Shown here: positions 1-64,000 of the stretch, one piece after another
Layout of the letters: each line of letters begins with the position of its first letter
How positions within the stretch are numbered: the first letter of the stretch is position 1
Source: Klebsiella phage KPN8
Sequence record: OP079919.1
Reading direction: 5' to 3' (one strand)
Length of the DNA stretch: 64,000 bases
Translations under genes and position numbers: made by a program
Notes under the pieces: model-generated
The model's input: the letters and a program-made list of their open reading frames with translations, nothing else
The model's database searches: none
What the model was told of the DNA's origin: nothing

Positions 1-233
1 GTCGCGTCTTAAAGGGCCGGCGTAAGTATATTGAAATTACTCGTGATGGAATTTTATCTCGGAAATATGACCGGTCTTTTATGCCCGAGTCGGCATTCGT
101 CAAGATGTTGGAAAAATCCTTCGGTCACACCTTCGAAGGAAAAATAAACGAACGCTGGTCTGCGAGTTTAGCCAACTATTCTTCTCTCAACAAAAAGGTT
201 GCTTTTCGCGGACATTTAAGAGATTCTATTTAA
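1..233 (+). CDS. 3' end of hypothetical protein (partial, enters from upstream)
   Basis: frame 3 open from window edge to TAA 231-233. Confidence 0.4.
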   Translation, partial: RVLKGRRKYIEITRDGILSRKYDRSFMPESAFVKMLEKSFGHTFEGKINERWSASLANYSSLNKKVAFRGHLRDSI

Positions 234-259
234 ACCTAATTACCTACGAGAAATAAAAA

Positions 260-763
260 ATGAGTAAACGAGGATTATCATCCAGCCCCTATAGGAGTAG
301 GCTCGAAAAGAAAATGCTGGATAAGAGGAGAGCCGGCCTTTTGACGGGACCTAAACTGAGAGGCCGGAAAGCCATTCAGCAGAGGATTCAAATAGATTCG
401 TTCCTGGAAAATATCATCTCTGATGCCGAATCATGGGCGGAACGACAAAAGATGGAAGAGTGGTTAAAAAATCCGCTTTATCCCTATTGGCGTAAGGATC
501 CCTTTGAAATAAGGAATTCGGGGATTGTTCCTCCCCCTGCGTTTTCCGGTAAAGACCACCGGATGCTTTCCGAAACACTTAAAAATCTTGTGTTGGCTAA
601 AACTATTCCTGGTGTTTCTGTAGAGGCGCTGAATGGATCAGCCAATCGCCAGGAAAGTATTCACGAAACATTCTCTTTTTACACCCACAAAAATATTGAC
701 CTTAGAGATTATCGCAAGGTTCATGGCCGTCCTTTAACTACTAACGGATTCCAACATGGCTAA
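260..763 (+). CDS. hypothetical protein (167 aa, basic N-terminus)
   Basis: ORF track; tight packing with next gene. Confidence 0.55.
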   Translation: MSKRGLSSSPYRSRLEKKMLDKRRAGLLTGPKLRGRKAIQQRIQIDSFLENIISDAESWAERQKMEEWLKNPLYPYWRKDPFEIRNSGIVPPPAFSGKDHRMLSETLKNLVLAKTIPGVSVEALNGSANRQESIHETFSFYTHKNIDLRDYRKVHGRPLTTNGFQHG

Positions 764-1304
764 AAGTATCTGGAAACCGGGTGTTAAGATCACCCGTAAA
801 GAAAAGAAAGCACTTCGTCGTTTAATGCCTCATCCTAATAAAGGTCGCAGACACTACCAGTGGCGGGTAGAAAACTTACGCATTAGCCACATCATGAAAA
901 ACGTATTGAATGATGACGGTACACTGAATATCGTTCAGGTTGCTAAACGCTCGGTTCGCGTTTCGGCCAAACTCACGATGAAGAGAGAATTCGCGATATC
1001 GCGTGTCCAGGGTAAAGTAAAGGGTCCGATCTTTACAGAAGTCGATAACGCCGGTCAAAATCAAGGAGAGGTCATCGAGAGACTGAGAGCCGGATACCAA
1101 TTCACCGTGACCTCCCCAGAATTAGCGAAAACGATTAGGGAACTCCCCGCTGATATCGATCCGGTCCAATTCAAAGAAACCTGCGATAAGGTTATCGAAC
1201 AATATCTCAGTGATAACATTAAGAACGGAACCGTTAATCCAGAAATAAAAGGAGTACATCTTCGTGGCCAAGCCAGTTACCTATCGTCAGTTCCTAAAGA
1301 ATAA
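756..1304 (+). CDS. hypothetical protein (182 aa)
   Basis: ORF track; 8-nt overlap with upstream gene. Confidence 0.55.
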   Translation: MAKSIWKPGVKITRKEKKALRRLMPHPNKGRRHYQWRVENLRISHIMKNVLNDDGTLNIVQVAKRSVRVSAKLTMKREFAISRVQGKVKGPIFTEVDNAGQNQGEVIERLRAGYQFTVTSPELAKTIRELPADIDPVQFKETCDKVIEQYLSDNIKNGTVNPEIKGVHLRGQASYLSSVPKE

Positions 1305-1518
1305 CGGCATTCCCAAGGATAAGAAAGAACCTCTTATTCCTACTACGGCGGTATTGCTACCGAAACCTGAGGTTCCTAAAGGGCTTAATTCTAGTCTGCG
1401 CAGTACTGATGGAACGGGAATAGATACCTTCGGTAATTTAGATGGGAGGTCCGGAAAGATCGAAATACTCAACGCTAAGTATGCTCATGGAGAATGGTTT
1501 ACTTGGCCTAACAAATAG
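1264..1518 (+). CDS. hypothetical protein (84 aa, GTG start)
   Basis: AAGGAG 9 nt upstream of GTG; overlaps preceding gene by 41 nt. Confidence 0.4.
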   Translation: MAKPVTYRQFLKNNGIPKDKKEPLIPTTAVLLPKPEVPKGLNSSLRSTDGTGIDTFGNLDGRSGKIEILNAKYAHGEWFTWPNK

Positions 1519-1536
1519 AAAGGGTGGGACGACGTA

Positions 1537-2909
<1,373 letters not shown>

Positions 2910-2910
2910 A

Positions 2911-3354
2911 ATGGGGTTCAATATTAGAATCGCAAACGCAACGGTCGTTCAAACGGAAAACGGATATTTGTCGTTCAAAGTTCCCAGGATCGACCGAGAC
3001 GATGACGTCCCGTTTTCTTTAGGGATATGGGGATCCAATGAGATAATACCGACTTATGGATTCTGGCAAGATTTTTGTGTCGATTTAGGTATAGCCGATC
3101 TCTTTTATTACGAGCTAGAATCTAAAGGGTTGGGTTGCCACCAATATCCTGGCGTGTTGGCGATAACCGAGGAAGTGATCACTAAGCTTAAAACAGCACT
3201 GGAAGATTATCAGAAACGCTACCCGGATATTGAGATCAAAGACGAGCTAACTACTGATCTCACCAGAACGTATCTCCACGGTTTACGCTGGCTTATTTAC
3301 TGGAGCGAACGAGCTTTTAAAAGCGGTCCTCTTCCTGGAATCAGTTTGTCTTAA
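2911..3354 (+). CDS. hypothetical protein (147 aa)
   Basis: ORF; AAGGAAA before ATG. Confidence 0.6.
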   Translation: MGFNIRIANATVVQTENGYLSFKVPRIDRDDDVPFSLGIWGSNEIIPTYGFWQDFCVDLGIADLFYYELESKGLGCHQYPGVLAITEEVITKLKTALEDYQKRYPDIEIKDELTTDLTRTYLHGLRWLIYWSERAFKSGPLPGISLS

Positions 3355-3367
3355 AAGGCAGGTAACT

Positions 3368-3928
3368 ATGAAACAGAAATTTCATCAAGGCGATTTGGTT
3401 TTTATAAAAGAAGACCTCGGTCCATACATGTCCCATTTCGAAAGTGGGTGTCGGGCTATCGTTCAATACAGTTACAATGATCGTTACGGCGACAAAGATA
3501 AATCAAAAGAGTTTAAAAATGAGTCTGACATCAGCTATTCTCTTTGGTTGGAAGGGAGGGGAAGCGTTGCTTGGTATCAACAGGACCAACTCATTCTCAT
3601 TGAGGCGGGGAGAGGCGATCTCTTAGAACGGTGGGAAAAGGAAGAGGAAGAGAAAAAGGTTAGGGAATCCGATCTGGATTACATCTTTTCCATTAAAGAT
3701 CCGAATCAACTGGGTTATTACAGTCTGCAGGCCTTGGCTGACGTTATGGAACTGGGCTCGCTTTGGGGTTCAAGAGGAGAGGGTGTAGATTTGGTCCGTA
3801 ATCAACACTGCATGCGTATTCTCTTTAGCCGATTCGTGTCGTGTGAAAACCCCAAGGAAGAATTCTTAAAATCAGTGGCTGAATTTAAAGAGAAAGTCCG
3901 GTCCGGTCAAATCGACACACAGATTTAA
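3368..3928 (+). CDS. hypothetical protein (186 aa, acidic C-terminal region)
   Basis: ORF track. Confidence 0.6.
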   Translation: MKQKFHQGDLVFIKEDLGPYMSHFESGCRAIVQYSYNDRYGDKDKSKEFKNESDISYSLWLEGRGSVAWYQQDQLILIEAGRGDLLERWEKEEEEKKVRESDLDYIFSIKDPNQLGYYSLQALADVMELGSLWGSRGEGVDLVRNQHCMRILFSRFVSCENPKEEFLKSVAEFKEKVRSGQIDTQI

Positions 3929-3983
3929 TCAGGTCTTTAATATCTCGTCGTAACGCTCAATAATTTTTAGGGGTATCGACATC

Positions 3984-4391
3984 ATGAAGAAAGATATTGA
4001 AAAACCAAACAGCTTCCATATTACCGAGTGCTCTTTATCATCCGCCAGTTCCCTTTCTTTTAACAAAGAAGGGTTTCTGGAGAATTATACCGGGTTTAAC
4101 GAGCACATTGTTTATACCTCTGATATTGTCGGGGGATATTTAGAAAGAGAAAATGACGAATTAGGCGAAAGCTTATTCGAAGTTCTTTTTGACAGATCCC
4201 GTAGTCCATCCATCGTCTACATTACCGTTCTTAAAAAGAACACGGACGTTCTAGAACTTAACGTGACAATAAAAGATGTGAAAGACTGTTCCGCTTTAAT
4301 AGAAGCGTACGATAAAGTGATCTTGGCTTTTGATGAAACGAGAGAACATTCCCTCGCTAAAGCCTTTGACCTCGCGCTACAATACTGCTAA
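3984..4391 (+). CDS. hypothetical protein, paralog A (ends ALQYC)
   Basis: TTTAGG..ACATC-ATG context; shares motifs EKPxxFxI, SSLSFxKEGFL, AFDExRxHSL..ALQYC with the next gene. Confidence 0.65.
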   Translation: MKKDIEKPNSFHITECSLSSASSLSFNKEGFLENYTGFNEHIVYTSDIVGGYLERENDELGESLFEVLFDRSRSPSIVYITVLKKNTDVLELNVTIKDVKDCSALIEAYDKVILAFDETREHSLAKAFDLALQYC

Positions 4392-4415
4392 TTTAATTTA
4401 TCTTTAGGAAAAATC

Positions 4416-4850
4416 ATGGAAAATCAAATCGAAAAACCGGATTGCTTTTATATTGCTAAAGGTCATTTGTCCGGATGCAGTTCTTTGTCTTTCGACAAAG
4501 AGGGGTTCTTAAGTAATAATGAAGTCGACGAATCGCTGATTGAAAACCTGGTCGGCGGTTATCTTGAAATAGAAGATCACGAAGACGGACTTAGTTATTT
4601 TGAAGCATTGGTGACCGTCTCGGAAGAACGAATTGGAAGTGGATTTAAAACCCATACGGTGAAACGCCACACACTCCATATCGAAGCCGTCAATGACGAA
4701 TCCGACACCCTGAAATTCACCATCGACAACGTTGATACGAAAGACTTCGACGCGCTAATCGAACGTTACAACGGTGTGATCTCCGCCTTTGATGAGAATC
4801 GTCAACATTCCTTGTACTCGGCCTTTGCAACGGCTTTACAATACTGCTAA
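4416..4850 (+). CDS. hypothetical protein, paralog B (ends ALQYC)
   Basis: tandem duplicate of 3984-4391; TTTAGGAAAAATC-ATG. Confidence 0.65.
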   Translation: MENQIEKPDCFYIAKGHLSGCSSLSFDKEGFLSNNEVDESLIENLVGGYLEIEDHEDGLSYFEALVTVSEERIGSGFKTHTVKRHTLHIEAVNDESDTLKFTIDNVDTKDFDALIERYNGVISAFDENRQHSLYSAFATALQYC

Positions 4851-4874
4851 TCAACACCACTTTTAGGAAAAATC

Positions 4875-5402
4875 ATGTCTGACATCAAACGTATTGCTGA
4901 CTTAATGTACCAATCGGTTATTCAGAATAACCCAGGGATTCTAAAAGCCGGATTGGTTGTCATTGCGACAGACCAAGAAAAAATGGTGAAGTCGGATGTT
5001 CGTTTCATTCCGGTCTCAGCCGCTGTTGGGCCAAATCCGGTCCATGAAAGAATAGAAGCGATTATTAAGGAGGGCGGGTTTTACCTTCACCACCTCGATA
5101 ACGTCTGGGTTGTCACCAATTTCGAAGGGCGGGCACAGGCGGCGTTGTTATACGCGCAACATTGCTTCCAACAATATGCCGTGCGTCTACCACCTGACAG
5201 CGGGTATCGTGGTTATGAAATCAATCCTGGTGTCAGAGTCGAGATCGTTGGGTTCTCCGATCCAACCGCCGAGCCTGAAGAGGCATTCTCGCTTTATGAA
5301 TCATTATGTGCTGAATGCAACCCCTCCCTTGTCAACATAAACGGCGAAGTCCATCTGAAGTCAGACGCTCGTTATCGTAACAGTCACGAGGGCGGTTACT
5401 AA
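4875..5402 (+). CDS. hypothetical protein (175 aa)
   Basis: TTTTAGGAAAAATC-ATG. Confidence 0.65.
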   Translation: MSDIKRIADLMYQSVIQNNPGILKAGLVVIATDQEKMVKSDVRFIPVSAAVGPNPVHERIEAIIKEGGFYLHHLDNVWVVTNFEGRAQAALLYAQHCFQQYAVRLPPDSGYRGYEINPGVRVEIVGFSDPTAEPEEAFSLYESLCAECNPSLVNINGEVHLKSDARYRNSHEGGY

Positions 5403-5429
5403 TAGTCTAAGTAACACAAGGAATAAAAA

Positions 5430-5795
5430 ATGATAGTGAGACTTGTGGTTAACCAACATTGTCGTCTAGGTTGGTGGTTTGAAAGAGAATATTTCTCCTA
5501 CAATAACCGCGATCTGAGAGACCTCGCCCCTAAGAATAGTGAAACTTATTATTCTGGTGGGGAGCACGGCGTTAATCTCTTCACAGAGAAAGGCGATGAA
5601 ATCAGGGCGTGGTTAGAACTCGTCAAAGAAACTTATCCGATTATTGAAGAAGAGATCGGTCTGGTTCTTAAAGAGATCGGAAACAGTAAAGGGGGATTTT
5701 ACGATGTGCGTAAAATCCTGCGAGATCGCAAACCTTCTTTACTTTGGCAGTGGTCTCCAATGAACAAAGATTTCTTGCCTCCTTCCGTTTTTTGA
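5430..5795 (+). CDS. hypothetical protein (121 aa)
   Basis: ORF; AAGGAATAAAAA-ATG. Confidence 0.55.
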   Translation: MIVRLVVNQHCRLGWWFEREYFSYNNRDLRDLAPKNSETYYSGGEHGVNLFTEKGDEIRAWLELVKETYPIIEEEIGLVLKEIGNSKGGFYDVRKILRDRKPSLLWQWSPMNKDFLPPSVF

Positions 5796-5880
5796 TCTAG
5801 AGCAATGCCCAGACAAGGATGTCGTCAACACAGCTTAGTGCTGTTTCGAGTCAACTAATTAAACTCAACGAGGAATAAAC

Positions 5881-6756
5881 ATGTTAAGAAATATTCACGA
5901 ATGCATCCGCGCTATCGATATTCATTCTGGTGTAGTGATGTCACTCAGACTCAACGCAGATGATCGAGTAGAACGTCTCACTGCGTCGATCATGATCTCA
6001 GATAGATACGATAACCGGTTCTTAATCTTACCAGATGAAATTAGAACATTCACACAAACCATCCGTGAGTTTGTGCACGGAATTATACCAGGATTTAATC
6101 CTAACGCACCTAAACTTCAATATGTCGTAGTAGAAAACCTGAAAGAAAAACGGGTTAACATTTCTTTTAAAGGAACGACGATAAAAGTGGGCGGGGATAG
6201 AGACCCAAGGATCAATCTTACCGAGATTCTTGAAACGATATCACTCTGGCACCCTTTCATTATTCAGTGGCCAATTTACGGGGTGGTTGACTACGCCGAA
6301 TTGAATAAACTAAACAGAATGCTGTTGCTTCATCGAGACTCCGGCAACTTCCTTAAAGTTCTAACTCGACAAGGAAATATGTCCAATCCGTTGACGACCA
6401 TTACCGTAAGAGATGGTCGGGGATCTCACAAGGAGCTGGTGATTTCTAACAGAACCCAATTCTCGATGATTATTTCTGGTACTGCCGGTAAAGACATCTT
6501 GGAGTTGATTATCGAAACGCTCCAATCTAAACCAATGTTAGGTGATCGGAAAGGTCACATCAAAGAGCTGGCAGGGAAGTACGTTTTTGTCTGCTCCTTG
6601 ATAAAAGCCCCTCGTAAAGAAAACTTTGATCGACACCAGCTCACGATTATGAGTGAGGTCGGACCTTATCCTCAAGCTATCCGTTTAAATTTTGAAACAG
6701 ATGAAGAAAGAAATGAAATTATTTCGGGACTGGAACACGCTTTAACAATCGTTTAA
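5881..6756 (+). CDS. hypothetical protein (291 aa)
   Basis: ORF; GAGGAATAAAC-ATG; followed by terminator. Confidence 0.65.
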   Translation: MLRNIHECIRAIDIHSGVVMSLRLNADDRVERLTASIMISDRYDNRFLILPDEIRTFTQTIREFVHGIIPGFNPNAPKLQYVVVENLKEKRVNISFKGTTIKVGGDRDPRINLTEILETISLWHPFIIQWPIYGVVDYAELNKLNRMLLLHRDSGNFLKVLTRQGNMSNPLTTITVRDGRGSHKELVISNRTQFSMIISGTAGKDILELIIETLQSKPMLGDRKGHIKELAGKYVFVCSLIKAPRKENFDRHQLTIMSEVGPYPQAIRLNFETDEERNEIISGLEHALTIV

Positions 6757-6759
6757 CTT

Positions 6760-6808
6760 ATACTCCTACTCCCTTATCGGGAGTAGGAGTATAAACCTTA
6801 TTATTTTT
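6760..6808 (+). terminator. intrinsic terminator, palindromic family member 1 (ATACTCCTACTCCC-TTATC-GGGAGTAGGAGTAT + T-run)
   Basis: 14-bp perfect stem then T-rich tract. Confidence 0.75.
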
Positions 6809-6889
6809 TACTTGTATTTATTTATAGATCTTTATTATCAAAGCGTAAACTAAAACAACCGTTAACTTTATATGGTTGGTTTTTCCTAA

Positions 6890-6919
6890 CCGAGGAAATG
6901 GAAGTCCTCGGTCTTTTTT
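6890..6919 (+). terminator. second tandem terminator hairpin (CCGAGGA-loop-TCCTCGG + TCTTTTTT)
   Basis: 7-bp stem followed by T6. Confidence 0.6.
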
Positions 6920-6951
6920 AATACGGAATACAAATTTAGGAAATCAAGATC

Positions 6952-7368
6952 ATGAAAAATATCTTTATCGCCCTCTCTCTGTTCGTTTTCTCTTTCTCCG
7001 CACTAGCTGAAGATTTTGTCTGTAAGACAGAAGCCTATGTCGCCGATCCGAAAGGAACCGATCCGGCAGTAATAACTCACGGCGTTTACAGTTTTGATTA
7101 TAATCGCGCTACCGACGTTTTAACCAAAATCGATGGTAAGAAAGATGACTTCGCAGTCCCTACCTTTGCGGTAGGTAAGGACGACAAAGGCATCACCGTC
7201 CGCGTGGGGTATAAAGGCAAAATGGTATATTGGTTTGGGTTTAACGGCCGGGCTATCGATTCCGTCATTCTGGCGGAACATAAAACCATGATAACCCGAG
7301 ATTCTTTTAAAGGGGATACCATGGCGAAAACTGTTTATTTGAAAATGTACAGCGACTGTTCTTATTAA
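6952..7368 (+). CDS. secreted protein with signal peptide (138 aa)
   Basis: N-terminal MKNIFIALSLFVFSFSALA-ED; TTTAGGAAATCAAGATC-ATG. Confidence 0.7.
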   Translation: MKNIFIALSLFVFSFSALAEDFVCKTEAYVADPKGTDPAVITHGVYSFDYNRATDVLTKIDGKKDDFAVPTFAVGKDDKGITVRVGYKGKMVYWFGFNGRAIDSVILAEHKTMITRDSFKGDTMAKTVYLKMYSDCSY

Positions 7369-7377
7369 GGGACGACG

Positions 7378-8073
7378 ATGAAAAGAAATGTGTTCGTCGA
7401 AATGCTCGACAACGGAGTGAGGATAAGAGCGCTTTCGGAAGATGCTAAATCCACACTGATCGACCACACGTTCACCACTCAATCGTTGTTGACTTCCGAA
7501 CAGTTTCGGCGCCTAGTGGACATCGCAGAAGAGAATTGGGAGATCGAAAGTCAGTTTAGAAGATCTGTCCAGCTGTGTGTCCACTGGGGTGTGGTTACCA
7601 AGGAAATCGTAGACGGGTTAACTGAATACATCGGCGATCGTAAAGTTGCTGAACTGGGTTGCGGGCACGGTTATCTTCTTTCTTGTTTAAAAGAAAAAGG
7701 AGTCGATATCCGAGGATACGACCTGGGGATCGAATCAGGAGAGGCCGAAGAATGGTTGGGGTCTAAACTCGTAACTGATAAAAAGCACCATTTGTTTGCT
7801 TCTTATACTTCGGGCAATTATAACGAACTCTCGTTCGATTATTACGATATCATTCTCATGGTCTGGCCTCGTAATGCCGATCAAGCATTACTCAAAATGA
7901 AGCCTAGACAGACGCTCATTCTTATCGGGGAATTGGACGGCTGCACCGGAGGTCCTCTTCAAGAGAGGATTTTGAATGAGCGTTTTGAAGTCATAGAAGA
8001 AAATTTCTTAGGGAAGCATTATATCCGCTGGGATGGACTCCACGACAAGATTAACATTTATCGTAAAAACTGA
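7378..8073 (+). CDS. putative SAM-dependent methyltransferase
   Basis: motif I-like VAELGCGHGYLL followed by acidic YDLG; 231 aa. Confidence 0.45.
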   Translation: MKRNVFVEMLDNGVRIRALSEDAKSTLIDHTFTTQSLLTSEQFRRLVDIAEENWEIESQFRRSVQLCVHWGVVTKEIVDGLTEYIGDRKVAELGCGHGYLLSCLKEKGVDIRGYDLGIESGEAEEWLGSKLVTDKKHHLFASYTSGNYNELSFDYYDIILMVWPRNADQALLKMKPRQTLILIGELDGCTGGPLQERILNERFEVIEENFLGKHYIRWDGLHDKINIYRKN

Positions 8074-8100
8074 CATCAACTTTATTTAGGGAAACGTATC

Positions 8101-8556
8101 ATGTCATTACTGAAAAACATCGTTATTAAATCTTCTTCTATTTCCGCCATCTGTGGGATTCCGACTTATAAGGATAAACCTTGCGCTTACACCAACGTGG
8201 GGTTCAATCGCAAACTTTACGGTACGGGCGTGGACTACGTCCTCGATAATTCGGATGGGATCCTCAAACAAACTAATCTGGATGAAACCAGTTCTGATCA
8301 GCCGACTAAGCTTAACGGTGTTTTCGTTATTAAACACATGACCGGGTTGGTTGACGGCAATTCCTGCGTAATCGGGGTTAAGGACGACGTCATCCTTTGC
8401 GTGGCGGACAACAAAGGACTTATCTGGACCCACCCCACCTGTTCCACAATGAGTATTCAGGATGAGTGTCTCAAAGAGGTGATGACTCCCGACGGATTCG
8501 AGCAGTATAAGTTGGGTCGTAAACGTCGCTTCTCTGACGATCTGGCTTTCTTTTAA
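8101..8556 (+). CDS. hypothetical protein (151 aa, Cys-rich)
   Basis: TTTAGGGAAACGTATC-ATG. Confidence 0.6.
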   Translation: MSLLKNIVIKSSSISAICGIPTYKDKPCAYTNVGFNRKLYGTGVDYVLDNSDGILKQTNLDETSSDQPTKLNGVFVIKHMTGLVDGNSCVIGVKDDVILCVADNKGLIWTHPTCSTMSIQDECLKEVMTPDGFEQYKLGRKRRFSDDLAFF

Positions 8557-8568
8557 AGGAAACGAAAA

Positions 8569-8883
8569 ATGCACTCGCAGCTCACAACCATTATTGACAC
8601 GGTGGAAAGGGTCAAAAACGATCGGTTTAATCCCGAGACCTTCATCACCAGTCGAAAAGTAAGCACCAACGATATGGTGTTTTCTTACAGTTATCTTTTG
8701 GGTAATCTTTACATCAAAGGTGCGTTCGACGACGGCGAATTCGAAATCTTCAAAGATCACGCTACCTGGCAGGTTTGGATCTGGGGTGAAAAGAAACCGG
8801 ATCGCTGTCAGTTCTCCTGTCCTGAACACGGGTACGATAAAGTAAAACACTTTATCGAAACCACTTTCCCAGAAACGAAATAA
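8569..8883 (+). CDS. hypothetical protein (104 aa)
   Basis: ORF; AAGGAAACGAAAA-ATG. Confidence 0.6.
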   Translation: MHSQLTTIIDTVERVKNDRFNPETFITSRKVSTNDMVFSYSYLLGNLYIKGAFDDGEFEIFKDHATWQVWIWGEKKPDRCQFSCPEHGYDKVKHFIETTFPETK

Positions 8884-8925
8884 CGTGGTTGGGGAGAAAC
8901 CTCCCCAGCTAATTAAGAGGCCGAT

Positions 8926-9402
8926 ATGGATACCATTTCAGTATTAACTCATCAAATTGTCGTCGTTCAAATGGATGAGGAAACACTCACTTTGAAAGAT
9001 CTTCGTCATGACGGCACGCTGGTCTTCAAGCACTTTGATGATAATTCCCCCCGAGCGACGTTGAATGATCTGAAAAGGTTATTTGAGGCGGGAGACCTCC
9101 TCCTGAGAATCAAAGGACATAATGAGATAGGTGTTTCAGAAGGGTTTGATTTTACTGGCTACGTCGAATTACACAACGTAGTCCTCACCGACCCAATTCT
9201 GGAAAACACGGATCTTCTTGACGTCAGCCTCCCTAACAACACTTTCTTATCGGTGCGCTTTGCTTCTCTAGAACGTGTCTCCACTGATGTCAAGTCAAAG
9301 AAAATCTTTTTGGCTTATGGGCTATATGCCGGGACTGATTTAACGACAGCTGGTGACATCAATCTCGTTAATGGTCAGCGGTGTAACTTGGATAGAATTT
9401 AA
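8926..9402 (+). CDS. hypothetical protein (158 aa)
   Basis: ORF; AAGAGG before ATG. Confidence 0.6.
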   Translation: MDTISVLTHQIVVVQMDEETLTLKDLRHDGTLVFKHFDDNSPRATLNDLKRLFEAGDLLLRIKGHNEIGVSEGFDFTGYVELHNVVLTDPILENTDLLDVSLPNNTFLSVRFASLERVSTDVKSKKIFLAYGLYAGTDLTTAGDINLVNGQRCNLDRI

Positions 9403-9411
9403 GAGGTAGCC

Positions 9412-9804
9412 ATGATTACTGTCGATTTAACAATGGGTTGCGTGACTCGTCTGGGTCTAATCATCAACAGAATCCAAAATTATCCGCGTCATAAGGCCCT
9501 CAAAGATTTAGCTCCGCTATTTATCTTTGATGAAACCAATTGGTTTTACCCGCGTTGCGAAATAAAGTGGAATAACCCGGAAACCTTAATCACCTGGCTG
9601 GGGTTGGTGGCTGATGAATTTCCCGAAGTCGGTGAAGAAGTCGAATTGATCGTTCGTGCAATCGAGGGTAAAACGTCCGGTCGGGTCAGTGTTTTTGATT
9701 TACTCAATACCCCCACTCACCAACACCTTCTCCTGGTTTGGGATATCCATGAGAAAAAGACAACGGTTAAACATCCAGGCGGTGACCATCCCTTCTTTAA
9801 ATAA
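9412..9804 (+). CDS. hypothetical protein (130 aa)
   Basis: ORF; AAGAGGTAGCC-ATG. Confidence 0.6.
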   Translation: MITVDLTMGCVTRLGLIINRIQNYPRHKALKDLAPLFIFDETNWFYPRCEIKWNNPETLITWLGLVADEFPEVGEEVELIVRAIEGKTSGRVSVFDLLNTPTHQHLLLVWDIHEKKTTVKHPGGDHPFFK

Positions 9805-9830
9805 TCCGTTTTTCTTTAGGAATTAACATC

Positions 9831-10208
9831 ATGTCTAAGTTATCATCTTCAGCGGTAAATGATTTATTTTGTGAGTGTTTGGCTGGATCAGAAGAAGATC
9901 CCGACGTAAAGGTCGTAGTGGGTATCGTAGGGGTCTTTATCTTCGATCCCGCTAAACTTATTGAAAACAAAGAAAGTATCGTTTCTTTTCTCATGGAGCT
10001 TCCTGAGAAATTTCAGGAAGAGAAAGGAGGCGGGTGGAGTTTCCTCGAAGCTTGTATGGATAAAGAGGGAAACCACTGGGCAGAACATCCAACCATCGAA
10101 CGGCTAATGGGTCTGGGAATCGCCATAGATAAAGTAGAATACGTTCTACCGCGCGAAATGTGGTCCGTCCTCCCAGGCGGAATGCCGTATTTTGTTATTA
10201 AGAAATAA
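9831..10208 (+). CDS. hypothetical protein (125 aa)
   Basis: TTTAGGAATTAACATC-ATG. Confidence 0.65.
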   Translation: MSKLSSSAVNDLFCECLAGSEEDPDVKVVVGIVGVFIFDPAKLIENKESIVSFLMELPEKFQEEKGGGWSFLEACMDKEGNHWAEHPTIERLMGLGIAIDKVEYVLPREMWSVLPGGMPYFVIKK

Positions 10209-10237
10209 CCAAACCTAACTTTTGAAAGGAACATCCA

Positions 10238-10696
10238 ATGAAAAGCATCGTTTTAGTTTTACTCTCTTTCTTTTCCGCTTCCGTATTTGCTGGCGCAATG
10301 GGAATGGTCGATCCTCTGGACGTTGTAGGCGATCGTTGCGCTCCAGGCGATATCGTCTTTTACGGTCAAACTGAAAAAGGACATAAAGAAGTTCTCGTCT
10401 GCCGTTGGGACAATGACGTCTTTTACTCCTACGGTAAGATCGGTCAGAAACCCGAGCTGTATCTTAAAGTCAATGTTCGCGATGTAAGGGCTCAGGTTGA
10501 AGACACCGACAACACCAGCGGCGAACAAGTCATCATCAAAAATGGTAACACGCTTTATTACGTTGGCGCGAAATCTTACTTCAACGAAGCTAAAGATGTG
10601 GGTTGGGTTAACGTTACCGATACCAATGGTAAAAAGATCGTTAACATTCCACTGGTAGGCAGCGGAACCATAAGCGACATTCGTAATCAATTTTAA
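10238..10696 (+). CDS. secreted protein with signal peptide (152 aa)
   Basis: MKSIVLVLLSFFSASVFA-GA signal peptide. Confidence 0.65.
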   Translation: MKSIVLVLLSFFSASVFAGAMGMVDPLDVVGDRCAPGDIVFYGQTEKGHKEVLVCRWDNDVFYSYGKIGQKPELYLKVNVRDVRAQVEDTDNTSGEQVIIKNGNTLYYVGAKSYFNEAKDVGWVNVTDTNGKKIVNIPLVGSGTISDIRNQF

Positions 10697-10710
10697 CTGG
10701 GTGGGTTAAG

Positions 10711-11058
10711 ATGACTTATAAAGAGCTCAACGAACTACTCTCTACCAAAACACCGACCGAACAGTTTGTTTGGTTGGAAGCGGAAGTGAAACGTCTCGGT
10801 CTCGAGATCACTGATAAGCGCCACGCTGATTGGATTACTGAAGGAAAGCAAGATCCTTTCGGAGGACGGTATGATGACGATGACCGCGCGCATCAATCTC
10901 AACATACCGACTATGATGTAGGGAACGCCGTTTACCTGGCGGATCGGCACGACCTCAGTCTCATCGCTCAACAAACCGAAGCTAAAGAACGCATCCGCTG
11001 GCTATCCCGGCAGTTGTATAAACATCGATTAATCCAGGCTATCCTTTTAGCCGAATAA
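10711..11058 (+). CDS. hypothetical protein (115 aa)
   Basis: ORF track. Confidence 0.55.
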   Translation: MTYKELNELLSTKTPTEQFVWLEAEVKRLGLEITDKRHADWITEGKQDPFGGRYDDDDRAHQSQHTDYDVGNAVYLADRHDLSLIAQQTEAKERIRWLSRQLYKHRLIQAILLAE

Positions 11059-11071
11059 CAAAGGTATCACC

Positions 11072-11425
11072 GTGAAAAACATTTTAGGTCTCATCATCCT
11101 GTTCTTCCTGGCAACAACCCCGGCACGAGCCCACTTGTTTGGACCGGTGGACCAAGTCAACATCCGTGGTTACGAAACGACTCTGATCAACATGCGGTTA
11201 AAATCGGATCGTAACGACTACTACGCGTTTAGCGTCGGAGACGTCACTAAGGTGGACAGTAAGGGGAATCCGGTTAAGATGTACGTGATGGCTGGCATGG
11301 AAGCCATTTTCCCAATGACCATTAGTAATAAGTACATTAAAAACGACCACATCAAGATCTGTTCCTGGCCTCTTGATGCCCACTCGCAATTCACCGGAAA
11401 GGTATGCTTCGATGTTCGCGTATAA
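11072..11425 (+). CDS. secreted protein with signal peptide (117 aa, GTG start)
   Basis: MKNILGLIILFFLATTPARA-H; AAAGG 7 nt before GTG. Confidence 0.6.
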   Translation: MKNILGLIILFFLATTPARAHLFGPVDQVNIRGYETTLINMRLKSDRNDYYAFSVGDVTKVDSKGNPVKMYVMAGMEAIFPMTISNKYIKNDHIKICSWPLDAHSQFTGKVCFDVRV

Positions 11426-11807
11426 AACACTCATCATCCTCATTGCAGCGTTTTTCACTAACCTGGCGTTAGCTGACGCGCCCTACATGACTAACAACAC
11501 CGCCTCGTCTTCTGAACGAGTACAGGTCGGTGATGTAAGTTGCGATTCTTCTAAACCACAGTCAACTATTAATATAGGAGCTTACGGTAATAACGGCAAT
11601 CGTTACAGTTACGAAGATTCTGATAAAGGCGGGTTCGTATCCATCTCCATCCCTATCGGGGAATCTGCCGTAAAGACGGATTGCTCGCGCCTCTATGACT
11701 TAGGCGTGAAGATGAAAGAAGTTGAATTAAAACAGCGTGAAATGGCTGTTGCTGCTGCCGAAGAAAACCTTCGGCTCCAACAGCAGCGAGCTTTAGATTT
11801 CAAATAA
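11412..11807 (+). CDS. secreted protein with signal peptide (131 aa; trimmed from 11373)
   Basis: MFAYKTLIILIAAFFTNLALA-DA; GGAAAGG upstream of ATG 11412. Confidence 0.55.
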   Translation: MFAYKTLIILIAAFFTNLALADAPYMTNNTASSSERVQVGDVSCDSSKPQSTINIGAYGNNGNRYSYEDSDKGGFVSISIPIGESAVKTDCSRLYDLGVKMKEVELKQREMAVAAAEENLRLQQQRALDFK

Positions 11808-11852
11808 CCAACCTTAACGTTATACCAACCAACCCAACAGGAAAATTCCTAA

Positions 11853-12344
11853 ATGAAAAAGATCATGATCGCTATTGCTCTTCTGTCTACCACAGCATTC
11901 GCCAACGCCGCTTCTGAGCAGGTATGGAACGCGTCTCTCACCAACAGCCAAATCACCTGCGGCATCGACTACACCGGCGGCACCCCGGTTGAAGGCGGTA
12001 TTCTTACTGCTAACGAAAGCGGGACGAATACGTCCAAAGCCATTTCCTTCACCCTGATCGCGAACACGCAAAACGTCAACTGGCAGATCACCGAAGCCAA
12101 ACTGGTTCAAAACACCGGCCGGTTTGATTTCAGCGATAACCTACTGAGCGTAAACGATAAAACCAAAACGTCGGTTTACATCAACGATCAGGAATACGCG
12201 TGGCCTGACGCCGCTCAAGCTAAAGCGTTGGCGAGCAATTCTCGCGTGATCAAACTGGCGCCGAAAATCAATCTGGAACAGTCGGTCTTCCCGGTCGGGA
12301 CAACCCGCATCCAAGGCAAGATTGTGATCAACTGCATTCAGTAA
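11853..12344 (+). CDS. secreted protein with signal peptide (163 aa), GC3-rich probable high-expression gene
   Basis: MKKIMIAIALLSTTAFANA-AS; C/G-ending codons; strong terminator after. Confidence 0.7.
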   Translation: MKKIMIAIALLSTTAFANAASEQVWNASLTNSQITCGIDYTGGTPVEGGILTANESGTNTSKAISFTLIANTQNVNWQITEAKLVQNTGRFDFSDNLLSVNDKTKTSVYINDQEYAWPDAAQAKALASNSRVIKLAPKINLEQSVFPVGTTRIQGKIVINCIQ

Positions 12345-12365
12345 TCGTCATCTACACATCTTCAA

Positions 12366-12392
12366 TAGGGGGAGATACTCCCCCTATTTTTT
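12366..12392 (+). terminator. intrinsic terminator (TAGGGGGAG-ata-CTCCCCCTA + T6)
   Basis: 9-bp GC stem followed by TTTTTT. Confidence 0.75.
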
Positions 12393-12419
12393 ACACCCCT
12401 CACTTTTAGGAAAATGCAA

Positions 12420-12818
12420 ATGTCTACTATCTCTCAAAACTCAACTACTGATATGAACGGCAAAGTGACTTTTAATAAAGGCGCTTTCCCGCAGCTGATG
12501 ACCCCAACTTTCATGATCTTCATCTGGGCCTATCAGCCGGTTATGAACGCCATCCAGGGCTGGAACCCGGCCATCGGTTTCATCTTCGCCTTTGTCGTCT
12601 TCCTGATCTGGTTTTGTCATGACCGCGCATTCTTGGCTTCACAAGGTGCGTTCGTCCCTCACTGGCTTTGGTTCCTTTTCGTTCCGGTGTATATCTATAA
12701 ACGCCAGAAACGTAACGGTAATAGCCGTTGGTGGGTCGTCTTCTGGCTGATCAGCGTAATAATGGGGTTGGTGGTTTCCGCCGCCACTATGGCAGTATTC
12801 CATCCCCAGGGTTACTGA
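12420..12818 (+). CDS. small integral membrane protein (about 132 aa, 3-4 TM helices)
   Basis: hydrophobic segments; start moved to ATG 12420 (8 nt from TAGGA). Confidence 0.6.
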   Translation: MSTISQNSTTDMNGKVTFNKGAFPQLMTPTFMIFIWAYQPVMNAIQGWNPAIGFIFAFVVFLIWFCHDRAFLASQGAFVPHWLWFLFVPVYIYKRQKRNGNSRWWVVFWLISVIMGLVVSAATMAVFHPQGY

Positions 12819-12825
12819 TTTCATT

Positions 12826-12870
12826 TGTGAGGCGGAATTCCGCCTCACAAAAACTCTCTTTTATTTTTTA
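12826..12870 (+). terminator. intrinsic terminator (TGTGAGGCGGAATTCCGCCTCACA + T-rich)
   Basis: 12-bp perfect palindrome followed by T runs. Confidence 0.75.
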
Positions 12871-12893
12871 TTTATTTCTTAGGAATAAACATC

Positions 12894-13538
12894 ATGGCAA
12901 CTCCACGTAAAAAGAAACCCGCAACAAAAAACCGCATGACTTTCGAACAAAAACGTCTGTCTGAAATCATTAAGAAAGTCTATCACGAGCTCTATTTTGT
13001 CGGGGCGTCTTTTTATAAACCGACGGCGGTCAACGCCAACAAGCTCTTCTTAGGAGCTCAGGGTAAAGAAGTTCATACCGCGCGGCGAATTCTATTAGAT
13101 CATTTGATCAGCCTTAAGACGAACTGGCCTTTATGGGTTGGGTGTTTCTTCAATACCCCTAATGGAATCTCTGTGGCTACCGCAGACTCTTTATGGGAAG
13201 CAGAGACGATGTTATCCTTCGGGGGACAGTTCAATAAAAGAATAGAGACTGTGGTAGATGGCATCATCGAAGCTGAAAATGACCCCGACTGCACTCGGGA
13301 AACATTGATAGGCTACGGATATTTCTTTAGCCACTGCGACATCTACAACATGTCCGGGACAGACGAACGTTTAGTAAAACTGATGCTCCCCTATATGGAC
13401 AAGCATTTGGCTAAAGAAGTTAAACCAGAAGACGTCGTCGTTAGCACAGACCTTTTGATCGAATCAATAGTCAAGCGTGGTGGGGTCGCTAAAGATGGCA
13501 AAATCGAAGAATACATCGAGGTGTCGGAGGAGTGGTGA
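12894..13538 (+). CDS. hypothetical protein (214 aa, basic N-terminus)
   Basis: TTTCTTAGGAATAAACATC-ATG. Confidence 0.65.
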   Translation: MATPRKKKPATKNRMTFEQKRLSEIIKKVYHELYFVGASFYKPTAVNANKLFLGAQGKEVHTARRILLDHLISLKTNWPLWVGCFFNTPNGISVATADSLWEAETMLSFGGQFNKRIETVVDGIIEAENDPDCTRETLIGYGYFFSHCDIYNMSGTDERLVKLMLPYMDKHLAKEVKPEDVVVSTDLLIESIVKRGGVAKDGKIEEYIEVSEEW

Positions 13539-14086
13539 AACGATTATACCTGTTACTCATTTTGCTCGGATTAAGTTTTAGTAGTTTGGCCAGAGTCGAT
13601 ATCGTCCTGGTCTGTAATAAAGTTGGAGAGACCAAAGGAACTGGGGTTGTTAAACCGACTCTTTACAACACCGACATCAATTATTTTATAATTTCCAAAA
13701 ATAAAATATCGTTACTTAATGGGCGTTACGGCGGGGTTCTTATGGAACTGCCTTTTTTCCTTTATCATGATAAAGGAAAAATAGAGGGTAGTGGGACTGC
13801 TGGGTACGATAAGATCGATCTCGGTTTTACTAACGGCGACCTCGTCATAAACCTCACTAGGTTCACGAAATTCATAGCGACCCCGGATAACAAAGAGAAC
13901 AAAGTAGATAAAACGATTGAGTTCTCAGAGTGCTATATTTTGGATAGGATTATCACGCCTGAAGCAGAGGATGCAGTTCCTTTCTCTAAAAGCGATAATA
14001 GTGACACCAAAAGCAGAAGAGGTCCTGGTCCAGGTCCGGCTAATCCAGGTAGTCACCCCAACGGTCCTCCGGGACCACCCCGTTAA
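13532..14086 (+). CDS. secreted protein with Pro/Gly-rich C-terminal tail (GPGPGPANPGSHPNGPPGPP)
   Basis: signal peptide LLLILLGLSFSSLA-RV; GTG start, real start may be GTG 13535. Confidence 0.5.
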   Translation: MVKRLYLLLILLGLSFSSLARVDIVLVCNKVGETKGTGVVKPTLYNTDINYFIISKNKISLLNGRYGGVLMELPFFLYHDKGKIEGSGTAGYDKIDLGFTNGDLVINLTRFTKFIATPDNKENKVDKTIEFSECYILDRIITPEAEDAVPFSKSDNSDTKSRRGPGPGPANPGSHPNGPPGPPR

Positions 14087-14104
14087 TTACTCAAAGGAAA
14101 TATC

Positions 14105-14722
14105 GTGGAAAAAACTATTTTTGACAAGATCGTCGACTGGTCTACTGAACGTAATATCATCACCGCGGGGAAGCCTTCCGGCCAAGTCCTTAAAGTCATG
14201 GAAGAAATGGGGGAGATTGCTGGCGGCGTTGCACGCAACAAACTCGATTTGATCAAAGATGCGGTGGGTGACGTATTGGTCATCATGACTAACGTTGCGA
14301 AGATGTACGGGGTTGAGCCGTCTTCTGTTATTACCTTTGACGAAGAAGAACGAGGAGGGCATTTTGAATGGAGCGCTGGTACGATTGGGTTGATCGCGGA
14401 CATGTACGCCTTTTGGGGGGAAGCTTTTAGCCTTGTAGAAGATTACGACGTCGAGCGTAAATTTACCGACCTAGAAGCCGTCTATTATCCGGTGCTCAAC
14501 ATCCTTTATGAAATCTCCCGCCGTTATAACTTTACGTTGCAAGAAGCTGTCGAAGCGTCTTACGACGAGATTAAAGATCGTAAGGGGGTTTTCTATAATG
14601 ACGTCTTTGTTAAAGAAGCCGACTTCACTCCAGCTTGGGCGGTTGAGACGTTAGCGGATAAAGGTCTGTCGATGTCGGCTCGCGGATATCTCTCCCATTG
14701 GTTGGCGAGACAAGCCGGTTAG
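14105..14722 (+). CDS. MazG-like nucleoside triphosphate pyrophosphohydrolase
   Basis: EExGEhAxxxxR...DxxGDVLVI motif block (KVMEEMGEIAGGVARNKLDLIKDAVGDVLVIMTNVAKMYG); GTG start with AAGGA. Confidence 0.65.
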   Translation: MEKTIFDKIVDWSTERNIITAGKPSGQVLKVMEEMGEIAGGVARNKLDLIKDAVGDVLVIMTNVAKMYGVEPSSVITFDEEERGGHFEWSAGTIGLIADMYAFWGEAFSLVEDYDVERKFTDLEAVYYPVLNILYEISRRYNFTLQEAVEASYDEIKDRKGVFYNDVFVKEADFTPAWAVETLADKGLSMSARGYLSHWLARQAG

Positions 14723-14732
14723 TAATCTTTGT

Positions 14733-14757
14733 GGGTGGGGTTTCCCACCCCCTATTT
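14733..14757 (+). terminator. weak terminator-like hairpin (GGGTGGG-gttt-CCCACCC)
   Basis: 7-bp GC stem; poor T-run. Confidence 0.35.
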
Positions 14758-14768
14758 AGGAGAAAATT

Positions 14769-15044
14769 ATGGCTCAGGCGCCATCCATAGTTTATTATGC
14801 TGCACGCACCACACCGACGGGAATTCTTTTGGTTGGTCAGGATCCTGACACCAAAGAGGTTCGTAAGTTCGATGTACCTAAAGATAAGCTGAACGCCAAA
14901 TTAGGCGAGAAGTTTCGTTTGAGTTTCGGGGAGTTTCTCAGGGAAGATGAACCCGACCCGATTATCTTCAGGGTTCATGATCTGAGTAAACCCAAAAAGA
15001 AACTCAATCCAAATAAGAAACATGCTAAAAGGAAAAGAAAATGA
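14769..15044 (+). CDS. hypothetical protein with Lys-rich basic tail (91 aa)
   Basis: TATTTAGGAGAAAATT-ATG. Confidence 0.6.
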   Translation: MAQAPSIVYYAARTTPTGILLVGQDPDTKEVRKFDVPKDKLNAKLGEKFRLSFGEFLREDEPDPIIFRVHDLSKPKKKLNPNKKHAKRKRK

Positions 15045-15250
15045 TCACGGAGATAGTAACTATCGTACTATGTTACTTCGCCGGAGGGTGGTTTTTACAT
15101 TTACTCTGGTGGCGTAATCAGAGAGCTCCAAAAGAAGGCTACGTCAAAACGTTATTCAAAGCCTGGCTTAGTCCTATATGGCATCTGTTTATTCTTATCG
15201 GCCATGCGTTCAAACGGGTAAGTGAATTCTTTTTGGAAATCTTTAAGTAG
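15041..15250 (+). CDS. small membrane protein (69 aa)
   Basis: ATGA overlap; 2 hydrophobic helices. Confidence 0.5.
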   Translation: MITEIVTIVLCYFAGGWFLHLLWWRNQRAPKEGYVKTLFKAWLSPIWHLFILIGHAFKRVSEFFLEIFK

Positions 15251-15252
15251 TC

Positions 15253-15477
15253 ATGTTAGAATTTAAAATTAAATGTGTCAGAGGAAGACGGATGTATAAA
15301 CTGTTTTCCTTTTTAAGGGAAGTTCTTTACGGGAGAGGAGTGATTTCTTCTACAGTGATTGACTGGGAGTTGGGAGAAATCACTTTGAGTATCTTTGCGC
15401 CGGGAGAAGAAGAAACACTGACAGAAGAAATAAAACAGTATTGCGAACAACACAGCTCATTGACTTTTCTATCCTAG
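15253..15477 (+). CDS. hypothetical protein (74 aa)
   Basis: ORF track. Confidence 0.45.
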   Translation: MLEFKIKCVRGRRMYKLFSFLREVLYGRGVISSTVIDWELGEITLSIFAPGEEETLTEEIKQYCEQHSSLTFLS

Positions 15478-15501
15478 TCTATCTTTTTAGGAATTAACAT
15501 C

Positions 15502-15750
15502 ATGATGAATAGGTTGAGGTTAAGACTAAAGAAAAACCTTTCTAAGACCTATCGACAATCCATTAGGTTTGAATCAGATTACCGTTATAGGGTTATCGAC
15601 CTCGGCAATCATTTTCGTATTGAGAAAAGGATCTCTGGATATTGGATATTTGCGCACTGGATGCGTTTACCGGTTATCTTTAACACCTACGACAGGGCTA
15701 AGAACAAGATCATTATTCTCGGTATTCATCACACGTTTAAACTCGGTTAA
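15502..15750 (+). CDS. hypothetical protein (82 aa, basic)
   Basis: TTTTTAGGAATTAACATC-ATG. Confidence 0.55.
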   Translation: MMNRLRLRLKKNLSKTYRQSIRFESDYRYRVIDLGNHFRIEKRISGYWIFAHWMRLPVIFNTYDRAKNKIIILGIHHTFKLG

Positions 15751-15780
15751 TCGATTTATTACTAATTAAGGAAACAAAAA

Positions 15781-16203
15781 ATGTACTTATGGTTATTTCG
15801 CATTTTAATGGTGATCGCTGTTGCACTCAATCTTTACGGGACGTCGGTTGGTAGCGAACAAATCGTTTCGTTCGCTGACTGGCTATTTTTACTCTTCACG
15901 TCATTCACGATAGGTTGTTTTATCGCTTTGTGTTTAGTTTACGCCACCCTGTTCGCATCGGGCCAAAAGGTCAAAGATATGGCTAAGAATATCTTAGCTA
16001 AAAATGAAGAACGTAAGAAAAAATCATGGTACGGTCTCAGGGTATGTGTCGGTCGTATCTGGCTATTTGGTTTCATGGCGTTTATGGCTTACTCAGGTTC
16101 ACCTATTTTGGCTACGCTCAGCATCGTCTTCGTATTGATGTCATATGGGCTAAGTTCTTTGATCACGACAAAGGCAAAAGACGTTGTCGCTAAGGAGATT
16201 TAA
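15781..16203 (+). CDS. integral membrane protein (140 aa)
   Basis: multiple hydrophobic helices; AAGGAAACAAAAA-ATG. Confidence 0.6.
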   Translation: MYLWLFRILMVIAVALNLYGTSVGSEQIVSFADWLFLLFTSFTIGCFIALCLVYATLFASGQKVKDMAKNILAKNEERKKKSWYGLRVCVGRIWLFGFMAFMAYSGSPILATLSIVFVLMSYGLSSLITTKAKDVVAKEI

Positions 16204-16451
16204 TGGAGAATATCTCTTTCGGCGATTACCGAAGATCATTAGGGCTAACCAGGACCAATCCTAAGACCGATAAAGAATTCGCCGTTCCGGATCACGCAGA
16301 GCGTGTTTATGAGATACCCACGGAGATTGATGTTATCGAGGGCGGGGTAAAGCTTGAGTACATTAGCGGAAAGGGTCACGTGTACGCGACATATTGCTGG
16401 ATCGGCGATATGGGTTGGTGGCGCTGGGAAAGCAGAAATAAACCAAATTAA
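16203..16451 (+). CDS. hypothetical protein (82 aa)
   Basis: TAATG overlap. Confidence 0.5.
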   Translation: MENISFGDYRRSLGLTRTNPKTDKEFAVPDHAERVYEIPTEIDVIEGGVKLEYISGKGHVYATYCWIGDMGWWRWESRNKPN

Positions 16452-16465
16452 CTTTAGGGAATATC

Positions 16466-16918
16466 ATGGCTAACGAATTCAACATTAACGGTAAAAGTAT
16501 CAATGTGCCTTCAGGCGCGTCCATCAGTTTCTCCAATGGCGAACTGTTAATTAACGGCAAACCTCCTTCAGAGATTGAGCCTGGTCAGAACATCACAGTT
16601 AATATCATTGTGCAGGGTTCTGCTACGAAAATCGATATCGGATCAGGGACCGTTACTGTCAATGGATCGGCCGGGGAAATAAAAACAGCATCCGGCGATG
16701 TTAACGTGCAAGGTAATTGTGAAGGTCAGATAACCACCGCATCGGGTGATGTGGATGTTGGCCAAGAAGCAAGAAACGGAATAAAAACTGCTTCTGGTAA
16801 CGTGACGGCAAAGACTATAAAGGGGAACGTTGAAACTTCTTCCGGAGATATTCAAGCTGATCAGATCGTCGGTAATGTTAAAACGACTTTCGGTACGATA
16901 AAACCCCCTCATGGATAA
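16466..16918 (+). CDS. bactofilin-like beta-helical repeat protein
   Basis: repeats GSGTVTVNGSAGEI / KTASGDVNVQGN / TTASGDVDVGQE / KTASGNVTAKTIKGNVETSSGDI; TTTAGGGAATATC-ATG. Confidence 0.55.
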   Translation: MANEFNINGKSINVPSGASISFSNGELLINGKPPSEIEPGQNITVNIIVQGSATKIDIGSGTVTVNGSAGEIKTASGDVNVQGNCEGQITTASGDVDVGQEARNGIKTASGNVTAKTIKGNVETSSGDIQADQIVGNVKTTFGTIKPPHG

Positions 16919-16922
16919 ACAA

Positions 16923-16976
16923 TATATACTCCTACGGCTTAATCGCCGTAGGAGTATATTTAAACGGTTATTTTTA
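16923..16976 (+). terminator. intrinsic terminator, palindromic family member 2 (TATACTCCTACGGC-ttaatc-GCCGTAGGAGTATA + T-rich)
   Basis: 14-bp stem, then TTTAAACGGTTATTTTT. Confidence 0.7.
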
Positions 16977-17011
16977 GTTATTGAACTTCTCTTCCCTTTT
17001 AAGGATTATCT

Positions 17012-17875
17012 ATGAATTTTCAATCTTTGAAGAAACTCGTCGGCCCGATTGAGTTATCTTGCATATCCTTCTGTTTGTTATTTATGATATTTAATCTACC
17101 GGCGGCTCAGGAGTCGTGGTTAGTCTCCGCAGTATGTTATTTGGCTTTATTGTTCTCTGCCAGTTGGTTATTCAAAGCGGCAGGTTGTGTTCTGTGTTAT
17201 AAAACGGAAGGCGGGTATGATGACGAACACGATCTGGAACATGCAGAGAACGTATTGCGCAGTGAGCTTAGCTCTAAGGAATGGTCTATATTAACCGCGT
17301 GGCGAGTTCTAGTCGGGTTAGTTGTTCTGCTGGGACTGGGAACGTGGTACGGGGTGGGTTATTTCACTATGCTCTTTGCATCGCTGGGATTGGGTTTGCT
17401 TGTCAAAACCTATTACGAAGATTGGAAGAAAAACAACCAACCGGCATTAGAGAATGCCCGTAAAGAATTCATCTTAGCCATTCAAGATGAAGGAGCTATT
17501 CTCAGCGGGGCTGTTTTTATTAAAGGTCGGGGATCCTTCATTCTTAAGAAAGGATATAACGCGGCCGAATTCGACGCCATGCTAGATTGGTTAGATTTTG
17601 ATTACGACCAAGAAGCATTAGAAGATGGATTCATGATGATCCAGGGCTTCTTCGAACTCCAAGGCAACTATCAAATTCAGCGTTATTGGGATGGGGAAGT
17701 TGGAGAATGCTGGGTGGTATTTAAGTACCATGATTTAAGTACCATAACCGATCCGTTAACTTTATCGGCTGCGTTATTAACCGATAATGAATTCGTAGAA
17801 GAATTCGAGGATTACCTCAAGAAACATCCAGAAGAGATAGGATTAGAAAATGAAACCGATCGAACCGGGTTGTAA
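17012..17875 (+). CDS. membrane protein (287 aa; N-terminal TM helices, C-terminal soluble domain)
   Basis: hydrophobic N-terminal third; ORF. Confidence 0.6.
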   Translation: MNFQSLKKLVGPIELSCISFCLLFMIFNLPAAQESWLVSAVCYLALLFSASWLFKAAGCVLCYKTEGGYDDEHDLEHAENVLRSELSSKEWSILTAWRVLVGLVVLLGLGTWYGVGYFTMLFASLGLGLLVKTYYEDWKKNNQPALENARKEFILAIQDEGAILSGAVFIKGRGSFILKKGYNAAEFDAMLDWLDFDYDQEALEDGFMMIQGFFELQGNYQIQRYWDGEVGECWVVFKYHDLSTITDPLTLSAALLTDNEFVEEFEDYLKKHPEEIGLENETDRTGL

Positions 17876-18290
17876 ATGTGTTATTGTGGCCGACAAATAT
17901 ACTCCTGAAAATGTCGGTAAGGTCGTTACGGTCATACATCGTTACGGTCAGGGAAGTTTCTTCTTATTTAAATACCCCGACGGAATTACCGCGGGCGGAT
18001 CGATCGACTCTCCCGCTTGGAGTGTTGTCGAGCAAATTGATATGAGACTCATACCGCACGGGTCCTCGCCTCTGGTGGTACGTCGCATCGTCGATCTTTG
18101 TGGATCCAATGGGAAAATAAATGGGTTGGTAGGGGAACACAGGCTTATGCGTATAGACGGAGGTGACTTCGACGATAATCCTTATCGGGAGAAGAAACCT
18201 GTCTCGGAAGTACTGGATTCTTTACAAGCTCATTGGATCAATTCACCAGAAGTATGGGATGAACATCAAAGGAGAGCTCAACATGGATGA
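17850..18290 (+). CDS. hypothetical protein (146 aa)
   Basis: ORF; 26-nt overlap with upstream gene. Confidence 0.5.
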   Translation: MKPIEPGCKCVIVADKYTPENVGKVVTVIHRYGQGSFFLFKYPDGITAGGSIDSPAWSVVEQIDMRLIPHGSSPLVVRRIVDLCGSNGKINGLVGEHRLMRIDGGDFDDNPYREKKPVSEVLDSLQAHWINSPEVWDEHQRRAQHG

Positions 18291-18549
18291 TCTGATGAAT
18301 TATCTTTGGGTCTTCCTAGCAATGCTGGGGGCGAAGATTATTTTTGCTATTTACAAAGATAGCAAAGAAATGGGATATAATCCCATTCCCAAAGTAGAAT
18401 GGCGCGGAGGGGCGTTCCCAGCAGGCCCGGTAGTTTATTTTCTTTTCGGGTGCGCGATAGGGAATTACCAAAACATTTATTTATGTTTGGCCGCTCTAGC
18501 GTTAATTATAGTCATTCTCAAATGCGATTTCTTTGTAAGGGAAGAGTAA
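18283..18549 (+). CDS. small membrane protein (88 aa; trimmed from 18163)
   Basis: AAGGAGAG 7 nt before ATG 18283; ATGGATGA overlap. Confidence 0.55.
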   Translation: MDDLMNYLWVFLAMLGAKIIFAIYKDSKEMGYNPIPKVEWRGGAFPAGPVVYFLFGCAIGNYQNIYLCLAALALIIVILKCDFFVREE

Positions 18550-18577
18550 TCTGAATAGACCTAGTAATAACTGGGTC

Positions 18578-18585
18578 TATATTAC
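18578..18585 (+). promoter_or_regulatory. TATATTAC box, candidate phage (phiKZ-type early) promoter
   Basis: exact 8-mer in intergenic gap 35 nt upstream of ATG 18620. Confidence 0.35.
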
Positions 18586-18619
18586 TCCTATACCACACTA
18601 AGATTTAGGAATTAAAATC

Positions 18620-19207
18620 ATGATGAATCAATTAAAGGATTGGATCGATTACTCTTCTTACTGGAATACGTATAACCGCGTTCTTCTTCGTAAAGGAGGG
18701 ATGTACACCGAACAGATCGAACTGGAGCTCACCCCAATTAACGACGAGTGGGACGAAGTTAAACTCTGTAAAATCCGTAAGCATCGTACGAGCATGGGAC
18801 CGGGGGATAAAATTAGTCATCATCTCCATCCTGACATCTTTGCATTGATGGAAGAGAAGCTAGGATATCATTTAGCTCATTTCATCTTTCACTACGATAT
18901 CTACACTAAGCTAACCAATTACGATGCAAGAAGATACTGGTACTTGCTAGATCGTTATGTCTTTAATGGCGGCGGCGGAATACCGCTGGTGTTGATAGAT
19001 CCAAACTTTGATTTGCTGAGAGAGGATTGGGCTAAAGGGACTTCCTCGGCTTACGCCGACGCTAAACAACGCATTATGGATAGATTGAACATAGGGTTGG
19101 ACCAGGTAAACAATCTGAGTTTTTTCGGGGATTTAAGACGCTTGGACATTCACGATCACACACCATTTAGAGTGGGCGTGGCAACTTGGGTGGGGGATAA
19201 ACGATGA
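18620..19207 (+). CDS. hypothetical protein (195 aa)
   Basis: TTTAGGAATTAAAATC-ATG. Confidence 0.65.
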   Translation: MMNQLKDWIDYSSYWNTYNRVLLRKGGMYTEQIELELTPINDEWDEVKLCKIRKHRTSMGPGDKISHHLHPDIFALMEEKLGYHLAHFIFHYDIYTKLTNYDARRYWYLLDRYVFNGGGGIPLVLIDPNFDLLREDWAKGTSSAYADAKQRIMDRLNIGLDQVNNLSFFGDLRRLDIHDHTPFRVGVATWVGDKR

Positions 19208-19623
19208 AACTCATTCATGGTAGAACTAGGTCGGTTATCCTCATAGGGAAATACGCCATAAAGCTCCCCTATTTGAAATCCTGGCCGTATTTCGTTAGGG
19301 GGCTATTGGATAACATGTTCGAGAAAAGCTATAACCGATTCCCTAGTGAGTCATTAGCCCCTTTATTATTTTCTCTTCCTGGGGGTTTCTTAAACGTATA
19401 CCCGCGTTGTAGTGTAATAACTGATCCCAAAGACCCGCAACTCTGGAAACTATTCAAAAATCTTTACGAAGAGGATAACGAGTACATTTTAAATATCATA
19501 GAAGTCGCCGAGCCTTCCAACTTCGGTTATTATCAAGGTCGAATAGTAGCGATTGACTATGGTCATGGTCAACAGTACTTTTTGAACAAACGTATCGTCG
19601 AAGATGAATTGGAGTTATTTTGA
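19204..19623 (+). CDS. hypothetical protein (139 aa; weak Gly-loop/Lys and IDYG motifs)
   Basis: ATGA overlap. Confidence 0.55.
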   Translation: MKLIHGRTRSVILIGKYAIKLPYLKSWPYFVRGLLDNMFEKSYNRFPSESLAPLLFSLPGGFLNVYPRCSVITDPKDPQLWKLFKNLYEEDNEYILNIIEVAEPSNFGYYQGRIVAIDYGHGQQYFLNKRIVEDELELF

Positions 19624-19673
19624 ATCTTTATTTAGTCAAGCATGGTTTGGGCGGCTAAACCATAAGGAACGGT

Positions 19674-19919
19674 ATGAGAGATAATTTGGTAATATTGGGT
19701 AAGGGGTTCTATTTAGTAAGAACCCAGGCCGGTTTCAGAAAAGCGATTAAACATAGATTCTCTAATTCTCCGGATATCGCTGAAGAACGACCGTCCAATT
19801 ATCCACGTTCGTACCCGGCCATTGTGTCCATATCGACAGAATACAGGGGGTATTGGTATCCTAGTGTAAACTGGATCCCTTTAAACGACTTACTTGGTCA
19901 GATAAAGGAAAGTGAATGA
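19674..19919 (+). CDS. hypothetical protein (81 aa)
   Basis: AAGGAACGGT-ATG. Confidence 0.5.
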   Translation: MRDNLVILGKGFYLVRTQAGFRKAIKHRFSNSPDIAEERPSNYPRSYPAIVSISTEYRGYWYPSVNWIPLNDLLGQIKESE

Positions 19920-20185
19920 AATCGGAAATCATCGTTACCAGAACGTTCGCTCAGTTAAAAGAACTTCGGATAATGATCAGCCGTAAATTGGTTAAGTCGG
20001 CTTCTTTGGTTGAAACCACAGAGGGGTGGTCGGTAGAGTTCAAAACTGAATACGGAGATAGAGTATTCTCTTCGTCAAAGAATGCGTACTATCCAAAGAC
20101 CTTTAAAGGTTTTGCAGCACCCATCAAAATGTTGAGAAAGATGGGATTTGACGAAGTAAAGATGGTATTTCTAAAGGCCAAATGA
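19916..20185 (+). CDS. hypothetical protein (89 aa)
   Basis: ATGA overlap. Confidence 0.5.
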   Translation: MKSEIIVTRTFAQLKELRIMISRKLVKSASLVETTEGWSVEFKTEYGDRVFSSSKNAYYPKTFKGFAAPIKMLRKMGFDEVKMVFLKAK

Positions 20186-20206
20186 TATTAATTTAGGGGA
20201 AATCAA

Positions 20207-20518
20207 ATGAAATTATTTCTGGTCCGTTCGCCCGATAATGCGGGGGAATATGAAAGATGGCGAGAGCTGGTTGTTGTTGCTAGAGATGAAAAGGAAGCAA
20301 AAGACATAACGTTCCCGCATCCCGATTTCGTTTCTGGGACTTCAGTATTTGGACAGGTTCCTACCGGTGATAACCATGGTTCGCTATCAGGGCTTCCTTA
20401 TGGAGAAAAAGGCCGTGGGTATTGGTACCCTAACCGTGATAACCTCCAGGTTATCTGTTTGGGGGAAACGTCTCTTACAGAACCTGGAGCTATATCAGGG
20501 TTTTTCTACCACGCGTAA
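20207..20518 (+). CDS. hypothetical protein (103 aa)
   Basis: TTTAGGGGAAATCAA-ATG. Confidence 0.55.
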   Translation: MKLFLVRSPDNAGEYERWRELVVVARDEKEAKDITFPHPDFVSGTSVFGQVPTGDNHGSLSGLPYGEKGRGYWYPNRDNLQVICLGETSLTEPGAISGFFYHA

Positions 20519-20541
20519 TAAACATCTTTAGGGGAAATATC

Positions 20542-20763
20542 GTGAGACCAATACTTTTAGTCGAAAGAGATCTTACGCCAATCAAAAATGCGGGGGTTGA
20601 GATCGTCATGCCCAAGTTTAGAGTGGTTGGGATTGAGGAGTTAGGCGTCGTCCGATTGGATTCTCCTCAGGGGAAGAAAACGGATATGGATGAGATGTTT
20701 ATCCCGGTCTCTCTAGACATAAATGGGATTTGTGCTTCTTTTGTGATGGCTTTGGGAAATTGA
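20542..20763 (+). CDS. hypothetical protein (73 aa, GTG start), paralog family with 20800
   Basis: TTTAGGGGAAATATC-GTG; N-terminus LLVERDLTP..VVGIEELG similar to next gene. Confidence 0.5.
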   Translation: MRPILLVERDLTPIKNAGVEIVMPKFRVVGIEELGVVRLDSPQGKKTDMDEMFIPVSLDINGICASFVMALGN

Positions 20764-20799
20764 TACAACATGTCTGATGCCGTGATTTGAGGTGGTCTC

Positions 20800-21132
20800 A
20801 TGAAAATAATGGTTTTAGTTGAAAAAGATCTTACCCCGAATGAAATTATGGAATCCAATATTCCGGGACTAAGATTTGAGATAGTAGGGCCAAATCGATT
20901 AGGCGACAGTCTATTTGATTTCCCCCAGAGAAAAGCTCTGGGTGGGGATAAGGATGTCGTTTTGGTATCTCAGGAAATACCCGAGATTATAACAACCAGA
21001 CTTTTCTTTATTGAATGTGGTGAATTTGCTAAGATAATAGGACGCACCCCATTTCGCCTAATAGAGGCGAAAATAAAGAAATACATCGTCGATAACTTAC
21101 ATCGCGCCATTTTAATTACCGAGGGTCAATGA
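20800..21132 (+). CDS. hypothetical protein (110 aa), paralog of 20542
   Basis: MVLVEKDLTP...FEIVGPNRLG. Confidence 0.55.
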   Translation: MKIMVLVEKDLTPNEIMESNIPGLRFEIVGPNRLGDSLFDFPQRKALGGDKDVVLVSQEIPEIITTRLFFIECGEFAKIIGRTPFRLIEAKIKKYIVDNLHRAILITEGQ

Positions 21133-21133
21133 A

Positions 21134-21460
21134 ATGAAAGTAACGATTCAAGTACTCGAAGACAGAGAAGTCGATATCATCGAGGCTCTAGAAAAGTGTT
21201 TGTTCATCCCCCATTTCTATTTCGTACATCGGGGGCGCGATAAACGAGAATTCTTAGGGGAGGACGACGATTCCATTTTGATCATCTCACAGGAGTTGGT
21301 TGATTGTTGTCCTGAACTGGTCGTATTGGAATGCGGGGATTTGGAAAAACTGTGTTTCTCCCAACGACGCGCCAAAACCGAAAAAGAGGTTATTATCGAA
21401 TACCTCAAAGCCAATCGAGAAAAGATTATCAAAGTCACTGACTTGCCGGGGTACTATTAA
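21134..21460 (+). CDS. hypothetical protein (108 aa, acidic)
   Basis: GAGGG 8 nt before ATG. Confidence 0.55.
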   Translation: MKVTIQVLEDREVDIIEALEKCLFIPHFYFVHRGRDKREFLGEDDDSILIISQELVDCCPELVVLECGDLEKLCFSQRRAKTEKEVIIEYLKANREKIIKVTDLPGYY

Positions 21461-21993
21461 TGACCGCTCGTTATTTTGCCGGTGATTTCCATTTAGGAGA
21501 CCCCTCTATTATCAAATACCGTAAGCAGTTTAAAACGGTAAAGGAGCACGATGAATTTATCGCTGATACGATTTTGGTTAAACCTCGTGATCACGACATA
21601 CTAACGATCGTGGGTGACGGATTCATTAAACCAGAATCGTTGTTCATTCTGAAGAAGTTCCCGTATAAGAAACATCTTATCCCAGGGAATCACTGTATGG
21701 AGAAAGGCGTTAAAGTTACTGATCTCGCTGCTTTCTTCGACGTTGTTACCGGATCGTTTAAATGGAAGAGTGGGTTCTTCGTATCCCATGAACCTCAACA
21801 TCCTGATCATCTCCGAGGTCGCATCAATATTCATGCTCATTTGCATGATAAAGTGATTGAAGACGAACGTTATATCGGGGTGTCGTTAGAACAAACCGGT
21901 TATCGTTTAATCCATCACGATGAGATCTTATCTGGTTCTTATCGTACTTATCGAGCGCCAAGATTAGAAGATCATCTTCACGTAGGAAAATAA
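21460..21993 (+). CDS. calcineurin-like metallophosphoesterase, paralog 1
   Basis: GDFHLG...GDGF...GNHC...HAHLH motifs; TAATG coupling. Confidence 0.7.
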   Translation: MTARYFAGDFHLGDPSIIKYRKQFKTVKEHDEFIADTILVKPRDHDILTIVGDGFIKPESLFILKKFPYKKHLIPGNHCMEKGVKVTDLAAFFDVVTGSFKWKSGFFVSHEPQHPDHLRGRINIHAHLHDKVIEDERYIGVSLEQTGYRLIHHDEILSGSYRTYRAPRLEDHLHVGK

Positions 21994-21995
21994 TT

Positions 21996-22256
21996 ATGGA
22001 TCTAGATAACGATATTGTTAGTAAAGAGCATCCCAAACCGATGAGTATAAGCACAGTGTATGGTGATGAGAAAGAAATAGCCTCTCGTGTGTGCGTCATC
22101 GACGCCTGCGTTAATTTCAGCAGGGCTATTGAAGAAGCATGGTTGAAATTACAAAAACCAGAAAAGGTAACAAAAGTCGATTTGAGCTTCGTTATGGAAG
22201 ATGGAAATACATGTGACATAACCGTGGTTAAAAAGATAGAAGATGAAGTATTGTAA
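21996..22256 (+). CDS. hypothetical protein (86 aa)
   Basis: AGGAAAATAATT-ATG. Confidence 0.5.
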   Translation: MDLDNDIVSKEHPKPMSISTVYGDEKEIASRVCVIDACVNFSRAIEEAWLKLQKPEKVTKVDLSFVMEDGNTCDITVVKKIEDEVL

Positions 22257-22332
22257 ATCTTTACGAAGCTAAGCGAGATAAAGAACTTAAGGCAACGTTG
22301 AAGAAAATTGTTCCCATTAGTAAGGTGTAAAG

Positions 22333-22677
22333 ATGAATCCATTTAACATTTATTTTTCTGCTTCTCCCCTGGGGTCCGCTATAGGGTTAGCGATCTTGCT
22401 AGTCCTTGGGTGGTTTTTTATTTACCGCAGCCCTACGGTGATTAACCAAGTTATCGGTAAACAGAAACGCGTCTACGTTGTTTTGTTCGTCCTGGTATTT
22501 TTTATCGGGAGTTGTTTTAATATAGGTACTCGGCAAGCTGAGCTTAATCGTTCTCAGTTCGACACCCAGATGAACACTGAGATCATCAAGAAATCACCTA
22601 CCTCCACGGAAGTCTTCGATGCCCGTGGTAACTTTAATCAAGCGTTAGATAAAGCAAAAAAGGAAAATGAACAATGA
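22333..22677 (+). CDS. membrane protein (114 aa, 2 TM), possible partner of SPFH protein
   Basis: two hydrophobic helices; ATGA overlap with SPFH gene. Confidence 0.55.
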   Translation: MNPFNIYFSASPLGSAIGLAILLVLGWFFIYRSPTVINQVIGKQKRVYVVLFVLVFFIGSCFNIGTRQAELNRSQFDTQMNTEIIKKSPTSTEVFDARGNFNQALDKAKKENEQ

Positions 22678-23540
22678 AGAAACTTTTCTCAATTGTGGGA
22701 TTAGTGATGATTGCAACTTTACTCTCTGGATGCGGTCAGATTGTAGAACCTGGTTTTAAAGCCAAGTTCCTTTCTTCCAGCGGTTACAGTAACGAGATCA
22801 AGGAGCCGGGTAAATATCAAGTTTGGTGGGGCGAGAAGTTGATTAAACTTGATACCTCGACCAAAGCGATATCCATTCCTCTCACTGTTAAGATGGCGGA
22901 TGAAATGGATTTATCCTTTAGCGTTAACTTCCGTACCCGAGTCGGGGGTAACGATAAAGTCCTGAACGCCATGTTTAACGACATTCGACCTCAGGATACC
23001 GATAAGGGTCTGATCATCTCCTTAGATCAGGTATTCTCGGTTTACGGTAATGACGTAGTGAGTAACGTTGCTCGTTCCGTAGTGGGGAAATACAAAGTCA
23101 GTGAGGTCTCTAAAAACTACGACACGATCAACGAGCAACTTCAGGCTAAGTTAATCGAAGCGATGAAGAACAACCCGCTGGAAGTGTCCAACGTGACCGT
23201 CGCTAACATTACCTGGCCTAAAGTCATTACTGACGCCATCGAAAAGCAACAAGAACGTGAACTGGCAATCAAGACAGAAGAAAACCAGCAAGCGATAGAA
23301 ATGGTTAAACGCACTAACCAGCTCAAACTCGCCGAAGCTGACCGAGAGATCGAACTCACTCGAGCGAGAACCCTGCGAGATCAGAATGCCATTACCGCCG
23401 ATGGCTTAAGCGATAAACTCATCGCTTATAAAGCGTTAGAGGTTCAACAATCCATGACAGATAACAAGTCGGCGGTGTTTGTCCCTTATGAAGCGTTCAA
23501 TGCACCCGGATTGTCCAACCGCATCTTTAGTGCCAAATAA
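22674..23540 (+). CDS. SPFH/band-7 (HflC/prohibitin-like) lipoprotein
   Basis: lipobox LLSGC; band-7 core plus EQQERELAIKTEENQQAIEM coiled-coil; 288 aa. Confidence 0.65.
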   Translation: MKKLFSIVGLVMIATLLSGCGQIVEPGFKAKFLSSSGYSNEIKEPGKYQVWWGEKLIKLDTSTKAISIPLTVKMADEMDLSFSVNFRTRVGGNDKVLNAMFNDIRPQDTDKGLIISLDQVFSVYGNDVVSNVARSVVGKYKVSEVSKNYDTINEQLQAKLIEAMKNNPLEVSNVTVANITWPKVITDAIEKQQERELAIKTEENQQAIEMVKRTNQLKLAEADREIELTRARTLRDQNAITADGLSDKLIAYKALEVQQSMTDNKSAVFVPYEAFNAPGLSNRIFSAK

Positions 23541-23550
23541 TTAACAATTA

Positions 23551-23590
23551 ATCTGGTTGGGCTCATCCAACCAGATTACCTTTACTTTAG
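23551..23590 (+). terminator. intrinsic terminator-like hairpin (ATCTGGTTGG-gctcat-CCAACCAGAT)
   Basis: 10-bp stem; moderate T content after. Confidence 0.5.
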
Positions 23591-23603
23591 GAAAAAAAAT
23601 ATC

Positions 23604-24167
23604 ATGATCAATTGCTTGAGTGCCAATGAGTCAGAATTGTTTAAAAAGCAATGGAACGAATACGTAGAGGAAGGGCTTCCCGGACTCGATGAAAGAATGA
23701 AGGGCCCGATGCTGATCCTGAACGCAATACCTGGGGTAACGACCCGATTTTGTTGTTCCGGTCATACCTTTGAAGAAAGGCTATCATCTCACCCGACCAA
23801 AGTTTATTCTCGAGTACAGAAAAGGAATTTCATTTTTGTTGTTGAGGTGGCGCACCCAACCATTTTTTCAGTATTTGATAAGTTCTTTAAATCTTTAGAT
23901 GAGGACGAGTTTATTTTCTGCCGACCTTCTCTAGAGACCACTCTGCTTAAGAAAAACTTTGGTGGTCGTGAAGTATATCCGGTTTGGGTATTCGAAATGA
24001 ACTGGGTTTACGAACTTACCGAGGAGGAAAAAACAAAAGGGAGAGACGAGGTTCAAAAAGAACTGTGGGAGAGACTCCTCAGAGAACTTTTCCTTATTAC
24101 CTCCCCTGAAATTCGCAACGAATATTATTCCAGGTCGGTTTTTACTCATCCCCATCAACCTAGCTAA
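23604..24167 (+). CDS. hypothetical protein (187 aa), upstream of nadR
   Basis: TTTACTTTAGGAAAAAAAATATC-ATG. Confidence 0.65.
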   Translation: MINCLSANESELFKKQWNEYVEEGLPGLDERMKGPMLILNAIPGVTTRFCCSGHTFEERLSSHPTKVYSRVQKRNFIFVVEVAHPTIFSVFDKFFKSLDEDEFIFCRPSLETTLLKKNFGGREVYPVWVFEMNWVYELTEEEKTKGRDEVQKELWERLLRELFLITSPEIRNEYYSRSVFTHPHQPS

Positions 24168-24181
24168 CTAGGGACTTTATC

Positions 24182-25291
24182 ATGTTTGATATCGGCATCG
24201 TCGTTGGTAAATTCGCCCCGCTCACTCAGGGTCATATCAACCTTATCACCCAAGCCTCCCTCCAGGCTAAGAAAGTTATCGTTGTGTTAAGTCACGACAG
24301 TCGCTGGTTAGCGCAACAATGTCCTCGTGATCAGAAGGCGTTGACGTTCACCAACCGTCTTCGTTGGTTACAGCAGCATTACGCCGATTCTGACCATATT
24401 GATATTAAATATATCATCGAAGATGACATCCCGGAATTCCCCAACGGATGGAGCGCTTACTGTAACCTCCTCAGGAAGATCTACACTGAGGAACAGCACA
24501 AGAAATATAAAGGAATCGGATCAGTCGACAACACTCGTCGGATTGCTCAGACCGTAGCCATTTTCAGTAGCGAAATCGATTACGATAAAGGCTACGAGGA
24601 GCATCTTCCTGAAGTCAGTCACGTCGTCGTTGACGCGCATCGTACGGCGGTTCCAATTAGCGCGACTAAAATTCGTGAGAATCTTTACGCCAACTGGGAA
24701 TACCTCCCTTCTATTGTTCGTAAGGACTACACCAAACGGATTGTCATCCTCGGTCAGGAATCTTGCGGTAAAAGTGTCATGGTCAAGAATCTGGCTAAGA
24801 TGTTTAATACGTCCTGGGTAGAGGAGTACGGTCGGACGTATTGTGAAACAGAGCTCTGTGGTTCAGAATCGACACTCCGTAGCGATGATTATCCTATTAT
24901 CGCTTATCGCCATAAGGAGCTGGAAATCCAGGCCATGCGCTCAGCCAATCGTATCTGCATCGTGGATACGAACGCGTTCATTACTGAATACTACCATCGG
25001 TTGTATGAAGGAAAACCTAACCGGATCGTTTCCGCAATTGCTGCTGAGGAAAACTACGATTTAGTTATCGTACTCAAGCCTACAGTGCCGTGGGTCGACG
25101 ACGGCCTTCGTAGTAATCCCGAAAGACAACGCACGACTGAACTATTTAATCTCATGTGTCTGGAGTTCCCTAATCAGCTCCCGGGAGGAAGAACGTTCTA
25201 TATTTCTTCCCCTGATTACAAAGTTAGGTTCGATCAGGCTTACGAGATTATCAAAACCTTTACCCAGCGTGTTAACTCAGGTGAATTTTAA
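24182..25291 (+). CDS. nadR: bifunctional NMN adenylyltransferase / ribosylnicotinamide kinase (NadR-like, no HTH domain)
   Basis: N-terminal GIVVGKFAPLTQGHINLI (GxFxPxHxGH NMNAT motif); C-terminal ILGQESCGKSVMVKNLA Walker A of RNK domain; 369 aa. Confidence 0.85.
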   Translation: MFDIGIVVGKFAPLTQGHINLITQASLQAKKVIVVLSHDSRWLAQQCPRDQKALTFTNRLRWLQQHYADSDHIDIKYIIEDDIPEFPNGWSAYCNLLRKIYTEEQHKKYKGIGSVDNTRRIAQTVAIFSSEIDYDKGYEEHLPEVSHVVVDAHRTAVPISATKIRENLYANWEYLPSIVRKDYTKRIVILGQESCGKSVMVKNLAKMFNTSWVEEYGRTYCETELCGSESTLRSDDYPIIAYRHKELEIQAMRSANRICIVDTNAFITEYYHRLYEGKPNRIVSAIAAEENYDLVIVLKPTVPWVDDGLRSNPERQRTTELFNLMCLEFPNQLPGGRTFYISSPDYKVRFDQAYEIIKTFTQRVNSGEF

Positions 25292-25987
25292 ATGAAAGAA
25301 CTTTTTAGCGTAATCTATACTGATTTCCAGAGCGGATGGAGTCGTAAGGAATGGCTGTGGTTAGTCGTAGCCGTCTCGGCTGTTGTAGTTGGGAGTATCT
25401 CCGCTTCGCCACTGGAATTCTGGGCGGGTATATTCAACGTCGTCTGCGTTATTCTTGTTGCTAAAGGTCGACTCTCCAATTACTATTGGGGACTATTAGG
25501 GGTGGTTCTCTACGCGATCGTTTCCTACAAGCAACAACTCTACGGCAACATGGCGCTTAACGTCATTTACTTTGGATTCCAATTCTGGGGTATTTACGAA
25601 TGGCGTAAAACATTGCTGAATAAGACTGATGCTGGCGTTGACGTATCCGTTAAAAGACTGTCACTTCTCCAGTTCCTTCAGATGACGTTCGTTGTTTTGG
25701 CGGGGACCTTTGCAGTCAGTTTGTTCCTTCGTCATATCGGGGATAGCTCACCTGTATTAGATGCGTTTACGATGGTAGCGAGCTTAATCGCTATGGGCTT
25801 GATGGTTAAACAGTATTCCGAACAATGGTTACTCTGGATACTGGTCGATATCGCTTCTATTTACATGTGGGTCATTCCTGCTTTAGACCAACCTGGTTCT
25901 TGGTCCATGGTAGCGATGTGGACGGTCATCACCGGTAACGCGCTGTACGGCGCTTACATGTGGTTTATTGTTAAGATAAATAAATAA
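25292..25987 (+). CDS. pnuC: nicotinamide riboside transporter PnuC
   Basis: 231-aa polytopic membrane protein; EQWLLWILVDIASIYMW matches PnuC ENWLLWVIINVISV; adjacent to nadR. Confidence 0.85.
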   Translation: MKELFSVIYTDFQSGWSRKEWLWLVVAVSAVVVGSISASPLEFWAGIFNVVCVILVAKGRLSNYYWGLLGVVLYAIVSYKQQLYGNMALNVIYFGFQFWGIYEWRKTLLNKTDAGVDVSVKRLSLLQFLQMTFVVLAGTFAVSLFLRHIGDSSPVLDAFTMVASLIAMGLMVKQYSEQWLLWILVDIASIYMWVIPALDQPGSWSMVAMWTVITGNALYGAYMWFIVKINK

Positions 25988-26012
25988 TTCCGATAATAGA
26001 GGATAAAATATC

Positions 26013-26714
26013 ATGCGTGAGAACTATGACATTAATGCCACTTCAGACGACGTCTTCTTTAATCACTCTAAATCATTTAAGCTGGTGAGCAAAGCGATTA
26101 AGAAGATCAGTTCAGCAAAATGGGAGGGGGTTTTTAGTGACCCTACCCAGAATGCTGCCCGTGGGTATGATGAAGGCCGGTTCGATAACATCCTCCGCGC
26201 AATGTATTCTGAAGATTTGGCGAGGGCCTTGGACTTTGCTATTCATCGCAACGAGATTGCCCGAATAGATATCGCCATCATGATGATGAAACCTGAAACC
26301 AAAATCGATTACCATTTTAGGCACGATATCCCCTATCGTCAATGGGGATATCTTAGTTTCCGATCTGATTTAACAATTGCCAGCGCGGATCAGCTCGACA
26401 GCAATCCCTTTTTCTTCACTACGCTCTTGCGGGAGCTCAAAAGAGCGGGGATTTACGATTACAACGTAAACGCGATCAGCGAGCTTTATCAACTTGTACA
26501 TCTGGCCTCTATCGCGCTGTCGTACACTGGTTTGAGTGGATTGGGGGAATCGGATTCCTACCAGAACGCAATCGGTGTCGCCATGCAGGTAATTCGTCGT
26601 TGGGGCGCGGGAGAGAGTTCTGAAGTTATGAGTGATCTTGATCGAGCCACTCAGATTTGGTCGCCTTCGGAATCGGACTATGTTAAGTTTTACGAAGAAT
26701 TGGTCATCGGATAA
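26013..26714 (+). CDS. hypothetical protein (233 aa), downstream of pnuC
   Basis: AGAGGATAAAATATC-ATG. Confidence 0.65.
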   Translation: MRENYDINATSDDVFFNHSKSFKLVSKAIKKISSAKWEGVFSDPTQNAARGYDEGRFDNILRAMYSEDLARALDFAIHRNEIARIDIAIMMMKPETKIDYHFRHDIPYRQWGYLSFRSDLTIASADQLDSNPFFFTTLLRELKRAGIYDYNVNAISELYQLVHLASIALSYTGLSGLGESDSYQNAIGVAMQVIRRWGAGESSEVMSDLDRATQIWSPSESDYVKFYEELVIG

Positions 26715-26813
26715 CGAAGCGTAATTAAATTTAATAGTATGGTCAGTCGACCTAGGTGAGAGTGATCTTGTAGGTTACTCTCATTCCTTTCGTAAATATC
26801 GGAGAAATAAAAA

Positions 26814-27329
26814 ATGGCTAAAGAAAACGTTGTTCGTATTCCACTGTATAATTTAGGTAATCTTTCTTGTGTAGGGTATCGAGAAGGGTGTGGGTATAAC
26901 GTTAAGGTTTATTGGGGTGATTATCTGCTGGCCTCTAAACCTAATCTCACCCAAGCACTCGACTTCGCTTATATCGGAGTTCGACTCTTCTCCCCGATTC
27001 ATAGTGAATGGTTAACCAACGATCTGCGCTTAACTATTTGTGAATCTTTGATAAAAGCCCGTTTATTAATTGATGGCAATCATAGCGTAGAGCGTTCTTC
27101 TGTTCTTTCAGAGGGATTCCTTAAACATTGGAAAACAGGTGAGTCTGGAGTAGACTATTATCTGGAAGTACGTCTTGCTAGAGACCCGGGTAAAATAGAA
27201 GACGACATCGTTCAAGTCACCTTAAAGTATGACAACGACGGGTGCAGCTTCACTCATAGCTTCAAGAAATACGCTTCCGTTTTCAACTATAAAGAACATT
27301 TAGGCCTTTTCAAACAAGTTACCCGCTGA
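26814..27329 (+). CDS. hypothetical protein (171 aa)
   Basis: GGAGAAATAAAAA-ATG; terminator after. Confidence 0.65.
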   Translation: MAKENVVRIPLYNLGNLSCVGYREGCGYNVKVYWGDYLLASKPNLTQALDFAYIGVRLFSPIHSEWLTNDLRLTICESLIKARLLIDGNHSVERSSVLSEGFLKHWKTGESGVDYYLEVRLARDPGKIEDDIVQVTLKYDNDGCSFTHSFKKYASVFNYKEHLGLFKQVTR

Positions 27330-27336
27330 GTCATTC

Positions 27337-27372
27337 TAACTCCTACTCCCGATAAGGGAGTAGGAGTTATTA
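27337..27372 (+). terminator. intrinsic terminator, palindromic family member 3 (TAACTCCTACTCCC-GATAA-GGGAGTAGGAGTTA)
   Basis: 14-bp perfect stem; identical to element at 56851. Confidence 0.7.
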
Positions 27373-27416
27373 CACATGTAAATAAAAACAGACCTTTATT
27401 ATCTCTATGTGGAATA

Positions 27417-27436
27417 AACCATAATCTTTTTAGGAG
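27417..27436 (+). promoter_or_regulatory. 20-nt exact repeat AACCATAATCTTTTTAGGAG (copy 1), candidate promoter/-10 CATAAT plus SD
   Basis: identical 20-mer also at 50404-50423, each just upstream of a GTG-AAC start. Confidence 0.45.
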
Positions 27437-27444
27437 CATGTAAC

Positions 27445-27747
27445 GTGAACATCTATTTAGTTAAACCAATGGAATTTACTGGCGACGAAGATATCAACGG
27501 TATGGTCGTTGTAGCACCTGACACCAACACCGCCTTGCTGACCCACCCTCATATCGACGCAGACGGCAATACCTTCGAATGGGAAGTCGAAACCAATTCT
27601 GAAGCTGGTAACTGGGTGGATGATGAGGGCCGAACTGACATCTTCCACGGCTGCGCTTGGCCGGCTCCTGATCGTTTACACTGTGTTCTGTTGGGCGTAG
27701 CCGCCGACGGGATGGAAGAAGGTATCGTGTTGGTCGATCGTGATTAA
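27445..27747 (+). CDS. small highly acidic protein (100 aa, net charge about -17), GTG start
   Basis: 21 D/E vs 4 K/R; TTTTTAGGAGCATGTAAC-GTG. Confidence 0.6.
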   Translation: MNIYLVKPMEFTGDEDINGMVVVAPDTNTALLTHPHIDADGNTFEWEVETNSEAGNWVDDEGRTDIFHGCAWPAPDRLHCVLLGVAADGMEEGIVLVDRD

Positions 27748-27757
27748 GGGGTAACGC

Positions 27758-28276
27758 ATGAAAGTCGTTAGATTTGGGAACCTGACCGTTAATAAAGATA
27801 ACAAGCTGGAGATAACACAGTTTAATTTTTCCAGTGAGTCCAACGGCGAACCCGTCACACCGGCTGGTATGGTGAAAGCTATTGTCAAATGGCTAAACAG
27901 TCATGTCGGGAACACCGATGGGATGTTCAATCCCATCAAAGACTTAAACGGAGTCCCGCTTATCGCAGGAGTAAATATCCCAATTGATCAATCCAAGTTG
28001 GTTATGCCTAAAAGTGTGGCTTTAGCCGAACTGGATCCTCCTGTTTTTAGCACCAACGAATATACGTTCCTGGAAGTAGAGGAACGCGTTTATCAGCTCA
28101 TAGCGATGCAAATAGGTATAACGCTCACTACCGAAATGGGTGTCATTCCTGGCTCGGTTGAACTGATTGATGTGGATGACTCTCGTCCACATCCCGACAA
28201 TGTCGTAGGTTACTGCCTGACATTAGAAAATCCACCGCGGTATTTCTTGAAAGTTAAGAATAAAGGAGTTCGGTAA
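27758..28276 (+). CDS. hypothetical protein (172 aa)
   Basis: AAGGGGTAACGC-ATG. Confidence 0.6.
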   Translation: MKVVRFGNLTVNKDNKLEITQFNFSSESNGEPVTPAGMVKAIVKWLNSHVGNTDGMFNPIKDLNGVPLIAGVNIPIDQSKLVMPKSVALAELDPPVFSTNEYTFLEVEERVYQLIAMQIGITLTTEMGVIPGSVELIDVDDSRPHPDNVVGYCLTLENPPRYFLKVKNKGVR

Positions 28277-29061
28277 TGTTAGAGACCCAGCTTAAAGATC
28301 GCCTGACCATCCTGAATACTTTCGAATGGTTTACCTACTTCTGGAATAAATTCGAGGAAGGCATGTATGATGTAAGGCGAACCATGCATAGCGCGTCGGT
28401 TGCGATTAATAACGGCGATTGTGCGGTAGCCGCCTTGGCAGTAGGTTCTGTTTTGAATCGTCGACTGGATGTTAACGTTGGAATGGCTCGCAACACTCTT
28501 CACGCCTGGGTCACTATCGGTAGCGATATCTTCGATACCGAATACCCCACAGGACACGATATATCAAGTTTTAAATCTAAATGGGGCGATCGTATCAGTG
28601 AGGTGGTTTTAACACCTGAGACCCTCGTAGAAGAGTTTATGCCGTGCGATCTGGTAGGCGCTTATCTCGTAAAAGAATTCTGCGGGATAATGTGTGAACC
28701 GCATCCTAAAGAAATCGATTTTCTCCTGAATAATCCTACCGAATACGAATCACGGGAGGGTGTTCACAAAATCGAAAAGGCTATTGCGTTCGCAGTAGAG
28801 GAAACTCTGAAAGCTCGCCGGGTAGTAACCACCATCAAACACGAGTCTTACTTCACTGCTAAAGAAGCCACGATGGATCATGAACTCAAAGATCACGTCA
28901 GGGATATCTATTCCGGTATTCTGATCTGCGTACTGGTGGATAAGAACGATTACAAAGTGATCGGAGAGTCTTATCGCAAAGGACCAGAAACAGAACGCAC
29001 ACTCCTGGCGAGATCAAGAGCCAAGTTTATCGCTCTGGATAAACTTAAAGACGTAGCGTGA
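28276..29061 (+). CDS. transglutaminase-like cysteine protease fold protein (putative)
   Basis: Cys-His-Asp arrangement GDCAVAALAVG...HAWVTIG...DTEY; TAATG coupling. Confidence 0.45.
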   Translation: MLETQLKDRLTILNTFEWFTYFWNKFEEGMYDVRRTMHSASVAINNGDCAVAALAVGSVLNRRLDVNVGMARNTLHAWVTIGSDIFDTEYPTGHDISSFKSKWGDRISEVVLTPETLVEEFMPCDLVGAYLVKEFCGIMCEPHPKEIDFLLNNPTEYESREGVHKIEKAIAFAVEETLKARRVVTTIKHESYFTAKEATMDHELKDHVRDIYSGILICVLVDKNDYKVIGESYRKGPETERTLLARSRAKFIALDKLKDVA

Positions 29062-29086
29062 TCATTCAATTTTAGGAAATAAAATC

Positions 29087-30799
29087 ATGAACGAAGAAAA
29101 TAAAATCGCGATCGTTTCTCATGGGGAGGTTGTTGAGTTTGATCCTAACAACGCTGAGCATCGAAAGATTCTTGAGTCGGCAAATAGGAAACTTATAACG
29201 AACGAACTCTACCAGCGGGATTTAAAACGCTTTAAAGATCTGGTTTTGTTTTATCAAAGTGCGGTTAGCAAAGAAACCATCGATGATAAAATTGAGGAGT
29301 TCTTAAGGGCTACCGGGATAAGGTTGGACTATTCCGATCTGGCCATTTTTAACTACGGGTACCCGGACATAGATGGATACTTCGGTACTCTCTATAACCG
29401 CGCAATGGGGATTGAACCTCCTTCTGTGTCAGCTGATGAAAATCCGATTGTTGGACTGAAGGAGAAGAGCTTGGACCCTCAACATTCATCAACCAACACT
29501 GGCGGTGGGTTATTATACGGCATTCTGCTCCGTAAATTTAACCGTTTTATGCAGAACGTAACAGCCGACCTTTTATTATTAGTGGACGTAAAATCGTTAA
29601 CGGCACAATGCCGGATTGAGACAAACATCCTCAGAAAAATAGAGGGGTTTAATAAAGAAACAAATCTGGAACTGGATCGCGTCGGTATAGGTCGGTCAAT
29701 CGATGAAAATACGCAACCCGAGTATTTTAATGTTCTTTTCGCAGACCTAATTAAACGATCAGAAGAATTCAGAATACAGACGATCCCTCTTTCTGAGAAA
29801 ATTCGGTTTTATCAATCAGACTGTGGTGAAATCAGGATTGGCGGAATTGACAAATCTTCAGCGGATATACCGCTGGTGCTGGTTACCGATAAAGAAGGAC
29901 GGGTTCGTTGCCGTCAGGTCGGGGAACTATTGCGTGGCGACAAACCATTCCCATGTTTTATCTGTAACGGCTCGCCGGATAAAAAGGAATCAAGAAATGA
30001 ACAACCTACTGGAAGATTAAGGACAGCCTCGCGTTATTGGTACGATCGTTTCGGTCACCCTCATCTTTTAGAGTCTGGCGGGCCAATGCACGTAAACTCT
30101 ATTAAATGCGAACCGGCGCGTGGTAAAATTTTGGAGGTATCGGTCAACAAGGACCCGATTCCTTCTCCTGATCCCCGCGATGAAAGTGTAAGGAGTAAAG
30201 ATACCGTTATTCAAAACAGTATTTCGATTACCACCGGGAAAGTTAACATGCATGCGCTTGAGGCGGCATGTCGGACAATGGCCGAAAGTATGAAAGTCAT
30301 GCACCGCAAGCCCGTCTCTGATGAATTTCGCAATAAACTTTACGAGGCGCTGGCCGCCTTTTATCATCGACATCACTCTCTAGGAAATGTTTCAAGAGAG
30401 TTCCTATACGGGGATGTTATTTGCATCGAACGGTTTAAGCGGGAGTTTGGAATTGTTTTCTCCGCTAGGGACGTGGACGCTTTTCTTAATGGAGTTATGA
30501 CTATCCCTGTGTTACTCGGCAAATACGTTAGAGAACGCCATCCCGGTGAAAAGAAAATCACAACTTACTCACAATACGCTTTAGCTCTAAACACATTAAC
30601 CTCGTTATTGTGTTTGTTTCCCTCAAACGTAAGGACGAGAGAAGATATTGAACGTGCTAAAGCATTACACGTTCAATTCAATATTCGTTTTGACATTGAT
30701 ATGTCCGAAGAGGATTTCTTAGCGATTATCTATCGTCATGGCACCCCCCGCCATTTTCTCAAAAAACACGCTACCACTGAAGCCACTAAAGGTGAATAA
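29087..30799 (+). CDS. large hypothetical protein (570 aa; Cys cluster CRQ..CFICNG)
   Basis: AATTTTAGGAAATAAAATC-ATG. Confidence 0.7.
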   Translation: MNEENKIAIVSHGEVVEFDPNNAEHRKILESANRKLITNELYQRDLKRFKDLVLFYQSAVSKETIDDKIEEFLRATGIRLDYSDLAIFNYGYPDIDGYFGTLYNRAMGIEPPSVSADENPIVGLKEKSLDPQHSSTNTGGGLLYGILLRKFNRFMQNVTADLLLLVDVKSLTAQCRIETNILRKIEGFNKETNLELDRVGIGRSIDENTQPEYFNVLFADLIKRSEEFRIQTIPLSEKIRFYQSDCGEIRIGGIDKSSADIPLVLVTDKEGRVRCRQVGELLRGDKPFPCFICNGSPDKKESRNEQPTGRLRTASRYWYDRFGHPHLLESGGPMHVNSIKCEPARGKILEVSVNKDPIPSPDPRDESVRSKDTVIQNSISITTGKVNMHALEAACRTMAESMKVMHRKPVSDEFRNKLYEALAAFYHRHHSLGNVSREFLYGDVICIERFKREFGIVFSARDVDAFLNGVMTIPVLLGKYVRERHPGEKKITTYSQYALALNTLTSLLCLFPSNVRTREDIERAKALHVQFNIRFDIDMSEEDFLAIIYRHGTPRHFLKKHATTEATKGE

Positions 30800-30976
30800 A
30801 TGCAACCACTGATCAGTCTTAAAGAGTTAGCCAAACTTCTGGGTATTTCCGTTAAAACCCTGAAAATTCGTATTAGCAAAGGTACTGTTCCCCAGCCTTT
30901 CGTTAGCGAGGGGAAAAATATGCGTTGGATGCGTTCTGACGTTGAGCATCTCTTCTCTAAAGAAGAAGTCGTTTAA
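30800..30976 (+). CDS. AlpA/Xis-like HTH DNA-binding protein (58 aa; not in ORF track)
   Basis: MQPLISLKELAKLLGISVKTLKIRISKGTVPQPFVSEGKNMRWMRSDVEHLF resembles AlpA family (LxxKEVAxLLGVSxSTIYRxIKxGxFPxP..G...RW); TAAATG coupling. Confidence 0.55.
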   Translation: MQPLISLKELAKLLGISVKTLKIRISKGTVPQPFVSEGKNMRWMRSDVEHLFSKEEVV

Positions 30977-30978
30977 GT

Positions 30979-30992
30979 TGTAAATATTTACA
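30979..30992 (+). promoter_or_regulatory. perfect 14-nt palindrome TGTAAATATTTACA (candidate operator/promoter element)
   Basis: immediately after AlpA-like gene, upstream of GC3-rich gene 31051. Confidence 0.35.
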
Positions 30993-31050
30993 GCCCTGTA
31001 CTATTGTAATGGTTAACCGACCGTAAACTTTAATTAAAGGAAAAGAAGTT

Positions 31051-31332
31051 ATGTCTAAAATCAAACTGACCGAAGAACAACTCGCCGCCCTGAATGGTTC
31101 GGAATCCTTCGTCGTCTCCGGCCTGGCTGCCGGCAAAGTCTCCCTGGCAACCGACGTGTCGGTCATCACCCTCGATCTCGATCCGGGTCAGCTGACCATC
31201 GGCCAAACCCTGAAGATTAAAGACGGCGTCCTCGTCACGGACAAAGCCCAAGAACAAAAGGCCGAAAAAGCCAAAGGTAAAAACAACCCGTCTCCGGAAA
31301 TGGCGGCCAAACTTGCCGGCAGCGCCTGCTAA
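31051..31332 (+). CDS. small abundant-type protein (93 aa), GC3-rich host-like codon usage
   Basis: AAGGAAAAGAAGTT-ATG; strong bias to C/G-ending codons; strong terminator. Confidence 0.7.
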   Translation: MSKIKLTEEQLAALNGSESFVVSGLAAGKVSLATDVSVITLDLDPGQLTIGQTLKIKDGVLVTDKAQEQKAEKAKGKNNPSPEMAAKLAGSAC

Positions 31333-31342
31333 GTTAAGGTAA

Positions 31343-31388
31343 AGTAGGAGGGGGGTTTCCTCCTCCTACTCCCTCGTGTTTATTTTTT
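31343..31388 (+). terminator. intrinsic terminator, palindromic family member 4 (AGTAGGAGG...CCTCCTACT + TTTATTTTTT)
   Basis: GC stem then T-run. Confidence 0.75.
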
Positions 31389-31401
31389 GGGAATTTCGTT
31401 A

Positions 31402-31965
31402 ATGACCATAAAGACTCTTTCCGGGAGATTATTTCTTAACCGAGATAAATCTAATCTCAACAGCGTAAGTTGGTCGGCTAAAGTCACCATTGTCGATTAT
31501 GAAACGAAAAAGAAAGAAAAAATCCATAACGAGATTTTTGACGCTAATCTTACCATTCGTAAAGGGAATTCAAGCATAGTCCTCCATACCAATAATGACG
31601 GGGTAGACAAAAATTTTGAATCTTTTTTGTCTAAGCTTCGGCTCATCAGCACTCACGTTCGTGATTTCGTTGAGCAATGCGAGATTAAGCGCAGTAAACC
31701 AACCCAGGTTAAAACCGAGCGCTACTGGTTAAATGACCCTGAAGGAATCGATAAATCATTTACTGGGTCACTGGTAAAGATATACGATACTTATAGCGAC
31801 ACCATAGAAATAAGTTCCTGTGAGCGATCAGCGCGTTGGTATATCAATAGTTACCTTAATCGAGGGAAGTCCGAGATTGGCGAACTTATTGTTTTACAGC
31901 GCGCCATAGATCGGCTCATTAGAGATATTGGTATTGTTTTAAAAGAGGTTAAAAATGGGGCGTAA
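31402..31965 (+). CDS. hypothetical protein (187 aa; ATG start chosen over TTG 31387)
   Basis: ORF. Confidence 0.55.
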   Translation: MTIKTLSGRLFLNRDKSNLNSVSWSAKVTIVDYETKKKEKIHNEIFDANLTIRKGNSSIVLHTNNDGVDKNFESFLSKLRLISTHVRDFVEQCEIKRSKPTQVKTERYWLNDPEGIDKSFTGSLVKIYDTYSDTIEISSCERSARWYINSYLNRGKSEIGELIVLQRAIDRLIRDIGIVLKEVKNGA

Positions 31966-32374
31966 GAGTCACGGGGAAGATTATTCCGACGCAGAGCTTG
32001 ATTTTATCGCAAGCGTGGCGCACAGCGTGCAGTGTGGGATAGACTATGCCTTTGGTCTGCCGGAATTGCATCAATGGGGGTTAATGGGTGACGGGTATAA
32101 AGCCCAAATGAAAGCATCCGTCAGAGCCGTTCTGGTTCATGACAAATCACCAAAATCTCTCCATGGCAGTTGGCTTAGTCGACTAACCCAAGAAGGTTGG
32201 GTTCATGGAGAAGTAAAGGATGCGGAAAAGAAAACTCATCCGTTATTAGTTCCATTCGACGAACTTCCTATCGAATGGAAACTTCGTCTTCGTCAATTCA
32301 GAGCAGCGGTCATTCCTTTTAGAAAAACCAAAAATACAGTGAGATCTAATCTCATTACCTTTTCAACAAAATAA
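31955..32374 (+). CDS. hypothetical protein (139 aa)
   Basis: AGAGGTTAAAA-ATG; 11-nt overlap. Confidence 0.55.
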   Translation: MGRKSHGEDYSDAELDFIASVAHSVQCGIDYAFGLPELHQWGLMGDGYKAQMKASVRAVLVHDKSPKSLHGSWLSRLTQEGWVHGEVKDAEKKTHPLLVPFDELPIEWKLRLRQFRAAVIPFRKTKNTVRSNLITFSTK

Positions 32375-32398
32375 CCTCACTAATTTAGGGCTACGATT

Positions 32399-33142
32399 AT
32401 GAGCGAAAACATTCCTTACGTTTACCTTCCTTCCGACATTAAAAATGATCCGGGTGTTGTTTTGAATCGCACTAAGATCAATCGTTCGAAAACCATCATT
32501 AAAATGTTGGGGGTCAAAATAAAAGACCATAACAACACCGTAAAGATGTTTGATAAAGCGATGTCCGGCGAGATTTATCAAACCAAGGAGGGGAGAAAAT
32601 ATCGTTCGGTAACTTTCAAGTTACACGCCAAGCGAAAGAAGGAACTTTTGGAAGCGCTTAAAGCGGAAGAGAAAGTATTACAAGCAATGAAAGAATTTGG
32701 TGTAATTCTTCAACAGAACATCTACGACGCTCAGTCGATGAGTTTCTCTCCTTTCTCTTTAAAAGGTTTTCTCGACTCTAAAGCACTCGGGAGCATTCCG
32801 GGTAAATCCGAATTACGGGATCTTCGTCAGTCACTGGGTGCATTAATTGAAGCGGATCCTAATGCCGTTATCTGGATTGCAAAAAGAAATCTGGACGGGG
32901 TTCCGGTTGCTTTTATCGCCGGGCGAGACAAAGGCGATGACGCCTTCGACATGTCTATTTTCTATTCACACACTGAGGATGCAGAACGGCATAATGAGGT
33001 AATGAAATATCTCATTAAGCGTCTAAAATCGATAGGGGTGACCCCTATCAGTCTGATCTCGATTTCTCCTGATTTTAGTGCAGCGGGTCACGCAATGGAG
33101 AAAATGGGCGGGCGCATGACTTCAGCACAGTTTGACTTTTAA
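32399..33142 (+). CDS. hypothetical protein (247 aa)
   Basis: TTTAGGGCTACGATT-ATG. Confidence 0.65.
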   Translation: MSENIPYVYLPSDIKNDPGVVLNRTKINRSKTIIKMLGVKIKDHNNTVKMFDKAMSGEIYQTKEGRKYRSVTFKLHAKRKKELLEALKAEEKVLQAMKEFGVILQQNIYDAQSMSFSPFSLKGFLDSKALGSIPGKSELRDLRQSLGALIEADPNAVIWIAKRNLDGVPVAFIAGRDKGDDAFDMSIFYSHTEDAERHNEVMKYLIKRLKSIGVTPISLISISPDFSAAGHAMEKMGGRMTSAQFDF

Positions 33143-33154
33143 GGGTGATTAAAC

Positions 33155-33829
33155 ATGGGTGTAAATTCTAGAACGATCCCGCTTTCTTACTACAAGACAA
33201 AAACGACAGATGAAAAAGACGAGTTTCCTATTGACTCCGATATCAATACTGTCATCTTTGATTTCGAAACCGCTTCGCTTGGCATTAATCCAGCGATCCT
33301 CAGTATGGGTGCGTTTGCATTCAACCGGTTTAGTTTAGAGACCACACAACGTCGAATGAAGAATCCTCAGGATAAGGATACGTTTTATCGTAATCTTAAT
33401 CTAAAGGAATCGTTCTTCTTGGGTTTCGACATCGCCAAAGAAACCGGGGAATGGCATTACAAAAAGAACGGAACGAACCTCGGCAAGATGTTAGAGAACG
33501 AGGTTTCTCCATACGCGGCCTTACGGGAATTCAAACGCTTCATCATGTCTTATCGTCGTAAGACCGAGGACATGGTTATTCTGATTCGTCGCACTCACGC
33601 AGATTACATTTGGTTAGAGAATCTGTGTAAGCGATTGGATACAGAGATGTTCCTCAGACACAACGACGTGATTGACATCCCAAGCATCGTGTTTGCTAAA
33701 ACAGGCGACGTTAAAGGGCATTACACCCTGGAAGAAAGTTTGTTTGAAGGTCTTGTAAGTCATCATGCGCTGACCGATTGTTATTTAGACGCGCTTCGCA
33801 TTTGTTCGCTGTACCAAGAAACGAAGTAA
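33155..33829 (+). CDS. DEDDh 3'-5' exonuclease (DnaQ/DexA-like)
   Basis: Exo I VIFDFETASLG (DxE); Exo III HHALTDCYLDAL; 224 aa. Confidence 0.7.
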   Translation: MGVNSRTIPLSYYKTKTTDEKDEFPIDSDINTVIFDFETASLGINPAILSMGAFAFNRFSLETTQRRMKNPQDKDTFYRNLNLKESFFLGFDIAKETGEWHYKKNGTNLGKMLENEVSPYAALREFKRFIMSYRRKTEDMVILIRRTHADYIWLENLCKRLDTEMFLRHNDVIDIPSIVFAKTGDVKGHYTLEESLFEGLVSHHALTDCYLDALRICSLYQETK

Positions 33830-33835
33830 AAACGT

Positions 33836-33872
33836 AGAGGGGTTAACGCCCCTCTCTTATTTTGTCTTTTTT
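33836..33872 (+). terminator. intrinsic terminator (AGAGGGG-ttaacg-CCCCTCT + TTATTTTGTCTTTTTT)
   Basis: GC stem then T-run. Confidence 0.75.
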
Positions 33873-33885
33873 AGGAATTAACATC

Positions 33886-34182
33886 ATGAGCTTAGAATCT
33901 TTCTTTCGTCAATTACTAGATTGGCCGGAATACGAAACACCATCGTACTTTATTAAAAACGGGGTATGCACGATTATAGACGGCGAAGACCAAATCAGTT
34001 TTCGCATAAGAGATATCGCCCGAATACGTTTGGTTAACCGTACTGTTAACCTCTACAGCCGCACGGGAATAGAGATCGCGTTCTACGGAAAGAAACCTCG
34101 CATCCACGTAGAGAGCTCTTCTGACTTTAAAGAATATTTCGTTAAAATGATGTCCGATATCTTCGCTGGAAGGGAATGCTGA
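33886..34182 (+). CDS. hypothetical protein (98 aa; ATG 33886 after TTTTTAGGAATTAACATC)
   Basis: conserved initiation motif; ORF-track TTG start rejected. Confidence 0.6.
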   Translation: MSLESFFRQLLDWPEYETPSYFIKNGVCTIIDGEDQISFRIRDIARIRLVNRTVNLYSRTGIEIAFYGKKPRIHVESSSDFKEYFVKMMSDIFAGREC

Positions 34183-34745
34183 TGAAAAGTATCAAACGTA
34201 AGTACGTAACAGCTAACGAACTTAAGAATAGTAAGTTCATTATCTTCGGGGAAATGCATACATCAGAAGATCGCGATGAAGTCGAATTTTTGATTCGACG
34301 GGCTCACACGCTAAAGCCGTTTAAAGTCCTCTTTAGTGAGGAATGCGGAAGTGAAGTGTTCCTCACACCTAATGCCATTAAACGAGGACTGGAATTAGAG
34401 AAATGGTCAATTAGCGATCGTTCCTTTAAATTAGCGTTAGAGCTCGGGTTACAAGTCGTAGGGTGCGATCTTTGGGATAAATCCGTTTACGCCTGGGATA
34501 AGAAAGACGAGAACGGAATCTACACAGATTGTCGACGTAGCTTCGCATTAAGAGAGCAGTTTATGATCGATCAGATCATGGGGCTGTGCAACCCTAACAA
34601 TCCACATGTGCGTGGCTGTATGATCGTAGGAGACAGTCACCTAAGGATGACAAAAAATCCCGTTATGGGAGATGCTAGTGCGCTCGGTAAGCTTGTTTAT
34701 AATCGGGGTTTAATTCTTCGCAGTGACATTGGGGAAGTGACATGA
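34176..34745 (+). CDS. hypothetical protein (189 aa)
   Basis: ORF; overlaps neighbours. Confidence 0.6.
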   Translation: MLMKSIKRKYVTANELKNSKFIIFGEMHTSEDRDEVEFLIRRAHTLKPFKVLFSEECGSEVFLTPNAIKRGLELEKWSISDRSFKLALELGLQVVGCDLWDKSVYAWDKKDENGIYTDCRRSFALREQFMIDQIMGLCNPNNPHVRGCMIVGDSHLRMTKNPVMGDASALGKLVYNRGLILRSDIGEVT

Positions 34746-35170
34746 GAATATTCTTAATTCAGGAAAATTTTTGTAGTCGTGAGTTCTTTTCTCTTTTAAA
34801 GGATTACGGAGTTCCTAAGGGGAATCTGGATACGAATAAGGATGGATATATCTACGTTCGTACCGGGATAGAACCAAAAGAAATTATCCGGCGTATTAAG
34901 CTGGCTGATAGTCGCAAAATGAAAGTCGTTTTCATTATTCCGCATTATCTCAACCAGAGTAAAGAGCTGTACGCAGCTCTCAAGGACGATGGTCACAATT
35001 GGGAGAATCACCTAAGCATAGTCGGAAATCATTTGGAAGAAGCCGATTATGTTGATTTTGTCAGAGACGACAACCTCACAGATATTGTAAAGATCATTCA
35101 GCGTGTTAAAACTGAGTGGGGTCGGGTCACCCATCCCGCTTATTCGTCTATTTTTGGTTCAGTTAACTGA
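34742..35170 (+). CDS. hypothetical protein (142 aa)
   Basis: ATGA overlap. Confidence 0.6.
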   Translation: MRIFLIQENFCSREFFSLLKDYGVPKGNLDTNKDGYIYVRTGIEPKEIIRRIKLADSRKMKVVFIIPHYLNQSKELYAALKDDGHNWENHLSIVGNHLEEADYVDFVRDDNLTDIVKIIQRVKTEWGRVTHPAYSSIFGSVN

Positions 35171-35236
35171 AAACCCAATACTCGCCACCTTTATGTTTAA
35201 AGGTGGAGTGAGTAGAATAATTGGTCGGAGATGATC

Positions 35237-35659
35237 ATGAGACTATCCCAGTATAAAGATCTATTACAAAGTGTTTCGGCTGAGCCGATTCGGTTTAACT
35301 CTGAGTTCTACGAAAAAGTTATCCCTTTCCCTATTACAGGGAAAGACTCTACTAAGGCGCATTGGAGTTTGGTATTAAATCGCCCAGTTTCGGTAGAAGC
35401 GGCTTTCCTCAAATACGCGACTGGGGTCTTCGTTGATTTCGGGGAATACTTTACGATAAAGGAGCCGTTATCCTTAGCGGACTTCGTATTCCAATATAGC
35501 CGTAACGGCGGGTTTCAGTTAACGGAGTATTTCACTCACTTTATTCCCGCCCCCGATATCACCAGCCCATACGGCTGGGCTACGGTATCACGTAACCCCT
35601 TAAATATTAAAGCGCACTACGATCTGTTCGTGGGGAACCCCAAGTTCATTAAAAAATAA
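35237..35659 (+). CDS. hypothetical protein (140 aa)
   Basis: GGAG 6 nt before ATG 35237. Confidence 0.6.
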   Translation: MRLSQYKDLLQSVSAEPIRFNSEFYEKVIPFPITGKDSTKAHWSLVLNRPVSVEAAFLKYATGVFVDFGEYFTIKEPLSLADFVFQYSRNGGFQLTEYFTHFIPAPDITSPYGWATVSRNPLNIKAHYDLFVGNPKFIKK

Positions 35660-35682
35660 TCACATATTTAATTGGAGGGATT

Positions 35683-36090
35683 ATGGCTAGATTTAAAAGA
35701 CGCGGCGGTTACCGTTCCGATCATGGGCCGGAAGCCGAGTCCCTGAAGATAGAATTAATTCTCAATACGGGGTTGATTAACGAGCTTACAGAAGCGATAA
35801 AAGAGAGAAAATATTCAAGATTGCAACTCCAAATAGCTTACCACAATTACCGTCGGAGTCATTTAAATAAAACACAGCCATTGACCGAATTGGAAAAGAA
35901 CGCCCACATCGCAAAAATAGATCGGGTGAACCGGATCCTCGCGGGGCTTTGCCTGCAGCATAAAGCCGCCGTCGCCAGACAAATCACACTCAAAAATAAA
36001 TACCGAGAGGCATACACTGAGTATTATCGGGCTAACGGAATCAACGCACATTTAATAATAGGGAGTTGGGGTTACATCCCGGCCTCCTAA
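35683..36090 (+). CDS. hypothetical basic protein (135 aa)
   Basis: TTGGAGGGATT-ATG. Confidence 0.6.
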   Translation: MARFKRRGGYRSDHGPEAESLKIELILNTGLINELTEAIKERKYSRLQLQIAYHNYRRSHLNKTQPLTELEKNAHIAKIDRVNRILAGLCLQHKAAVARQITLKNKYREAYTEYYRANGINAHLIIGSWGYIPAS

Positions 36091-36114
36091 GAAAACCTTT
36101 TAGGAACTAACATC

Positions 36115-36912
36115 ATGACAGACCAATGTGAGTGGAAAGACGTTTATGTGACTGGCTGCAATCATGTAAACGATAAGATCATGTTAAAATATCGCCCTCA
36201 GTTTCGTACGATGGAAGAACATGATAACGAAACCTGGGGCCTTCTCGACCAAGTGCCAGAAGATAAAATCGTTATCTTCTTAGGTGACAACTTCCTCAGT
36301 CCAGAAAGTCTAATAAGACTAAAACAGTATAAGTTTTACAAAGTCCACGTACTCGGTAACCACGATCTCCAAAACGGGGTGAATATAAAAATGATTACCG
36401 ACGTGATGGATGAAGTCCATGGTAGCATTAAAATGGACGGGATATGGTTCTCGCACATCCCGATGCATAAACACGCTTTAGGACATGGTTATATTAACAT
36501 CCACGCTCACATGCACACCGACACGTTATACGACGATCGTTACGTTAACGTAAGTATGGATGCGACCAATTATCGTTTAATCTCTGTCGATGAAATACTG
36601 AACGGCAAGTACGTTCCTTTTTCCTTCCTCCCTAAAGGAAAAACAGAATCCTTAGATTTAACTGTCCCGATAAACGTTACTCGGTTTATTCTCGACGAAG
36701 AGATCTTTGATCAGGAAGGTAACTTAGTCGCAGAAATTAAATCAGTTGACGCCAGCCGCCCAATGAAGATAGACGTGAATATAAAAATGTTGCTCAGTGA
36801 GTTTAAAGCACATTTTAAATCACCTACCCAGTTCAAATTCGTCGCAGGTAGGGGCCAGGTTCACTCTAAAATTGTTTTCAACAAAATATCAACTCAGGAG
36901 TTACCATCGTGA
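36115..36912 (+). CDS. calcineurin-like metallophosphoesterase, paralog 2 (with about 90-aa C-terminal extension)
   Basis: GDNF...GNHD...HIPMH...HAHMH; parallel to 21460 protein. Confidence 0.7.
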   Translation: MTDQCEWKDVYVTGCNHVNDKIMLKYRPQFRTMEEHDNETWGLLDQVPEDKIVIFLGDNFLSPESLIRLKQYKFYKVHVLGNHDLQNGVNIKMITDVMDEVHGSIKMDGIWFSHIPMHKHALGHGYINIHAHMHTDTLYDDRYVNVSMDATNYRLISVDEILNGKYVPFSFLPKGKTESLDLTVPINVTRFILDEEIFDQEGNLVAEIKSVDASRPMKIDVNIKMLLSEFKAHFKSPTQFKFVAGRGQVHSKIVFNKISTQELPS

Positions 36913-37265
36913 AAGAGGAAAGATTACTGCAGCTCATCGCTTCTTCTAAAGTTCTTGAAGTCGTCACAATCACCCATAAAGAACTCCTGGAAATTGCAGA
37001 GTGTCGGATTCAGGTAAAAACCTTTTATCCCGACATTGTTGATCGTTACCTCGGTTACCTCAAAAACTCTCCTGAACTGGGTACGGGTAAAACAAAAACG
37101 TCGCATCTCATCTGGATGCTGGAGAGTATAAGGGATAATTCTGAAATGTCCCTTACCAAGAAACATCGCTGGTTGGGGTATATTCAGGGCATCATGGTCA
37201 CTCACGGCATTCTTGATGTAGATGAGGAACGTGATAATACTAGAGAAATTTTCAGGGGATTATGA
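36909..37265 (+). CDS. hypothetical protein (118 aa, GTG start)
   Basis: AGGAG 9 nt before GTG; overlap coupling. Confidence 0.5.
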   Translation: MKEERLLQLIASSKVLEVVTITHKELLEIAECRIQVKTFYPDIVDRYLGYLKNSPELGTGKTKTSHLIWMLESIRDNSEMSLTKKHRWLGYIQGIMVTHGILDVDEERDNTREIFRGL

Positions 37266-37636
37266 TGGACGAAAATAACGTAATAGGTCAGACTTACGAA
37301 AGTATTATGTCAGATCGTTTCAAGATGTACGAGTTTAGAACCAAATTGGGTTATGCTCGGTATAACGACCTTTCAGCTAAAATATTTTTTACTATTAAGA
37401 AGATAAGGGCGTTAAAAAAAGAAATCAAAAAATGTCAACGATTAGGCGCCGAGTTGGGTATTTCGGGTAAAACGGTTTATCGGTTAGGGACTCGCAGTTT
37501 TATTGCCGAGCTTAACATGGAACTTGCGTCCCTGCGAATGCTAATCGGTAAAAGAAAAGAAAAAATGGAAGAGTTAAGAAGATTAATTGGCGAGCGCAAC
37601 GACGCTTACAATAAACTTAATAACCTGGAGAAATAA
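37262..37636 (+). CDS. coiled-coil protein (124 aa)
   Basis: ATGA overlap; K/E/R/L-rich heptads. Confidence 0.55.
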   Translation: MMDENNVIGQTYESIMSDRFKMYEFRTKLGYARYNDLSAKIFFTIKKIRALKKEIKKCQRLGAELGISGKTVYRLGTRSFIAELNMELASLRMLIGKRKEKMEELRRLIGERNDAYNKLNNLEK

Positions 37637-37637
37637 A

Positions 37638-38231
37638 ATGGCAAATATTGAATTAATAAAGCAAACCAACGAAGAAGCTTTCAATGACCCACACCCTGGC
37701 GATCTCTGGCACGAGATGTTTAACGAGCAACTCCGGGTTATTAAGGTTAATGACGACGGGTCCTTATTTATCAGATACTCCCCATCTGGAATAAACCAGA
37801 TCTTGAAGATTAATCGCTCGCAGTTCGCCCTTATGTTAAAGTACAAGCATAATGATAATTTTTGTCTTGACGTGATAAGGGGCAAGAGTGTTTTCGATCT
37901 CCCAAGAAAGATCAGTAACGGTTTATTCGTTAAATTTGAAGACAGCGGTTTAAGCTGCCGGGTGGTGGAAGTCTTTAAAGACGTTTACGTTGTTGCAGAC
38001 GCTAGCGCGCTGACTAACCTTTGCCTGGAAGTTGGGATGAAGAAGCCGTTAGTTCCCGATAATTTGCGTTATCCTTTAATTGTTCATCTTGGCGGGGTAG
38101 GTCAAGCCGATGAGTTACTAAAAGAAACCTCTCTAGCAAAAATTAATCGCATCTTTGACTCGGTCAATTACAATAACTCGGTCAAAACGATTTACAGCTA
38201 TAATCACTGGTTGCTGTTCCGTAATTTTTAA
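37638..38231 (+). CDS. hypothetical protein (197 aa; trimmed from 37587)
   Basis: GGAGAAATAAA-ATG immediately after upstream stop. Confidence 0.6.
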   Translation: MANIELIKQTNEEAFNDPHPGDLWHEMFNEQLRVIKVNDDGSLFIRYSPSGINQILKINRSQFALMLKYKHNDNFCLDVIRGKSVFDLPRKISNGLFVKFEDSGLSCRVVEVFKDVYVVADASALTNLCLEVGMKKPLVPDNLRYPLIVHLGGVGQADELLKETSLAKINRIFDSVNYNNSVKTIYSYNHWLLFRNF

Positions 38232-38240
38232 GGATTCGAT

Positions 38241-38678
38241 ATGAGTTTACGTGCTTTGTATTGCGGTGGTGTTGTTAAAAATGGAATAGTGGCTTGGGGG
38301 AACCATATCCCAGTTACTCATCGAGAAACTTTCCTTCAATTTAAATTTCAACTCAAAGGATGTAAATCGGCTGGGTTCTTAGGGGACGAAGAAGGGTATT
38401 TGAAAATTTATGGTAAGAGTATTAGTCTCGGTATCGAGGCTAATGATTTTACTAATAAACGAATCAGGGCGGGTCAAGACAACTACCGGTTCTTCCGTTG
38501 CATGGTGACCGTAGGTAACTACGAATTCCCGTTATTATTTTGCGGAACTTACGAACCTGAGTTCTTTGAGTTACGTAAGGAAATCACCAGAGACGAGCTT
38601 GGCGATGCGTTAAGTCAGCTCGAACAACTGGGTTGCAATTATGTCAGCAACGATCGCAGAACCGTTAACTGGCTTTAG
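38241..38678 (+). CDS. hypothetical protein (145 aa)
   Basis: TAAGGATTCGAT-ATG. Confidence 0.6.
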   Translation: MSLRALYCGGVVKNGIVAWGNHIPVTHRETFLQFKFQLKGCKSAGFLGDEEGYLKIYGKSISLGIEANDFTNKRIRAGQDNYRFFRCMVTVGNYEFPLLFCGTYEPEFFELRKEITRDELGDALSQLEQLGCNYVSNDRRTVNWL

Positions 38679-38687
38679 GAAAATGAA

Positions 38688-39911
38688 ATGTTCGAATATC
38701 TCATTCAGATAAATCAGGTTCTCTCTTCTGTCCCTATTATCGGTGGGAGTTTAGCGGTAGCCTTAGGCGGCGGGATCATTGCCGCCTTCTGGAAAGGTCC
38801 AGCGTTACTCTCGAGGATTTTTAACTCCACTGTTGTGGTTTCCTTCACTCTTAATAACTCAGGGTGGGGCAATAATACCAAGCACTACATTGCGTTTATT
38901 AAATGGTTTAACCGTTCAGATATTCTTAAGATAACGCGATCTACTGGTTACGAGGCCGTTTACGACAGCTCTGGTAAAGGGCCTAGTGTCGGCAGTCATT
39001 TATTTCGATTTAAGAATAAATGGTACTATCTCAAAATCAAAGAACTCCCTTCTACGGGAAGCGAGCGTGAGAAGAAAGAGATATGTATAAAGACGTTAGG
39101 GTGTTCTGTCAGCATTTTCGACGATCTCTTCGAGGCCTTTAAGGATAAGACGGATGACGACGGAGAACTCAAAGTAAAACGGTTCAGGGACAATTACTGG
39201 TACGACGCCTGTCTTCTCAGCAGAAGGTCGTGGGATACCGTCATCTTAAACAAAGAAAAGAAGGTGGAAATAGTCGAACTCATCGAAGAGTTTTACGCGT
39301 CGAGGGAGTGGTACCGAGAAAGAGGAATACCGTATAAACTCGTTATTGTTTTGTACGGCCCGGCCGGGACGGGTAAGAGTACTGTTATCAAAGCGTTAGC
39401 ACGCTTGTTTAACAAAAACCTTAACCTCATTTATCTTCACCAAATGACGGATAACACCTTCCCGGCCAGCATAGAGACGGTAGAGCAAGATTCTTTTATT
39501 GCCATAGAGGATTTTGATACGGTTTCTTCTATAGGGTCGAGGACCAAACCTAAGGAGGAAAAAGATCCGTTCCAAATAGACCTTTCAGACGGAGGATTAA
39601 ACCTGACCACTGTTTTAAATACATTGGATGGGATCGCCGAATTGAATGGTCAGGTCATCTTTATGTCAACCAACCATCTTGAAAAGATCGACAGTGCGCT
39701 GATCAGAACGGGTAGGGTGGATGCAAAAATCCACATCGGGTTTTTAGGTAAAGAAGAGGTCGGAGACTTTATTCAAATGATGTATCCCGGAACAGAAACT
39801 GATTTGGATTTTGTTACAGAAATCTCTGGGTCGGATCTTCAGTCGTATGCGTTAGCCAACAAAAGAAATTCGGAAGGTTTCTTAAAAGAGCTTAAGGACC
39901 ATTTTAAATAA
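38688..39911 (+). CDS. Bcs1-like AAA+ ATPase with N-terminal transmembrane segment
   Basis: TM PIIGGSLAVALGGGIIAAFW; Walker A YGPAGTGKST; IEDFD Walker B; LNTLDG...IFMSTNHLEKIDSALIRTGRVDAKIHIG matches BCS1 second region of homology. Confidence 0.8.
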   Translation: MFEYLIQINQVLSSVPIIGGSLAVALGGGIIAAFWKGPALLSRIFNSTVVVSFTLNNSGWGNNTKHYIAFIKWFNRSDILKITRSTGYEAVYDSSGKGPSVGSHLFRFKNKWYYLKIKELPSTGSEREKKEICIKTLGCSVSIFDDLFEAFKDKTDDDGELKVKRFRDNYWYDACLLSRRSWDTVILNKEKKVEIVELIEEFYASREWYRERGIPYKLVIVLYGPAGTGKSTVIKALARLFNKNLNLIYLHQMTDNTFPASIETVEQDSFIAIEDFDTVSSIGSRTKPKEEKDPFQIDLSDGGLNLTTVLNTLDGIAELNGQVIFMSTNHLEKIDSALIRTGRVDAKIHIGFLGKEEVGDFIQMMYPGTETDLDFVTEISGSDLQSYALANKRNSEGFLKELKDHFK

Positions 39912-39935
39912 CCTTTTATTTTAGGACAAACATCG

Positions 39936-40490
39936 ATGATTTTACAAGCAGTTAGCGTCGGTGGTAAGAAAACCACCATAGAAATAGAAGAAGGGCTTGT
40001 TAATGTTTGGCTGTTAGCTAAGCACGACGTCTTCTTACAAAACTTACCTCCTCTGGTTTGTCATGCATTGATTAAAGAGCATATCGAACGCAATATTACC
40101 CGTCGACCTGACATTCCTTTAACAGCCCAAGTACGCGAGCTGATGTACCGCGATATTACCATTAAGCTCAACGGTAAACCAAACTCGGTCATTCCCGTAA
40201 TTAAAGTAAGGCCGAGTAAAACCAGAAACCAGCTGAACCGAATCGTCAAAGAGTACTTCACGGTAAACAGCATGGAGTTCGATAAGAAACTCACTGTTGG
40301 TGAAATGCGTAAATTGGAGAAATACCTCCTTTCCTTTTACAAAGAACCCGTGCAGATTCACAAGAAAGAATTCCCTAATGGGGTTTATAAACTCATCGGC
40401 GTGGAATACGAAAATGAGCGGTTTGAAATAACCTTCTCTGACGATTTCTTCTTCGCTTTATATAAGGGCCCAGAATACCATGTTCAATAA
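39936..40490 (+). CDS. hypothetical protein (184 aa)
   Basis: TTATTTTAGGACAAACATCG-ATG. Confidence 0.65.
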   Translation: MILQAVSVGGKKTTIEIEEGLVNVWLLAKHDVFLQNLPPLVCHALIKEHIERNITRRPDIPLTAQVRELMYRDITIKLNGKPNSVIPVIKVRPSKTRNQLNRIVKEYFTVNSMEFDKKLTVGEMRKLEKYLLSFYKEPVQIHKKEFPNGVYKLIGVEYENERFEITFSDDFFFALYKGPEYHVQ

Positions 40491-40899
40491 TGTCATTTTA
40501 TTTGTCTATGACGATAGTGAGCTCGCTACCCAGTACACCGTGGCTAATAAAGGTGGAACAAGAAGATTAACAACCCCAGGTCACAGTGTTCTCTTATCTG
40601 ACGTCAAAGATAGAGTGGGGAAAAGCAGTTTCCATAACAGCATTGTGGTATTTGTACGAGGAGGGGCTTTCTTTGTTTTCATGTGCGGGTCCGTTCTATA
40701 CGGATTGGTGGGTGATCTCGATCACCTTCTGGATCACTTGTTGAAGATCAGGGACGAACTCAATACTCGGGCAGACATACGCAATCGGACAATACTGCAT
40801 ATCTCCGAGGCAGGATTCGGGCGGTACGACATCATTCCGACCATCGATCCCGTCGCGCACAAGGCATTGGCTGATTACCAAAATAATAAATTATTCTAA
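40480..40899 (+). CDS. hypothetical protein (139 aa)
   Basis: ORF; strong terminator follows. Confidence 0.55.
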   Translation: MFNNVILFVYDDSELATQYTVANKGGTRRLTTPGHSVLLSDVKDRVGKSSFHNSIVVFVRGGAFFVFMCGSVLYGLVGDLDHLLDHLLKIRDELNTRADIRNRTILHISEAGFGRYDIIPTIDPVAHKALADYQNNKLF

Positions 40900-40902
40900 C
40901 AG

Positions 40903-40948
40903 TTACTGGAGTGGGGATGACCCCACTCCAGTAAGTTATTTTTTTTTT
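40903..40948 (+). terminator. strong intrinsic terminator (TTACTGGAGTGGGG-atga-CCCCACTCCAGTAA + T10)
   Basis: 14-bp perfect stem, T-run. Confidence 0.85.
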
Positions 40949-40964
40949 CATATTATTTTAAAAC

Positions 40965-40972
40965 TATATTAC
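40965..40972 (+). promoter_or_regulatory. TATATTAC box, candidate phage promoter
   Basis: exact 8-mer 43 nt upstream of ATG 41016, directly after terminator. Confidence 0.35.
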
Positions 40973-41015
40973 CTAAACGTATAGACAACTTCTTTTATTT
41001 AACTGGAGTAGTAAA

Positions 41016-41264
41016 ATGATTTATTTCGATTTAGATTTTTTACTCGGGTCTAAGATCACGAAAGAAGAATTTAAGGAACTATTTCCGGATGCGGATCCCG
41101 ACCACCTATCCTGTTCTTCTACCGAGGAGGAAATCGATTTCGAAAATGCTTTTTGTGCGGAAGATCCTTATGATTCGGAAATCCTTCACCGATCTGTACC
41201 CATAATCGAAGGATCAAAATCAGATTTAATTTCGTCATACAAATTAGCGGAGGATGAGATATGA
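41016..41264 (+). CDS. small acidic protein (82 aa)
   Basis: GGAGTAGTAAA-ATG; ATGA coupling to NTase. Confidence 0.55.
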   Translation: MIYFDLDFLLGSKITKEEFKELFPDADPDHLSCSSTEEEIDFENAFCAEDPYDSEILHRSVPIIEGSKSDLISSYKLAEDEI

Positions 41265-42253
41265 TTATTGCTTTAAAAACGTTTGTTGGTAGTAAACTGT
41301 TTGGATTAGAAACAGAGAATTCGGATACGGATATAAAGGGAATTTATATTCCTTCTGCTAAGGATATTCTTCTGCATCGTTATCACCCTGTGATCGATAA
41401 ATCTTTTAATAAGGGGACTTATCGAGCCAACAAGCCGGAAGATACAGATGAAGTCTATTTCTCTTTGGACAAGTTTATCGAGCTTCTCATAAAAGCCGAT
41501 ACAACGGCTTTCGATATGCTGCACGCACCAGAAAGTAAAATCCTCATCTCCACTGACATTCATCACGAGCTTTGGAGAAACCGGTCCAAGTTTTATACTA
41601 GCCGATTGGATGGTCTGTTCGGCCAGGTTATTACCGAAGCGAATACTTACGGTGTTCGGAGTATGCGAGCTGCCGTTTTAAAAGAGGTCGTTGAAATCGT
41701 TTCTTCGTGGGATGATTTTAAATTGTCGGGATGCAGATTGGGCGGACTGATTTCTCAGCTCCCAGTCGATAACGTGTACACGCGTATAACGCGGGATGAG
41801 ACACAGAGGGCTGGCTGTCAGGATTTCTATGAAATTCTAGATCGTAAATTTCAGTACACCATCTCGGCTTTGAAATTCAAAACTGCTATTCTGGAATTAT
41901 GGTCTTCCTACGGAGAAAGGGTTAAGAAGGTGGAGTTATCTGGGGGTAATGATTGGAAGGCGTTAAGTCATGCTTTCAGAATCGGATATCAGCTGTTAGA
42001 TATCTACCGAGAAGGCGATTACACTTTTCCTTTAAAGCAAAGCTCTACGATTATGAAAATTAAACTCGGGGAGGTTTCAGAAGAAGAATCAAGAGAAATG
42101 CTGAATCAACTCATTTCCGATGTTAAAACTGCAGCAGGTAAATCCGGACTTCCCACTGAGGTTGACCCAGAACCCTGGTACGATTGGGTCGCGGACGTTT
42201 ACGCTGGAGTAGTTAAGAAAGCTTACTTACCTAAGGGGTTTAGATTGTCATGA
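41261..42253 (+). CDS. Pol-beta superfamily nucleotidyltransferase (PF10127-like)
   Basis: GS-x9-DTD motif (VGSKLFGLETENSDTDIKGIYIP) plus downstream AFDMLH acidic; 330 aa. Confidence 0.6.
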   Translation: MIIALKTFVGSKLFGLETENSDTDIKGIYIPSAKDILLHRYHPVIDKSFNKGTYRANKPEDTDEVYFSLDKFIELLIKADTTAFDMLHAPESKILISTDIHHELWRNRSKFYTSRLDGLFGQVITEANTYGVRSMRAAVLKEVVEIVSSWDDFKLSGCRLGGLISQLPVDNVYTRITRDETQRAGCQDFYEILDRKFQYTISALKFKTAILELWSSYGERVKKVELSGGNDWKALSHAFRIGYQLLDIYREGDYTFPLKQSSTIMKIKLGEVSEEESREMLNQLISDVKTAAGKSGLPTEVDPEPWYDWVADVYAGVVKKAYLPKGFRLS

Positions 42254-42438
42254 CGCCGACGATGATTTTAGGAAGTTGTTTTGTGGTAGGGGGTTTTATC
42301 TTCCTTTACGTCTTAATCAGAATCTTAATTAAGAACAGCTTAGATGGCTTCGACCGAATGTTTATTGCGGGGGCTGGGTTAACAGCCGTCGGCTTTATTA
42401 TTTTCTCAGCAGGGTTGATACAGGGGGTTGCGCCGTGA
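42250..42438 (+). CDS. small 2-TM membrane protein (62 aa)
   Basis: ATGA overlap with NTase; two hydrophobic helices. Confidence 0.5.
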   Translation: MTPTMILGSCFVVGGFIFLYVLIRILIKNSLDGFDRMFIAGAGLTAVGFIIFSAGLIQGVAP

Positions 42439-42722
42439 ACGAAGAAACCATTGCGATTATTTTGACAAAAGATAAAGTTATTAACGATCTTCCATGTGAG
42501 CTTCGAGAATGGGTGACTTGCTGGAACCACGAAGGTTTCTTTGTATTAGGTCGATCAGGTCAGTTTCCCTGGGGTACCATTTGCTGCATTGGGGAGGGTA
42601 TTCCCGAGTTTATTACTTCGGAAGAAGCTGAGAAAATATTAATCAAAGCAAAGGCGGTCGCCAAGGTATTAGAAGAGGCATATCACGATTTTGCCAAGAC
42701 GTCTTTCCTTACCCCTGAGTAA
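42435..42722 (+). CDS. hypothetical protein (95 aa, GTG start, Cys-rich)
   Basis: GTGA overlap coupling. Confidence 0.45.
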   Translation: MNEETIAIILTKDKVINDLPCELREWVTCWNHEGFFVLGRSGQFPWGTICCIGEGIPEFITSEEAEKILIKAKAVAKVLEEAYHDFAKTSFLTPE

Positions 42723-42814
42723 AGATTCGGCATTCAACACATCAGGTGGTTACGAACACTACACCGCCAAACGTAGTTTAAAGCCCAGTGGGCTAAGATT
42801 AAGGAATCATTGAA

Positions 42815-43081
42815 ATGAAATATTTCTTAGGGTTGTTAGTTTTGTGTTGCAGTCTGTCCTATGCGAAAAACTCCACATTAAACGGGAGTTGTGTCGCAAT
42901 GGATCATTACGAAAAGACGGTTTATCAGTGCAGTGATGGAACGGTAACCGTCATGGACCAAGACAATGCGACCATTTGTCGTCCTAATGATTCAGCTGTT
43001 ACCGGGGGTGCTCAGCGCTGTTACCGGGTGGATTTAAAAACTGGTGAGTCGCATGAAGTAGAAAAAGGAGTTAACAAATGA
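42815..43081 (+). CDS. small secreted Cys-containing protein (88 aa)
   Basis: signal peptide MKYFLGLLVLCCSLSYA. Confidence 0.55.
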   Translation: MKYFLGLLVLCCSLSYAKNSTLNGSCVAMDHYEKTVYQCSDGTVTVMDQDNATICRPNDSAVTGGAQRCYRVDLKTGESHEVEKGVNK

Positions 43082-43290
43082 TTGATTTCTTTTTCGCTCC
43101 GGTTTCTAAGGGATGGTTTATCGTTCAGGTCATGTGTACGGTTTACATTTTACTAAAATGCGTAACGTCCTATATCGAATACTGCAAGAACCCGAATAAA
43201 ACCGATCTGATCATTTATTGGATTCAGGCGGGACTCGGGATAATCGTAACAACAAAAACGATTTGTTTCTTGGCGGCTGGAAGTTTCTAA
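43078..43290 (+). CDS. small membrane protein (70 aa)
   Basis: ATGA overlap; 2 TM. Confidence 0.5.
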   Translation: MIDFFFAPVSKGWFIVQVMCTVYILLKCVTSYIEYCKNPNKTDLIIYWIQAGLGIIVTTKTICFLAAGSF

Positions 43291-43366
43291 ATGAAAAGCG
43301 TTCCCAGTCAACCAGGGATAAACTCAGACGCTTGAAAATCCACAGCACCCTGGAGGTTCCTTTGGT

Positions 43367-43705
43367 ATGGAACATGAATTAAAAATAGCTTTAGCGAGTT
43401 ACGGAAGATTAACTATATTAAACCCACTCAGGGGGATCATAGGACATTTTGTCCCAAGATTAATAGTAGAGTGGTCAGTAGAAGAGAGAACGCTCAGATT
43501 CCGTCCTAGCGGCACTGAGGGGAATAAGTATTATAAAGGGTTTATTAAGTTAAGTCCTACCGCATGCGTCCATTTAATAGCACCTATTCTTAGAAAAGCA
43601 GAATACGGTAAAAAGATGGATAATCCAGATATCGTTGAAGTTCTCGGACACACTGTTACAATCAAAGTCAAAGAACAAGACGGCTGGTATTGCGCACAAT
43701 TTTAA
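43367..43705 (+). CDS. hypothetical protein (112 aa)
   Basis: GGAGGTTCCTTTGGT-ATG. Confidence 0.6.
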   Translation: MEHELKIALASYGRLTILNPLRGIIGHFVPRLIVEWSVEERTLRFRPSGTEGNKYYKGFIKLSPTACVHLIAPILRKAEYGKKMDNPDIVEVLGHTVTIKVKEQDGWYCAQF

Positions 43706-43732
43706 CTCGAGTATCAATTTAGGAAAAATATC

Positions 43733-44182
43733 ATGCAATTAGATAACATTTGGTTTTTCGGTATAGACGCAGAAGATCTAGAAAATTTTAAAGCGATCTT
43801 TACCGTAGAAGGGTTAAAGGAACCCTTTGATTTTAATTTCATTCCCTTCACCATTTCGCCTCAGTCGATGGTCGCTCACACTAAAGAACTGACGATCACG
43901 CTTTACCCCGTTAAAGAGAAAATTTTATTAAATGGTAAAGTAGAACAAACGATCTTTAAAGGTTCCGACGGAAGGTTGTATTTTAACCTGGGTTCGATTA
44001 TCCAGGTGATGAATAGCCAAATAGCCGCCTTTGTAGCCAAATCCTTTTCTGGGTTTAATAAACTAGGCTGGTTTATTAAAGAGATCGACGGAAGTTTTAT
44101 CCTATTCAACGTCCAGAGCTTCAGTGACGAGGGGTTGATTAAACTGTATCGATCCTCTAGCGTAACCGATAGCTCCAATTAA
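43733..44182 (+). CDS. hypothetical protein (149 aa)
   Basis: CAATTTAGGAAAAATATC-ATG. Confidence 0.65.
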   Translation: MQLDNIWFFGIDAEDLENFKAIFTVEGLKEPFDFNFIPFTISPQSMVAHTKELTITLYPVKEKILLNGKVEQTIFKGSDGRLYFNLGSIIQVMNSQIAAFVAKSFSGFNKLGWFIKEIDGSFILFNVQSFSDEGLIKLYRSSSVTDSSN

Positions 44183-44191
44183 GGAAACTTT

Positions 44192-44599
44192 ATGTTCGTT
44201 CCAATAAACTCCGTGGTGGATGATCGCCCCAAAATAACAGATGACGTTATCAGTATTTCTAAGACCGGACTATGTCGGTTTTACGAGGCCTTTGGTAAAA
44301 AGATCACGGCCGACGGTAATAGTTTGGTGGTAGAGTACGATCCCCTTCTCCGAACTATTCGATTCAAATCTTCGGCTACGGGAAACCGAAAAATAAAAAA
44401 CATGGCGTTTACTATTAAGGGTCGGATCGCTAAAGAGATAGTGGGGTCTATCCTTACTTCTTTCTTACACGGGGCGTATTTCGAGAAGTGTAAACGAACT
44501 GGTTTCAATACCGTGGCTTTTATACCCACTCTAAAAAGCGATGGTTGGTATTATATCGAACCAGGTAAAAGGGTAGGAAAAGGAGAATCATCGTGGTAA
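44192..44599 (+). CDS. hypothetical protein (135 aa)
   Basis: AAGGAAACTTT-ATG. Confidence 0.6.
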   Translation: MFVPINSVVDDRPKITDDVISISKTGLCRFYEAFGKKITADGNSLVVEYDPLLRTIRFKSSATGNRKIKNMAFTIKGRIAKEIVGSILTSFLHGAYFEKCKRTGFNTVAFIPTLKSDGWYYIEPGKRVGKGESSW

Positions 44600-44784
44600 T
44601 CTCAAATGCCGTTATTGTTTTAGTAGTTTGGCTCACCGTTATCCCTCTCCTAATCTGGGAGACACGTAACGACGGTTACAAGCCGTTGAAGCGCTATATC
44701 TTCATCGTCATATGGCCTATCTCTGCGGTAGGGATATTCGTACATATCGTCTGGCAACTCCTGAAATATAAAGGATGGAAATAA
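44593..44784 (+). CDS. small membrane protein (63 aa, GTG start)
   Basis: AGGAG 7 nt before GTG; 2 TM. Confidence 0.5.
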   Translation: MVISNAVIVLVVWLTVIPLLIWETRNDGYKPLKRYIFIVIWPISAVGIFVHIVWQLLKYKGWK

Positions 44785-45131
44785 TGGGAATATTCTACGC
44801 CGGATTAATCCTTATTACCGGCCTTTTATTCGGGGTGGGATACTTTCTCTTTAAAAAGAGAAAAGACCCGCAGCTGGTATACTGGGACGACTGGATAAAA
44901 CTTCATTGGAAGAAGTTTTTAATCGTCTTAACAATCACGCTGGGTGTTTATACTCTAATTTGTATCAAGCCCCTTTATCACACAACCAAATGTTATTTCT
45001 ACGGTAAAACGTATAAGACGTATACTGAATACAGTTGGATTCTTGGTGAGTGTTTGTATAAAGGTAAGACGGGGGCGATGTTGCCTTTGCAGATCACTCG
45101 GGATAATCCAGACGGAGACGTCGAGGAGTAG
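44775..45131 (+). CDS. membrane protein (118 aa)
   Basis: 2 TM; overlap coupling. Confidence 0.55.
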   Translation: MEIMGIFYAGLILITGLLFGVGYFLFKKRKDPQLVYWDDWIKLHWKKFLIVLTITLGVYTLICIKPLYHTTKCYFYGKTYKTYTEYSWILGECLYKGKTGAMLPLQITRDNPDGDVEE

Positions 45132-45134
45132 AAC

Positions 45135-45572
45135 ATGATTTGGGTAAAACAAGCCTGTTCGTTATGGTACGAAAAAAGAACATTGAAGGACTGGGGAGAA
45201 ATCCTTACTTTTATTAGTATGTTCTGTTTGATTGTAACACTATGTGCGAGTTTTGCAACTAGTTCAGTTCTTTGGCTAACATTGTGTGCGATCAATATAG
45301 TACTGATGATTTCTTTAGGGCCTTTGTTCGACTGGTTACACAAAAACAAATCCACGATCGTAATGAGGGTAGAGCGCGAAAGGATGTTAAAAGATCCTTT
45401 CGATAGCATGATCCATGCTTATCTGGAAACAGACGGCGCTGATATTGAAGAACTGTTGGACGTACTGCGAATGGATTCGTTTACGTTACACAATCAAATT
45501 AAAAACACGGAGCTTAAAAGTAGGGTGTCTGACGCTATCGCCAAGATGCAGCGAAAACAAAGCTCAAATTAA
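45135..45572 (+). CDS. membrane protein (145 aa)
   Basis: GAGGAGTAGAAC-ATG; 2 TM. Confidence 0.55.
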   Translation: MIWVKQACSLWYEKRTLKDWGEILTFISMFCLIVTLCASFATSSVLWLTLCAINIVLMISLGPLFDWLHKNKSTIVMRVERERMLKDPFDSMIHAYLETDGADIEELLDVLRMDSFTLHNQIKNTELKSRVSDAIAKMQRKQSSN

Positions 45573-45584
45573 TTAGGAAAACAA

Positions 45585-46448
45585 ATGAAAACAGCAGAAC
45601 AACAGTATTTGGATTTAGGGTCTCGCATTGTCGAAGAAGGTGTGTGGGTAGAAAACAAACGAACCGGTGTGCGGTGCTTAACCGTGGCTAATGAGACCCT
45701 TCATTACGACGTGGAAAACGGGTTGACTCCTGTTCTCTCCACTCGCCCCGTCCCTTATAAAGGAGGGTTAGGCGAATTCATCGCTTACCTGCAAGGGAAA
45801 GGGAACGCTGCTGAATTCCGCGAACTGGGTTCCAACACCTGGAACTCCAATGCCAATGAGAACGAAGCCTGGTTGAAAAATCCTAACCGTAAGGGCGAGG
45901 ATGACATGGGTCGGGTCTATGGCGTTCAAGGTCGAGATTGGACCAACCAATTCGGTGCTAAGTTAGACCAGCTGAAGAAAATCATCGACAACCTTAATCG
46001 AGGAATCGATGATCGCGGAGAGATTCTGACTTTCTGGAATCCCGGAGAATTTGATTATGGGTGTTTGCGTCCTTGTATGCACACGCACCAGTTTACCCTA
46101 CTCGGCAATAAACTCCACCTCACCTCGGTGCAAAGAAGCTTCGATTGGGCGTTAGGTGGACCGGCAAATATGCTTCAATGTTATTTCTTCTTACAGCTGA
46201 TGGCTCAGGTCACGGGACATATCGCCGGTCAGGTCACTCATCACGTGGTCAACGCGCATATCTACGAGAACCAGCTGGAGTTGGCTAAAGAGCAACTCAA
46301 AAGAACTCCTCACCGAACAGATACTCAGTTCTGGGTTAATCCAAATATCCGCACCCTGGAAGATATCGATAAGATGACTAAGAACGACGTCAAACTTATC
46401 GGTTACTTCAGTGACTACGACCCGATCAAATATCCGTTTACGGTGTAA
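45585..46448 (+). CDS. thyA: thymidylate synthase-family enzyme (ThyA-like; TS or dUMP hydroxymethylase)
   Basis: QYLDLGSRIVEEG..NKRTG; catalytic LRPCMHTHQF (PCH Cys); VQRSFDWALGGPAN (Asn at uracil-specificity position); NAHIY; 287 aa. Confidence 0.8.
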   Translation: MKTAEQQYLDLGSRIVEEGVWVENKRTGVRCLTVANETLHYDVENGLTPVLSTRPVPYKGGLGEFIAYLQGKGNAAEFRELGSNTWNSNANENEAWLKNPNRKGEDDMGRVYGVQGRDWTNQFGAKLDQLKKIIDNLNRGIDDRGEILTFWNPGEFDYGCLRPCMHTHQFTLLGNKLHLTSVQRSFDWALGGPANMLQCYFFLQLMAQVTGHIAGQVTHHVVNAHIYENQLELAKEQLKRTPHRTDTQFWVNPNIRTLEDIDKMTKNDVKLIGYFSDYDPIKYPFTV

Positions 46449-46462
46449 CTTGCAATAAAACA

Positions 46463-46518
46463 AAAACTTTATCCTACCTGGGAATCCCAGGTAGGATAAA
46501 TAAAGTTTATCTTTTTTG
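46463..46518. terminator. bidirectional terminator between convergent genes (ATCCTACCTGGG-aat-CCCAGGTAGGAT, T-rich both sides)
   Basis: 12-bp perfect stem with extended imperfect arms. Confidence 0.8.
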
Positions 46519-46887
46519 GATGACGTTGCCCTCAGCTTTACGTTTGGTAAAATGAGAGGATCCGCAGAGTCGGACGAATACCCACATTACAAGCCAGTAG
46601 CGCCAGCTGAGTTTTAAACGATAACGCATATTGTCTCGGAAGAGATTGTCACACTCTTTCCTTTCGTATAACCCGGAACCGTACATGTAATCGTGCACAG
46701 CTGCAGCCGGGAAATATTTATAGTAAGCTGGGTATAAACCCTGTAGCCAACGAGGAACACTCGCCCCGTCCGTTACCAAGCCTTTAGGGACGGTGACCTC
46801 TGGGGTCGGGTAATCTTCTCTGAACCGAAATTTATCCTCGGTTATAACGTAGTCAAGCGGGATGTCGGTAAAACTAAATTCTTCCAT
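46507..46887 (-). CDS. DUF1353-like protein
   Basis: GLVTDGASVPRW...AAAVHDYMYG motif typical of DUF1353; only short minus-strand gene in region. Confidence 0.55.
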   Translation of the reverse strand: MEEFSFTDIPLDYVITEDKFRFREDYPTPEVTVPKGLVTDGASVPRWLQGLYPAYYKYFPAAAVHDYMYGSGLYERKECDNLFRDNMRYRLKLSWRYWLVMWVFVRLCGSSHFTKRKAEGNVIQKR

Positions 46888-46963
46888 TTCGCTATTCTCT
46901 GAATTAGTTAGTAATAAACGATCATAGCATTTTAGACTTTCGACACATAGAAGTTTTCAGTTC

Positions 46964-46971
46964 TATATTAC
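46964..46971 (+). promoter_or_regulatory. TATATTAC box, candidate phage promoter
   Basis: exact 8-mer 39 nt upstream of ATG 47010 in divergent intergenic region. Confidence 0.35.
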
Positions 46972-47009
46972 CGTTATGTAAACACAACCTATCATTTAGG
47001 AAAGCCATC

Positions 47010-47492
47010 ATGGAACTCGTTAATCAAAAAGTTTATATTGTTAAGCCAGGCGATACTCTGTCAGAGATAGCAAACCATTTTTGTGGGAATCCTGCTATCG
47101 GATACGATATAGCTGAGGACAACGGCATTATCAACGCCGGACTCATCTATCAAGGGCAAAGAATCTGGATAAGGGAGGGATTCCTAAAGGAAGAATTTAA
47201 GGGCGCTCCTAATACCCAACCCAAAGAAGAACCTTTCAGAGAAGGGCAGCATGTTCAAATCACCCCATCTGGTAAATTAACAAGACTGGATCTTCATGAC
47301 TTGTGTTGGAATACCGAACCATTAGCTAAGGGTTTCTTCGTGATTGTCGAAATACATCCAAATCAGACAGAGCTTTTAGTGCAAGATAATAAGAACCGCC
47401 ATTATTACTTCAATCTAAATGAATTGAAGGAACTTATTCGGGTTCGTGGGGCGATAGAAATTTCCCCTAATCGTTTTATGCCGTTTAGCTAA
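47010..47492 (+). CDS. LysM domain protein
   Basis: YIVKPGDTLSEIANHF...GLIYQGQRIWI LysM consensus at N-terminus. Confidence 0.7.
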   Translation: MELVNQKVYIVKPGDTLSEIANHFCGNPAIGYDIAEDNGIINAGLIYQGQRIWIREGFLKEEFKGAPNTQPKEEPFREGQHVQITPSGKLTRLDLHDLCWNTEPLAKGFFVIVEIHPNQTELLVQDNKNRHYYFNLNELKELIRVRGAIEISPNRFMPFS

Positions 47493-47507
47493 ATCCCCGA
47501 GGTTCGC

Positions 47508-47924
47508 ATGAAAAAGATTGTCTTATATTTATTCCCTCGATCTTCGCTCATCCCACCCATGAGTGTTCCACCTACTCGCAAGGCAGACCTCCTAAAAGAG
47601 TTGGAGGATGTTGACGGGTGGATCTCGGATATACAAGAGATCACGGAACTCGGTATTGAAGTTCGACAACACGAATTCCTGATTACCGATGACGGGTTTA
47701 ACGTTATCGCCAAAGAGTGGGAAGTTCACTTTAATGATCCCGACATTTATTGCATGCTCGAAGTATACGGGCTTCCAAAAAATATACGGGATAAAATTAT
47801 TGTCGGACTGAAAGGAATTAAGGAATTATTTACGTCGAGGGTTTGTTCGTTCCTCTCGGTGATTCCTGAAGAAACGATGGTTTTAATCGAAGCTCAACCC
47901 GTCGAAGAAGACGAACAACTTTAG
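47508..47924 (+). CDS. acidic hypothetical protein, paralog A (138 aa)
   Basis: DGWISDIQEITELG motif shared with next gene. Confidence 0.55.
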   Translation: MKKIVLYLFPRSSLIPPMSVPPTRKADLLKELEDVDGWISDIQEITELGIEVRQHEFLITDDGFNVIAKEWEVHFNDPDIYCMLEVYGLPKNIRDKIIVGLKGIKELFTSRVCSFLSVIPEETMVLIEAQPVEEDEQL

Positions 47925-47935
47925 GATTTAACATC

Positions 47936-48313
47936 ATGTATGAGGTTACTGTTTACCATTGCTCCAGACAAGAACTGGAAAAGAAAGATCAGGATTTCTT
48001 CGAAGACCTGACCAAGAACGAAGGTTGGGTAGAAGACATCGAAGATATTGAAATGGCGCTGGGTTCCAGGGAGGATTGCATTGAAGGTCAAGAATTCAGA
48101 TTACCCGTCTCTGCTTTAGATATCCTGGAAATGAAATGGGAGGGGCGTTTTGACTCTGGCATTTGCATGTGTTCCGCCATTTACTATTTCTCGCCTGAAT
48201 GCATTGAATCCGTATGTCGTGATCTTTCCGATCATGGTACTCGGGAGGCCGCTCTCTTAGCAGAGTACCTGCGGGACATCCCCGATACCGAAATTGTCGT
48301 TATCGAAATCTAA
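47936..48313 (+). CDS. acidic hypothetical protein, paralog B (125 aa)
   Basis: ACTTTAGGATTTAACATC-ATG; EGWVEDIEDIEMALG. Confidence 0.6.
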   Translation: MYEVTVYHCSRQELEKKDQDFFEDLTKNEGWVEDIEDIEMALGSREDCIEGQEFRLPVSALDILEMKWEGRFDSGICMCSAIYYFSPECIESVCRDLSDHGTREAALLAEYLRDIPDTEIVVIEI

Positions 48314-48340
48314 TTGCTGTGTAGTTGTGGTAGTTCTTTT

Positions 48341-48366
48341 GGGGGCCTTCGGGCCCTCCTTTTTTA
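48341..48366 (+). terminator. terminator-like hairpin (GGGCC-ttcg-GGCCC + TCCTTTTTT)
   Basis: GC stem then T6. Confidence 0.5.
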
Positions 48367-48377
48367 AGGAAAGTAAA

Positions 48378-48818
48378 ATGCGGGAAGACAGAAATATTTA
48401 TCGTAACACAGCTTATATCAACGATCGATATGAGAGGATGGGTGATGCAATAGAAGTAACACTATTTTCTTTTTCGACGTTTGAAATGGATCAGGAAATT
48501 GTGTTTGAATGGGTTAAGAAAAATCCCGCCATCAAACTCGAACTTTATCGAGGTCTGAGTGATAAAGATTCTCCAGTAAATATCTGCGGGTCCGTTACTA
48601 ATATAAGGATCAACCCCCTAGATTTCAAAGTCACCGGTACGCTTCGACCAGAAGGAAGAATGCGCAAAATACTGGAAGATACCATCAATCGGCATCAGCC
48701 CGTCACCATTAACATGCGAGGGATATTTGATTTTAGACATTCCGTTTATCGTTGTACCGAAATCAAAGGCCTGGTGCTAATGTCTGACTTTAGTGCCTTT
48801 CGTAAAAGGAGTATTTAA
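48378..48818 (+). CDS. hypothetical protein (146 aa; trimmed from 48294)
   Basis: TTAAGGAAAGTAAA-ATG after terminator. Confidence 0.6.
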   Translation: MREDRNIYRNTAYINDRYERMGDAIEVTLFSFSTFEMDQEIVFEWVKKNPAIKLELYRGLSDKDSPVNICGSVTNIRINPLDFKVTGTLRPEGRMRKILEDTINRHQPVTINMRGIFDFRHSVYRCTEIKGLVLMSDFSAFRKRSI

Positions 48819-48838
48819 CTTCCATAATTTTTTAAATC

Positions 48839-48846
48839 GATATTAC
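48839..48846 (+). promoter_or_regulatory. GATATTAC (7/8 match to TATATTAC box)
   Basis: 62 nt upstream of ATG 48908. Confidence 0.2.
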
Positions 48847-48907
48847 CACAGTGTCTCAAACATAAAACTTTTAGGTCTTCATCAACATCACCAAGGAGTA
48901 CGCCCGT

Positions 48908-49282
48908 ATGCGTTATCAACATTTTTCTATCGTCTCTTCCAAAGAAGCATTTTCCATTCGTCTTTCTTACATCCTGCAACATCTGAACAAAACAGAAACT
49001 CAGCGCTCCATCGCGGAGTATTGTGGGGTGAGTACGAGCACCATCTCCGCCATCTGCAACGAGCACGTCCAGTACGTATCCCTCAATACGCTGATGAAAA
49101 TCGCGGATAAACTGAAACTTAACTACGAGGTTGTCTTTAAAGGCAATCGCGGTAAAGTGAGTAACTTTGTTACTGTTGAATCCGCCGTGGATTACATGAA
49201 GCTCGGCAAGTTGAACCCCGTTCGTAAAAATGTGATGAAGGGTAACTCCCCTGCATTTAAAGGACGGGTGGCGACGCATTAA
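48908..49282 (+). CDS. XRE-family helix-turn-helix transcriptional regulator
   Basis: QRSIAEYCGVSTSTISAICN HTH; AAGGAG 9 nt upstream. Confidence 0.6.
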   Translation: MRYQHFSIVSSKEAFSIRLSYILQHLNKTETQRSIAEYCGVSTSTISAICNEHVQYVSLNTLMKIADKLKLNYEVVFKGNRGKVSNFVTVESAVDYMKLGKLNPVRKNVMKGNSPAFKGRVATH

Positions 49283-49287
49283 TCATG

Positions 49288-49332
49288 GTGGGAGTCCGCA
49301 AGGGCTCCCACGCTATTTATTAATTTATTTTT
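49288..49332 (+). terminator. intrinsic terminator (TGGGAGTCC-gcaa-GGGCTCCCA + T-rich)
   Basis: 9-bp stem (1 mismatch), TTTATTAATTTATTTTTT. Confidence 0.6.
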
Positions 49333-49343
49333 TAGGATAAAAC

Positions 49344-49901
49344 ATGACCATTATCGTAGGGGTTGTAAAAGAAAAATCGTTAAGTGCGGACCGTTATATA
49401 CTGGATTACAAGCAGATCAACAAAACAGTATCTTCGGTTTCACGCTACACCGAGAGTAAATTAAAAATATCTCCGGACAATCATTTCTGTTATGTCTTCT
49501 GTGGCGAACAAAAAGAAGAGATCGTTCCATTGGTTCTTAACTATTTACTCAGATTCGAAAAAGGTCTGGTGAAGGAAGACGAATTTATTCATTGCGGACT
49601 TAAATCCTGCGACTCCCTCATTGTGATGTCCGCGAGACATTTTTACTCAATTCAGTTAAATGAAAAACAGGGTGTTTTAGAAGTTCAAATTCGTTTAGAT
49701 GGCGCAGTCACCTATCCTTTTTTAAACAACCATATGGTCGCCGGTCTCGATCTCCCAGGGGAAGTAATTCGTCAAGCACTGATGGAAGCCAATCTCATTC
49801 TCCACACCGATGAAAATGAAGTTGACGTGGTCCATCAAAAAGACCTCACTCTTATTAAGAAAGCCACCAAAAAGGAAATTAAAAATGCTCTTTTATCTTA
49901 A
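49344..49901 (+). CDS. hypothetical protein (185 aa)
   Basis: TTTTTTAGGATAAAAC-ATG. Confidence 0.65.
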   Translation: MTIIVGVVKEKSLSADRYILDYKQINKTVSSVSRYTESKLKISPDNHFCYVFCGEQKEEIVPLVLNYLLRFEKGLVKEDEFIHCGLKSCDSLIVMSARHFYSIQLNEKQGVLEVQIRLDGAVTYPFLNNHMVAGLDLPGEVIRQALMEANLILHTDENEVDVVHQKDLTLIKKATKKEIKNALLS

Positions 49902-50343
49902 CAAGCGGGTTATCGTTGACAGCGTAGCAAACATCTTTATGTTAGCGGACGATACTCCTCACGTCGAGTTCTTATTGGATGGTGACAAACGATGGGCTTT
50001 CATTCCCTATCATGAAAATAACGGCAATACGTTATCCGCAGCCATCTCGGTGAATGAACACGGTGTTTGTTATAATGCGTATTTCAACTATAAAACGTTA
50101 AGTCTCGATCGTCGTATTCCGTTACCCTCTAATTTGTTAAAAGCCTTTCAAACAGGGGGAGACTCCGACTACTGTAACAACATGCACGTCGCTAAGGCCG
50201 CTTTCTATTACCATAACTGCACCTTTGACGAATTCCAAGCGCTGCTAAACAAATCAGGTCGGGGGTACAAAATGTTTGATTTATTAACAGTCTCTAAAAG
50301 ACTTAAGGCGATGCAACCGGAACAATTTAACTGGGTTATTTAA
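49885..50343 (+). CDS. hypothetical protein (152 aa; trimmed from 49810)
   Basis: AAGGAAATTAAAA-ATG; 17-nt overlap. Confidence 0.55.
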   Translation: MLFYLNKRVIVDSVANIFMLADDTPHVEFLLDGDKRWAFIPYHENNGNTLSAAISVNEHGVCYNAYFNYKTLSLDRRIPLPSNLLKAFQTGGDSDYCNNMHVAKAAFYYHNCTFDEFQALLNKSGRGYKMFDLLTVSKRLKAMQPEQFNWVI

Positions 50344-50403
50344 AACCAAGATTCCTATTATACGTTAAAGAATTTTGGATCTATATCACCGTCTTGATGC
50401 ACT

Positions 50404-50423
50404 AACCATAATCTTTTTAGGAG
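50404..50423 (+). promoter_or_regulatory. 20-nt exact repeat AACCATAATCTTTTTAGGAG (copy 2) upstream of GroEL-like gene
   Basis: identical to 27417-27436. Confidence 0.45.
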
Positions 50424-50433
50424 TATTAACATC

Positions 50434-52011
50434 GTGAACGTTCGTGGCGTAAAAGTAAAAGCAGAAACCCGTCAAATTATTGATAACACCGTAGAGCTCG
50501 TTGCAACCGCGGTAACCTCGACCATGGGCCCTAACGGCAAGCTGGTTGTTATTGACGAAACGGGTAATCCTAAAATGACCAAGGATGGGGTGACTGTAGC
50601 GCGCTCTATCCGTTTGGATGATCGGGCAATGGACATCATCGCCAAGATGATCACCGAAGCCTCGATCAAAACGGATGCCGAATGTGGCGATGGGACCACC
50701 ACCACCGTATTCTTAACAAGAGCGTTTTATAACGCCTTTAAAGATAAACTGGATTTCATGACCAAACGCCGGGTGGAAGAGTTAACGAAAGAAACGATCG
50801 AAATGCTCAAAGGAATGACGAAGGTTATTTCTCTTGATAGCCCAGTCCTTCACAATCTGGCGTTAACAACCAGTAATAACGATCTGGATATCGTGAATAA
50901 GCTCTACGATATCTTTAAGACCATACCCGATCCCATGATTGATTATCGTCGGGGTGTAACAGGTATTGACGAGATCGAATACAGTAAGGGCAAGGAATTC
51001 ACAGGCGGGTACGCGCACCCTACTTTCACTAAAGATGGAAGTGGAAGCCCGATTACGATCGAATCGGGTTATGCGTGCATCTTTGAAGGGAAGTTCAGTA
51101 TTCCAGATGACGAGTCGGAATTCCTGAGGCTCTTCGATGAGATCACTAAAAGGGGATATCGTCAGACTATCGTTATCGCACGTGAATTCGACGAACACAC
51201 CCTGATGGTGATGAACAAAATGAATCACGTTATGCTGAAGCAGAAACTGGCGGAGGAACCCGTTTTCATTCCTGTGCGGGTTCAGGCTATCGGAACAGCG
51301 GGAGTGGGGATCATTGGAGATATTGCAACCGTACTGGGGTTAAGTCCTGATGTGGACTATTTAGGTTGGAAGTCTCGTGACTATGAGGTACACTGTATTG
51401 AAAACATTACGGTAAAGGGCGCGGCATTCTTCGTGGGTAGTGTATCTGATGAAGTCTCGGAACGCACAGTAAAGCGCATCGGGCAAATTAAAGATCAAAT
51501 CGATAACTTGCCAGCTGCTCAGAAACACACGCCTTTGGCGAAGATCCTGAGACACCGTATCTCTACTCTGATGGGTAACCGAGTGACTGTAACCGTTGGA
51601 GGAGAAACCGCTTCCGACATCAAAGAACGACTGGATCGATTTGAAGACGTCGGTCGGGCTATCGCATCAGCGTTAACTAACGGCGTCCTTCCGGGCATTG
51701 GTTATTCATTGGCTTATGTTGGTAGTGAGCTGGTGAAGAAATATCCTGACGATTCTATAGTGAAACTGTACGCCGATGTATTGGGCGAGCAGCTTCACAT
51801 GTTGATGGGTCGGGAATTCAATGATCCTGAATTAGTCTATGTCAATCTGGCTACTGGGGAAACCGGTAAGCATCCTCAAGACATCAACGTCTGGGATGCG
51901 CAGTTAGCCACAGTCACTGCGTTAAGGGCTGGTGTCAGCACTGCTATCTCTTTGGCGAGCACCGATACGTTAATTATCGGTAGTCGTGCAGGTGGTGCGG
52001 ATATTCCCTGA
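50434..52011 (+). CDS. GroEL-like chaperonin (Cpn60/TCP-1 family), GTG start
   Basis: MGPNGKLVVIDETGNPKMTKDGVTVARSI...AECGDGTTTTVFL matches GroEL GPKGRNVVL..TKDGVSVAREI..AGDGTTTATVL; 525 aa; no adjacent GroES. Confidence 0.85.
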   Translation: MNVRGVKVKAETRQIIDNTVELVATAVTSTMGPNGKLVVIDETGNPKMTKDGVTVARSIRLDDRAMDIIAKMITEASIKTDAECGDGTTTTVFLTRAFYNAFKDKLDFMTKRRVEELTKETIEMLKGMTKVISLDSPVLHNLALTTSNNDLDIVNKLYDIFKTIPDPMIDYRRGVTGIDEIEYSKGKEFTGGYAHPTFTKDGSGSPITIESGYACIFEGKFSIPDDESEFLRLFDEITKRGYRQTIVIAREFDEHTLMVMNKMNHVMLKQKLAEEPVFIPVRVQAIGTAGVGIIGDIATVLGLSPDVDYLGWKSRDYEVHCIENITVKGAAFFVGSVSDEVSERTVKRIGQIKDQIDNLPAAQKHTPLAKILRHRISTLMGNRVTVTVGGETASDIKERLDRFEDVGRAIASALTNGVLPGIGYSLAYVGSELVKKYPDDSIVKLYADVLGEQLHMLMGREFNDPELVYVNLATGETGKHPQDINVWDAQLATVTALRAGVSTAISLASTDTLIIGSRAGGADIP

Positions 52012-52053
52012 TGCGTTTTAGGGGAAGGAAACTTCCCCATTGGGAGAATTTTT

Positions 52054-52311
52054 ATGGACGTTAACACTTCGTCAATTAAAAATTCTAATAATAGACAACA
52101 TAATAATTACAGCGATTCATCCTCCGCTCCGATTCAGTTGGATCGTTCGGGGGAAATTGTCGACGCCAGAACTAAGCTAACAGTTACTGGTGAAATTCCT
52201 CTTCGAAAGTTACCCACTTTCTCAAACCCACCGCAAAGAACAATAAGAGACGATAAAAAACCTTCATCACTCTGGGGGATGGTTAGAGCTCTGTTCTTTG
52301 TATTCATGTGA
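52054..52311 (+). CDS. small polar Asn/Ser-rich protein (85 aa), uncertain
   Basis: ORF between two hairpins; low complexity. Confidence 0.3.
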   Translation: MDVNTSSIKNSNNRQHNNYSDSSSAPIQLDRSGEIVDARTKLTVTGEIPLRKLPTFSNPPQRTIRDDKKPSSLWGMVRALFFVFM

Positions 52312-52318
52312 TACTATT

Positions 52319-52365
52319 CCTCTACCCACGTGGGTAGAGGAATAATAACGCTTTTTTATTTTTTA
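52319..52365 (+). terminator. terminator hairpin (CCTCTACCCAC-GTGGGTAGAGG) with downstream T-run
   Basis: 11-bp perfect stem; T6/T6 runs 11 nt downstream. Confidence 0.55.
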
Positions 52366-52443
52366 AGGTTATCTCACTCATGGCTAAAATCTATTTCTAT
52401 TACTCCTCTATTGTATAGTAGAAACTCTTATGGGGAAATAGAA

Positions 52444-53412
52444 ATGTCGAAAATTAGTGGTTACAAAGAACATCCGGTAATAAAAAACCTTTTCATCCAT
52501 CCTACGGAAGATAATCACGTCCTGTATGTTAGGAAGAAAAAAGTATCTCGGATAAAGACCCATGTCGGTAAACGCGGATACGTTATTTTTACCATGTGGT
52601 TAAATGGGAAATCCAAGGGTTTTCGCTTCCACAAATTGAAAGCCGAAACGTATCTCAAGAAACCCAGTTCAGACCGCACCCTAGTCGTAAATCATAAGGA
52701 CCATGTTAAGATCAATAACGATCTCGATAACCTAGAATGGGGGACTCAGAAAGAGAATGTCGATCATTCATTAAATATCCGTCAAAAGCTTTGTCCTCTC
52801 TATCGGATAATGGATTTAACTACGGGGAGATGGTGTACAGCCGGTAGTCGTAAAGGGGTAATCGAAATGCTAGCTTGTACCCAACGACAACTCTCTAACC
52901 ATATTAAAGACCCTCGCTATCCATTGCTATTCAAGTGGGAAGTAACAAGGGGTTTTACTTGGAATCTTTCAAAAGATGACGTGGGTAAATATAACCCACG
53001 AGAGCTTCTTCCTTATGTGGTAGAAAAGAATGGCGTCGTTTTTTACCTGGCGACATTAGCTGAAGTTGGTGAATTGACAAAGATCACTAAATACAATATT
53101 ACAGTTGCTTTGAAAAATCAACCAATTCTGCATGCCAAGGGATTCAGCATTCGGTTTATTAATTCTTATGAAGAGTGGATGAAGACTGTTATTGGGAAGT
53201 CCTATATCGATACCATGTTAAATAAAAGTAATAGAAATAAAAAACGGATCGAGGTAATAAACACTCTTACGGAGGAGAAAACCACGTTAAACGGAATTAT
53301 GGAATTAATGGAACTGACTAATTATTCACGACCTACCATCGACAGGGCAATGAAAAATATGTGTGAAGATGGGTGGGTGACTTTCAAAAATCTAAAGATA
53401 AGGTTTATTTAA
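52444..53412 (+). CDS. HNH homing endonuclease (HNH_3 type with NUMOD-like N-terminus)
   Basis: VVNHKDHVKINNDLDNLEWGTQKENVDH; start moved to ATG 52444 (MSKISGYKEHPVI). Confidence 0.8.
   Translation: MSKISGYKEHPVIKNLFIHPTEDNHVLYVRKKKVSRIKTHVGKRGYVIFTMWLNGKSKGFRFHKLKAETYLKKPSSDRTLVVNHKDHVKINNDLDNLEWGTQKENVDHSLNIRQKLCPLYRIMDLTTGRWCTAGSRKGVIEMLACTQRQLSNHIKDPRYPLLFKWEVTRGFTWNLSKDDVGKYNPRELLPYVVEKNGVVFYLATLAEVGELTKITKYNITVALKNQPILHAKGFSIRFINSYEEWMKTVIGKSYIDTMLNKSNRNKKRIEVINTLTEEKTTLNGIMELMELTNYSRPTIDRAMKNMCEDGWVTFKNLKIRFI
52444..53412 (+). mobile_element. free-standing homing endonuclease gene inserted immediately upstream of tdk
   Basis: HNH HEG abutting tdk with TAATG overlap. Confidence 0.55.
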
Positions 53413-53999
53413 TGGCTAAGGTATTTTTCAATTACGCTGCGATGAATTCGGGAAAGACTACTGGTTTGCTGCAATCAGCCTATAATTACGTTGAAAGAGG
53501 AATGTCAGTCTTACTTCTTAAACCTAAACTCGATAATAGAGAAGGAACCGATCCACTAATTAAATCAAGAATAGGATTAGAAAGCGAGTGCGTTTTTATT
53601 CCTGATGATGGGGATGAATTAGTCGACCTCATTCATAATAACAAAGGTGTTTCGGCGATATTCATCGACGAGGTTCAGTTCGTTCCAGTGCGGGTGCTTA
53701 GTGCCATCATGGTGATGTGTGACACCATGGATATTCCTCTTCTTTGCTACGGTCTCCGTAACGCTTATGACGGTAAGGGATTCCCGGGATCTGATTTCTT
53801 ATTACGTCACGCTGATAAACTGGTCGAATGCAAATCCATTTGTTGGTGCGGTAAAAAGGCCACTCACAACATGATGGTTGTCGATGGGAAAGTGGTAAGG
53901 GAAACCACATCAGGGGGAAATATGGTTGTCGGCGGTAATGAACTGTATCACGCCGTATGTCGTCAGCATTTCTTCGAAGGTAAATACAAAGACGATTAA
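53412..53999 (+). CDS. tdk: thymidine kinase
   Basis: MAKVFFNYAAMNSGKTTGLLQSAYNY..IDEVQF...LCYGLRN...CWCGKKATHNM...GGNELYHAVCRQHF matches E. coli Tdk nearly motif for motif. Confidence 0.9.
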   Translation: MAKVFFNYAAMNSGKTTGLLQSAYNYVERGMSVLLLKPKLDNREGTDPLIKSRIGLESECVFIPDDGDELVDLIHNNKGVSAIFIDEVQFVPVRVLSAIMVMCDTMDIPLLCYGLRNAYDGKGFPGSDFLLRHADKLVECKSICWCGKKATHNMMVVDGKVVRETTSGGNMVVGGNELYHAVCRQHFFEGKYKDD

Positions 54000-54077
54000 C
54001 TTATATTTATTTTGAGGTCTACATTATCATGGTGTAAGCATAGTACGTTTTTATTTTCCTTTTTAGGAGTTAACATC

Positions 54078-54572
54078 ATGATGAGCCAACTTGTAAATAT
54101 TCTGAGTGAACACAGATCGGCGTTTATTTGGCCTTCCAACATCCTTCAGTTAGAAGATGAATACTTCTATCTCTCGGTCAAGATTACGGAGAGTGGTGTG
54201 GTCAAATGTATCTTCCGGAACAAGCTCACCAAAGACGTCCGTAAGTTCGACTTCTCTGATAGCATTTTTGATAAAGAGGGGTTATGGGATTACTTCAATG
54301 CGATCGGCAAAGAAGTCTACGCCATTGGGATTGACTACGGTAAAGGGTTCCAGCTGAAGATGTTGTTTGAGCCGATTAAGGCGATGATCACCGATAAGGC
54401 GCATAAGCCTTATAATGGGCATCTTCCAAGAGACGTAAGAGCACCACTGTTTTCCCCGGTTAACGCCCGCAGTATTTATCTCGACGAAAACGGCGAAGTC
54501 ACACTCGATGGCTTCGAATGGGCTTCTCGTGGATTGCAATTAAAAATCATCGAAGAGCTCTTAATTAACTAA
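54078..54572 (+). CDS. hypothetical protein (164 aa; trimmed from 54012)
   Basis: TTTTTAGGAGTTAACATC-ATG. Confidence 0.65.
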   Translation: MMSQLVNILSEHRSAFIWPSNILQLEDEYFYLSVKITESGVVKCIFRNKLTKDVRKFDFSDSIFDKEGLWDYFNAIGKEVYAIGIDYGKGFQLKMLFEPIKAMITDKAHKPYNGHLPRDVRAPLFSPVNARSIYLDENGEVTLDGFEWASRGLQLKIIEELLIN

Positions 54573-54615
54573 TTAATGTTATGCTAATTAGCTCATCACT
54601 GTAAAGAGGATTAAG

Positions 54616-55092
54616 ATGAAAAACCTGCTCGATTTAGTGCTCAAATTTTTCATTGGGCTTAACCCAGGCCTGGCCGTACTGATGGAAGGTGGTTCGATCG
54701 TCAATGTGGTTGAAAAACCAGAAATCGATCGTTACGCCGGTGATATCATGCGTCCGGACGGCACAACCAAGCTTCTGTCGGTAACCTGGAAACCGGGTAC
54801 ATTTAAAGGCGTGTTCGGCCTCGATCCAGCCTTTGCTCCCGTCACGCAGGATGAAGCAGGCACCACTGAAGGTATCTTCCTGAAGACCGACGGCACGCCT
54901 TACTTTGCGTTGACGGCTGAAAATGCTACCGAAGCCAAAATCGAAGAAATCCTCGGATATGCTTTCGAAGAAGGCACGGTCGCAGTAGACACCGAAACCA
55001 AAAAGGTCAGCTTCGCAACGTCTACTATCGTTGCTGAAGTCGATCTGGTCGTTATCGAAGCGGCTCCGGTGGCCGACGGCCAACTGCCGTAA
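54616..55092 (+). CDS. hypothetical protein (158 aa), GC3-rich probable abundant protein
   Basis: AAGAGGATTAAG-ATG; host-like codon bias; strong terminator. Confidence 0.7.
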   Translation: MKNLLDLVLKFFIGLNPGLAVLMEGGSIVNVVEKPEIDRYAGDIMRPDGTTKLLSVTWKPGTFKGVFGLDPAFAPVTQDEAGTTEGIFLKTDGTPYFALTAENATEAKIEEILGYAFEEGTVAVDTETKKVSFATSTIVAEVDLVVIEAAPVADGQLP

Positions 55093-55098
55093 TAAGTA

Positions 55099-55150
55099 AC
55101 CTACTCCTACGTCCTTAACGGGGCGTAGGAGTAGTTCGTTAATTATAACT
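55099..55150 (+). terminator. intrinsic terminator, palindromic family member 5 (CTACTCCTACG...CGTAGGAGTAG)
   Basis: 11-bp stem, T-rich tail. Confidence 0.65.
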
Positions 55151-55197
55151 GACTTTTTTAATATATAACCACCAACGTTCATTTAGGACATAACACC

Positions 55198-55404
55198 ATG
55201 TTGTATGACGCAATTGAAGTTTGTTTTATCGTAATCTCCATTCTTTCCTTTATCTGGGTAATGAAGAAGAAAGGAACCGGGGCGATGTTAATTATTGCGT
55301 TTTCTATTGTTGTCGTGGCAGGATGTCGTTATCAAGATAACGCCGATACCGAACAAGCTTTAGAACATCCAAAATATACCAAATCTAACTGCGGCTGCTT
55401 ATAA
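55198..55404 (+). CDS. small membrane protein (68 aa)
   Basis: CATTTAGGACATAACACC-ATG; 2 TM. Confidence 0.55.
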   Translation: MLYDAIEVCFIVISILSFIWVMKKKGTGAMLIIAFSIVVVAGCRYQDNADTEQALEHPKYTKSNCGCL

Positions 55405-55416
55405 GAGGAACTGATT

Positions 55417-55710
55417 ATGTTTTATGATTTAGTCAAGGTTTGCAAGGAACTCGTATTCTCCCACACTTTCAACGAAAGCAATCCTGACAAGGGTTACTTC
55501 GATACCTGGAAGTGGCGTAAGTTACTCATTAACGTGGTAAGCGTAACGTATCACACCCCTAAGCTTGCCGCGCTCAGTCCGCACTTAAAGGCCATTTCCA
55601 GTAAAGTAGACGGACTGACGATTTCCCCGCAAACTGACAGCCAAGGACGGGTCACGCGAATCACTGTGACACACAATAATAAATCGGTAGGTTTCAGATT
55701 CAAACGTTAA
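55417..55710 (+). CDS. hypothetical protein (97 aa)
   Basis: AAGAGGAACTGATT-ATG. Confidence 0.55.
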   Translation: MFYDLVKVCKELVFSHTFNESNPDKGYFDTWKWRKLLINVVSVTYHTPKLAALSPHLKAISSKVDGLTISPQTDSQGRVTRITVTHNNKSVGFRFKR

Positions 55711-55723
55711 AGGAATAAAGACC

Positions 55724-56296
55724 ATGGGATACATCGAGCTTAAACACGGAACTGATAAAGACTACGTTCCCTATCGCACCAACGACATCTACGAGTTAGA
55801 TGAAGATATCACCGTCTTAACCGACGACACTCGGGTTATTGACGAAAATAAAGAAACCTACTTTTTTGTGCCAGGGGTGGACGCAGAAAACATCAAGGTT
55901 AAGGTCGGTGACGTGAACCAGTTTTTACTATTCTGGTCTGTAAAGGAAGGTGTCGAGGTCAGACTCGTTTCGTTTGGAACTGGGAGAAAAACCACAAAAG
56001 TGGTTGGGTTCCTCATGACCGAGTTTCATCACCATTCCATTTACGCCAGCGTGTTCTCGTCCCTGCTGCATCGAGAATCGAAAATGAATCTCCGTAGCAA
56101 TAAGTTAGCGACGGGGATCATGTGTAAATTACTTCATCGTTGTCTCAAAAGTTTTAAGCTCCAGCATCCTTCGCTTGGACGGATCTGTCTCGATATCGTA
56201 TCTGATAATGGCGTTATCAAGTACGTTAACCAACACGGTAATTTCAGTGGATTGTATTATCGATTCAATCCAGGGTTTAAACCAGAATTACGCTAG
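55724..56296 (+). CDS. hypothetical protein (190 aa)
   Basis: AAAGGAATAAAGACC-ATG. Confidence 0.6.
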   Translation: MGYIELKHGTDKDYVPYRTNDIYELDEDITVLTDDTRVIDENKETYFFVPGVDAENIKVKVGDVNQFLLFWSVKEGVEVRLVSFGTGRKTTKVVGFLMTEFHHHSIYASVFSSLLHRESKMNLRSNKLATGIMCKLLHRCLKSFKLQHPSLGRICLDIVSDNGVIKYVNQHGNFSGLYYRFNPGFKPELR

Positions 56297-56304
56297 GAAA
56301 AAAC

Positions 56305-56847
56305 ATGTCGGAAATCATCAGTTACAATAAAGCGCAGCTGGTTAATGGGTTCGAACTCGTTTGCCATCATCGCACCATTCACCTGTTCGAAGATGTTTTC
56401 GAAAAGGGCAGGTACAATAAAGAGTTCGTTGCTAAATTTGACGAACTGGAAGTATTTTTGGATGTTCGTTACGCGATCATCTTAGGGAGAAAAGATAAAG
56501 ATCTCACACTGCATCTAATTCGCAGTAATGCAGCTCGTGAGATCGTCAGCTGGGATTATCATTACAAGTCCAATGATAACCGATCTGACAATTGGAAGAT
56601 GGAGGCCATCGGGCAGTTTATCGTCAGTGACATGGAGCAGGGATATTTCTCCCTCTCCCCTGGTTATCGAAGTGATATCAACGACCTACTGACTTATATC
56701 GGTGGTCAAGAGAAAGAGGTCAATATTCGCAATACAGAAATCAGCGTCAGTGAAGGTAAATTTAACTTCGTGGGCCGTAACGGACAACTCGGCCCGGGTT
56801 TGTTGTCAGAGACCAAACCCGTTAACCTCATTAAGCTGTGGGCATAA
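56305..56847 (+). CDS. hypothetical protein (180 aa)
   Basis: CTAGGAAAAAAC-ATG. Confidence 0.6.
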   Translation: MSEIISYNKAQLVNGFELVCHHRTIHLFEDVFEKGRYNKEFVAKFDELEVFLDVRYAIILGRKDKDLTLHLIRSNAAREIVSWDYHYKSNDNRSDNWKMEAIGQFIVSDMEQGYFSLSPGYRSDINDLLTYIGGQEKEVNIRNTEISVSEGKFNFVGRNGQLGPGLLSETKPVNLIKLWA

Positions 56848-56850
56848 TAA

Positions 56851-56895
56851 TAACTCCTACTCCCGATAAGGGAGTAGGAGTTATTAACTTTTTTG
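56851..56895. terminator. bidirectional terminator, palindromic family member 6 (TAACTCCTACTCCC-GATAA-GGGAGTAGGAGTTA)
   Basis: identical to 27337 element; between convergent genes. Confidence 0.75.
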
Positions 56896-56898
56896 TTT

Positions 56899-58947
56899 TT
56901 AGAACAAATCTAAAACTGAAGATGTGGATTTAGGAAGCGGCATAGTAGGTAATTCGAAATCCATTAACTCCAATGCCTCTTCCCCACCGATAGCCCTCAA
57001 TGAAGGATTATTCAGTGTACTCTGAGATAACAGCTCTTCAACGTTGTCCCTCGACCACTGTAGAATATCGATGGACCGGGTCATGATGTTAAGTTCTTTA
57101 CCGGTATCCAGCTCGATCATCCAGAAGAAGCAAGGTTTATCCTGACCTTGTCTGAAGATACGCGCCTTGGTTTGTTTCAGCTCGTAATCCCTCCAAGGGG
57201 CATCCATGAGGATCTCCTGGTTAGCTACGACCATGTGCGCCGATTCCCTCAAAGATCTGAAGGTGGTGACTGCTGGGTTCAAATCAGGTTCCGTATCAAA
57301 CCGTTTGATTAGAATGTCTTTAGACTGATCGGCATCACCGTAAATCAATAGCGGTTTAAACCCTTCCTTGTTAAGCACACTATAGACTTCATTCAGCACA
57401 TCCACATAAGACGTAAAGATCAGTGTTTTCTTCTCTACGTTGTTTATCATGGATGGAAGTCCTGCATGCGCAACAACTGCCCTTACGGCTTCTATACGGG
57501 CCTTACCCAACACATTACCTAAAGCCTCCCCTCTTATCTTCAAGCCAACGTACTTAACGGCCGATTTGATATTGCGGAACTGTTTCAGCTGCTCTCCACG
57601 TAATCGAGCTTCAATGTCGATTTCGACGTTCTTAGCGTACTGGGAATCAGCTGAGTCAGTAAAGTTGTTATAACCGTGAGTTCTGAACCGATTCACGATC
57701 TGTTTGTATTTAACCAGTTCACCCAGCTTACCGTTGTCATCTTTAACGTAGCTTTCGTAATCGTCTAAAACGTGATTAAAGAAAGCCAAAAAAATCGGCA
57801 TGTTTTGTTCGTAGAACTTGACTCGGTTCTGTATGTAAGAAAGCATTTCGAGTCTAATGGCTTTCAACGTGAATCGTTCGCCATTAGGAACGGTAACCGG
57901 AACCATTTCTACCGGTGGCTCCTCACCCATATCAAAGAGAGAATCAATGACGTAACGTGTTCTACCCAACCGATGGGCCAGAAGGGTGTTAAGTTTATCC
58001 CTGGATAGCCCGTAAGACTTCATGAAACGCTCTCTGGCGTTTCCTTTAAAGAAAGGATCTATCAGTGCAAAGATTGAATACGCTTCCCTTGCCATGGCTT
58101 TTAGAGGGGTTCCTGACATAGGAAGAGAATCATTGAAGGGATAATGGTCAGCGGCTTTAATGATATTCTGGGTTTGTTTAGAACTCAGCTCGTTAAAGTT
58201 GTGGGACTCATCAACAACGAGTGACACTCCGCCTTTACCAGCCGCCTCGAAAACCTGATCGAGAATCTTAAAGAAATCAGGGTTTCTTGTATAATCAATG
58301 TGAATAAGGAAGTATTCGCAAGAAGGATCAAACGGTTTATTTTGACGGGTACTCCAATACTTAGGAGGGTCAACAAAAACCTTTTCCTCCATGTGCAACT
58401 TCCAGACGGTATTGATTCCTGCGTCTGGGCAAATGATGATATGTTTTTTATTACCCGTTAATCTTGTCCACATCAAGCTAGTGTAGGTTTTTCCACTACC
58501 TGCCTTGGCGTCCAGCAAAAGCCCTTTAAGGTGGTGTGATTTCTTAACCATCTTGTAAGTGGATATAAAACCCCATTGAGTATCATAAGGTTTTATTTTA
58601 AACTGTTTTAAAAAAGAAGCTTTGTCTATCGGATAAGCTGTAGGGGTAACGGTATCCTTTATCCAGGTATCCGTTCTGAGTTTTATTTGGAGTTCGTTAA
58701 GGCTCTTGCGACTACTCCAAGTATTTCTTGACTGGAGGATCTTTGTTATTAGATGATCCAACTCCAATAAGAAAAAGTTATCCGTAACGAACTTATTGGA
58801 CCCAACACGTCTGAACATATAACGACCTGGCGTGCTTGTACCATACGCGGTCTGTATGTCGTCATTAAAGTTACGGAAGTTAACATGATTGATTTCCGTA
58901 ATAGTCGGTCCTTGTTTAACATCAGGCCCAAAGATATAGTTTAACAT
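56899..58947 (-). CDS. SF2 (SNF2/DExH-like) helicase
   Basis: motif I AKAGSGKT, II VVDESHNF, III LPMSGTP, VI QTKARIFRQGQ; ATG 58947 preferred over TTG 58953. Confidence 0.8.
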   Translation of the reverse strand: MLNYIFGPDVKQGPTITEINHVNFRNFNDDIQTAYGTSTPGRYMFRRVGSNKFVTDNFFLLELDHLITKILQSRNTWSSRKSLNELQIKLRTDTWIKDTVTPTAYPIDKASFLKQFKIKPYDTQWGFISTYKMVKKSHHLKGLLLDAKAGSGKTYTSLMWTRLTGNKKHIIICPDAGINTVWKLHMEEKVFVDPPKYWSTRQNKPFDPSCEYFLIHIDYTRNPDFFKILDQVFEAAGKGGVSLVVDESHNFNELSSKQTQNIIKAADHYPFNDSLPMSGTPLKAMAREAYSIFALIDPFFKGNARERFMKSYGLSRDKLNTLLAHRLGRTRYVIDSLFDMGEEPPVEMVPVTVPNGERFTLKAIRLEMLSYIQNRVKFYEQNMPIFLAFFNHVLDDYESYVKDDNGKLGELVKYKQIVNRFRTHGYNNFTDSADSQYAKNVEIDIEARLRGEQLKQFRNIKSAVKYVGLKIRGEALGNVLGKARIEAVRAVVAHAGLPSMINNVEKKTLIFTSYVDVLNEVYSVLNKEGFKPLLIYGDADQSKDILIKRFDTEPDLNPAVTTFRSLRESAHMVVANQEILMDAPWRDYELKQTKARIFRQGQDKPCFFWMIELDTGKELNIMTRSIDILQWSRDNVEELLSQSTLNNPSLRAIGGEEALELMDFELPTMPLPKSTSSVLDLF

Positions 58948-58977
58948 CACCAATCACCCGTTATTAGGAGTAGTAAA

Positions 58978-60255
58978 ATGAATTCTGTCGACATCAACAC
59001 CTATAAGAAGTTCTTCTCTGCTGTTGCCGCTGAACTGTTCAGTAATCTGGAAGATCTCAAAATCGTTTCCCATCGTCACGCGCTGTTAAATATTCTGTTT
59101 ATCGACGGGATCAAAATCAGTACGGGTGAACGTCGCCGCTATGCCTTCCACGAAAAGCATCTGAAGGCGGTCAAAGAACGCATTAACCTGGGCGACTTCT
59201 CTTTCCTCGATGAGCAGGTTCGGGATAAAGATTTCCAGCCGCGACAGTATAAAGGCGTCGAAATCGATCACGCTTACGGCTATGTGGTCAGCGCGGTCCC
59301 GGTCTTCACTTCCATGGAACAGCGCGGCACCGGCGATAAGGAATTCGACAACATGACCACCGGCCAACTGGCACGTGTTGATCAGTGGTTCACCGACTAC
59401 GCTAAGAAAGAAACCGACCAGCTGAAAACCATCGCCGATCTTACCGAAGCCTGGGGTAAATTCACCACGACGGTCAAGGATCACGATCTCTACTTCGGAT
59501 TCGACATCGAAGATCATAAAATCAGTCTGACCCTGGATAAAGCGCCTCCTATCGCTGATGAGATCAAGATCCTTCGTCAGCCGGTTACCCTGGAACAGCT
59601 CGCTGAGTTCTCTGAAGATGACCAGAAACACATCGCCGGTGTTCAGGCTGCCATCGACAAGATGAACGAACTCACTTCAGGGTTCTTCGGCATCGAGCTG
59701 GGTAACAAATACCTCACCCAATTCCGTGAGCGTATTTGGGAGCAGAACTTCTCCATGCCGCTTCAATATCAGACCAACATCGTCTATGAGTTCACCGATA
59801 ACACGCCTGAAACTCGTGCCCTCGTAGAGGAACAAGTCGAAAAGGTTATCAGTCTGCTGAAAGATAAAGAAGCCGAGCTGGGTAATCGTGTCTATCTCGA
59901 CACTAACTCGCTGGCGACCTTCGTTGTTAACGAAGAAGGTGCTAACGAATACTACGACTACCCTGTGGTCCGTGAGATGTGGTCGAAGTTCGTTCGCTCG
60001 TTCGGTAAAGCGATCCTCAACCTGATGAACCAGACCGAATCGGTTTACTTCAAACCCTACATCTCTAAGGTAACCAAAGTGGAAACCGAAGAAACTCCTG
60101 CTGTTCGTAAACGTGGTGAAAACCCGCACCTGGTCGCAGTTGATGAATCGCCTTTTGTAGATGGCGATGCAGAAGTGGTAGTTGAAGACGATTCCGCCCA
60201 GGATGAAACCTATGCGCTCGAAGGCGACGCTCAGGCTCCTAGTCAAAACGTTTAA
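58978..60255 (+). CDS. hypothetical protein (425 aa, acidic C-terminus), GC3-rich probable abundant protein
   Basis: GGAGTAGTAAA-ATG; host-like codons; terminator after. Confidence 0.7.
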   Translation: MNSVDINTYKKFFSAVAAELFSNLEDLKIVSHRHALLNILFIDGIKISTGERRRYAFHEKHLKAVKERINLGDFSFLDEQVRDKDFQPRQYKGVEIDHAYGYVVSAVPVFTSMEQRGTGDKEFDNMTTGQLARVDQWFTDYAKKETDQLKTIADLTEAWGKFTTTVKDHDLYFGFDIEDHKISLTLDKAPPIADEIKILRQPVTLEQLAEFSEDDQKHIAGVQAAIDKMNELTSGFFGIELGNKYLTQFRERIWEQNFSMPLQYQTNIVYEFTDNTPETRALVEEQVEKVISLLKDKEAELGNRVYLDTNSLATFVVNEEGANEYYDYPVVREMWSKFVRSFGKAILNLMNQTESVYFKPYISKVTKVETEETPAVRKRGENPHLVAVDESPFVDGDAEVVVEDDSAQDETYALEGDAQAPSQNV

Positions 60256-60274
60256 TCGATAACGCAAAGAAACT

Positions 60275-60320
60275 ATTCCTCCTACCCGTAAGGGTAGGAG
60301 GAATATATTTCTGTTATTTT
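60275..60320. terminator. bidirectional terminator, palindromic family member 7 (ATTCCTCCTACCC-gtaa-GGGTAGGAGGAAT + T10)
   Basis: 13-bp stem; convergent genes. Confidence 0.8.
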
Positions 60321-60324
60321 TTTT

Positions 60325-60984
60325 TTACGGCGTTTGTTCATTCTTAGCGGCTATTAACGCAGCCTCTAATTCCTGAATGTACAATTGTTGTTTGGTTATA
60401 GTTTCGGCCTGCTTAGCGAGTTTGATTTGATCCGTCTCTGCATTAGCGATAGCGTTAAGCCGAGTAGATTCAAATATTTCCGCGTCTTCTTTCGACACAT
60501 AAGCCCTGGTAGGAATACTACCGATGTAGCTCTTCGCGTTAGCAAGTCCGAAATTAGTTTTAGCGTAATCTTGGAAGTGATCGATCAACGTGTTAATTTT
60601 ATCCGCCATCTGAGGAGGGCATGCCCCCAGGTCGGTGTAAACAACAAATCTTTCAAAGATCACCCCGTCAATTAGGGGAAATGATTTGATATAGGTGCTG
60701 GGAATATAAACCGGAGATCCGTTTTTAGAGGTCAGGGTGATGATCGCCCCGTTATTCTCTTCTACCAGATCTAAGATACTTTCATAAGCATCTTCTGATA
60801 TCCCCACTGGTTCGAACATCAATCCCCAAACATCAATATTCCTGTTTCGGAACTGTGCCGCCGTACAGACGTCTTCCACTTTATAAAAGATGGACTCGTC
60901 GACCACTGTTGTAAAAGGTGTGATCGCGGTAAATTGTCCCGCGGCATAGAGTGAAGGAATGACGTTTTTATCAGTGTCTGCCAT
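60325..60984 (-). CDS. hypothetical protein (219 aa)
   Basis: ORF on minus strand in a 3-gene reverse block; AGAGG before ATG. Confidence 0.6.
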   Translation of the reverse strand: MADTDKNVIPSLYAAGQFTAITPFTTVVDESIFYKVEDVCTAAQFRNRNIDVWGLMFEPVGISEDAYESILDLVEENNGAIITLTSKNGSPVYIPSTYIKSFPLIDGVIFERFVVYTDLGACPPQMADKINTLIDHFQDYAKTNFGLANAKSYIGSIPTRAYVSKEDAEIFESTRLNAIANAETDQIKLAKQAETITKQQLYIQELEAALIAAKNEQTP

Positions 60985-60994
60985 GGACTAACCT

Positions 60995-62332
60995 CTATTC
61001 GGTAATAATCCCGTCTTTAATAAACTGGGCCTTGGTCACCATTTGGAATCGGGTGGATCCCACTTGAATGGTTGCGAAGAGAATATTGTCCTTGACCAGA
61101 CGTTTGATCCCTGCCGGGACCAGACCGTCTTCAGTTAACACTTCTGCTCCGCTGATCAGTGTTTGCATGGCGGTGATGAAGTCGGTTGTGGCTGTAGACA
61201 TCCATGCGAACTGGGAATCGGTAGAAGGGATGAGCTGATAATCAGGGTAGAGTTCTTTGATTTTAGTCACGCCGTTAAAGTTCGTCGGTTTACCGGCGAA
61301 ACAGACTTTAGCGGATTTATAAAGGAAAGGAACGATCTGCGCTGATTTTATGATATTATCGGACGTATAACCTATAAGGTATTTCGTCGGATTTGTTAAA
61401 AGTGTTTCGTAGCTGGCAATCGGAGAGTACAGCGAACTTCCATCTGTTTTATTCTCCAAACCTAACTCATCCCAATAAGGGATCGCAACAAACTGCGTCG
61501 GGTTAAAAAGATCAGGGATGGCGTTCTCCCAATCCTCTTCACTTTCAGACGTTAATGCCAAAATGGCATTTGCTATCTCAGTGTAGATCTGATCTTCCTG
61601 ATCGTCGGCGTTACCGTAAACCAACACAGTGAAATAAACGGTGTTGTAATTCGCGGTATTTACCAGATCGTAGACTTTGAACGGATAGACGAAACGAGAG
61701 CTGTATCGGTATTCGCCGTCATTGGTTGCTGCTAAGACGCGTTGCTCGATCACGCTAGGGGTTTCTTGAGCAAGTCTAGTAGCGAGCTGCTGATAATTCA
61801 GTGTGACGAGTTTATCGATTTCGTCATCTGGAAGCACCAGGATAGGGACGATTTCGCAATAAGGATATTCCGCTTCAAAGTAAGCATTAGCGAACCAGAT
61901 TTTAAAATAAACGGTATCCCCGTTAGTCAGCGTCTGGGTACCCTCAATATGAGAAGGAAGATAAATGACACTATTCGTGACCATCGTTCCTACACCGCTG
62001 AATACTACCCCGGCGGTAAATTGTGCTTGCACTAACTGCAAACATGCTGTACTATCGTTAGTTAATACTCCGGCCACCGCCTGTTGATAAAGCCACTGAG
62101 CGATGTCCAGCTGTTTATTTTTTGTTTCATCCGGCATGATTTCGGCAACATCATCCTTCACACCATAAAAATTAATTAAGGTGGGGATGTGATCATCGCT
62201 GCGATAGAAACCCGGATCTTTCGAATACGCTCTCGTTTTGCTAGACAGCTCCCCTAACGGGGAAACCACTTTCTCGTGGTTATCACTTAGCGCCGCAATA
62301 GCACTAAATGAAAGGTATGAATATTTGCTCAT
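60995..62332 (-). CDS. hypothetical protein (445 aa), possibly structural
   Basis: long minus-strand ORF with no competing plus-strand gene. Confidence 0.65.
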   Translation of the reverse strand: MSKYSYLSFSAIAALSDNHEKVVSPLGELSSKTRAYSKDPGFYRSDDHIPTLINFYGVKDDVAEIMPDETKNKQLDIAQWLYQQAVAGVLTNDSTACLQLVQAQFTAGVVFSGVGTMVTNSVIYLPSHIEGTQTLTNGDTVYFKIWFANAYFEAEYPYCEIVPILVLPDDEIDKLVTLNYQQLATRLAQETPSVIEQRVLAATNDGEYRYSSRFVYPFKVYDLVNTANYNTVYFTVLVYGNADDQEDQIYTEIANAILALTSESEEDWENAIPDLFNPTQFVAIPYWDELGLENKTDGSSLYSPIASYETLLTNPTKYLIGYTSDNIIKSAQIVPFLYKSAKVCFAGKPTNFNGVTKIKELYPDYQLIPSTDSQFAWMSTATTDFITAMQTLISGAEVLTEDGLVPAGIKRLVKDNILFATIQVGSTRFQMVTKAQFIKDGIITE

Positions 62333-62358
62333 AATGTCGTCCGTTAAGGAAAGTGAAA

Positions 62359-62766
62359 ATGTTTCCCATAGCCAAAGAACTGGTGGATAGGTTCATAGAA
62401 TGGCTCCTCAGGCGCGCGTCTGGAGAGACTTTAGAAGAAAAACAGAACTCGGCTATTCGGTATATTTCCTACGTTGCCGGGGGATTATTGTGGGCGGTTT
62501 TGACCCTCGTCGTCATCGATATTAATTTATCTTTACGTATACACGCAACTGAAGGCGCTGCAGCAGCGGTTAACAAAATGTTCTCTACGGATAGGAACCC
62601 TATAGATGAACTGATTAAAATCAACCGCACGTTAAGCGACAGGGTAGAATCGCTCAGGGAAGAAAATATTCTTTTAATCAAGGATAACTTGCGTCTATTG
62701 GATCAAACTAAAGTCATGGAAGATGTTGTAAAAACCTGCAAAAGACCGTCAACCAAAAAACAGTAA
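62359..62766 (+). CDS. membrane-anchored coiled-coil protein (135 aa)
   Basis: AAGGA 8 nt before ATG 62359; TM helix plus heptad region. Confidence 0.55.
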   Translation: MFPIAKELVDRFIEWLLRRASGETLEEKQNSAIRYISYVAGGLLWAVLTLVVIDINLSLRIHATEGAAAAVNKMFSTDRNPIDELIKINRTLSDRVESLREENILLIKDNLRLLDQTKVMEDVVKTCKRPSTKKQ

Positions 62767-62774
62767 TATTTTTA

Positions 62775-62806
62775 TACTAGGGATCCCAAATATGGGATCC
62801 CTAGTA
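62775..62806. other. perfect 14-bp palindrome TACTAGGGATCCCA-aata-TGGGATCCCTAGTA (hairpin without T-run)
   Basis: contains two BamHI GGATCC sites; after gene stop. Confidence 0.4.
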
Positions 62807-62832
62807 TTACACAATGACAAAGGCCTTGAACT

Positions 62833-64000
62833 ATGTCTGAGATTAATCTCGTTTATTATTTAGTGAGTCGAAAAGTAGAAGGTAAGAAAACAGAAAGGGC
62901 TTGCGCAGGCGCTTTCGGTTATTCTTACGACGTATCCGTGGTGGGTAAGAAAAAGTTACAGAAAGATGTCCCTACTACCGTAGGGTTTTATGTCGGAAAT
63001 ACGACGAGCAATGGAACTGTAGTAGAACCTATCGATTCCCTTTCTGTGGTTGTTTCGGATAGGGCTCTGGAAATAGAAGCTCAACTGGACTTACTCAAAG
63101 TTATTCTGGAGGATGCCGTAGAGCATGAGGATGTTAAGAACATCGGGTTAATTGGGAAATACCCGTTACTCGAGAAACTTCTTACGGTCGACCCTTCCAA
63201 AATCGTAGAAAAGGAATATAAGTTAGGTAAAACGGAATTTAATAAAGAAGCGGTTAAATCTCTTACAGATATCCAAGCCCTTATGGATAAACTAAAGGGA
63301 AGAAGCAAACTCATCTTTAACTTCACACTAAGTGTTGAAGGTGGGATGGGTCCTAAGATGGCATGGCAGTCGGCTGGCATCGCCGAGGTTGAAACGGTTT
63401 GGGGAATGGAACCCATTGCGGCTTTATACCGTCAACCGATGAAAACTTTCCTTAATCCGGAGAGTGACTTTAACCGTATCATTTGTGGTAGCCGGTGGTA
63501 TTTTAACACAGGCGAAGGCAACGACTTCTATGAACTAAAGGAAGGTTACCGCCGCTACGGCTTCGGTAAAGTCGAGAAAGATAAGAAGTATTACGGTAAG
63601 CTCACCCCAGACGTGACTTATTCCTCTTTCTACACAAAGACACCTATAGCGCTGTTGGATAAGCTTTATGATTATACCGAGAAAAGGACGCATAACCCTA
63701 AAGGTTTGATGCTCGCTGGGAACATGCAATTCGTCAAATCTAAGGAAATAGCCAGGCTTATCGATAACTGCCCTGGGGTAGTGAGAGAAAAGGATTTGAT
63801 CGTTCCGTTTAGAATGGGTTCTCAGGATGAGCCCACTTTGGTGGAGCTGATTGACCCACCTGGACTCACTTACCGGATTTCTGATGTCATGGAAGAACAT
63901 GACATTATCTTACACAGCTTCTTAAACAAAGATGAGTTCAATAAATTCGGGCAATATCAAAAGTTCTACGATATAACGAATGTCATTTTTGAGAAGATCC
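62833..64000 (+). CDS. hypothetical protein, 5' portion (389+ aa, continues past window end)
   Basis: hand translation: no stop in frame 1 from ATG 62833 to 64000; absent from ORF track because it has no stop. Confidence 0.65.
   Translation, partial: MSEINLVYYLVSRKVEGKKTERACAGAFGYSYDVSVVGKKKLQKDVPTTVGFYVGNTTSNGTVVEPIDSLSVVVSDRALEIEAQLDLLKVILEDAVEHEDVKNIGLIGKYPLLEKLLTVDPSKIVEKEYKLGKTEFNKEAVKSLTDIQALMDKLKGRSKLIFNFTLSVEGGMGPKMAWQSAGIAEVETVWGMEPIAALYRQPMKTFLNPESDFNRIICGSRWYFNTGEGNDFYELKEGYRRYGFGKVEKDKKYYGKLTPDVTYSSFYTKTPIALLDKLYDYTEKRTHNPKGLMLAGNMQFVKSKEIARLIDNCPGVVREKDLIVPFRMGSQDEPTLVELIDPPGLTYRISDVMEEHDIILHSFLNKDEFNKFGQYQKFYDITNVIFEKI

Follow-up and report, generated by a model that had tools for sequence, protein, structure and literature searches.

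Bcs1 of mitochondria (BCS1L; yeast 6SH3, mouse 6UKO) is a heptameric AAA translocase whose cargo is the folded Rieske Fe-S protein. Two extra N-terminal strands, a Bcs1 feature, extend its RecA sheet to seven strands, and its EWR and DDR motifs bind cargo, contacting Rip1. To our knowledge, very few other machines use ATP to carry folded proteins through membranes, and we know of no studies of Bcs1 other than in mitochondria. BCS1 orthologues have been described across jumbo phages (Iyer et al. 2021), and the gene of Klebsiella phage Miami is annotated with InterPro IPR027243 (BCS1). The phage Bcs1 family is therefore already in the literature and in GenBank annotation, so the window (the whole 64,000-nucleotide stretch of DNA analysed here) adds no new kind of object, and the novelty of the gene is lower than the sequence-only reading had implied.

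The window derives from a Miamivirus jumbo phage with ~97.5% nucleotide identity to Klebsiella phage Miami, which bears out the phage origin proposed for the homologue, and the open reading frame, 99.5% identical to CPT_Miami_182 of that phage, is real (Table 1). Our analysis supports the view that the product of this gene is anchored in the membrane and related to Bcs1, the mitochondrial translocase of folded proteins, as judged from its sequence and predicted structure. The N-terminal transmembrane helix proposed earlier, whose absence would speak against a Bcs1 homologue, is indeed predicted: residues 15-33 reach a 19-residue Kyte-Doolittle mean of 1.94, the AF2 model has a helix at residues 16-49, and K36 and R42 flank the candidate on its C-terminal side, the only flank with K or R. 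A positive-inside bias is seen family-wide, with K+R averaging 0.88 before the segment and 2.86 after it, and the C-terminal side is the richer one in 111 of 118 members. Approximately 14 residues should lie in the periplasm, and the remainder of the protein should be cytoplasmic.

Table 1. Sequence features of the Bcs1-family gene and its surroundings (positions in the window)
Feature	Position	Strand	Basis or remark
Upstream ORF, 145 aa, no family match	38241..38678	+	Miamivirus-restricted; kept where the ATPase is absent
Ribosome-binding site AGGA	38677..38680	+	Overlaps TAG stop of upstream ORF; sequence read directly
Presence/absence cassette, 1229 nt	38678..39906	.	Missing from Klebsiella phage YC1; replaced in phiKp_32
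Bcs1-family AAA+ ATPase ORF, complete (407 aa + stop)	38688..39911	+	ATG start
Predicted single TM helix, residues 15-35 (VPIIGGSLAVALGGGIIAAFW), N-out/C-in	38730..38792	+	Hydropathy, AF2 model, family charge bias
Bcs1-specific (seal-forming) middle domain, residues ~50-176, including two extra beta-strands	38835..39215	+	Pfam, model, profile
AAA core, residues 220-351, Pfam PF00004 E=1.2e-11; helical lid runs on to C-terminus	39345..39740	+	
Walker A GPAGTGKS, residues 224-231	39357..39380	+	
Walker B FIAIEDFD, residues 270-277, ED-type as in Bcs1 (LLEDVD)	39495..39518	+	
Charged low-confidence loop, residues 283-305, pore-loop-2 position	39534..39602	+	Model
Sensor-1 N329 and second region of homology, residues 328-345	39669..39722	+	
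Downstream ORF, 184 aa, no family match	39936..40490	+	Miamivirus-restricted
Downstream ORF, 139 aa, no family match	40480..40899	+	Fast-evolving in Miamivirus isolates (49.6% identity in BUCTxx100)
Intrinsic terminator: 14-bp G+C-rich stem, 4-nt loop, U10 tail	40903..40948	+	

The region between the anchor and the AAA core required a more sensitive comparison. As a single sequence the protein scored 27.8 bits against Pfam PF08740 (BCS1_N), just under the gathering score of 28.1, and phmmer of residues 1-185 as a single sequence against the PDB returned no Bcs1, the best match (E=0.034) being to a cell-wall hydrolase that we judged to be due to chance. Since this search was empty, a family profile was needed; built from 25 family sequences and restricted to residues 1-185, it matched only Bcs1 in the PDB (yeast, E=2.5e-16; mouse, 4.8e-10; next match, 0.09). 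The BCS1_N domain that was expected here narrowly failed the single-sequence threshold and was recovered by the profile. The order of strands and helices in the model agrees with the published description of the Bcs1 domain, and DSSP places strands 162-167 and 170-176 ahead of the five core strands, an assignment at the level of single strands. At the position of the hydrophobic seal loop of mitochondrial Bcs1 (DMQMVDL) lies a polar loop, L-P-S-T-G-S-E-R-E-K (residues 120-129), which aligns as KELPS--TGSE and is two residues shorter than the mouse loop (M121, M123, V124); the phage-family consensus is L-x-S-[ST]-G-[ST]-E-x-E-K. As the hydrophobic seal residues are replaced by a shorter polar loop, gating may work differently in the phage protein.

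The single AAA domain that had been noted was recovered by Pfam, and its residues indicate an intact ATPase: Walker A K230, Walker B E274/D275, sensor-1 N329 and the Arg fingers R340/R343 are all present, while G224, K230, E274, N329, R340 and R343 are invariant or near-invariant across 136 family representatives (the two Arg fingers being invariant). In a phmmer search of the PDB, Bcs1 came first (E=4e-31; 8e-30 for the AAA-only chain 6U1Y), with the next clade, VAT/Afg2, at 1e-19. All 17 of the top 17 Foldseek matches to the model (pLDDT 83) were Bcs1 (E=9e-29 to 9e-19), the 6U1Y chains aligning at a target-normalised TM-score of 0.85. The domain thus ranks with Bcs1 rather than with FtsH-, ClpX- or Cdc48-type modules, as the sequence-only reading had assumed. 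That reading had also taken the stretch LNTLDG...STNH..IDSALIRTGRVD as specific to Bcs1; the stretch is present (residues ~309-345) but is largely the generic second region of homology, and what is diagnostic of Bcs1 is instead the N-terminal domain, together with the ED-type Walker B and the ranking of database matches. In a neighbour-joining tree the protein falls in a phage cluster within the Bcs1-like set; the deep nodes are unsupported, so no conclusion is drawn on the branching order of phages and eukaryotes.

Other types of AAA protein were also considered. The aromatic-hydrophobic-Gly motif of pore loop 1 is absent (the sequence after strand beta-2 is LHQMTDNTFPASIE), and a Pfam search of the protein found no protease domain. 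Scores of the NCBIfam FtsH and proteasome models were far under their cut-offs, and matches to PADLOC models were confined to the P-loop region, residues ~180-245 (IetA, 2e-8, residues 181-245; TRIP13, 5e-8). As these matches are sub-threshold or limited to the P-loop, readings as a defence system or as an FtsH or proteasome relative were rejected.

The family is large, with 588 clusters at 50% identity (E<=1e-30, full length kept) and members in 162 phage records. PHROG 7485, which holds phiKZ gp286 (PHIKZ286, the phiKZ orthologue), phiTE_021, Munch gp468, RSF1 ORF017 and Noxifer gp231, is the same family (E=5e-108); these orthologues, from jumbo or large phages, share 31-36% identity with the window protein over ~90% of its length. 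The main site of length variation is the loop at residues 283-305, where gp286 has 98 extra residues; unlike the window protein, phiKZ-like orthologues carry this 98-aa insertion after residue 288. Among phiKZ-like phages it shows a wide distribution and vertical conservation; the table of chimallivirus core genes does not list the phiKZ orthologue. The genes around it in Miami, phiTE, Noxifer, Munch and RSF1 are those of nucleotide metabolism, replication or early type rather than of structural modules. Rhodospirillales also carry homologues. A link to the phage nucleus or to early-infection vesicles was considered because Miamivirus is chimallivirus-like (YC1 has a PhuZ homologue); it is not favoured, since phiTE (142 kb, Vequintavirinae) and Munch (an unclassified 350-kb phage) have family members too and the phiKZ gene lies outside the core table. 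Iyer et al. 2021 and Fossati et al. 2023 were the only papers to come up in literature searches on gp286/PHIKZ286 and on Bcs1 in phages or jumbo phages, and supplementary data add only that the protein was detected.

Among close relatives, the gene occupies a polymorphic slot whose flanks retain roughly 88-97% nucleotide identity between phages. No homologue was found anywhere in the genome of Klebsiella phage YC1, which is fully sequenced and collinear with the window and lacks exactly the cassette in Table 1. In Raoultella phage VB_ZK_P1 an intein interrupts Walker A at the K230|S231 junction. In the sister phage phiKp_32 the identical slot holds a soluble AAA gene (BEH89815.1, phrog_14322), whose AAA core is likewise nearest to Bcs1 (E=4e-9) and has an ED-type Walker B (VFVEDAD), whereas its N-terminal domain is unrelated, it has no transmembrane helix (maximum Kyte-Doolittle value 1.02), and its 27% identity to the window protein is limited to the AAA core. 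From these natural variants the gene can be seen to be dispensable and its slot prone to swapping. Given the absence from YC1, the swap in phiKp_32 and the position of the phiKZ orthologue outside the chimallivirus core table, the best reading is that in Miamivirus the gene serves an accessory function, not core replication or assembly, and is dispensable for laboratory propagation.

The surrounding block (38241-40899) is made up of unknowns, as had been stated, the flanking ORFs having no match in Pfam, PHROG, NCBIfam or PADLOC. The terminator at its end, located at 40903-40934, is as strong as described (dG -27.5 kcal/mol, z=-7.0; none of 200 shuffles equally good). With tblastn, the three flanking ORFs were found in six Miamivirus records only and hence provide no conserved partner. 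In an all-against-all BLASTP comparison of flanking ORFs from the window, PA7, phiKZ, RSF1, phiTE, Munch and Noxifer, the ATPase alone was common with the window, and among phage orthologues the neighbouring genes differ in every lineage. Two metagenomic contigs of intermediate distance have the gene surrounded by small unannotated ORFs, as judged by annotation. At the bacterial loci no neighbour was conserved across genera, in an output made noisy by shadow ORFs of the high-GC sequence. By these comparisons, the genes of the neighbouring block do not form a set of conserved partners, and no neighbour nominates a cargo.

Information on cargo comes from the motifs that contact Rip1 in Bcs1. At the EWR and DDR positions the window protein has YWY and DNT, retaining only W171 and D255. 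In the family alignment 131 of 136 members retain the W of EWR and 98 of 136 the first D of DDR, while the E and R of EWR and the second D and R of DDR are not conserved across phage-family members; both motifs are present in the eukaryote-type rows of the same alignment. A Rieske translocase is ruled out, as neither these motifs nor the hydrophobic seal loop is conserved; judging from these residues, the cargo of the phage Bcs1-type protein is not the Rieske protein.

Based on these findings, we propose that the gene encodes an accessory, ATP-driven ring chaperone or translocase of the Bcs1 family, acting at the host inner membrane on a non-Rieske cargo, a reading to which we assign a probability of about one half. 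By homology, a ring, probably heptameric, would form at the inner membrane of the host, on its cytoplasmic side, and the AAA and middle domains would enclose a cavity with room for a protein that is wholly or largely folded. Binding of ATP would then make the cavity collapse, forcing the cargo into the membrane or through it. The direction, from cytoplasm to periplasm, would be the topological equivalent of matrix to intermembrane space, and the cargo may be specified by the family-specific polar 'seal' loop together with the hypervariable, cavity-facing loop after Walker B. Export of a folded phage protein, as suggested in the sequence-only reading, may be the function, with three qualifications: the motifs that bind Rieske and the hydrophobic seal are not conserved, the adjacent block holds no conserved set of partners, and a close relative does without the gene. 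We speculate, more doubtfully, that phage Bcs1-type rings provide an ATP-driven route for folded proteins into or across the inner membrane, independent of Sec and Tat, with a cargo set by loops and a role as a host-dependent accessory weapon. In such a route the cargo would be a folded phage or host protein, chosen by the polar seal loop and the hypervariable cavity loop.

Polymorphic hot spots typically house accessory conflict genes. The slot described above, present, absent, swapped or intein-invaded between well-conserved flanks, and the likewise fast-evolving 139-aa downstream ORF would suit a component of a conflict system, that is, an anti-defence, superinfection-exclusion or host-range cassette retained only where some particular host factor must be countered. 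However, PADLOC gave no match beyond the P-loop region, and wide, vertical conservation in phiKZ-like phages is unusual for a rapidly cycling conflict gene; we regard such a role as unlikely. It concerns the biological role of the gene and is compatible with a Bcs1-type mechanism.

Iyer et al. 2021, the only paper we found that discusses phage BCS1, proposed a membrane-proximal chaperone of virion assembly, in which the ring, at the inner membrane, would bind head or portal proteins in folded form and help to load them into proheads. Such a function fits the Bcs1-type architecture but is difficult to reconcile with YC1, a viable close relative without any copy, with the soluble AAA protein found instead in phiKp_32, and with a gene that lies outside the structural modules in five phages and is missing from the chimallivirus core gene table. 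We therefore consider it distinctly unlikely.

During phiKZ infection, PHIKZ286 was recovered in the fractions of 70S ribosomes and formed cross-links with RplL, RplK and RplJ, and its neighbour PHIKZ285 was likewise scored as a ribosome interactor, raising the prospect of a factor that docks on the L7/L12 stalk of host ribosomes and modulates or localises translation during infection. These are the sole experimental data on an orthologue, and, placing it with ribosomes and not in a membrane complex, they count against the mechanism proposed above. However, they come from one high-throughput data set, L7/L12 is very abundant, and a ring of several hundred kDa that derives from the membrane may simply be of a size to elute together with 70S. 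The sequence is unlike any stalk-binding GTPase or known ribosome factor, PHIKZ285 has no homologue beside the gene in other phages, and ribosome docking leaves the conserved transmembrane anchor and Bcs1 cavity architecture unexplained, so that we give this role little probability.

Finally, a generic membrane-anchored AAA unfoldase or extractase, FtsH- or Msp1-like without a protease and threading host membrane proteins through a narrow hexameric pore, is very improbable: the membrane anchor, the classical-clade AAA domain and weaker matches to Cdc48, Rpt and FtsH models would allow it, but Bcs1 outranks every unfoldase as a match to the AAA domain by ~11 orders of magnitude, the aromatic pore-loop-1 motif and a protease are absent, and there is no substrate-recognition domain except the Bcs1 middle domain.

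Our additions to knowledge of the phage Bcs1 family are modest, namely a non-Rieske cargo, the lack of an operon partner and a dispensable gene in a swap-prone slot. A Bcs1 of bacterial-virus origin, expressible in Klebsiella, Pseudomonas or E. coli, would offer a tractable system for studying folded-protein translocation, and its cargo, if found, would mark out a new route of protein export during infection. Should phage rings provide the Sec- and Tat-independent route considered above, the large phage radiation and the homologues of Rhodospirillales would also bear on the origin of mitochondrial Bcs1. The YC1 deletion, the phiKp_32 replacement and the VB_ZK_P1 P-loop intein offer ready-made, isogenic-like material for comparing phenotypes.

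Among known systems, Bcs1/BCS1L is the best match of the window protein in both sequence and fold over its full length. The two have the same parts in the same order and topology (transmembrane anchor, Bcs1-specific middle domain, single AAA domain), and share an ED-type Walker B, paired Arg fingers and the lack of a canonical pore-loop-1 aromatic; they differ in that identity is only ~23-28% and that the window protein is phage-encoded and only a putative heptamer. The next fold match is YjoB of Bacillus subtilis (7W42), a soluble AAA+ protein and putative substrate-specific chaperone (Foldseek E=3e-16 over ~420 aligned columns), which has no membrane anchor, only 17-18% identity and a weaker sequence match (E=1e-12). 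The bacterial Tat pathway, which carries folded proteins from cytoplasm to periplasm, is a functional analogue and not a homologue: where mitochondria have lost Tat, it is Bcs1 that does this job for the Rieske protein, yet the proteins are unrelated, and Tat is powered by the proton-motive force rather than by ATP.

The membrane-anchored AAA+ ATPase proposed in the sequence-only reading very probably belongs to the Bcs1 family, where it is placed by four independent tests (ranking against solved structures, an N-terminal profile, Foldseek and motifs). Its genomic surroundings (window 37500-41000) share 97.5% identity with the 253-kb Klebsiella phage Miami (a Miamivirus) and also match five further records of Miami's phage group; the ATPase itself is 99.5% identical to the Miami gene. 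The start codon is preceded, at 8-11 nt, by an AGGA sequence that overlaps the upstream ORF's stop codon. As had been claimed, the protein carries a predicted N-terminal transmembrane (TM) segment (residues 15-33, 19-residue Kyte-Doolittle mean 1.94, with K36 and R42 after it) and a single Pfam AAA domain (residues 220-351). Across the family, the mean count of lysine and arginine rises from 0.88 ahead of the TM segment to 2.86 behind it, the C-terminal side carrying more in 111 of 118 members. The predicted topology is N-out/C-in, which would be the bacterial counterpart of the orientation of mitochondrial Bcs1.

Among solved structures, mouse Bcs1 (E=4e-31) and yeast Bcs1 (3e-29, alignment over residues 19-383) are the best matches, while the next clade, with VAT and Afg2, follows at 1e-19, which places the AAA domain with Bcs1 rather than with other AAA clades. 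The non-AAA part (residues 1-185) gave no match in a single-sequence phmmer search, and the Pfam BCS1_N model that had been suggested as a check reached 27.8 bits, below its cut-off of 28.1; a 25-sequence family profile of the same part, however, picked out Bcs1 alone from the entire PDB (E=2.5e-16 for yeast and 4.8e-10 for mouse; next match at 0.09), in an alignment that includes the TM segment. With an AlphaFold2 model (mean pLDDT 83.3), the top Foldseek matches were 17 Bcs1 chains (E=9e-29 to 9e-19; about 375-428 aligned columns for full-length chains), followed by B. subtilis YjoB (3e-16) and proteasome Rpt subunits (about 1e-12). The modelled order of a long TM helix (16-49), six strands and two helices, extra strands (162-167 and 170-176) and the AAA fold is that of the published Bcs1 description. 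The catalytic residues are intact: Walker A is GPAGTGKS, Walker B is of the ED type in both proteins (IEDFD in the ATPase, LLEDVD in Bcs1), and sensor-1 N329 and the arginine fingers R340 and R343 are invariant across 136 family representatives. The AAA stretch first quoted as Bcs1-specific is present, but LNTLDG...TNH..ID.AL.R.GR.D for the most part represents the second region of homology found in classical AAA proteins generally and is therefore, alone, no proof of Bcs1 affiliation.

That phages carry a Bcs1-like ATPase is already known, since the Miami gene is annotated 'chaperone protein, InterPro:IPR027243' and Iyer et al. 2021 (PMC7824862) described BCS1 orthologues in each of the three major groups of jumbo phages. 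The protein falls in PHROG 7485 (function unknown; E=5e-108). Homologues were found by tblastn in 162 phage records (at least 80% of the query covered in 125), the carriers including jumbo phages of Pseudomonas (phiKZ-like and others), Ralstonia RSF1, Noxifer, Salmonella Munch/7t3 (350 kb) and Pectobacterium phiTE (142 kb); the Munch homologue is annotated 'mitochondrial chaperone'. An exhaustive search yielded 588 clusters (50% identity, E<=1e-30), mostly full length. Scanning of bacterial and archaeal species genomes revealed homologues of 410-457 aa, the majority having a hydrophobic segment at the N-terminus, in Rhodospirillales isolates (Paramagnetospirillum (P. caucaseum), Azospirillum spp., Oleispirillum (O. 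naphthae), Phaeospirillum and Magnetospirillum sulfuroxidans, whose ORF is shorter at 349 aa), and others on MAG contigs of possible phage origin. In a rough neighbour-joining tree, without bootstrap support at its deep nodes, the phage proteins cluster apart from a eukaryote and Rhodospirillales cluster, a weakly supported grouping through which the Rhodospirillales homologues may be relevant to how mitochondrial Bcs1 arose. A BFVD search with the ATPase model (md1f26e3fba51) returned numerous giant-virus models that resemble Bcs1; Klosneuvirinae, Medusavirus, Clandestinovirus and Pandoravirus have several such AAA proteins per virus.

The block of unknowns closed by a strong terminator was likewise borne out, as the ORFs flanking the ATPase match no family in Pfam, PHROG, NCBIfam or PADLOC. 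BLASTP of the flanking ORFs at seven loci found only the ATPase in common with the window and no conserved neighbour, and the three flanking unknown ORFs are restricted to six Miamivirus records; the block is therefore a lineage-specific gene run and not a functional module. In other phages the gene has replication, nucleotide-metabolism or early-type genes around it, such as a primase/helicase and a Lar-like gene (phiTE), DNA ligase (Noxifer) or PhuZ (RSF1). The phosphoesterase and nucleotidyltransferase that flank the block are of RNA-repair or nucleotide-metabolism type, not structural. Directly upstream of the gene, phiKZ/PA7 and Noxifer share a 175-aa protein (48% identity); it was not found around the gene in the remaining phages or in the window.

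Across the block, the best match shifts from Miami for the ATPase to Klebsiella phage YC1 for the next ORF (100%) and phiKp_32 for the following one (99.3%), so the window seems to derive from a Miamivirus that is distinct and recombinant. The 139-aa ORF before the terminator evolves fast between phages that are nearly the same in other respects (BUCTxx100, 49.6% identity; VB_ZK_P1, a match to the first half only) and has a hydrophobic stretch at residues 55-73 (KD19 2.12). BUCTxx100 (OR529409.1) is about 97% identical to Miami here at the nucleotide level; its recorded host, Stenotrophomonas maltophilia, is an odd assignment given this similarity to a Klebsiella phage.

Coordinates of the ATPase gene, its surroundings and related features in other phages
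Feature	Record	Position	Strand	Details
Phosphoesterase flanking the block	window	36115-36912	+	phrog_547
Block of unknowns	window	38241-40899
Bcs1-like ATPase ORF	window	38688-39911	+	407 aa, ATG start
139-aa ORF	window	40480-40899	+
Intrinsic terminator	window	40903-40934		14-bp stem, U10 tail, dG -27.5 kcal/mol, z=-7.0
RlaP-type nucleotidyltransferase flanking the block	window	41261-42253	+	PF10127, phrog_388
ATPase with insertion, Raoultella phage VB_ZK_P1	PV662128.1	186818-189139		extracted locus L068:1319-3640
Soluble AAA gene, Klebsiella phage phiKp_32	LC768500.1	172391-173458		extracted locus L067:1792-2859
PhuZ-like tubulin homologue, YC1	OR493421.1	113414-113890		CDS 113090-114052
175-aa protein, phiKZ/PA7	extracted locus L004	891-1352		PHIKZ282
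175-aa protein, Noxifer	extracted locus L007	3283-3813		gp232

New in this analysis are the four states found among Miamivirus relatives between two flanking genes that are constant in all of them. The window, Miami and BUCTxx100 carry the 407-aa gene. In VB_ZK_P1 the ATPase gene is a single ORF of 773 aa, interrupted in frame by about 366 aa precisely at K230|S231 of Walker A (window 39377/39378; junctions GPAGTGK|AQPLH...FIVTHN|TTVIK). Matches to LAGLIDADG_3 (E=6e-12) and the intein-type Hom_end (E=1.3e-5), together with an initial Ala and a terminal HN followed by Thr, identify the insertion as an intein, possibly of class 3, as block B has W, block F has C and a T precedes HN. In phiKp_32, between flanking genes identical to those of the window, the slot holds a 355-aa soluble AAA protein (phrog_14322) with no TM helix, an unrelated N-terminus and Walker B VFVEDAD; its AAA core is 27% identical to that of the ATPase and still nearest Bcs1. 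In YC1 the slot is empty: window positions 38677 and 39907 map to a single base (junction at 189846 of OR493421.1), so that exactly 1229 nt (38678-39906) are missing, a clean absence that covers the ATPase ORF only.

YC1 is collinear with the window (52,966 nt aligned, 87-97.5% identity), yet its complete genome contains no homologue (family HMM, none at E<=1; best tblastn, E=0.06), nor one of the phiKp_32-type AAA protein. The gene is thus accessory, being dispensable for an isolated and propagated Miamivirus. Of the new leads, we consider this natural variation (presence, absence, swap and intein) the most useful. YC1 also encodes a PhuZ homologue (E=9e-11 to RSF1 PhuZ), which fits a place of the phage group within the nucleus-forming chimalliviruses, and its terminase genes are annotated as intein-containing.

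By homology, the ATPase would form a ring, probably of seven subunits, on the cytoplasmic side of the inner membrane, where the cavity of its AAA and middle domains would capture a folded protein and an ATP-driven collapse of this cavity would push the cargo into or through the membrane. We assign a probability of roughly 0.5 to the combined statement, in which architecture, clade and accessory status are joined to ring translocation; translocase function as such, proposed by homology, is somewhat less likely than not. The gene could also serve in a conflict cassette, which is unlikely and would describe a biological role rather than a mechanism, and so is compatible with the translocation model. 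For BCS1, membrane-proximal assembly or translocation of folded head-packaged proteins has been proposed (Iyer et al. 2021, PMC7824862). Dispensability in YC1 argues against a core assembly role, as does the absence of PHIKZ286, the phiKZ orthologue, from the chimallivirus core-gene table, and we regard an assembly chaperone as improbable. We see an equally small chance of a ribosome-associated factor, although PHIKZ286 co-fractionates with the 70S ribosome and cross-links to RplL, RplK and RplJ (Fossati et al. 2023, PMC10449902), the only experimental mention of this orthologue that our literature search found. Finally, the aromatic-hydrophobic-Gly pore-loop-1 motif is absent from the aligned ATPase, as from Bcs1, and a threading unfoldase is very improbable.

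Compared with mitochondrial Bcs1, the putative translocase differs in its seal loop and in the motifs that contact the Rieske protein. Length varies in the family mainly after residue ~288-297, in a low-confidence model loop that links the Walker B strand to the LNxLDG helix; this loop, at the pore-loop-2 position, should face the cavity, and it bears insertions of at least 8 aa in 64 of 136 representatives (98 aa in phiKZ gp286). In mouse Bcs1, a seal loop (M121, M123, V124) shuts the central diaphragm, whereas that of the ATPase is 2 residues shorter and polar (L-P-S-T-G-S-E-R-E-K), a version of the phage family's own that is moderately conserved (S122 in 61%, G124 in 74% and K129 in 69% of members). 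Yeast Bcs1 holds the Rieske protein through EWR and DDR motifs, which are present in the eukaryote-type rows of the same family alignment; in the ATPase they are replaced by YWY and DNT, and the family keeps only W171 (131/136) and D255 (98/136). The polar, shortened seal loop and the unconserved EWR and DDR motifs mark the ATPase as a Bcs1-family protein that is no Rieske translocase, and whose cargo, if any, differs from that of its mitochondrial relatives.

Follow-up and report, generated by a model that had tools for sequence, protein, structure and literature searches.

The locus investigated here raises the question of how a chaperonin that is encoded by a phage, apparently without a GroES-like partner, would assemble and act on its clients, and which of the hallmarks of GroEL it has retained. 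The gene resides in a stretch of 64,000 nucleotides of Klebsiella phage KPN8 (OP079919.1), in the following termed the window, whose source is a phiKZ-related jumbo phage of Klebsiella that is Miami-like (Miamivirus), with a genome of about 252 kb and relatives containing genomes of 251-257 kb. Miami has been named as one of the relatives of phages that form a nucleus (PMC10299810). Chaperonins are absent from the main text of the core-genome paper on nucleus-forming phages, and a study on CRISPRi-ART (PMC11879866) uses 'chaperonin' as an annotation class only, without data on the phage chaperonin family. The features of the locus are compiled in Table 1.

Table 1. Features of the chaperonin locus, with positions referring to the window.
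Feature	Position	Strand	Remarks
Promoter-like box CTATATCAC	50381..50389	+	phiKZ-type predicted early class (TATATTAC); 52 nt 5' of GTG
23-nt element AACCATAATCTTTTTAGGAGTAT	50404..50426	+	22/23 match to 27417-27439; repeat family D20
Translation-initiation region TTTAGGAGTATTAACATC	50416..50433	+	Includes AGGAG at 50419-50423; repeat family D1, 10 copies
Chaperonin CDS	50434..52011	+	525 aa, GTG start; Cpn60 fold by profile, structure-model and family matches
Hypervariable/recombinant apical patch	51330..51482	+	Gene nt 897-1049, codons 299-350, roughly GroEL 294-347
Small hairpin	52021..52038	+	Between chaperonin stop and next ORF; -13.7 kcal/mol, z -2.3, weak
85-aa ORF	52054..52311	+	Apparently co-transcribed with chaperonin; close-clade specific
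Intrinsic terminator	52315..52364	+	13-bp stem ATTCCTCTACCCA/TGGGTAGAGGAAT, then T-rich tract; -24.2 kcal/mol, z -6.4

The open reading frame with GTG start that was proposed in a preliminary description of this DNA is real. Its start codon is sound since the frame offers no other start codon from the preceding stop to the GTG, the next methionine at residue 31 is part of the conserved TMGP motif and the identical GTG is used by six of six close relatives. A Shine-Dalgarno sequence is found 10 nt upstream. The protein contains the Cpn60 motifs that had been assigned to it, GPNGK (32-36), TKDGVTVA (49-56) and GDGTTT (85-90), and it is, as described, shorter than its enterobacterial counterpart, by 23 of the 548 residues of GroEL. 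Mapping onto the latter assigns codons 1-127 and 416-525 to the equatorial, 128-184 and 384-415 to the intermediate and 185-383 to the apical domain, which is GroEL-sized and, in the absence of a long insertion, does not contain the helical lid protrusion of group II chaperonins.

The ORF encodes a Cpn60-fold chaperonin of the EL/OBP type, for which a viral chaperonin group has been proposed, a relationship that is reflected in its matches to families and structures. In a phmmer search of the PDB, EL gp146 (6tmt, E 1e-74) and OBP gp246 (6hdd, E 3e-66) are the two best matches, with cellular GroEL/Hsp60 proteins following at E about 1e-30 to 1e-35, in support of the proposed kinship to both phage proteins. 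The full length of the protein (residues 6-518) is covered by phrog_5725 'chaperonin groEL' (E 3e-125), and Pfam Cpn60_TCP1 (PF00118) is matched at E 5e-19 with 68.7 bits against a gathering cut-off of 34.3, in an alignment that comprises residues 23-151 only. An AlphaFold model displays the full three-domain equatorial-intermediate-apical fold at a pLDDT of 92.3, and its top structural matches in Foldseek are all chains of EL gp146, with TM values up to 0.81; of 558 PDB chains at E<=0.001 the best 50 are all chaperonins, with the OBP entry 6hdd not among these 50 despite being second-best by sequence. Scores for NCBIfam GroEL models of about 150 bits (148-151) remain below all curated cut-offs of 352-582, including those of the canonical group I models TIGR02348 and NF000592 (582, equivalog, and 397), whereas thermosome/CCT models reach 26-40 bits against cut-offs of 400-800, in matches confined to N-terminal residues 13-146. 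The portrayal of such phage chaperonins as rare did not hold, as 272 phage records carry a homologue and the family is thus not very rare. Among the best 8000 candidates of the homologue search, at least 4959 match at E<=1e-10, in a set that probably also holds cellular GroEL.

The conservation of the ATPase site and the loss of other GroEL features define the properties of the protein. All residues of the site, T30-M-G-P33, K50/D51, D86-GTTT-90, D405 (GroEL D398), G421-x-G423, N471 and D488, are kept, most of them being invariant and all at least nearly so across 109 family members, and with the equivalent of GroEL D495 present, the nucleotide-binding and catalytic set is complete. Conversely, the GGM tail and the inter-ring contacts are lost, as the preliminary description had envisaged, and every known ring-contact element of GroEL or EL is missing from the alignment. 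The C-terminus reads ...IIGSRAGGADIP and is devoid of GGM repeats, the inter-ring residues E461, S463, V464 and E434 of GroEL fall on gaps, R452, K105 and A109 are not conserved, and the ring-contact residues K486 and H492-N494 of EL are without counterpart. Equally lost are the R197/E386 pair of GroEL, which is replaced by G191/A393, and the allosteric pair D83-K327. In the apical domain, hydrophobic positions are partly retained (Y193, F198, L257 and M263), GroEL L237 is aligned to a gap and the groove between helices H and I, which in GroEL binds GroES, belongs to the regions that vary most within the family.

The segment forming the ring interface encompasses 13 residues, as in the single-ring protein of OBP, compared to 26 in EL and 24 in GroEL, and it is the smallest seen in the sampled family. 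Since the short segment is shared with OBP, we infer that the window protein may form a single ring in the manner of OBP gp246, a prediction in which interface length serves as proxy and OBP is the single characterised case carrying this deletion. A new ring interface would also be possible, since non-homologous elements can provide ring contacts, as they do in EL. Constitutive single rings have been described for OBP and AR9 only, whereas EL forms a double ring in its apo state and single rings only with ATP (PMC7185714). EL and OBP, the two comparators that had been named as single-ring chaperonins, are both confirmed as the nearest characterised relatives, but EL does not fit the single-ring assignment.

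The relationship to characterised systems illustrates this mixture of shared and distinct features. The single-ring heptamer OBP gp246 (PDB 6HDD) resembles the window protein in its Cpn60 fold, its size of about 520 residues, the missing GGM tail, the G-I-G in place of GGG in GroEL, the loss of R197-E386 and, besides the equally short interface, the lack of counterparts of GroEL E461/S463/V464 and EL K486/H492-N494. The order of chaperonin, small ORFs and thymidine kinase is also the same in both phages, and the order of chaperonin and thymidine kinase extends to relatives at 80%, 61%, 43% and about 40% identity. OBP differs in sequence, with 29.7% identity overall and 17.8% in the apical domain, in its unrelated small downstream ORFs and in an upstream region that matches the promoter box only weakly. 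EL gp146 (PDB 6TMT-6TMX), the best match in sequence (32.5% identity) and structure, shares the lidless state, the missing GGM tail and an upstream CCTATATTAC-type box; its expression is early, and an endolysin is known as its client. It is larger (558 residues) and builds its 1:1 ring-ring contacts from an alphaN2 insertion and a loop at 479-503, neither of which is found in the window protein, so that a different oligomeric cycle would be expected. With GroEL, the protein has in common the three-domain Cpn60 fold, an identical nucleotide-binding chemistry and a heptamer-compatible equatorial domain; it differs in its overall identity of 24% to the enterobacterial protein, the absence of GGM tail, staggered ring-contact residues and allosteric salt bridges, its non-conserved H/I groove and the lack of a detectable groES gene in the window or the phiKp_32 genome. 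Its closest counterparts are the orthologues of Miami, phiKp_32, YC1, BUCTxx100 and VB_ZK_P1, which are 92-99.5% identical in nucleotide sequence and of the same length, start and locus. The one in Miami (gp205, 97% identical) is annotated as 'chaperonin groEL', and most of the orthologues in this group are annotated as 'hypothetical protein'.

The proposed lack of an adjacent GroES or gp31 gene is confirmed by PHROGs, which finds no co-chaperonin among ten neighbour genes, and the result extends to the complete 251-kb genome of phiKp_32, the closest relative. When Salmonella GroES and T4 gp31 served as phmmer queries against all six-frame ORFs with 40 or more residues from the window and from phiKp_32, only noise was returned, the best score (E 0.075) belonging to an antisense frame of 55 residues. 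Among 87 small ORFs of the window and 149 of phiKp_32, Cpn10 is not found within the best 25 Pfam families listed, which applies down to E about 0.02 in the window and about 0.004 in phiKp_32; all three types of search could miss a lid protein that has diverged strongly or has a new structure. Unlike the order of chaperonin and thymidine kinase, the small genes adjoining the chaperonin differ between members of the family. The chaperonins of EL, OBP and AR9 function without co-chaperonin (PMC7185714, PMC9598537), and by analogy to these proteins the window chaperonin would work without GroES of the host.

The transcriptional context is suggestive of early expression. The promoter-like box also precedes the chaperonin gene in EL, in a Vibrio-phage relative and in the relatives at 61% and 43% identity. 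Its pattern CTATATHAC has four matches in the window compared to 1.23 expected over both strands, all of them on the plus strand, intergenic and 42-52 nt ahead of a gene start. The corresponding phiKZ-type early consensus is listed in PMC7058600 (Table 2), and the assignment as promoter relies on a box of 9 nt and on consensus sequences that for several phages have been predicted only. A scan for sigma-70 promoters yielded four sites against 11.4 expected, none upstream of the chaperonin, and host-type promoters are thus not supported. The preliminary description had instead pointed to a 20-nt promoter and Shine-Dalgarno element shared with one other gene. The shared match is real, and its second copy at 27417-27439 likewise precedes a gene starting with GTG-AAC, but a role as promoter is not supported. 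The 3' half of what extends to a 23-nt element is part of a genome-wide initiation consensus (TTTAGGA..AACATC-ATG), which in its strict form is found 10 times on the plus and never on the minus strand and in a loose form 26 versus four times, and its 5' part decays fast, lacking conservation in the relatives at 61% and 43% identity. We thus reject a regulatory signal specific for two genes in favor of a general ribosome-binding consensus with a poorly conserved extension of 13 nt and regard CTATATCAC as the better promoter candidate. The unit ends at a terminator that is annotated at a matching place in Miami and that was detected by folding; it was missed in a simple scan because of an 8-nt spacer preceding the T tract. 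Collectively, the chaperonin would be transcribed early from its own phiKZ-type promoter in a two-gene unit ending at this strong terminator.

The second gene of this unit codes for a protein of 85 residues. All close relatives have the gene in this place, as do the relatives at 80% and 61%, and in the 61% relative its identity of 64% indicates a divergence similar to that of the chaperonin (61%). It is absent from the 43% relative, unrelated to the small ORFs that take its place in OBP and the Vibrio phage and without match in PHROGs. A single-sequence AlphaFold model of low confidence (pLDDT 63) is largely disordered with a helix at 73-84 and without beta-barrel. A hidden GroES was thus rejected based on the confinement of the ORF to the close clade, the missing family match and the predicted disorder.

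A previously unreported feature of the chaperonin concerns the mosaic character of its apical domain. Of the 46 nucleotide differences from Miami, 30 are located within a patch of 153 nt (P 8e-20), which comes in two alleles differing by about 20% in genes that are nearly identical elsewhere. Miami and BUCTxx100 carry the other allele, with 13-14 amino-acid changes in codons 299-350, and the grouping by patch allele conflicts with that by the 3' part of the gene (Fisher P 5e-16). In a metagenomic relative, the replacement encompasses nearly the entire apical domain, which is only 54.8% identical compared to 97.5% in the equatorial domain. The equatorial domain of the window protein differs from Miami in none of its 236 residues and shows a dN/dS of 0.03 against the 80% relative (0.14-0.27 for the whole gene). 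Faster protein evolution as sole cause of apical divergence was rejected, since synonymous divergence is at least eightfold higher in the apical domain and the genealogies of the alleles conflict. With respect to an origin from a diversity-generating retroelement (DGR), no second copy of the patch is found among the repeats listed for the window. It is conceivable, though rather doubtful, that the apical client-binding domain of chaperonins in the Miami group constitutes an exchangeable specificity cassette.

In light of the described properties, the protein very probably is a viral chaperonin of the EL/OBP type, an ATP-driven and lidless ring that operates without GroES-like partner. In such a mechanism, Cpn60-fold subunits would form a heptameric ring driven by ATP, whose apical domains would bind non-native proteins, most likely of the phage, and keep these clients soluble or help them to fold, with neither a GroES-like lid nor encapsulation. 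In EL, the chaperonin is expressed from 15 min post-infection and associates with the endolysin gp188 (PMC7185714, PMC9598537), and by analogy the phage endolysin would be one candidate client; an endolysin-like protein with LysM is encoded at 47010-47489 of the window. Classical group I activity, where host GroES would act as lid for the encapsulation of clients and a phage GroES would not be needed, appears unlikely. While scores are closer to group I than to the group II models, whose matches are N-terminal only, some apical hydrophobic residues are kept and lambda and T4 do exploit GroEL/GroES of their host (PMC9598537), this mode is at odds with the low identity to enterobacterial GroEL and the failure of all curated cut-offs, with the variability of the H/I groove and the gap at L237 and with the loss of both allosteric pairs. 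Moreover EL gp146, the nearest characterised homologue, neither binds nor responds to E. coli GroES and does not refold an encapsulation-dependent client (PMC7185714).

A Miami-like system would not be partner-free if the 85-residue protein were a clade-specific cofactor, regulator or adaptor, for which its location between chaperonin and terminator inside an apparent transcription unit, its maintained position and its parallel divergence could be invoked. Given its restricted distribution, the missing family match and a model that predicts mostly disorder with one C-terminal helix, and considering that co-transcription by itself means little where phage genes are densely packed, we view such a role as quite improbable. 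There is hardly any probability for a decaying or repurposed Cpn60 remnant, such as a structural or non-ATPase protein. The restricted Pfam alignment and the very fast divergence of the apical domain would agree with such a fate, which is countered by an intact and nearly invariant set of nucleotide-binding and catalytic residues, the strong constraint on the equatorial domain, the full fold that is predicted with high confidence and the fact that three homologues are proven ATP-dependent chaperones.

The assignment as lidless viral chaperonin does not overturn the current understanding, since the gene class is already known from EL and OBP and the Miami orthologue has been annotated as chaperonin, which makes the find largely ordinary; new are the predicted single ring and the swapping of the client-binding domain between related phages. 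With EL, OBP and AR9, only three viral chaperonins have been characterised, and the window protein constitutes an addition from an enterobacterial phage that bears on how a lidless ring aids folding. The distinction of short and long interface classes provides a rule by which single or double rings could be predicted from sequence, and the natural apical variants on a near-constant ATPase chassis offer a ready-made series of chimeras to define determinants of client specificity. If the apical domain were indeed an exchangeable cassette, the ATPase ring would act as fixed chassis beneath swappable specificity, and the recognition of clients or inhibitors would be under a diversifying pressure that originates either from co-evolution with phage clients or from a factor of the host or a rival phage targeting the chaperonin. 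In conjunction with the minimal ring interface, these proteins would then represent a class of obligate single-ring, lidless chaperonins with modular specificity.

The 525-residue protein encoded on the plus strand at 50434-52011 of the window belongs both to the Cpn60 superfamily and to a phage chaperonin family, and it is neither a canonical GroEL nor a group II chaperonin, as reflected in its matches to profiles, structures and sequences. Whereas Pfam Cpn60_TCP1 exceeds its cut-off only for residues 23-151, the phage family phrog_5725 'chaperonin groEL' covers the full length (E 3e-125). NCBI GroEL models reach about 150 bits against cut-offs of 352-582, and thermosome and CCT models score 26-40 bits in the N-terminal region only. 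The proposed likeness to the chaperonins of Pseudomonas phages EL and OBP is borne out, since the best sequence matches among solved structures are EL gp146 (6tmt, E 1e-74) and 6hdd (515-residue chain, E 3e-66), whose sequence is identical to OBP gp246 across the stretch compared, followed by cellular GroEL/Hsp60 structures at about 1e-30 to 1e-35. An AlphaFold model (109 homologues as input, pLDDT 92.3, pTM 0.83) finds chains of EL gp146 as its best structural matches throughout (TM up to 0.81, E 5e-39), with group I chaperonins coming thereafter (TM 0.55-0.68).

The reading frame described in the preliminary account, including its GTG start, was confirmed, as were its motifs (GPNGK 32-36, TKDGVTVA 49-56, GDGTTT 85-90) and its shortness, with 23 residues less than enterobacterial GroEL. 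An AGGAG Shine-Dalgarno sequence is located 10 nt upstream of the GTG, no alternative in-frame start precedes it, and the next methionine, residue 31, already falls within the conserved TMGP motif. The GTG is shared by all six close relatives, and homologues of 61% and 43% identity carry ATG at this position. The source of the window is a Miami-like (Miamivirus) jumbo phage: its chaperonin gene has close counterparts in Klebsiella phage phiKp_32 (99.5% identity), YC1 (99.2%), Miami (97.1%), 'Stenotrophomonas' phage BUCTxx100 (96.8%) and Raoultella phage VB_ZK_P1 (92.3%), whose genomes all measure 251-257 kb. A study of nucleus-forming phages has used Miami as a remote relative of these (PMC10299810). 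The RefSeq orthologue of Miami, gp205, already carries the name 'chaperonin groEL', with annotation notes pointing to homologues in EL, RisingSun, PCH45 and pTD1, and the orthologue is labelled 'hypothetical protein' in most other records. Relative to phiKp_32, its closest sequenced relative, the window is mosaic, as 64 kb (260-63995) correspond to about 50 kb (149464-199214) in some 20 collinear blocks of 80-97% identity, between which many small ORFs are swapped or inserted.

Despite overall identities of 32.5% to EL, 29.7% to OBP and 24.0% to GroEL, all nucleotide-binding and catalytic positions are retained (T30-M-G-P33, K50/D51, D86-GTTT-90, D405, equivalent to D398 of GroEL, G421-I-G423, N471 and D488), most of them invariant across a 109-member alignment; at 421-423, GroEL contains GGG and OBP GIG. 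In contrast, GroEL's allosteric pairs R197-E386 and D83-K327 give way to G191/A393 and A82/G329, the C-terminal GGM tail is absent, and the ring-contact residues E461, S463, V464 and E434 of GroEL fall on gaps, the tail and the ring contacts being the features whose loss the preliminary description had proposed to check. Within the last 30 residues, GGM is found in 16 of 112 aligned sequences (Salmonella GroEL and 15 homologues, among them the proteins P0035, P0055 and P0094-P0096), and loss of the tail is therefore confined to part of the family. In EL, 1:1 ring contacts involve residues 460-469, K486 and 492-494, the latter belonging to the loop 479-503 (Bracher et al., PMC7185714); K486 and H492-N494 have no counterpart in our protein and the equivalents of 460-469 are not conserved. 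The segment between two conserved anchors comprises 13 residues here and in OBP, compared to 26 in EL and 24 in GroEL, and it divides the 112 sequences into a short class of 36 sequences (segment of 11-16 residues, mean protein length 526 residues), to which OBP and the Vibrio pTD1/VP4B group belong together with our protein, and a long class (76 sequences, mean 556 residues), which includes EL. Since OBP forms a constitutive single-ring heptamer (PMC7185714, PMC9598537), whereas the double ring of EL comes apart in the presence of ATP (PMC7185714), the shared short segment suggests that a single ring is the most likely assembly, a prediction drawn from one characterised example. The suggested resemblance to single-ring chaperonins would hold with respect to OBP, as EL is not a constitutive single ring.

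Independence of a co-chaperonin is the best-supported reading, since no partner was found, the presumed docking region is variable, and the EL, OBP and AR9 chaperonins, the last a third characterised viral representative, are all active without one (PMC7185714, PMC9598537). As noted before, no GroES or gp31 homologue resides nearby, the PHROG profiles of ten neighbouring proteins revealing a LysM endolysin-like protein, an HTH protein, an HNH endonuclease, thymidine kinase and unknowns. Salmonella GroES and T4 gp31, used as queries against all six-frame ORFs (40 residues or longer) of the window and the complete phiKp_32 genome (251,460 bp), yielded no homologue (best match E 0.075, in an antisense frame), and a single copy of the Cpn60 gene was found. 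Similarly, Cpn10 was not among the Pfam matches listed for 87 small ORFs of the window (down to E ~0.02) and 149 of phiKp_32 (down to E ~0.004). A homology-independent comparison of the loci of relatives of 80%, 61%, 43% and about 40% identity, OBP and EL shows the order chaperonin, zero to three small ORFs, thymidine kinase in all except EL, where the gene following the chaperonin was not identified, and the intervening ORFs are mutually unrelated. The 85-residue ORF following our chaperonin is conserved as far as the 61% relative, is absent from the 43% relative, has no family match in PHROG profiles and is modelled as disordered with one C-terminal helix. Use of the host GroES would be an unlikely alternative, as the EL chaperonin does not bind E. 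coli GroES (PMC7185714), and the region of helices H and I, which in GroEL form the groove binding GroES and substrate, is among the most variable parts of the family, not what would be anticipated for the docking site of a conserved lid.

The 20-nt element described as shared with one other gene does exist, as a match of 22 out of 23 nt with 27417-27439, but it mostly represents a general ribosome-binding consensus instead of a two-gene signal. Its 3' half is the translation-initiation consensus of the genome, TTTAGGA(N1-4)WAAMAYC-ATG, found ten times on the plus and never on the minus strand of the window, and the conservation of its 5' half is lost in relatives. This consensus is strongly conserved and far longer than a plain Shine-Dalgarno sequence. 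A better promoter candidate, located further upstream, is the box CTATATCAC, with boxes of the same type preceding the chaperonins of the 61% (CTATATAAC) and 43% relatives (CTATATTAC), a Vibrio-phage relative (CCTATATTACTCGGGTG) and EL (CCTATATTACTCAGGTG), whereas that of OBP is degenerate. All four CTATATHAC matches in the window (1.23 expected over both strands) are on the plus strand and precede a gene start by 42-52 nt, and all fall into intergenic DNA, which makes up just some 5.8% of the sequence. Among the genes with such a box is the LysM endolysin-like one at 47010. For phiKZ, the predicted early promoter is listed as TATATTAC, and extended versions are given for 201phi2-1, OBP and EL (PMC7058600 Table 2), and the EL chaperonin is detectable from 15 min post infection (PMC7185714). 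No enrichment of host-type sigma-70 promoters was found. With a hairpin following the 85-residue ORF, at the terminator position annotated in Miami, the box delimits a predicted transcription unit of promoter-like box, chaperonin, 85-residue ORF and terminator.

Features of the window accompanying the chaperonin gene
Feature	Position	Strand	Remarks
Promoter-like box CTATATCAC	50381-50389	+	52 nt 5' of chaperonin start
Boxes CTATATTAC / CTATATCAC	18577-18585, 40964-40972, 46963-46971, 50381-50389	+	phiKZ-like predicted early-promoter consensus
TTTAGGA(N1-4)WAAMAYC-ATG, examples	9815, 15486, 18604, 33870, 36099, 47920, 54062		
Hypervariable/recombinant patch	51330-51482 (gene nt 897-1049, codons 299-350)	+	apical domain
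Terminator hairpin	52315-52364	+	13-bp stem then T tract; -24.2 kcal/mol, z -6.4
Repeated hairpin ACTCCTACTCCC-N4-GGGAGTAGGAGT	6762-6810, 27339-27387, 56853-56901		12-bp stem; three intergenic sites; probably an intrinsic terminator family
HNH homing-endonuclease gene	52444-53409	+	phrog_59 E 3e-22; Pfam HNH_3
BCS1-like AAA+ ATPase, 407 aa	38688-39911	+	AAA E 1e-11; BCS1_N 27.8 bits, cut-off 28.1

The HNH gene, located between the terminator of the chaperonin unit and thymidine kinase, has a counterpart in BUCTxx100, phiKp_32 and VB_ZK_P1 and none in Miami and YC1, and it therefore marks a mobile insertion polymorphism. A putative second protein-remodelling machine is the BCS1-like ATPase, which corresponds to the 'chaperone protein' gp182 of Miami and lies some 10.5 kb upstream of the chaperonin gene. 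Outside the window, in the phiKp_32 loci L004-L005, Pfam detects two Tad2-like proteins along with a homologue of Acb1 (anti-CBASS), to which the annotation adds two TnpB genes plus an HslU-like ATPase; in the Vibrio-phage relative (locus L015), the chaperonin likewise has an Acb1 gene upstream.

Although the whole-gene dN/dS of the chaperonin amounts to 0.14-0.27, its divergence is highly uneven. Compared with Miami, no amino acid differs among 236 equatorial positions, one among 89 intermediate and 17 among 199 apical ones, with dS rising from 0.018 in the equatorial to 0.154 in the apical domain, and 30 of 46 nucleotide differences are clustered in a single apical patch (binomial P 8e-20). 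This patch occurs as two alleles, about 20% apart in nucleotides, in otherwise near-identical genes. Whereas Miami, BUCTxx100 and YC1 equal the window over the last 529 nt of the gene and VB_ZK_P1 differs by 10.4%, the distances to the window within the patch are about 20% for Miami and BUCTxx100 and 7.8% for VB_ZK_P1. The genealogies of patch and 3' region thus disagree across six relatives (Fisher P 5e-16), a conflict that, in these alignments, is a signature of recombination. In the metagenomic relative P0002 (locus L012), equatorial identity is 97.5% and apical identity just 54.8%, the family median for this equatorial bin being 94.9%, with dS increasing from 0.45 in the equatorial to saturation in the apical domain, and apical exceeds equatorial divergence in every case across the family. 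A literature search found no earlier report of apical-domain mosaicism, which is not proof of novelty. The mosaicism could originate from co-evolution with clients or could reflect escape from a factor targeting the chaperonin.

Collectively, our analysis supports the preliminary interpretation with three corrections, concerning the ring state of EL, the 20-nt element and the presumed rarity of such proteins, as the phage chaperonin family is not very rare. The chaperonin is of a kind already known, with the orthologue of a sister phage annotated as such, and it is the predicted single ring, the conserved early-type candidate promoter and the apparent mosaicism of the apical domain that would place it somewhat beyond the routine.
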